Part shown: positions 1-24,142 of the stretch, piece by piece
Position numbering within the stretch: position 1 is the first letter of the stretch
How the letters are laid out: each line of letters begins with the position of its first letter
Assembly (NCBI GenBank): GCA_050287845.1
Contig: JBNKCR010000024.1
Location: 1 to 24,142 of the forward strand
DNA: 24,142 nt
Direction: 5' to 3'
DNA from: Polyangia bacterium
Lineage (GTDB): Bacteria > Myxococcota_A > Polyangia > JAAYKL01
The notes under the pieces: generated by a model
The model's database searches: none
The model's input: the letters and a program-made list of their open reading frames with translations, nothing else
Told to the model about the DNA's origin: nothing
Translations under genes and position numbers: made by a program

Positions 1-113
1 CGCGGGAATACGAGCAGCTTTGCTGCGCGCCCGCAAGGCCCGACCGAGGTGTAGCCATAGCTACATCGACCGAGGGACTGAGGACGAAAGCGCAAAGATG
101 GCGAATTACTGCG
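1..113. repeat. Imperfect palindromic intergenic element (MITE/REPIN-like), probably truncated by the window edge
   Basis: 1-23 CGCGGGAATACGAGCAGCTTTGC pairs imperfectly with 92-113 (reverse complement CGCAGTAATTCGCCATCTTTGC). There is an internal hairpin TGTAGC-cata-GCTACA (50-65). It shares TTTGCTGCGC...GCAAGGCnCGA with the element at the right end. Confidence 0.55.
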
Positions 114-122
114 ATTGCAGCA

Positions 123-366
123 ATGAAACTGTTTGGAATGCTGTTGGGAATCCTTTTACGACGTGGCATTGGCCTGGGAGCTGGCTTTTGCGATTGATTT
201 GAAAATAATCGACATCACACTGGACGCGCGATTTTCCGCCAATCTCACCCTGCCCAAAAGCTATTTTAACCGCAACCACTTATCCAATGGAAACAGCACC
301 GTCGAAACAGAAGCCGCCCACGGTGTGGATGTACGAATCCTCGCCGGCGCCACCTGCGTCTTTTGA
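123..366 (+). pseudogene. Possible frameshifted remnant of an outer-membrane/secreted protein
   Basis: Frame 3 reads MKLFGMLLGILLRRGIGLGAGF and stops at 195-197. Deleting one T of the T4 run at 186-189 joins it to AIDLKIIDITLDARFSANL...VDVRILAGATCVF*, which has alternating hydrophobic residues and a terminal Phe. Confidence 0.3.
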
Positions 367-473
367 AGATAACATGCAGGATACGTATTCACCGCCGGCA
401 AGTGATTGTCAAACCATTCTCGCCACATAACGTTCTTCTGATTTAAATTTTAAAACCGTGCAGAAGGAATCTG

Positions 474-1709
474 TCAGCCCATGTTTCTGAGAATATGGTC
501 GGCGGCCAGACGCACTTCGGCGGAAAACAGTCCGGAGGGAGGAGAGGAGGACGGCTGGGGGCGCAGACCACGGGTAGAGAATGCCGGTTTCTCAGCAACT
601 TTTATCGGAGGTGCGGTAATGACGGCTTCTAAATCCTTTTCGAGAAAGTTCCACTGTTTGGCATCGAGCACCAGTACCAGGCGTCCGCTGTGAAGCCACG
701 GCGCAGTGGACGCCGGGGGAATGGCGTATATGGGACCTCGGGATGCCAGCTGATGCACCTCTTCCAGGGACAGCCGTCTGCCATTCACTGTTTCAAACGC
801 CCGCACGCCAACAATGTAATTGCGATCTTTGGTTTCCAGAAACCTATCGAATAGCACCTCCACCGCGCGTTGCTTCTGTTCTGCACGCAGGTTTTCCACT
901 GCAGCGCCCAGCTTGAGGTACAGACTCCGAACCACCGTACGCAATTGTCTCAAATCTTCAATGTCGTGTCGGCTGTCCACCACCGCGTGATACAGTAATC
1001 CGAATGCCGGCTGTTTCAACGAATCCTTTACGATGACCCCATGCCGCAGAACAATCTGTCTGACAAAATCGCTTTTCAACGGAATACCCACCACGCCCCG
1101 GATGTCCCCCAACTCGAATGGTTGCTGAATAAAACAGTCGGGCAACACCAACCCCTCCGAAACCAGACTGCCGTTCAGGTACACCGGCACCGCCGCATGA
1201 CGACACGCATTTCCAACCACGGATGCCAATGCGCTCGCATCAATCTTTGGGCTGGAAACCTCAATGGCGGTCAATGGGGGTGACGTGGTTGGAAGAATGC
1301 TGGGGTCCCGGACATTCAGCAACGCGTGTCTGCTTCGCGTCACCTGCAAATCGGCAGCACTGGAGGAAATTTTCACCACCGCATTCTTCAGATAGAATGC
1401 ACACAGCAATTCAAATGATTTGCTGCTTTCCATGGAAACAATCGCCTGATGTCTGGCATCCAATGCATGGGATACGTCGAAAACGATACTGAGACGTCGC
1501 AGGGCTTCAATCTCAATCTGCATTCCTTTCGCGCGAATACTCAGATGTCCTCTGGTGATTTTAATTTCCACACGCGTGGCGTCGCAGCTGATCAGATGAC
1601 GGCAAAGGGATACCGCCCACTCCGTACTCGACTTGAACCGGTTCTGCGTCAGTTTGCGAATCTCCAGCGCCACATCAATTTTCAGCAGGGATGCGCGGTG
1701 TTGGGTCAT
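474..1709 (-). CDS. Hypothetical protein, probable degenerate GHKL/HSP90-like ATPase fold (411 aa)
   Basis: Long ORF whose ATG overlaps the upstream stop (ATGA, 1706-1709). The N-terminal pattern EWAVSLCRHLISCDATRVEI...SIRAKGMQI follows GHKL N-box/G1-box spacing but lacks the E/N/D and DxGxG residues. Confidence 0.6.
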   Translation of the reverse strand: MTQHRASLLKIDVALEIRKLTQNRFKSSTEWAVSLCRHLISCDATRVEIKITRGHLSIRAKGMQIEIEALRRLSIVFDVSHALDARHQAIVSMESSKSFELLCAFYLKNAVVKISSSAADLQVTRSRHALLNVRDPSILPTTSPPLTAIEVSSPKIDASALASVVGNACRHAAVPVYLNGSLVSEGLVLPDCFIQQPFELGDIRGVVGIPLKSDFVRQIVLRHGVIVKDSLKQPAFGLLYHAVVDSRHDIEDLRQLRTVVRSLYLKLGAAVENLRAEQKQRAVEVLFDRFLETKDRNYIVGVRAFETVNGRRLSLEEVHQLASRGPIYAIPPASTAPWLHSGRLVLVLDAKQWNFLEKDLEAVITAPPIKVAEKPAFSTRGLRPQPSSSPPSGLFSAEVRLAADHILRNMG

Positions 1710-4675
1710 TTCAGGTGCTCCCGGTTGTCATGCACTGGAGCGGATATCCGTGCCAGAGATTGTCGGAGTTCATTTCGTGCTTCATCAAATATCGCGCAAT
1801 GGGCGATAATGCGATCGAGCAGCAACGCTGCAGCATCCTGTGGACTTCCCCCAAGCGATACCAGAGACTCCCATGCAGATTCGTTGGCCAGCGACAATGC
1901 AACAAACTGGTCCGGAATATTTTTTCGCCATTGCATCGGCAATGGGGTCAAATCGAATTCCCGAAACAGCATGCCCGTCAAACCCCGGCAGGGAACAATC
2001 AGATTGGACGGCAATCCCAGCGACGCCGTCAGCGTCGAGAGATGCCGGCATACACTGTTTGACATCGACTCATCGTCGCCAGCTGCCGGAATATCCTCAG
2101 GATGCACGCCATCGATTTCTTCGACATTCAGGCTGCCAGCCAGTCGACTGACCACCGGCGCAAACTCCGGTCTTCCGGTTTTCACCACAGTCCCCTTCTC
2201 TGAAACGATGCGCTGGACCAGCGGATTTTCAAATTCGCTGTAAAACAGTTTCCGCTTTCTGGCCAGCTTCAGCGCGCGATTCATGGTAATCCGAGTGGCA
2301 TTCCAGGTGGGAATCAATGGCCGGGAAAATAATGCACTGCCGCGAATCTTCATTTTTTCATTCTCAAGGGCAGCCTGAAGCATCTGTGCGGCCAGTTTTT
2401 CCTGGGCATCAGTGGGAGATGGCGGCGAGGTCCGAAACACCCGGCGCACCAGCAGGCCAATAATGATCAGAATCAGCATCCCCACACCGATGCTGGCCCA
2501 TACCAGACGTTCCCGCGTCACTTCCGGCGACGATGACGCAATCACATCGGTCGCTTTTCTGATAGTCGAATCCGCGGGATGTGTTACCGGATCCGGCCGT
2601 ACCGAACTGGCCGCACTATCCATGGGCAACGGTCGGGGCTGGCTGGCGGGAACATCTCCTTCTTCACCGGCTGCCTCCTCCGCAGATTCCGGTGCCCGGC
2701 CGGTGGCATCCGCCAATTTCCAGCCTTCATAAAAATACTCGACCCAGGCATGCTTTCCCGTTTCTGTCCGTCCATTGTTTCCCACATATCCTATCGCCAG
2801 CCGGGCGGGGATTTTCAGTCTGCGAAGCAGATTGATGAGAATGATGTTTTTCACATCACAATCTCCCTTGTTCAACGCAAACACAAAGTCATACCAGTTC
2901 CGACTGACATCCGCCCCGAAGAACTCCCGGTATTTTTCAACCGTCTCCGGTGATGTATCGTACAGAATGGACTGCTCTACCAGCACCGTCAGCATCTGCA
3001 CCTTTTTTTCGACGGAGCTGAATTCCCGTGCCTTTTCGAGGGCGTTTTCGTACGCGCCCGGCAACCTGATTCGGGGATACCCCAGAAAGCGCTCCGCATC
3101 GGTGAGTCCGGTCACCACCGGCCCCGCACGATATTGAATCCGCGGGGACGTCGTGCCCTCATAAAATCGCTGCACAAACAGCCAGTCGTCCTTGCTGGAA
3201 CGAACCAACTCTCCCGCCACGTTTTCGGTATGTACGAGAGTGTCTTTATCTATATAGTATCCAGTGGGCACCGGCAGATGATATACGCCTGTCCCTGGCT
3301 CCAGCATCACTGAAATCTCCAGACAGTGGTCCGGGCAATGATACTCGGCGGGAATCCGATATGGTGTCAGTCGCCCCGATTTGGCACCGCTTCCGGTATG
3401 CAGCTGCTCAACCGTCTGCAATCTGAAGTACGGAGATTCACTCGCCGGGGCATATGTCATATCCAACCCATCACCGGTGTCGGTGTCAGTGGTGGCCTTC
3501 TGATACTCCCCGGAGATGGACGCCCCCCCCATATACGCCGGGAGAAAAGACACATCGCTGTTTTCATCGCGCACAGCGGCGTCGTACATATTTTTCAGTT
3601 CACCGGGAAACAGCAACCCACCGGCAGTACCGAGCACCAGAAGAACAACGAAGATCGGCCACAAAGGCAGAACTCTTCTGGCAAAATGGTAGAGAAAGTC
3701 TTCTGAGAGCGACGAGAAGAAGTATTCCAGGCGGCCCAGTATTCCGGGCGGTGCGATACCATCGAGATACCCTGCGACCAGCTTTCGCATTTCGCGGCCG
3801 GCAATCCGGCGCGTCTGCTGCAGAGCAGTGTCATCGAACACCGACCGTCGGTCCAGGGTCACGCTGAGCTTGTTGCCATTGAGCAGATATACCGGCGCCA
3901 ATCCCCGAGGATAGGAAACCGGCAGCTCTGGCGCGGCACCGTACTGCAACTCCGAAAGCGATGTCCCGAACCATACCGGCAATCCCCGCACATGCAGGCT
4001 GACCTGAGGCGACTTGCCAAGAGCCACTGCCCCCTGCACATCCCGGTAAGCAAAGGTGGCGGCACATTCCCCCTCCAGCACCATGGGGCCATCAATTCGT
4101 TTCTGGTTGTAATGGACCTCAAGAGGGCTGGCCCGCCGGTTGTTGCGACGCAGAAATCGGCAATATCGACGCAGGGACCGCTCAATATCCAGCAGACACT
4201 GTTCCGCCTGCTCGCGGGTAAAATGCTTGTACGCCACTACCCGGGTACCCCGGGAGGCAAGCGGCGACTCAACGACCCGCTCCCGTTCCAGGGTCTGATT
4301 GAATTCCACCCCCCAATTTTCCCGGTCCGTTTTTGAATAAATCAATATGCGCTGTGGCGAAAAAAGAAGAATTGACCAGAATCCCACACCGAACTGACCG
4401 GCGCTGGCCGCCTCTTTTTCTTTGCTGGATGCGTAGAGTGTAAACAGATACCTTCGGGCATGCTCAAAGGCCATCCCCGAGCCGTCATCAGTGAATGTCA
4501 GTTCCAGGGTTCCGGAATCCTCCGACTCCCCGGCATGGAAGGTGGTTGAAACGGAAATCCTTCTGGCGCCGGCATCTCTGGCATTCTGGGCGAACTCGCG
4601 CACAAAGACATATTCGTCCTTGCCGTATCGTTTTCCCTCCGCAATGGCTCTGGACCTGAAGTCAGAAAAGTCCAA
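1706..4675 (-). CDS. GHKL (HSP90-like) ATPase fused to a TM-flanked transglutaminase-like domain (989 aa)
   Basis: N-box VREFAQNARDA (E27, N31, D34), G1 DDGSG (63-67), G2 GQFGVG (93-98) and RGT motif. Hydrophobic helices at about 335-356 and 724-743. Transglutaminase-like triad: GDC606, H642AW, D656AT. TTG start. Confidence 0.85.
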   Translation of the reverse strand: MDFSDFRSRAIAEGKRYGKDEYVFVREFAQNARDAGARRISVSTTFHAGESEDSGTLELTFTDDGSGMAFEHARRYLFTLYASSKEKEAASAGQFGVGFWSILLFSPQRILIYSKTDRENWGVEFNQTLERERVVESPLASRGTRVVAYKHFTREQAEQCLLDIERSLRRYCRFLRRNNRRASPLEVHYNQKRIDGPMVLEGECAATFAYRDVQGAVALGKSPQVSLHVRGLPVWFGTSLSELQYGAAPELPVSYPRGLAPVYLLNGNKLSVTLDRRSVFDDTALQQTRRIAGREMRKLVAGYLDGIAPPGILGRLEYFFSSLSEDFLYHFARRVLPLWPIFVVLLVLGTAGGLLFPGELKNMYDAAVRDENSDVSFLPAYMGGASISGEYQKATTDTDTGDGLDMTYAPASESPYFRLQTVEQLHTGSGAKSGRLTPYRIPAEYHCPDHCLEISVMLEPGTGVYHLPVPTGYYIDKDTLVHTENVAGELVRSSKDDWLFVQRFYEGTTSPRIQYRAGPVVTGLTDAERFLGYPRIRLPGAYENALEKAREFSSVEKKVQMLTVLVEQSILYDTSPETVEKYREFFGADVSRNWYDFVFALNKGDCDVKNIILINLLRRLKIPARLAIGYVGNNGRTETGKHAWVEYFYEGWKLADATGRAPESAEEAAGEEGDVPASQPRPLPMDSAASSVRPDPVTHPADSTIRKATDVIASSSPEVTRERLVWASIGVGMLILIIIGLLVRRVFRTSPPSPTDAQEKLAAQMLQAALENEKMKIRGSALFSRPLIPTWNATRITMNRALKLARKRKLFYSEFENPLVQRIVSEKGTVVKTGRPEFAPVVSRLAGSLNVEEIDGVHPEDIPAAGDDESMSNSVCRHLSTLTASLGLPSNLIVPCRGLTGMLFREFDLTPLPMQWRKNIPDQFVALSLANESAWESLVSLGGSPQDAAALLLDRIIAHCAIFDEARNELRQSLARISAPVHDNREHLK

Positions 4676-4711
4676 ACCAAACCCTTTCTTTTCAACCGCT
4701 CCATCCGCGGT

Positions 4712-6601
<1,890 letters not shown>

Positions 6602-6651
6602 CTGTCTTCTTTATCTGTTCTTTCTCGCGCAAACCTGCAAAACCGTCAACA

Positions 6652-7560
6652 TCACAGGGGATGGTCCATATCCCTGTGATATTTATTCACTTCTCTTTTC
6701 TGTTCCTCATAATGCAAGGCCAGTCGTCTGGCAAATGCCACAGAACGATGCCGTCCACCGGTGCATCCCACCGCGATATTCACGGAAAATTTTCCGACAT
6801 CGATAAACGCATCAAATGTTGGATCCAACAGCTGTATCATGCCCTGGAAAAACCGTTCCGCGGCCTCCATGTGCATCACATACTCATACACATCCGCATC
6901 CTCCCCTGTCAGGGGCCGAAGCGCTTCCCGGTAGAACGGATTGGGCAGGAACCGCACATCGAACACAAAGTCCGCGTCCCTCGGCACACCATATTTAAAT
7001 CCGAAACTCACAATATTCACCTGAGACACCCGGCTGGTATCCCGCTGAAGCACTGTCTGCAATACCGCATGACGCAGTTGCGTGGCATTGATATGCGTTG
7101 AATCCAGCACGTGCGTCGCCAGTGCGAGTGTACCCGCAAGACGTGTGCGCTCCTCGGTAATGGCGCGGCGCAGGGAATACTGCGGCTCCAGCGGATGGCT
7201 TCGCCGGACTTCCTTGAATCGGTTCATCAGCACATCGGTTTCACAGTCCAGATATACCAGTGCAAAATGGATGGACTCATCCCGAAGGCGCTGCACTGCA
7301 TTCTGAAAATCATCAAACAGCGTTCCGGAACGCATATCGCTGGCGATGGCGATACCCTTCCGGTGAACGGTGCCACTCATGTAAAGATGATAGAAATCCA
7401 GAATGAGGGTAGGCGGAAGATTGTCGAGACAATAATACCCCAAATCATCAAATACCCGCATGGCGGTTGATTTTCCGGCGCCGGAAAGCCCCGTGATAAT
7501 AACCAGCATCGGTGCTGCGGGTGGAATACTTGATTTGGTGGTTTCGACGCGCGCGTCCAT
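6652..7560 (-). CDS. rapZ: RNase adapter RapZ (YhbJ/YvcJ family P-loop protein)
   Basis: ITGLSGAGKS, YYCLDNLP, DMRS, RRSHPL, SFGFKYG..DADFVFDVRFLPNP, GCTGGRHRSV. Confidence 0.95.
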   Translation of the reverse strand: MDARVETTKSSIPPAAPMLVIITGLSGAGKSTAMRVFDDLGYYCLDNLPPTLILDFYHLYMSGTVHRKGIAIASDMRSGTLFDDFQNAVQRLRDESIHFALVYLDCETDVLMNRFKEVRRSHPLEPQYSLRRAITEERTRLAGTLALATHVLDSTHINATQLRHAVLQTVLQRDTSRVSQVNIVSFGFKYGVPRDADFVFDVRFLPNPFYREALRPLTGEDADVYEYVMHMEAAERFFQGMIQLLDPTFDAFIDVGKFSVNIAVGCTGGRHRSVAFARRLALHYEEQKREVNKYHRDMDHPL

Positions 7561-7588
7561 TCAGGCTCCGGAAATGCGTTTGAGACGC

Positions 7589-8359
7589 TCACTCATCGGC
7601 AAAATCGTCGTCTTCGGTGTATTGATAATCAAAATCGCCAAATTCATCGCTGCCGAATTCGGCGATCACTTTCTTCAGATTACGCGCATCATCGAGGGCC
7701 CGATGCGTATCAAACAGGCAGAATACTTCTCCTGCGGGGCAATCAAACGCTGCAGCCGCAATCTGTTCCAGCTCATACACGCCCATGCGGGAGCCGGACG
7801 CCGCGAATGCACCAAACCGGAAGTACGCAAGGTCAAAGTCGGGGACTTCATCTCTGAGCGGGTCAACGGCAGGAATCAGATTGTTGTTTTCTGCAAACTG
7901 CATTATCTGACCGAATTCCCATGGTCCATGAGCCTCCCACACCAGTGGCATATTTCCCCGATCAACGGTTTTGAAAAAATTCGACATCTTATCGATATTG
8001 GTCTGAGATGGTGTGATTGATGAAGGCGTCATCAGCACCAGGGCCCGGGCCTCCAATTCTGCGGCAAACTGCAACTGACGCTGCCACAGACTCAAGCTCT
8101 CATCGGTTACCTGAAAATTGCCATATGCCGATAAATCACCGCGAAGGGTGATGCCTTCATCCGGCGCCGTCACGAAAAATCTCGATACCTGCACTGTGCA
8201 CCCGGTATTCGCCGGCAACTCATCTTTCAGATGACGCGCAGCCTTTTTTCCAGGCGGAATATATCTGGCTTCCGTCATCTCCACCAGATCCACATCCGCA
8301 ATCATTTTGCTTTTCTTAATGGGATACCCGACGGTACCCACTGATATTTTTTCTGTCAT
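7589..8359 (-). CDS. DUF72 (YecE-like) domain protein with acidic C-terminal tail
   Basis: ISVGTVGY, LVEMTEARYIPP, LMTPSS, VWEAHGPW, VDPL and YFRFG match the DUF72 pattern in degenerate form. Start placed at ATG 8359, 1 nt after the upstream stop; the ORF track extends it to 8395. Confidence 0.75.
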   Translation of the reverse strand: MTEKISVGTVGYPIKKSKMIADVDLVEMTEARYIPPGKKAARHLKDELPANTGCTVQVSRFFVTAPDEGITLRGDLSAYGNFQVTDESLSLWQRQLQFAAELEARALVLMTPSSITPSQTNIDKMSNFFKTVDRGNMPLVWEAHGPWEFGQIMQFAENNNLIPAVDPLRDEVPDFDLAYFRFGAFAASGSRMGVYELEQIAAAAFDCPAGEVFCLFDTHRALDDARNLKKVIAEFGSDEFGDFDYQYTEDDDFADE

Positions 8360-8360
8360 T

Positions 8361-9386
8361 TCAGGGAAATCCAACTCCTGCGATATTCCATCCACACCTG
8401 GGACATCTGCTTTGTTCAGTGTTTATCCGATTCACTCTATAACCGGTTCTCTCCACAACCACGTTCCGGCAGTTTGGGCAACAGGTTTTTTCACCTTGCC
8501 CGGTGGGCATATTACCCGCATATACATAACGCAATCCTGCCGCTGCGCCAATTTCCAATGCGCTTAAAATCATTTTCCCATCGGTCGGAGGCCGCGTTGT
8601 CTCTTTGAACGCCGGGTGAAATCTGGATACATGCCAGGGGATGTCTGGTGAAACCCCTGCGATAAACTGCGCAATTTCGGTAAGTTCCGATGCACTATCG
8701 TTCATTCCCGGCACCACCAGCGTGGTAACTTCCACCCATACACCCCGGTCGTGCATCAGGACAATCGCGTCCAGAGTGGCCGACAGACGTCCCTTCAACT
8801 GTGTACGATATACGTCCTGTGAAAAACTTTTCAAATCAATATTGGCGGCATCCAGATGTTCGCAAAGCCCAAGTAATGGATCACGATTAATTTGTCCATT
8901 GGTCACAAACACCAGTCTCAGCAAATGCTCCCGGGCGAGGGTCGCCACTTCTAAAGCGAATTCCGTTGCAAGAACCGGCTCCGAGTACGTGAATGCAATA
9001 GAAGCACAGTGAGAATTTATCGCCTCATGAATCACTTCTTCCGGCGTCCATTGCCGAATGGGGTCAGGTGAGTAGCCCGGCATCCGCGTACATTGTGAAA
9101 GCGATGCATTCTGGCAGAAGGGACACACCAGATTGCACCCCTCGGTTCCCAGCGAAAAAGTTCGCGTGCCCGGCAAAAAATGACTGAAGGGCTTTTTTTC
9201 GATGGGATCCACCGCCACTGAGGCAAATCTACCCCACGTGAGAATTTCCAGGCGACCATCTGAATTGGCCCGGGTGCCGCATATCCCCCGTTTTCCCGGA
9301 GCCAACACACATTGCGCCGGACACAGGGTACATCGTACTTTGTGTGCAGATTCGGACCTTGAAAACTCGCTGTATCTATGCATCAT
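8361..9386 (-). CDS. amrS: AmmeMemoRadiSam system radical SAM enzyme
   Basis: N-terminal CTLCPAQC...CGTR, VDPIEKKP..HFLPG, radical SAM CNLVCPFCQN, AFTYSEP, ANIDLK, WHVSRFHP, YVYAGN, and C-terminal CPNC/CPRC. Start placed at ATG 9386. Confidence 0.92.
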   Translation of the reverse strand: MMHRYSEFSRSESAHKVRCTLCPAQCVLAPGKRGICGTRANSDGRLEILTWGRFASVAVDPIEKKPFSHFLPGTRTFSLGTEGCNLVCPFCQNASLSQCTRMPGYSPDPIRQWTPEEVIHEAINSHCASIAFTYSEPVLATEFALEVATLAREHLLRLVFVTNGQINRDPLLGLCEHLDAANIDLKSFSQDVYRTQLKGRLSATLDAIVLMHDRGVWVEVTTLVVPGMNDSASELTEIAQFIAGVSPDIPWHVSRFHPAFKETTRPPTDGKMILSALEIGAAAGLRYVYAGNMPTGQGEKTCCPNCRNVVVERTGYRVNRINTEQSRCPRCGWNIAGVGFP

Positions 9387-9435
9387 AAAAACTCTATAGT
9401 TCTCATTTCCTATAATCAATGGAAAATAAATCACT

Positions 9436-9465
9436 ATTTTAACCGACTACTGTTCAAACGTCCAA
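9436..9465 (-). promoter_or_regulatory. Candidate sigma70 promoter for the amrS...GHKL operon
   Basis: Minus strand TTGGAC-N18-TAAAAT in the AT-rich divergent intergenic region. Confidence 0.35.
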
Positions 9466-9560
9466 GTTGACCCGTCGTTAAATTCGCACAAAATAGTTGA
9501 TAAATAAAATGGGCCGTTTAAGATCGGCAGCTGCACACTTTTTTGGGAGTACGAAACTTT

Positions 9561-10529
9561 ATGACCGTCAAAGCGGGCATTGTTTGCGGAAAATGTGACC
9601 AGTTAAATTCGGTAGACAGCCGGGAATGCAGCGCCTGTGGGAGTAGCCTTGAACTCTCTGCAGTCGGAACCGGAGCCGCGAGCGGTGCAGATTCAAACGA
9701 TAATGTTGAACTACAAGAGATAGTTCAAAACGGGAAAGAGGATGACGCTATGGAGCAGGCAAAGCATCTGGTTTGCGGTGAATGCTATACCCCGGTACCC
9801 GCCGGGCACAAATTTTGCGGAAAATGTGGCAGTTCGCTGGAGCACAATATCATCAAAGATCCCAATTTTTTTGGAGAACTTCAGTCTCCTGGAAAGGCAA
9901 AACTGATTCTGATCAAGGGCGAAGGCGTCGATGGCATGAGCTATCATCTCAATTCCACAGAACACACAGCGGGCCGAACTCAGGGAGAAATCGTTTTTCC
10001 TGATGACCCATGGCTGTCTCCTTCCCACGCCAATTTCGTGTACGTGGACGACAAAATCGTGGTTCACGATCAGAACAGTCTGAACGGGATATACGTCGCC
10101 ATCCGTCAGCCGGTCGCCATCAATCCCGGTGCTGTCTTCATGGCAGGGGAGCAGTTGTTCCGCGTGGAATCAGTGGCACCGGTGGAACAGGTTCCCGAAG
10201 ATGATGGGACATACTTTTTTTCAAGCCCGTTTTCAGTGGGAAGTTTTCGAGTTGTTCAGATACTCGAAGGTGGCGGCGATGGAATGATTGTCAATCCCCA
10301 ATCTGATTCCATCACCATTGGCCGCGAGGACTGTGACATGAATTTTCCTGCAGATCCGTTCATCTCCGGAAAGCACGCCCAGATTGAAGCCAACGGCAAC
10401 TCTCTCGTACTCATGGACCTGAACAGTAAAAATGGCACTTTTATAAAAATCAACAATGAGCAGGAACTGACCCACGGCGACTATCTGTTCCTGGGGCGTC
10501 AACTTCTCAGAGTTGAAATTACACAATAG
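9561..10529 (+). CDS. Zinc-ribbon + tandem FHA domain protein
   Basis: CGKC..CSAC and CGEC..FCGKCG ribbons. FHA1 GRTQ...SPSHA...SLNG; FHA2 IGRE...SGKHA...SKNGTF. GGGAG lies upstream of ATG 9561. Confidence 0.88.
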   Translation: MTVKAGIVCGKCDQLNSVDSRECSACGSSLELSAVGTGAASGADSNDNVELQEIVQNGKEDDAMEQAKHLVCGECYTPVPAGHKFCGKCGSSLEHNIIKDPNFFGELQSPGKAKLILIKGEGVDGMSYHLNSTEHTAGRTQGEIVFPDDPWLSPSHANFVYVDDKIVVHDQNSLNGIYVAIRQPVAINPGAVFMAGEQLFRVESVAPVEQVPEDDGTYFFSSPFSVGSFRVVQILEGGGDGMIVNPQSDSITIGREDCDMNFPADPFISGKHAQIEANGNSLVLMDLNSKNGTFIKINNEQELTHGDYLFLGRQLLRVEITQ

Positions 10530-10540
10530 GAGGTCCGAAG

Positions 10541-11611
10541 GTGATTGTTTGTCCGAAATGTTCAAAAGAAAACCAGGACCATTACAAGTTCTGTCTTGGT
10601 TGCGGTTCAGATTTGCCCCGTGCTGAAGTCCCGACCTCCGCAACTCCTCCTGCCGGAATTGCTGCCGCAGAGGTGATGGCGGAAGACGCAATGGATGCGG
10701 GCCACAGGTCCACTCCGGTATCAGATACCGACGATTATAATGCAACATCTCTCGACCCGATGAACCAGGTCGTCGCAGGTTCAACCGGCGGAATGGCACC
10801 AACAACGCCTTCTCCGCCGCCGACCGAAGAAGATTCAGCGCCCGGTCCTTCCGGCACCACCTGTGCCAACTGTGGTGCCGGCATTCCTCCCGGGTTCGCG
10901 TTCTGTGGTTCCTGTGGTACCCCCATTGGCGGACCTGCACCGCATCCCCAGGCGGCGATGCCCGTCAGTGCGCAGCAACAGCAGGCTGCTTCACTCATCC
11001 TGATCCAGCCAGATGGCAGCGAAGGCGGTATCGTTGAAATCCCCGATTCCGACGTTGCCGTTGGCCGCGATGCCGGTGGTTTTTTTGAAACCGATGCATA
11101 TCTGTCTCCGCGCCACGCGGTATTCCGTGCGCAGGATGGCCAAATACTATGCAGAGACGAAATCAGTCTGAACGGCGTATTCAAGAAAATCATGCCCAAT
11201 GTCCCGGCAGAAATTAAATCCGGAGATGTATTCCGAATGGGACAGGAACTGGTGCTGTTTGAGGCAATCGACCGTGGTGCGGACGGGCCCGACGGTACAC
11301 GGCGAATGGGCTCGCCCATTGAAGGATTGTGGGGAAGAATCTCGCTTATCGTTGGCAAAGGCCGGCTTGGAAATGCTTTTCCCATTGGCGGAGAGGGCGT
11401 CATCTGCGGGCGGGAACGCGGTAATATTCTGTTCCCCGAAGACGGCTATATCTCCGGCGTCCATATGCGGATTCATTCTGAAAACGGCAAGTATTTCCTC
11501 ACAGATCTGGGTAGCTCCAACGGCAGCTATCTCAGACTGAAAGGCGAAACTGCACTGAATAACGGCGATTTCATTCTGATGGGGGCGCAGTTATTCCGCA
11601 TTCAGACCTGA
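10541..11611 (+). CDS. Zinc-ribbon + Pro/Ala-rich linker + tandem FHA domain protein
   Basis: AGGAGG precedes the GTG start. CPKC..FCLGCG and CANCG..FCGSCG ribbons. FHA1 VGRD...SPRHA...SLNG; FHA2 CGRE...SGVH...SSNGSY. Confidence 0.9.
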   Translation: MIVCPKCSKENQDHYKFCLGCGSDLPRAEVPTSATPPAGIAAAEVMAEDAMDAGHRSTPVSDTDDYNATSLDPMNQVVAGSTGGMAPTTPSPPPTEEDSAPGPSGTTCANCGAGIPPGFAFCGSCGTPIGGPAPHPQAAMPVSAQQQQAASLILIQPDGSEGGIVEIPDSDVAVGRDAGGFFETDAYLSPRHAVFRAQDGQILCRDEISLNGVFKKIMPNVPAEIKSGDVFRMGQELVLFEAIDRGADGPDGTRRMGSPIEGLWGRISLIVGKGRLGNAFPIGGEGVICGRERGNILFPEDGYISGVHMRIHSENGKYFLTDLGSSNGSYLRLKGETALNNGDFILMGAQLFRIQT

Positions 11612-11623
11612 TTGGCGTTTCGC

Positions 11624-12670
11624 TCACGCCGCTGATTTCTTTGAGGGAGGCGTGTCCGTTGCGCTGAAATCATCCACCGGTTCCGAACTCGTCAGCTGTT
11701 TTTCGATTTCATCCGCGATAGATGGATTATCTTTGAGGAACTGACCTGCCTTCTCCTTTCCCTGACCCAGCCGAGTTTCGCCAAACGAATACCAGGTCCC
11801 TGATTTCTGAATGATGCCAGCCTGTTCGCCAAGCTCCAGCAGTTCGTGGATCCGGCAGATGCCTTCGCCATAAATAATATCAAACTCCGCCTGCCGAAAA
11901 GGCGGTGCCAGTTTGTTTTTGATGATTTTCACCCGGGTACGGGCCCCGATCGGATCCTCATCGCCAGCGCTTTTCAGTGTGCCTATCCTGCGCACATCCA
12001 ACCGAACTGAAGCAAAAAACTTCAACGCATTTCCTCCCGTTGTGGTCTCCGGGCTGCCAAACATCACACCAATCTTCTGCCGGGTCTGATTGATGAAGAT
12101 CACAATGGCATTGTGTTTGTTGGCGGCGCCGGTCAGCATGCGCATGGCCTGTGACATCATTCGAGCCTGTGACCCCACATGGTGGTCCCCCACATTTCCC
12201 TCCAGCTCCGCCCGGGGAACGAGAGCGGCGACGGAGTCAACCACCACCAGGTCTATGTTTCCCGAGTTCAAAAGCGCCTGAGTGATGGCCAATGCCTGTT
12301 CTCCGTGATCCGGCTGAGAAATGAGTAGCTCGTCCACCTTCACCCCCAGATTTCTGGCATAGATCGGATCAAGCGCATGTTCCGCATCGATAAATGCACA
12401 GGTTCCTCCTTCCTGCTGCACCCGCGCGATGGCATGCAGCGTCAGTGTGGTTTTTCCTGACGATTCCGGCCCGTAAATTTCCACCAGTCTCCCTCTGGGA
12501 TAGCCGCCCACCTTGAGCGCCATATCGATGGAGAGAGAGCCTGATGACACACAGGGAACTCTGGCAAAACCGGAATTGTCTCCCATTTTCATGATGGTAC
12601 CATCACCAAACTGTTTCTGAATGGATTTGATGGTGGACTCAATGTCCTTCAGTGAATGTTTCATCGCCAT
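11624..12670 (-). CDS. recA: Recombinase RecA
   Basis: [58 protein letters not shown]. Start placed at ATG 12670 after AAGGA. Confidence 0.98.
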
Positions 12671-12707
12671 GTTTTGTTTCCTTTCGTTATACATTACCCG
12701 GCGCAGG

Positions 12708-14231
12708 TTATGGTCCTTTTCTATCCAGGGATCGATAGCCTATAGCTTCTGCCACATGAACGGATTGCAGGTCGGTCTGGTCGTCCAGATCAGCGATGGT
12801 TCTGGCCACCTTGAGAATTCTGGACCATGCCCGTGCCGAAAGTCCAAGACGTTCGATGGCGCTTTCCAGCAGTGTTTTTGATGTCGCATCCAGCTTGCAG
12901 AATCTCTGAATGGCAGAAAGGGACATTTTGCCATTCGCACTGAACCCGTCTTTGCGGAATCGATGAATCTGCCGGGAACGTGCAGCCAGCACCCGATCTC
13001 TTACCAATGAAGAAGATTCTCCCGCTCTTTCGTCCGTCAGCTCCTTCACGCGGACCGACGGCACCTCCACATGAATATCGATCCGGTCAAGCAACGGACC
13101 GGAAATTTTCCCCCGATATCGCTCTACCGACGTCGGCGGGCAGCTGCACGGTCGGTCGCTGGTACCAAAATAACCGCAGGGACATGGGTTCATGCTGGCC
13201 ACCAGATTGAACGCGGCAGGAAACGTGCTGCGCCCCGCAGCCCTGGAAATGGTAATCTCACCTTCCTCAAGGGGCTCCCGAAGGACTTCGAGGACATTGC
13301 GTCGAAATTCCGGTAACTCATCCAGAAACAGTATTCCGTTGTGCGCCAGCGAAACCTCTCCCGGTCTGGGAGGATTGGATCCACCAACAAGTCCGGCGTC
13401 CGAAACCGTATGATGCGGTGACCTGAATGGGCGAACCGTGATGAGCGGATTTGAGGCATCAGTCAGCCCCAGCACCGAATGGGCCCGGGAAACATCGAGC
13501 ATCTCTTCGAATTCCAGGGGCGGCATGATACTGGCAAGTCGACGGGCCAACATGGTTTTCCCGGAGCCGGGGGGGCCAATCATCAGAATATTGTGGGCGC
13601 CGGCAGCGGCAATCTCAAGAGCGCGTTTCGCGTGTTCCTGTCCCTTGACCTCGCACAAATCCACATCACCTGCATATTTTTCGGGCAGATAGGGTGTCAC
13701 CGGGTGGGGAGATACCGATTGCTCTCCCGAAAAATGCATCACGGCATCACTCAGATTCTTCACTGGCAACACATCGACATCACCTATCACTGCAGCTTCC
13801 TGCGCGTTTTCGGCACCAATCATCATTGCGTCACATCCCTTTTCCCGCGCCAGCATCACATATGGCAATGCACCGGGGACAGGTCGGATACTGCCATCCA
13901 GACCCAGCTCCCCAATGATGAGCATCTTTGAGAATGCGGTGGTCTGAATCATTCCCGCAGCGGCAATCACGCCCAGCGCAATGGCCAGGTCAAACGCCGC
14001 GCCACTTTTGCGCAAATCCGCAGGGGCCAGATTCACCGTAATTTTCCGGGGAGGAACCGCATACCCGCAATTGCCGAGAGCCGCCAGTACCCGCACCTTC
14101 GACTCCCGCACCGCGCCTTCCGGAAGCCCCACAATTGCAAATGCGGGCAGTCCCAGCGCCAGATCCACTTCCACCTTCACCTCTTCGGCGTTCACGCCGT
14201 TGAGCGATCCACAGAGTATCGTTGTCAGCAT
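12708..14231 (-). CDS. comM: YifB/ComM family Mg-chelatase-like AAA+ ATPase (competence helicase ComM)
   Basis: [96 protein letters not shown]. Start placed at ATG 14231 after CAGGAG. Confidence 0.93.
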
Positions 14232-14288
14232 TCGTACTCTCCTGCTGTTGAATGTTTCGTGCCACAACCGGCAACGGCATGACTTAAC

Positions 14289-14304
14289 CGCAACATTCAT
14301 GCCG
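14289..14304 (-). promoter_or_regulatory. Candidate sigma54 (-24/-12) promoter of comM-recA
   Basis: Minus strand CGGCATG-AATG-TTGCG has GG and GC at the canonical TGGCACG-N4-TTGC spacing, about 60 nt upstream of the comM ATG. Confidence 0.5.
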
Positions 14305-14397
14305 GGCATCAAACACTTGTAAAAACACCGTTTTCTCGATGAAGTACGCGTTGCGCCATGGCCATCCGGAAAAATTGGCCTTTCTCTGGCCGGCATT

Positions 14398-14411
14398 CGA
14401 ACGAAAGTTCG
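14398..14411. promoter_or_regulatory. Palindromic operator resembling a Cheo-type LexA box
   Basis: CGAAC-GAAA-GTTCG in the comM/nitroreductase divergent intergenic region. Confidence 0.4.
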
Positions 14412-14497
14412 CGTCGGGATTTAATAATTAAATCCGAAGATACCAACGGCAATCAAAACATCATTGACAATGAATACGGGATGCTCAGATTAAATTC

Positions 14498-15037
14498 ATG
14501 AATGTGTTTGACGCCATAGAAAGCCGTCGCAGTGTGAGACGTTTCATTGATGAGCCCATCCCTTTGGACACTATTGATGAAGTACTTCGCCTTGCCAACT
14601 TTGCCCCATCTGCCAGCGATGCCCGCCCATGGCGGTTTGTTGTGCTCCATTCAAAGGAACTGCTGCTCGATGCCGCCAGAATCAACCCGTTCGGACAGAT
14701 GGCGGATAAAGCCGCCTGCGGCGTTCTCGTTCTTGGCGATCTGTTCCGGGAGAAACAGAGTGGGTTCTGGGTACAGGACTGTGCAGCCTGTACTACGGTG
14801 CTACTTCTTGCCGCTCATGGAATGGGACTCGGCGCCGTATGGACCGGCATCTATCCGGTGAAGCAGCGGGTGGAACGGTTCAGAGATCTGGTGAATGCCC
14901 CTCTGTCTCTGGTGCCGTTTTCCCTGGTGCTTCTGGGGCAGAGCGACCAGCGCCCCAAGCCTCTGTTTGAAAGAACGCCGCTGGAGAATGTATACTACGA
15001 TGTATTCGGCAATACCGAAGTACCCAGGCCCGGATGA
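14498..15037 (+). CDS. Nitroreductase family protein
   Basis: AIESRRSVRRF, APSASDARPWRF, QDCAA...LLLAAHGMGLGAVWTG. Confidence 0.93.
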   Translation: MNVFDAIESRRSVRRFIDEPIPLDTIDEVLRLANFAPSASDARPWRFVVLHSKELLLDAARINPFGQMADKAACGVLVLGDLFREKQSGFWVQDCAACTTVLLLAAHGMGLGAVWTGIYPVKQRVERFRDLVNAPLSLVPFSLVLLGQSDQRPKPLFERTPLENVYYDVFGNTEVPRPG

Positions 15038-15059
15038 CAGGGCCACAACTCCGTTTCGC

Positions 15060-15093
15060 CCGGATTGAACCCGTCACAGGGTTCCGGTTTTTT
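15060..15093 (+). terminator. Probable intrinsic terminator of the nitroreductase gene
   Basis: GAACCC-gtcaca-GGGTTC stem (15067-15084), extendable by flanking CCG/CGG, followed by T6, about 25 nt after the stop. Confidence 0.6.
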
Positions 15094-15357
15094 CCCTGAC
15101 CGTTTTTTGCACAGAATTTACCAGAGTGAACGCGACGGCTATCCGTCCATCGGAGCCATGCAGCCGACAATCAAAAACCTGCAATCAGTCGAGAAATTGA
15201 GTTCCGTCCCCGATTCTCTTGAGATTCCGTCTTTGCCGTGCAGGGGGCAATCCAGATAGCACAGAACGGGATAACCGCTTACGCGGATGACGAATGGTAC
15301 CTCGTTGATTCGTTGACTCGATGTCTATGCGTTTCTGTTCAGGTGTCGTACCTGTTT

Positions 15358-17682
15358 TCAACAACGCCGTTTCCCCGCTGCACGGTCGAGTTCTTCGCGG
15401 ATGGCCATTCCCAGTTTCTCTAATGTATATGGCTTCTGAACATATCCCCCCGCGCCCAACTGTTGCATCTGTTTCACCCGGCTCGTCTCGGAATAGCCGC
15501 TGGCGATTACCGCCTTTTGTTTTGGATGTATTTCCAGTATTTTCTTATAGGTGTCCAGGCCATCCATGCCTGGCGACATAATCATATCCAACACAACGAT
15601 ATCGACACTGTTGCCTGAAAGAAACGCCACCGCTTCTTCTCCACTGGATGCGGTGTGTACCGAATAATTCAGCTTTGACAAGTACCTTTTTCCGATTTCG
15701 CGCTGTTCAGGAACATCGTCGACGATTAACACCGCCTCTTTTTGTCCCAGGTATTCATCAATCCGCGGTATCTCTTTATGTGTCAGCGGTTCGTCTCGCG
15801 TCGCCGGGAAGTACACGGTAAAACGGGTTCCACTGCCTTCACTGCTTTCCACATCGATTCTCCCATTGTGATCCTCAACCGTCCCCCATACAACTGCCAT
15901 TCCCAGCCCTGATCCGCTTCTTCCCATTGTTTTTTTTGAGAAAAATGGCTCAAATATTTTATCCGCCACATCATTCGACATACCGATGCCATTGTCTGAT
16001 ACTTCAAGTACCACGTAGTCGCCTTCCGAAACCGCTTTTTCATGAAACGATGCGTTGTCAACATAGCAGTTCGATGTCTGGACTTTCACCTCGCCTCCTC
16101 CGGGCATTGCTTCCATGGCATTGGTCACCAGGTTCATAATCATTTTTGACAAATGAACTGGAGAGCCAGTCAGGTAGAGCAAGTCATCCTGAAGTTGTGT
16201 CGTTATCTCAATATTTGGCAGTTGTTGGGCCAGCACGGAAAACTCAGAAGACGAAAAATACTCATTTATGAGACGATTGAGGTCTACTGTCTCCTTTACA
16301 GAAATTCCCCGACGGGAGAGCGTGAGTAGATCCTGTACGACATTGGCGGCTCGAATACCCGATTTTTGAATCATCGTCAGTGGCTTCCGAAGTTCGCTAT
16401 CGGGAGAAAGGTTCAATAAAATCAGCTCGGGAAAACTGACAATTCCGCTTAAAATATTATTCAGGTCGTGGGCGACTCCCCCGGCAACACGTCCAATCGC
16501 TTCCATTTTTTTTGCCTGTTGCAGTTGAGTCTCTAAATTTTTGGTTTCGGTAATGTCGGATAATGACCCACTGATTCGCACCAGCTGTCCCTTCTCCACA
16601 GCGGGCCTGTGTGACGCACGAACCCACCGGATCGCACCATCCCGTGCAATCATTCGAAAGGTCAGCGGTGCAATATCCTTTGTCTGTGCCAACTGGTAGC
16701 CGTTACGGACAATCGACTTGTCACTGTCATGAACAACAGTCGTCAACGGCTGTCCGATAAGATCTGCAGGCAAGTAACCAAGAAGACGCTCAATGGCCGG
16801 GCTGACAAATGTCAACACACCGGCGGTATCCACAACGTAAATGACATCATTAATATTCTCAACCAGTTCACGAAACTTTCGTTCATTTTCCTCAAGGGCA
16901 AATGCGATTGTCTTTCGCTCTGAAATTTCCCTGTTCAGCCGGTCGTTCGCCGCCTTCAGCTCAGCGGTTCGAAGATTCACTTTCTCCTCAATCTGGCTAT
17001 TACTTCTTTCCAGGGCGTCCTGTGCCGCCTTTCGTTCTGAATTTTCCATTTTTAATTCATTGATCAGAGAAAATCGCTCCAGCTGCAGTGAGATGCTATC
17101 TTTTAACAGTCGATTCAGTCTTCGTGCAGTCGCAATCATCAGTACCAGAAACAGAAGAACCAGAGCCCCCATCACCGTACTCAGCTGTGTTTGTTCCATA
17201 AAAAAAGCAACAATGGTTGGCAGCAGTGCCGGCACGGCAAAAGCGACGAATACGGGAAAAGAAACCGCGTAAATGCCAACTGTTCCCGCGACCAATCCTC
17301 CCTGCACAAAGGCAATAAACGGGTAGTATGGCGCTGCGTCCGAGAACACAATCAACACTCCGGCACTTCCCCAGATAAGCCCTGACAAAAAAGTAAAAAT
17401 CACAAAACGATTTCGCCAGTAAACAGTGCGCTCCTCTGGAGCCGATTCCCTTGAGAAACGCCGAATGTCGATGAACCGAAAAATACCGACCACGAACAGG
17501 CATAAAAACCAGCCGAACAACATTTTCCAGGTGGAAATCTGCCCCACAATCAATACAACAACGAGCCCATTAATGGTTGTCCCAATAAGACCAATGATGC
17601 TCTGGGAGTACAACCTCCGGATCTGTTCGGTCTGCAAATCCACCTCGGTGCAACGCATTCGTTCGCCTTTCCAAATCGCCAT
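15358..17682 (-). CDS. Membrane-bound hybrid sensor histidine kinase/response regulator (TM-PAS-HisKA-HATPase-REC)
   Basis: About 5-6 N-terminal TM helices, coiled coil, PAS (LVENINDVIY...FVSPAIERLLGY), H-box GGVAHDLNN, LVTNAMEAM, DNGIGM, FEPFFSKK..GSGLG, and REC LIVDD...DMIM...KPY. An alternative start exists at 17658. Confidence 0.95.
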   Translation of the reverse strand: MAIWKGERMRCTEVDLQTEQIRRLYSQSIIGLIGTTINGLVVVLIVGQISTWKMLFGWFLCLFVVGIFRFIDIRRFSRESAPEERTVYWRNRFVIFTFLSGLIWGSAGVLIVFSDAAPYYPFIAFVQGGLVAGTVGIYAVSFPVFVAFAVPALLPTIVAFFMEQTQLSTVMGALVLLFLVLMIATARRLNRLLKDSISLQLERFSLINELKMENSERKAAQDALERSNSQIEEKVNLRTAELKAANDRLNREISERKTIAFALEENERKFRELVENINDVIYVVDTAGVLTFVSPAIERLLGYLPADLIGQPLTTVVHDSDKSIVRNGYQLAQTKDIAPLTFRMIARDGAIRWVRASHRPAVEKGQLVRISGSLSDITETKNLETQLQQAKKMEAIGRVAGGVAHDLNNILSGIVSFPELILLNLSPDSELRKPLTMIQKSGIRAANVVQDLLTLSRRGISVKETVDLNRLINEYFSSSEFSVLAQQLPNIEITTQLQDDLLYLTGSPVHLSKMIMNLVTNAMEAMPGGGEVKVQTSNCYVDNASFHEKAVSEGDYVVLEVSDNGIGMSNDVADKIFEPFFSKKTMGRSGSGLGMAVVWGTVEDHNGRIDVESSEGSGTRFTVYFPATRDEPLTHKEIPRIDEYLGQKEAVLIVDDVPEQREIGKRYLSKLNYSVHTASSGEEAVAFLSGNSVDIVVLDMIMSPGMDGLDTYKKILEIHPKQKAVIASGYSETSRVKQMQQLGAGGYVQKPYTLEKLGMAIREELDRAAGKRRC

Positions 17683-18043
17683 CGTCGACGGTAATAGGTT
17701 TTCTATAGCAGGACGGTAACACGAGTTTGTATTTACAGCAGATTCGTTTTCACTGTTTTTACCAATCGCCTAACGCAACCCCGTCATGACGACAAATATA
17801 CTCCCGAAACAACCGAACAGCACCTCAATGCTGCCGAGGGGGGTATAGCTCAATTTTTCCTTCCGCTTTGTCTACACCGTTCGGCTGATGCTGTAACGCG
17901 TCCGTTACTCGATGCATTTGCGCCTGGAGTTCCAGTTGTTCCTATCCCTTTGCCCAGATCTGTTCAGGAGTCCGCAATACCCAGCGCAGCAAAACGCAAC
18001 CCGTACAGCACGCGACCAGTTCTGCCAACCCGGATTTGGTCGA

Positions 18044-18071
18044 TTGACATTGGTGGTATCCGCTATACTGT
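18044..18071 (+). promoter_or_regulatory. Candidate sigma70 promoter of the oxidoreductase gene
   Basis: Perfect TTGACA (18044-18049) followed by overlapping TATACT (14-nt spacer) or TACTGT (16-nt spacer). Confidence 0.4.
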
Positions 18072-18109
18072 TGCACACACATCCCGACAAATAACCGAGG
18101 AGAATGAAC

Positions 18110-18664
18110 ATGCAAGACACAGTCGTCATCGCGGGGCACCCTGATTTAAATGGGCAGTCGCTGGCAAACAGAATTATTGTGGACAAACTTAAAACGCTGG
18201 ATAAAACCGAAGTTCGCATCCTGTCTGATCTTTATCCGGACTACAGAATCGATGTTGCAGCCGAACAGGCCGCACTGGTGAAAGCGCAAACAATTGTGCT
18301 GCAGTTTCCCTTTCACTGGTACAGTGTGCCCGGACTCCTCAAAAAGTGGATAGATGACGTGCTTTCCTATGGATTCGCATACGGTAGCACGGGCACCAGA
18401 CTGCAGGGTAAAAACCTCGTGCTGTCATTCACTGTCGGCGGTCCTGAGGAATCGTACGGCAAAAGCGGTTACAACTCATTCACCATTAAAGATATGCTGC
18501 CGCCCCTCATTCAGACCGCCAACCTGTGCGGCATGAAGCTGGCAGAACCAGTGTACTCCCACAGCATGGTCTACATTCCAGATGTTTATAATATTAAAGA
18601 GGAAGTGGAAGCCCGCGCAATTGCCCATGGGGAGAGGCTGGTTTCGGCACTTCAAAGTATTTAA
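18110..18664 (+). CDS. NAD(P)H-dependent oxidoreductase, flavodoxin-like (KefF/KefG/quinone reductase type)
   Basis: GHPDL..SLAN, LYPDYRIDVAAEQ, IVLQFPFHWYSVPGLLKKWIDDVLSYGFAYG...LQGK. GAGGAG lies 7 nt before ATG 18110. Confidence 0.93.
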   Translation: MQDTVVIAGHPDLNGQSLANRIIVDKLKTLDKTEVRILSDLYPDYRIDVAAEQAALVKAQTIVLQFPFHWYSVPGLLKKWIDDVLSYGFAYGSTGTRLQGKNLVLSFTVGGPEESYGKSGYNSFTIKDMLPPLIQTANLCGMKLAEPVYSHSMVYIPDVYNIKEEVEARAIAHGERLVSALQSI

Positions 18665-18871
18665 TTCGAAAAATCAGTTGCCTGGGACGCGAACTGTTGG
18701 CGATGTTGCGCCGAAAAGATTATTTGTTTAATAACCGGGGGGGATTTCGGTTTCAAAGGGGCCGGAAACGAATATGGGGGTTTCGCCCGGTGCATTTCTC
18801 TGGGAAATCTCCAGGGACACAACCCCCTCAATCATGTCGCCTTCGGTGACGCGCAAGGAAGAGACCCCGAG

Positions 18872-19792
18872 ATGAAAATTGACCGATTGCTTGGCATTGT
18901 GCTGCTGCTGTTAAAACGGCGAAAAATGACCGCGCCCGCGCTGGCTGAACACTTCGGCGTTTCGGTGCGTACCATTTACCGGGACATGCAGTCCATTGAA
19001 GCGGCCGGGATTCCCCTGTTGTCTGAAAACGGCGTGGCGGGCGGATTCTCCATTGTGGAAAGCTATTCCCTTGAACGACAGCTATTTTCCCCCGATGACA
19101 TGATCGCCATCGTGAACGCATTGAAAGGGGTGAGTGTCCTCGGCGATGGTCGCCTCCAGGCCACCAGTCAGAAGATGGAGCGACTGATACCCCCCGACGC
19201 GAAAACGTTTTTTGATGAACTGCACGTGGAGCTGTCTCCCTGGGGAGATGCCAAAGGCAATCAGAAACGACTGGAACTGCTGCAGACCGCCGTGGCCAGA
19301 CGCCAGTGTATCCGGTTTACTTACCAGGGAGGCGAACGGAAATTCACCGAACGGGAGGTGGAACCCATGACCCTGGTTTACCGGGGCACCGCCTGGTATC
19401 TGTTCGGATACTGCCGACTGAAAAGCGATTATCGCCTGTTTCGCATCTCGCGCATCCGAAACTGCGTGATGCAACCCGCCCACTTTGAACGGCGGAATGA
19501 AAAATATACGGATTTTGCCAAACGGTCTCATGAATCCGCCATACGCGCCGAAGTGGCCATGACACTTCTGTTTGACCGGGAAGCGCTGTTTATGGTGGAA
19601 GATACCTTTTTTCCAGAACAGATTCACCGACAGCCGGATGGTCGCATAAGGGTGGACGTGTCTCTTCCGGAAGGGGAATGGATTTACAGCATGCTTCTGA
19701 GCTACGGTGGCTATGTGGAAGTGCTGTCCCCGGACTGGGTTCGCCAGAGACTGGCTGACCAGGCGAAACGGCTGTGGCAGAAAAACAAATGA
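18872..19792 (+). CDS. YafY-family HTH + WYL + WCX transcriptional regulator
   Basis: MKIDRLLGI...TAPALAEHFGVSVRTIYRD (HTH_11), REVEPMTLVY...WYLFGYCRLKSDYRLFRISRI (WYL), LLSYGGYVEVLSPDWVR (WCX). Confidence 0.95.
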   Translation: MKIDRLLGIVLLLLKRRKMTAPALAEHFGVSVRTIYRDMQSIEAAGIPLLSENGVAGGFSIVESYSLERQLFSPDDMIAIVNALKGVSVLGDGRLQATSQKMERLIPPDAKTFFDELHVELSPWGDAKGNQKRLELLQTAVARRQCIRFTYQGGERKFTEREVEPMTLVYRGTAWYLFGYCRLKSDYRLFRISRIRNCVMQPAHFERRNEKYTDFAKRSHESAIRAEVAMTLLFDREALFMVEDTFFPEQIHRQPDGRIRVDVSLPEGEWIYSMLLSYGGYVEVLSPDWVRQRLADQAKRLWQKNK

Positions 19793-20169
19793 AATCGATG
19801 AGAAATGCGAAAAAACAGCCAATGAAGCCATATCTGCTCAGAACACCCGGTCCACACTTTTCAACATGCATTCGTTACCTGTCTGCACTGGTTTTCTGAC
19901 TGGTATTCCCTGTGTCAAATGGTGCCGTCGCCAGCGATACCCACTGGCACGGCGCCCCACAATGGGTTTTCAGGACTGGCGCTGTTTCCATACTTCGAAA
20001 TTGCCGACGGGCTGACCGGGCACACCGGACCGTCGTTTCGACTGGGCGGCGGGCAACGTCGTGGCGACCACCTTCTCTTCGGCCATGACCCGGGCCGTCC
20101 GAACTGTTCCATCTTATCCCCATCCTCCCCATCCCCGGTTCACGAGGCTTATTCGCCATCCGCCGCCCA

Positions 20170-20185
20170 TGGCACGGGGAATGCA
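20170..20185 (+). promoter_or_regulatory. Candidate sigma54 promoter
   Basis: TGGCACG-GGGA-ATGCA, near consensus, about 78 nt upstream of the ATG at 20263. Confidence 0.6.
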
Positions 20186-20262
20186 CAAAACACTCCAGAA
20201 TGACTGGAATACGCACGGGTATTCAGAACCCCATGTCTGTGTCTGTGTAAACAGGAGGAATA

Positions 20263-20838
20263 ATGAATCTTTGCTGCGGAGGCCAATATCGGAGGTTTAC
20301 GCTTTCTTTCTTTTTATTGCTTCTTGTGGAAGTCCACTCGGAGATGGTGCATGCACAGCTGCATGCTCCACCTTCCCCTGTAAATCTGACTCAATTGGAT
20401 TCACCGTTCATCATCGACTCCGACTCCGACTCCGAAAAAGTGAACATGAAGGCGACCGACTGGAAATACCATGAGAAATTACAGCGCCGCAGCCGTCGCT
20501 TTTTTATATGGGGCGCCCTGCTCACCGCCGTTGGCGTGCCTTTAACTATCTGGGGATACAAATATATGTTGTACCGATCAGAGGAGGAGGCCAACGAGCC
20601 GAAAAATGATGATGACAGTGGAGATGTTCGTCTTTCCCTTTATGCATTCCCTTTCTGCAATGGAATGATTGCGCTGGAGGGCGGAATTACCCTGCTGGTG
20701 TTCGCCATTGTGAACCGGCACAGATATAACCGACTCGTCCGCAGCCGCTTTTCATGGCAATTCCACGTTTCGCCACGGAGTCGCAGCACCATGTTCCATT
20801 CCCGCAACATGGGCATTCATCTCCGATGGGCATTCTGA
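20263..20838 (+). CDS. Hypothetical exported/membrane protein (191 aa)
   Basis: AGGAGG before the ATG, a signal-like N-terminus, a DSDSDS tract (GACTCC x3, 20416-20433), two hydrophobic helices, and a C-terminus ending GIHLRWAF. Confidence 0.7.
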   Translation: MNLCCGGQYRRFTLSFFLLLLVEVHSEMVHAQLHAPPSPVNLTQLDSPFIIDSDSDSEKVNMKATDWKYHEKLQRRSRRFFIWGALLTAVGVPLTIWGYKYMLYRSEEEANEPKNDDDSGDVRLSLYAFPFCNGMIALEGGITLLVFAIVNRHRYNRLVRSRFSWQFHVSPRSRSTMFHSRNMGIHLRWAF

Positions 20839-21222
20839 TGCCGATTGCGCTTGCAGACTGTGACGCGACAAATACACGAAGTGTCAAAATGGCACACGTG
20901 TGCAAAATTAAATCGCACACAGAAGCGATACATCTTTTTTTCAGGAATGGAAAGAAACAGCAGGCATTCCGATTCGTCGGTAAAAATGTTTCCTTCGGAG
21001 GGCCCTCGATTCATCACGTGATGACGTGTCCCCGGATAATCAGTTCGCGGTATCGATAAAGAGATCTCCGGCTGGACGGTTACGCATGTAGTGGCGTTTT
21101 TTTTTTACAACTGTCTGACCGCCCGCTTTTGCATGGCAGATGCACCAGCTCTACAAAGAGCCAGAAACGGAAGCTGGCCTAAAAGGAGAGGTTGTTTCGG
21201 ATATAGGGAATAAAAGACGAAG

Positions 21223-23847
21223 ATGGTAACCAGCAAGACTATCAGTTTCATTTTACTGTTGAATTTGACAATTTGTGTAGGATGCACCGAAAGCGGCAAT
21301 GACAGCGTAATAGAAGACACGGACATTGATTTCGGTACAGACGCCGATTCGGACGCCGATTCGGACGCCGATTCAGACATTGGCACCGACGCGCATCCAG
21401 ATAGGGATACGGCGACTGACTCGGATACTGTTGCCGCGTCGGTAATCATCAATGAAGTCATGGCGGCGAACTTCTTTGGTGCAACTGACGAGGACGGCGA
21501 TGTGGAAGACTGGGTCGAGCTGTACAACACCTCAGAGCGCGAGGTGGACCTGTCGGGCTGGGGGCTGTCGAACAAGCCGGCCAGTCCGTTCCGCTGGGTG
21601 TTCCCTTCCGGTACCTCTCTGTGGTCCAAGGCCTACTTGCGGGTATGGTTGTCAAAGAAGGACCGCACCACGAAAAAAAGCAATCTGCACGCCAACTTCA
21701 ACCTCGACAACGGAGAAGACAAGTTGGTGTTGAGCGCTCCGAACGGCGAGGTCTCCGGTGTGGTGATGGACGCGGTGTCGCTCCCATTGACGAGGCCGGA
21801 CGTGTCGTTCTGCCGTCTGCCCAACGGTACGGTAGCGGCAATGTTCCAGCATTGTATCAAACCCACCCCCGGGACCGCCAACAGCGACACCGGTTACCTC
21901 ACAATGCTGGCCAGGCCCGCATTATCAATTGACTCTGGCATCTATGCTACTTCCCAGAGCGTCACCGCCAGCGGACCGGCGGGTGCGCAACTGCGATACA
22001 CCCTTGACGGTAGCGAGCCCAGCGCCACTTCGTCCCTGTACGATGGCCCAATCACGATATCGCGCAACACGACGCTTCGCGTGGCGGCGTTCCGGGATGA
22101 TGCCGTGACCAGCCCGGTAGAAACCGGCACGTACATTATCGACGCGGCTGATCACTACGTCAACCAGCGCGCCATCTTCCTGACGATGTCACCGGATGAC
22201 ATGTCTCACTACAAAGCCGGAGACCGTCCGCCGAAGGGCTGGATCGCACACGCCGCGATGACCGCGCCGGGTGGAGCGCTCCTGTTCAGCGCGCCATTGC
22301 AGGGTAGTGACGCCGGCCAGCTTGGCAGCTACAACGGTCAGGACAACAATCCGATCGACCTGAAGTTCAGGGACGCGCTGGGTACCAGGGATGTGAAGGT
22401 GGCGGGCCTGTTCGCGGCCAAGCCGGGCACTACTCGTTTCAAGCACCTGAAACTGCGTAACAGTGGCGACGACTACTGGTATGCCCATATGCGTGATCAG
22501 TTCTGGCAGGGGATCCTGGAAGACAAGCTGGCCCCGGGAGCGGCGTCGGAGCCGGTGCAGGTGTTCACCAACGGCACCTACTACGGGATGATGGACTTTC
22601 GGGAGAAGGAGGACGAAACGTTGATCACGGCTACCTACGGCGTGGACAAAGACAACGTCCAGTATCTGAACGACAACAAGGAGCTGAGTGGCACCAATAC
22701 CACGGATGACTACCGGGCCGCGCGGGACTATATACTCTGGCACCCGATGGAGGAGGAGGCCAACTACGAGCAGGCCAGGAAGTTGATAGACGTAGAGAAC
22801 TTCGCGCAGTATTTCGCGCTGCACATGTTCGTGGCCGACCGTGACTGGCTGTGGCGCAACATGCACCGCTTCCGCATGCCCGATTACGACGGCCGATGGC
22901 GCTGGCGTCCCCACGACCTGGACATCTCGGCGGGTGGACACAATGCGTGGGGCTACGATACGTCCGTGGATGAGAACATGAATAATTTCTACGGCGATTA
23001 CGACGTCGGAGATCTGATGAACGCATTGCTGGAAAATCCATCGTTCGAGGCGCGTTACATCAACATTGTTGCCGACCAGCTCAACACCACTCTGGCGCCT
23101 GCGGTACTCAACGCCAGGCTCGACGCTATTGCGGCGGAGATGCTGCCGTACATGGAGGTGCACTGGGCGGCGTTTCCCGATGCGACCCGTGGTGGCTCTT
23201 ACGCGCAGTGGAAGAGCAGTATTGATGAGTTGCGCAACTTCCTCAACAACCGCGAAAGCTACTACGACGCCCACACGCGCGACAAGTTCGATCTCAGCGA
23301 ACGCAAGTCACTGACAGTGTCGGTGAACGACCCGGCGATGGGAGCGGTAAAGGTGAATACAATTGATCTCAGCAGCCGTTTGAGCGGCACTGCATTTTCC
23401 TGGACCGGCAGGTACTATCCCGAGGTTCAGGTGATTCTGGAGGCCAGACCCAGGCCCGGCTACGTGTTCGTTGGCTGGGAGGGTGCCAATACCAGCACCA
23501 CTGCCGCCATCAGCGTCAGCGTGGCAACCGACGGCCTGACCTATCAGGCGGTGTTCGCACCGGCGGGCACAGTGGAGGCGCCTGCCGTGGCGACGATTGC
23601 GGCGCAGACCTTTCTTACCGGTGACGTGGTCAGCCTGGATGTGTCGGCCACTGATCCGGCCGGATACGAGCTGAGCTACTCAGCCAGGAAGCTGCCTTCA
23701 GGGCTGTCGATTAGCGTCGATACCGGCCGCATTTACGGTAAACCCACCAGAGGAGGTGCATTCGACAGCACCATCACGGCCACCAACAACAGGGCGGCAA
23801 CGACCATTGATGTCGCCTGGCAGATCACCAACCGGGTGCCCGAATAG
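21223..23847 (+). CDS. CotH kinase-family lipoprotein: lamin-tail domain, Fn3/chitobiase-like domain, CotH, beta-repeat, putative Ig domain (874 aa)
   Basis: Lipobox-like CVG-C21, Asp/Thr-rich linker, LTD (VIINEVMAAN...DWVELYN...VDLSGWGL), LRYTLDGSEP, CotH core (LKLRNSGDD, NGTYYG, RDW..RN, RWRW..DLDIS), ARPRPGYVFVGWEG, LPSGLSI...GRIYGKPT. Confidence 0.88.
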   Translation: MVTSKTISFILLLNLTICVGCTESGNDSVIEDTDIDFGTDADSDADSDADSDIGTDAHPDRDTATDSDTVAASVIINEVMAANFFGATDEDGDVEDWVELYNTSEREVDLSGWGLSNKPASPFRWVFPSGTSLWSKAYLRVWLSKKDRTTKKSNLHANFNLDNGEDKLVLSAPNGEVSGVVMDAVSLPLTRPDVSFCRLPNGTVAAMFQHCIKPTPGTANSDTGYLTMLARPALSIDSGIYATSQSVTASGPAGAQLRYTLDGSEPSATSSLYDGPITISRNTTLRVAAFRDDAVTSPVETGTYIIDAADHYVNQRAIFLTMSPDDMSHYKAGDRPPKGWIAHAAMTAPGGALLFSAPLQGSDAGQLGSYNGQDNNPIDLKFRDALGTRDVKVAGLFAAKPGTTRFKHLKLRNSGDDYWYAHMRDQFWQGILEDKLAPGAASEPVQVFTNGTYYGMMDFREKEDETLITATYGVDKDNVQYLNDNKELSGTNTTDDYRAARDYILWHPMEEEANYEQARKLIDVENFAQYFALHMFVADRDWLWRNMHRFRMPDYDGRWRWRPHDLDISAGGHNAWGYDTSVDENMNNFYGDYDVGDLMNALLENPSFEARYINIVADQLNTTLAPAVLNARLDAIAAEMLPYMEVHWAAFPDATRGGSYAQWKSSIDELRNFLNNRESYYDAHTRDKFDLSERKSLTVSVNDPAMGAVKVNTIDLSSRLSGTAFSWTGRYYPEVQVILEARPRPGYVFVGWEGANTSTTAAISVSVATDGLTYQAVFAPAGTVEAPAVATIAAQTFLTGDVVSLDVSATDPAGYELSYSARKLPSGLSISVDTGRIYGKPTRGGAFDSTITATNNRAATTIDVAWQITNRVPE
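21340..21375 (+). repeat. 12-nt tandem repeat x3 (GACGCCGATTCG) encoding DADS in the lipoprotein linker
   Basis: Units at 21340, 21352 and 21364; the last has one mismatch. Confidence 0.85.
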
Positions 23848-23932
23848 CGGGACAGAACGACCTCAACCAAAGCGTTGACCAAACGCGAATGTTGCAAAAA
23901 GCCCATGACACAAACCGCTGTCGCTCGCACAA

Positions 23933-23948
23933 TGGCACACCATCTGCT
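23933..23948 (+). promoter_or_regulatory. Candidate sigma54 promoter pointing out of the window
   Basis: TGGCACA-CCAT-CTGCT with canonical GG/GC spacing. Confidence 0.4.
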
Positions 23949-24000
23949 TCTGTGCTTAATTTTTCCGGATACAACGAACGGTGAGTCCGCCTTAGGACAG

Positions 24001-24142
24001 TAGGACAGTGGTCGAAATAAAATTGCCAACATGGCATTTGCTGCGCCGGACCGGCAAGGCGCGAGGAGCGGAACATACCGGGGTATGCGACCGACGAGCA
24101 ACGAAGTCGGGCGGGATGCAGCGGAGGCAAGGTGCCAATTTT
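24001..24142. repeat. Imperfect palindromic MITE/REPIN-like element, truncated by the window end
   Basis: Left arm TAGGACAGTGGTCGAAATAAAATTGCCA. The window ends in GTGCCAATTTT, the start of the complementary arm. Inner pairing GCTGCGCC/GGATGCAGC, central hairpin CATAC-cggg-GTATG (24074-24087), and TAGGACAG duplicated at 23993-24008. Confidence 0.6.

Follow-up and report, generated by a model that had tools for sequence, protein, structure and literature searches.

The window analysed here is a 24,142-nucleotide stretch of DNA from a Polyangia bacterium (assembly GCA_050287845.1, contig JBNKCR010000024.1), and carries two coupled genes, A and B, on its minus strand. Gene A (1706-4675; TTG start) is an open reading frame of 989 aa, predicted to encode an Hsp90-like ATPase interrupted by a helix, a TgpA-like domain and a second helix. 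Directly downstream, gene B (474..1709) encodes a soluble 411-aa protein, predicted to be an Hsp90-fold pseudo-ATPase, and the end of A and the beginning of B share 4 bases. The neighbours of gene A in the window are an ABC-F gene and gene B. An earlier sequence-only reading of this DNA had described A as a transmembrane fusion of a GHKL ATPase with a transglutaminase-like domain; its picture of gene A was partly right, and it missed the coupled pseudo-ATPase gene just downstream. A promoter and terminator scan of positions 1-10000 gave counts near chance and nothing diagnostic. Short contigs of one RNA run sit on parts of A and B, one of them across the junction (1506-1735); presence in such a library is no proof of transcription.

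Both domains of gene A score above curated Pfam cut-offs, HATPase_c_3 at residues 25-127 (E 6.8e-10) and Transglut_core (PF01841) at residues 595-656 (E 2.7e-8; 34.5 bits against a cut-off of 23), and both are present in 118 of the 120 best homologues listed (543-1731 aa). One contig of run X1, a possible source of this DNA, spans positions 300-5803 at flat depth, with no joint listed within 474-4675. A chimeric join as the origin of gene A was rejected on this homologue architecture and read depth. The fusion of ATPase and transglutaminase-like domain is real and conserved, and 17 of 20 genomes of the same family carry one full-length copy.

The GHKL ATP-binding domain (residues 1-200; 4076..4675) shows the features of its superfamily, with an ExxxN N box (E27, N31, followed by D34), a DxGxG G1 box (D63-G65-G67), a GxxGxG G2 box (G93-G96-G98) and a conserved Thr (T144). 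These boxes, and the catalytic residues C606, H642 and D656 discussed below, lie exactly where the sequence-only reading had placed them. E27, N31, G65, G67, G93, G96 and G98 are kept in 61/61 aligned orthologues of A, and D63 and T144 in 60/61; the site looks intact, and ATP hydrolysis is predicted. The domain starts at its helix 1 and is without the N-terminal swap strand of Hsp90, model residue 1 aligning to Hsc82 residue 10 and GRP94 residue 80. Residues 201-330 (3686..4075) are assigned to the first middle (transducer) subdomain and the start of a helical linker. Here R276 (codon 3848-3850) is invariant in 61/61 orthologues and aligns to an Arg of a soluble Hsp90-like family, which aligns in turn to an Arg of the genome's own HtpG; we take its equivalent to be the catalytic-loop Arg that contacts the ATP gamma-phosphate in the Hsp90 middle domain.

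Residues 748-989 (1709..2434) appear to continue the Hsp90-like chain, with a profile match to residues 331-530 of the soluble family (96.4-96.9%), and would comprise the end of the helical linker, a second middle subdomain (~775-855) and a C-terminal dimerisation-type domain (~856-980). The soluble family (~550 aa) itself aligns over its full length to the genome's HtpG (99.6%). A 19-321 aligns to its segment 21-321 (100%) and A 774-959 to the next segment, 331-530 (96.4%), so that A 1-321 and 774-959 together give an end-to-end alignment; the periplasmic part of A reaches 0.6% in the same profile comparison. The A model overlays Hsc82 N+M across the insertion (Z 20.7, rmsd 5.0, 366 residues), with residues 1-855 on Hsc82 10-524 and 1-980 on HtpG 8-626. 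Because the flanking parts align to consecutive segments of the soluble family and the model overlays HtpG over 1-980, the helix-TgpA-like domain-helix module is, by alignment and predicted structure, inserted into the middle domain of a full-length Hsp90-like protein. The direct match of the A tail to HtpG is weak (1.8%) and the full-length overlay has an rmsd of ~10 (A model pTM 0.64), and the assignment of the tail as an Hsp90-like C-terminal part comes from the intermediate soluble-family profile and the model overlay. An ESM Atlas search with the tail gave matches below 0.9, among them one cluster with 12% PF00183, a lead only. The earlier description of a transmembrane fusion holds as to both domains and two helices but is incomplete, the module being an insertion rather than one partner in an end-to-end join; the "tail" of ~245 aa is present, and its identity as second middle subdomain and C-terminal dimerisation domain had been missed.

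Just two hydrophobic stretches of A have a mean Kyte-Doolittle hydropathy above 1.6. They peak at residues 338-356 (3608..3664; hydropathy 2.26) and 725-743 (2447..2503; hydropathy 2.69, followed by basic residues), each a predicted transmembrane helix found in 60/61 orthologues. They coincide with the helices first proposed at ~335-356 and ~724-743, and the N-terminus has no stretch above that mean, in keeping with the proposed lack of a signal peptide. Lys and Arg are richer before helix 1 than after it in 46/61 orthologues, and richer after helix 2 than before it in 52/61. By this positive-inside bias the N- and C-terminal parts are likely cytoplasmic, as had been suggested for ATPase and tail, and the enzyme domain likely periplasmic, a location predicted from hydropathy and charge bias. 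The model has one continuous helix at 312-355, and pLDDT below 50 in both helix-enzyme links (364-401 and 662-720). The second includes a Pro/Ser/Ala-rich tether (~665-724; 2504..2683) that is predicted to be disordered, with variable length, low conservation and many gaps. Both tethers vary in length and sequence, and helix 2 starts at ~640-910 depending on the orthologue.

The predicted periplasmic TgpA-like domain spans residues 392-664 (2684..3502). Its Cys-His-Asp triad (C606, 2858-2860; H642, 2750-2752; D656, 2708-2710) is complete, as had been claimed, and is kept in 61/61 aligned orthologues and in 120/121 of a larger alignment. The triad residues align with TgpA motifs by sequence (a weak match, E 0.23), and the model of 392-664 overlays the TgpA periplasmic domain (6g49) with Z 17.4-17.5 and rmsd 3.8 over 240 residues; profile match, triad and fold all point to a Transglut_core domain of TgpA type between the two helices. 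Among 820 shorter candidate proteins, three relatives of the enzyme domain were found, all on contigs <2.5 kb and probably fragments; the search was word-indexed, so absence of stand-alone copies does not follow.

The sequence-only reading proposed direct gating across the membrane, in which ATP-driven clamp closure would move the helical hairpin and thereby turn a periplasmic protease or cross-linker on and off. In its favour, the hairpin emerges from the helical linker that joins the two middle subdomains, the modelled helix 312-355 runs from the cytoplasm through the membrane, ATPase and enzyme residues are both invariant, and finding just three relatives among the 820 shorter candidates suggests that the enzyme subtype is tied to the ATPase. 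However, the enzyme hangs on poorly conserved tethers that are predicted to be disordered, which weakens the proposal, and an A-B heterodimer would carry a single enzyme domain, so that gating by the pairing of two such domains would not apply; we consider direct gating quite unlikely. Signalling in the other direction seems improbable. An extracytoplasmic domain bracketed by two helices, with a GHKL module beneath, is a sensor-like layout, and A resembles it; the periplasmic domain would bind or react with an envelope substrate and regulate a cytoplasmic clamp acting on a cytoplasmic client. Soluble active/dead pairs without an enzyme domain (described below) fit this reading, since they imply that the clamp has its own job, but the invariant triad is as expected for a working enzyme and the flexible tethers count against signalling inward as well.

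Gene B accompanies A closely, lying directly downstream in 69/70 genome loci that could be tested (9 of the 79 examined were truncated by contig ends) and in 39/42 such metagenome loci (38 of 80 truncated); in the remaining 3/42, B is present in the locus beyond the distance window used. With the start chosen nearest the stop, the 4-base overlap recurs in 46/60 pairs. The profile match of B to A is 97.7%, a full-length match (98.7%) indicates that the complete Hsp90 architecture is present in B from most genomes, and the B model overlays TRAP1 N+M (Z 16.3; model 10-368 on chain 91-551, rmsd 8.3, 318 residues). The Mg-binding Asn and glycine boxes of active GHKL proteins are missing from B. The N-box Asn occurs in 0/61 B proteins; 148 further B-like proteins show the N-box Asn once, a complete N box never and a G2-like motif twice. 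On sequence and model, B is an Hsp90-fold paralogue without ATP-site residues, a pseudo-ATPase. Its N-terminal [LF]x[IV]D motif is conserved, with D12 in 61/61 orthologues and 143/148 further B-like proteins (the other 5 are gaps), and B residue 1 aligns to GRP94 residue 71. In closed Hsp90 the N-terminal strand swaps between protomers, according to the accessible part of PMC4381864. Neither Pfam nor NCBIfam gives B a significant match, and ordinary annotation therefore overlooks the A-B system, although the B family is sizeable, with 397 cluster representatives (50% identity) at E <=1e-30 and 1806 at 0.001. The ESM Atlas clusters nearest to B are unnamed, with HATPase_c_3 clusters at 0.94-0.95.

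At its C-terminus B is ~100 aa shorter than most family members (402-416 aa in this genus against 480-570 at other loci examined). In this genus it ends after the first helix of the C-terminal domain, and so would lack the greater part of the constitutive dimer interface normally present; window positions 1-520 contain no trace of the missing segment. Decay into a pseudogene was rejected, as the short form is common to three other genomes of the genus and its last helix is conserved. A could instead homodimerise like an ordinary Hsp90, with B binding only transiently, as a dedicated co-chaperone, a brake or a client adaptor, an arrangement we regard as unlikely. A has every needed element in cis, including R276 and the C-terminal domain, and B is conserved in this genus although most of its C-terminal domain is gone; an adaptor role would also suit the B-like partners of the soluble family, which lie in much longer frames. 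Yet most genomes have a B with the full Hsp90 architecture, the swap strand missing from A is exactly what B retains, and the stop-start overlap suggests that both proteins are made in matched amounts. A covariation test on 92 A/B pairs (effective ~62) gave no signal above the periplasmic control, and had no power, since the within-A control was likewise empty. The A and B distance matrices correlate (r 0.90-0.94); shared descent explains this, so it was not counted toward binding.

In relatives of this genome, tandem pairs of genes for soluble Hsp90-like proteins, unnamed so far (loci L041-L054), have the same active-then-dead order as A-B. Their active member is homologous to A on both sides of the insertion and, unlike A, is without membrane helices or enzyme insertion. 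The dead partners are in longer open frames than B, some with repeated B-like segments, and a genome carries several of these pairs, whose long partners vary. B groups with these dead members at 99% SH-aLRT in a quick fallback tree with long branches, in which dead proteins may attract each other and from which two HtpG-like rows without the motif used for cutting were left out.

Sequence and predicted structure show that the module is inserted, that the catalytic residues are conserved, that the partner is dead and that the two genes are strictly paired. A reading to which we give slightly under an even chance is that A and B form a membrane-anchored clamp with one working ATP site, and that this clamp makes a client protein ready for the predicted periplasmic cysteine enzyme or presents it to that enzyme. 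The N- and C-terminal parts of A would lie in the cytoplasm and the enzyme domain in the periplasm; B would be the second protomer, its conserved N-terminal strand swapping onto A, which is without that strand. ATP would shut the clamp on a membrane or exported client, and the Cys-His-Asp domain would cross-link, deamidate or cleave the client or an envelope polymer. Clamp and enzyme would probably be coupled by co-localisation and hand-over rather than by a rigid lever through the membrane, and A-B would be the functional counterpart of a MoxR-DUF58-transglutaminase operon in which the AAA+ pair is replaced by chaperones of Hsp90 type. Several points count against this one-ATP clamp: no client or substrate is indicated, B in this genus is without most of the usual dimer interface, A could homodimerise through its own C-terminal domain, the tail match and full overlay are weak, and the MoxR operons used as an analogy have no established mechanism themselves. 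The more specific proposal of a natural heterodimeric one-ATP Hsp90 machine, integral to the membrane, whose clamp cycle controls or feeds a far-side cysteine enzyme, is possible but more doubtful.

The neighbours of A-B are housekeeping genes, stable within clades. No third gene is common to A-B loci across clades (the largest neighbour cluster is at 13/60 loci, mostly Aminicenantes-labelled), and no helicase or methylase genes were found among 16 neighbour clusters scanned. A scan of viral contigs gave no full-length match to A and 4 loci matching residues 5-164 alone; phage carriage of A was rejected, the viral matches being of the ATPase domain only. The sequence-only reading had also raised a role in defence, and in an anti-phage or anti-predator system the Hsp90-like pair would sense an invader protein with the cysteine enzyme as effector. 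Other Hsp90-like and GHL ATPases act in defence, according to the accessible part of a preprint (bioRxiv 10.64898/2026.09.30.754977), and the multi-copy soluble pairs with their variable partners would suit such a role. The single full-length copy of A in most genomes of the family, the housekeeping neighbours, PADLOC matches to the ATPase domain of TmtA alone and the partial viral matches all weigh against it and make it very improbable.

To our knowledge, known Hsp90 proteins are soluble homodimers. Hsp90 heterodimers had to be engineered to ask if one ATP site drives the cycle, and evolution appears to have made such a one-ATP pair here, in which the dead protomer has kept the swap strand and its partner bears the ATP site. 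A would also put an Hsp90-like clamp into the inner membrane, its enzyme predicted outside. With just two genes, A-B could help to explain why transglutaminase-like enzymes of bacterial membranes are accompanied by ATP-dependent chaperones, as they also are in the still unexplained MoxR-DUF58 operons. If the proposal is true, a heterodimeric membrane Hsp90 machine would be a new kind of trans-envelope coupling, and A-B the best-anchored example of a broader class, itself undescribed, in which active and dead Hsp90-like genes are paired. A literature search, mostly outside subscription papers and supplements, found no description of the A architecture or the A-B gene pair, in agreement with the earlier statement that no characterised protein of this kind was known; domain-architecture supplements of comparative-genomics papers could list it.

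Among known systems, defence GHL ATPases (Tiamat/TmtA, sacsin-like, HD- or calcineurin-like-phosphoesterase Hsp90-like, MORC/paraMORC) resemble A in fusing ATPase and transducer to an effector enzyme, and weak TmtA and sacsin-domain matches fall on the A ATPase domain (residues 9-127 alone for the TmtA models). A differs in having no nuclease, DUF3684 or phosphoesterase domain and in an enzyme that is inserted and membrane-separated; Tiamat (TmtA) has an ATPase, DUF3684 and a C-terminal nuclease, and the accessible text of the Tiamat preprint does not contain "transglutaminase", "heterodimer" or "Myxococc". The Hsp90 family (HtpG, TRAP1, GRP94, cytosolic Hsp90) shares with A the predicted fold and N - middle - C order (Z ~20), the GHKL boxes and the middle-domain Arg, at ~12-17% identity. 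Against NF003555 and NF010683, A is far below the NCBIfam cut-offs for HtpG (25 against 371 bits) and PRK14083 (37 against 455 bits), and a PF00183 profile search gave no hit. Canonical Hsp90 is a soluble uninterrupted chain, whereas A has a 450-residue membrane-spanning enzymatic insertion between two hydrophobic helices, is without the N-terminal swap strand and has its gene constantly paired with that of a dead paralogue; an ordinary HtpG is encoded elsewhere in the genome. TgpA (PA2873, Pseudomonas aeruginosa; PDB 6g49/6g4h) shares with A the domain fold, the triad, membrane anchoring and an enzyme predicted outside, at 17-18% identity, and catalytic activity of A is predicted. The accessible part of PMC3507681 gives TgpA six predicted helices and a DUF3488 region, and reports transglutaminase activity of its periplasmic domain in vitro. 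TgpA has no ATPase, and A has two helices and no DUF3488 Pfam hit. MoxR genes often precede DUF58 and membrane transglutaminase genes, and operons of the MRP subfamily, like A-B, combine a cytoplasmic ATP-dependent chaperone-type protein, a partner and a membrane transglutaminase-like protein (PMC6803598, accessible part). No MoxR or DUF58 gene is adjacent to A, the genome's 6 DUF58 matches all lying off this contig. The chaperone parts of the two systems have no homology; in A-B the chaperone is GHKL/Hsp90-like rather than AAA+, shares a chain with the enzyme and has a dead paralogue rather than DUF58 as partner, and the genome holds two MoxR-DUF58-transglutaminase operons besides the A-B unit.

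Gene A is an open reading frame of 989 aa on the minus strand (1706-4675), in which Pfam places HATPase_c_3 at residues 25-127 and Transglut_core at 595-656, both above the cut-off. All GHKL box and Cys-His-Asp triad residues that the sequence-only reading had named were found at their positions. That reading's two hydrophobic helices and absent signal peptide agree with two hydrophobic stretches standing out (best windows 338-356 and 725-743) and no such stretch at the N-terminus. The fusion is a real and conserved family. Both Pfam domains occur together in 118 of the best 120 of 480 proteins found as A homologues, and, of 20 further genomes in the same family, 17 gave a strong match, with one full-length copy in each. 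Taxon labels for the best 79 genome loci are mainly Deltaproteobacteria, Myxococcota or Myxococcales, and Candidatus Aminicenantes or Acidobacteria, beside a few further names. C606, H642 and D656 are present in 120 of 121 aligned sequences and E27 and N31 in 119, the remainder being gaps; all five are invariant among 61 locus-derived orthologues. A single contig of sequencing run X1, from which this DNA may derive, spans 300-5803 at flat depth, with no listed joint inside A or B, the gene downstream. At three genome loci (L100, L126 and L132) A is split into two open frames inside its periplasmic part, through assembly errors or real breaks.

The tail of about 245 aa that had been described after helix 2 is present but is not a separate tail, since profile and model show it to be the remainder of an Hsp90-like chain. 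A profile was built from 15 sequences (about 550 aa each) of a soluble Hsp90-like family lacking membrane helices, taken from relatives of the window genome (loci L041-L054). A 19-321 aligned to profile positions 21-321 (probability 100%) and A 774-959 to 331-530 (96.4%, E 1.4e-9), with no alignment for the part between the helices (0.6%). The soluble family in turn aligned over 20-530 to residues 25-613 of the genome's own HtpG (99.6%); the tail of A alone matched this HtpG weakly (1.8%), yet in correct register. In an AlphaFold2 model of A (mean pLDDT 85.3, pTM 0.64), residues 1-855 superpose on Hsc82 10-524 (Z 20.7, rmsd 5.0, 366 residues), residues 1-980 on positions 8-626 of an integrative HtpG model (Z 20.8, rmsd 9.9, 472 residues), and residues 392-664 on the TgpA periplasmic domain (Z 17.5, rmsd 3.8, 240 residues). 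Based on the alignments of both flanks and these overlays, a helix-enzyme-helix module of about 450 residues sits within the helical linker that joins the two middle subdomains of A. R276 of A is invariant in the orthologues and aligns, via the soluble family, with an Arg of the HtpG middle-domain loop, which we take to be the transducer Arg that contacts the gamma-phosphate. Such a contact in Hsp90 is described in the accessible part of a preprint (bioRxiv 10.64898/2026.09.30.754977). A was also considered as the housekeeping Hsp90 and rejected, because it scores far below the HtpG cut-offs and an ordinary HtpG is encoded elsewhere in the genome.

In 60 of 61 orthologues, each of the two helices has a hydropathy of at least 1.6. 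A count of Lys and Arg favours the side before helix 1 in 46 of 61 (9 ties, 6 reversed) and the side after helix 2 in 52 of 61 (6 ties, 3 reversed). As the flanks fold into one Hsp90-like unit needing ATP, both are predicted to lie on one side of the membrane, with the enzyme domain on the other. The links between helices and enzyme have low confidence in the model (364-401 and 662-720) and are poorly conserved; direct gating of the enzyme by the clamp is unlikely, and outside-in sensing, with the signal running from the enzyme side, is improbable. Within the predicted periplasmic domain, a partly conserved Cys pair at A 447-451 (window 3323-3335; C447 in 44 of 61, C451 in 28 of 61) may form a disulphide bond, as would be in keeping with a periplasmic location.

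B encodes 411 aa on the minus strand (474-1709), starts inside the stop codon of A and has no significant match in Pfam, NCBIfam or PADLOC. It lies behind A at 19/19 relative loci, at 69/70 testable genome loci (contig ends cut 9 of the 79 examined) and at 39/42 testable metagenome loci (38 of the 80 examined were cut; the remaining 3 testable ones have B beyond the distance window), in sets that overlap and contain kin loci that are not independent. With the B start taken nearest the A stop, the genes overlap by 4 bases in 46 of 60 pairs. At locus L074 (3558-5157), two short genes, toxin-antitoxin-like by eye, follow A and B is not reached; at L147, whose match coordinates are almost identical, B follows A at a distance of about 1.6 kb.

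The alignment of B to A covers A 20-322 (97.7%) and continues in register into the A tail (39%, or 86.3% with a full-length B reference and a larger alignment); that to the soluble family covers 17-487 (98.7%). Its model (pLDDT 85.9) matches the N and M domains of TRAP1 (Z 16.3). The Mg-binding Asn is missing from 61/61 B proteins, and 148 further B-like proteins likewise contain no complete N box. Conservation in B is strongest at the N-terminal motif [LF]x[IV]D, whose Asp is present in 61/61 and 143/148. On GRP94, residue 1 of B falls at 71 and that of A at 80, so that B begins nine residues earlier, and the catalytic Glu is at exactly position 27 in 66 of 118 A homologues. These placements indicate that B keeps a first strand that is generally missing from A; this strand swaps between protomers in closed Hsp90, according to the accessible part of PMC4381864.

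Similar pairs occur without a membrane module. L041-L054 carry tandem pairs or arrays in which the first gene encodes an active soluble Hsp90-like protein of about 550 aa and is followed by a dead paralogue in a far longer open frame (for example L041 4899-12529, L045 4716-9442 and L048 1884-7561), with repeated dead segments in the partner frame at loci including L051. B-like open frames follow soluble active genes at at least 9 loci examined; ten partner frames scanned gave no GHKL Pfam match and one FHA match. Among 201 genomes sampled from the phylum, the B profile has matches in 73; many of these matches are weak, and some are ordinary GHKL genes. This soluble active/dead system seems to be unnamed and widespread in the phylum. 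A quick tree with long branches placed dead partners of both kinds on one side of a 99% branch, and A and the soluble family in separate groups. From these pairs and this grouping, the A-B unit looks like a soluble-type pair whose active member acquired a membrane enzyme.

The insertion, the conserved active sites, the dead partner and the strict A-B pairing are shown by sequence and predicted structure; for their working, we tentatively propose that an A-B clamp passes a client to an envelope cysteine enzyme. A and B would each supply one arm of a clamp that has a single ATP site, anchored at the inner membrane and acting on a membrane or exported client, and B would lend its first strand on closure. 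Outside, the Cys-His-Asp domain would modify or cleave the client or an envelope polymer. Two points speak against this hand-over: nothing indicates a client, and most of the usual dimer interface is missing from the short B in the window's genus. B is 402-416 aa in that genus and 480-570 at other loci examined; about 100 C-terminal residues are lacking in that genus only (window 474-800; L021-L023), and in the shortened B only the first helix of the C-terminal domain is left, this final helix being conserved. A retains the whole C-terminal domain. An A homodimer with B as its regulator is rather unlikely.

No third gene common to clades was found near A-B, the neighbour clusters being clade-level synteny of ordinary genes, and viral contigs gave matches to the ATPase domain only; a role in defence is very improbable. 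Upstream of A on the same strand, the window encodes an ABC-F protein, RapZ, a gene without assignment and a radical SAM protein. A 268-aa gene upstream of RapZ (7589-8395, minus strand) has no Pfam or NCBIfam match and a pattern that may resemble that of DUF72 proteins. Two adjoining paralogues (9543-11611, plus strand), both of which combine zinc ribbons with a pair of FHA domains, diverge from the operon leading to A. Farther along (21223-23847, plus strand), a gene in the region of the window's G+C maximum (about 0.60) encodes an 874-aa protein with a CotH kinase domain, an N-terminal repeat rich in Asp, and lamin-tail, Fn3-associated and Ig-like domains.

Transglut_core has 12 matches across the genome, which also contains two ordinary operons of a MoxR-like ATPase, a DUF58 gene and a membrane transglutaminase-like gene (contig C105 117866-122214 and C148 104290-108370); their ATPases are labelled MoxR from a motif and from position rather than from a family scan. 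DUF58 and transglutaminase genes often follow MoxR genes, as stated in the accessible part of PMC6803598. The initial remark that no characterised protein of A's architecture is known agrees with our search of largely open-access literature: no published description of the A-B system was found, nor is the architecture described in the accessible parts of PMC7159879, PMC3710099, PMC10318531 or the Tiamat preprint. The system appears to be undescribed in print. The periplasmic domain of the membrane protein TgpA shows transglutaminase activity in vitro (PMC3507681, in the part available); A carries a TgpA-type domain but is not a TgpA orthologue. A is also not a Tiamat, and A-B is likened to the Hsp90 clamp in its working, although A is not an HtpG orthologue. 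A-B is a new arrangement from known parts.
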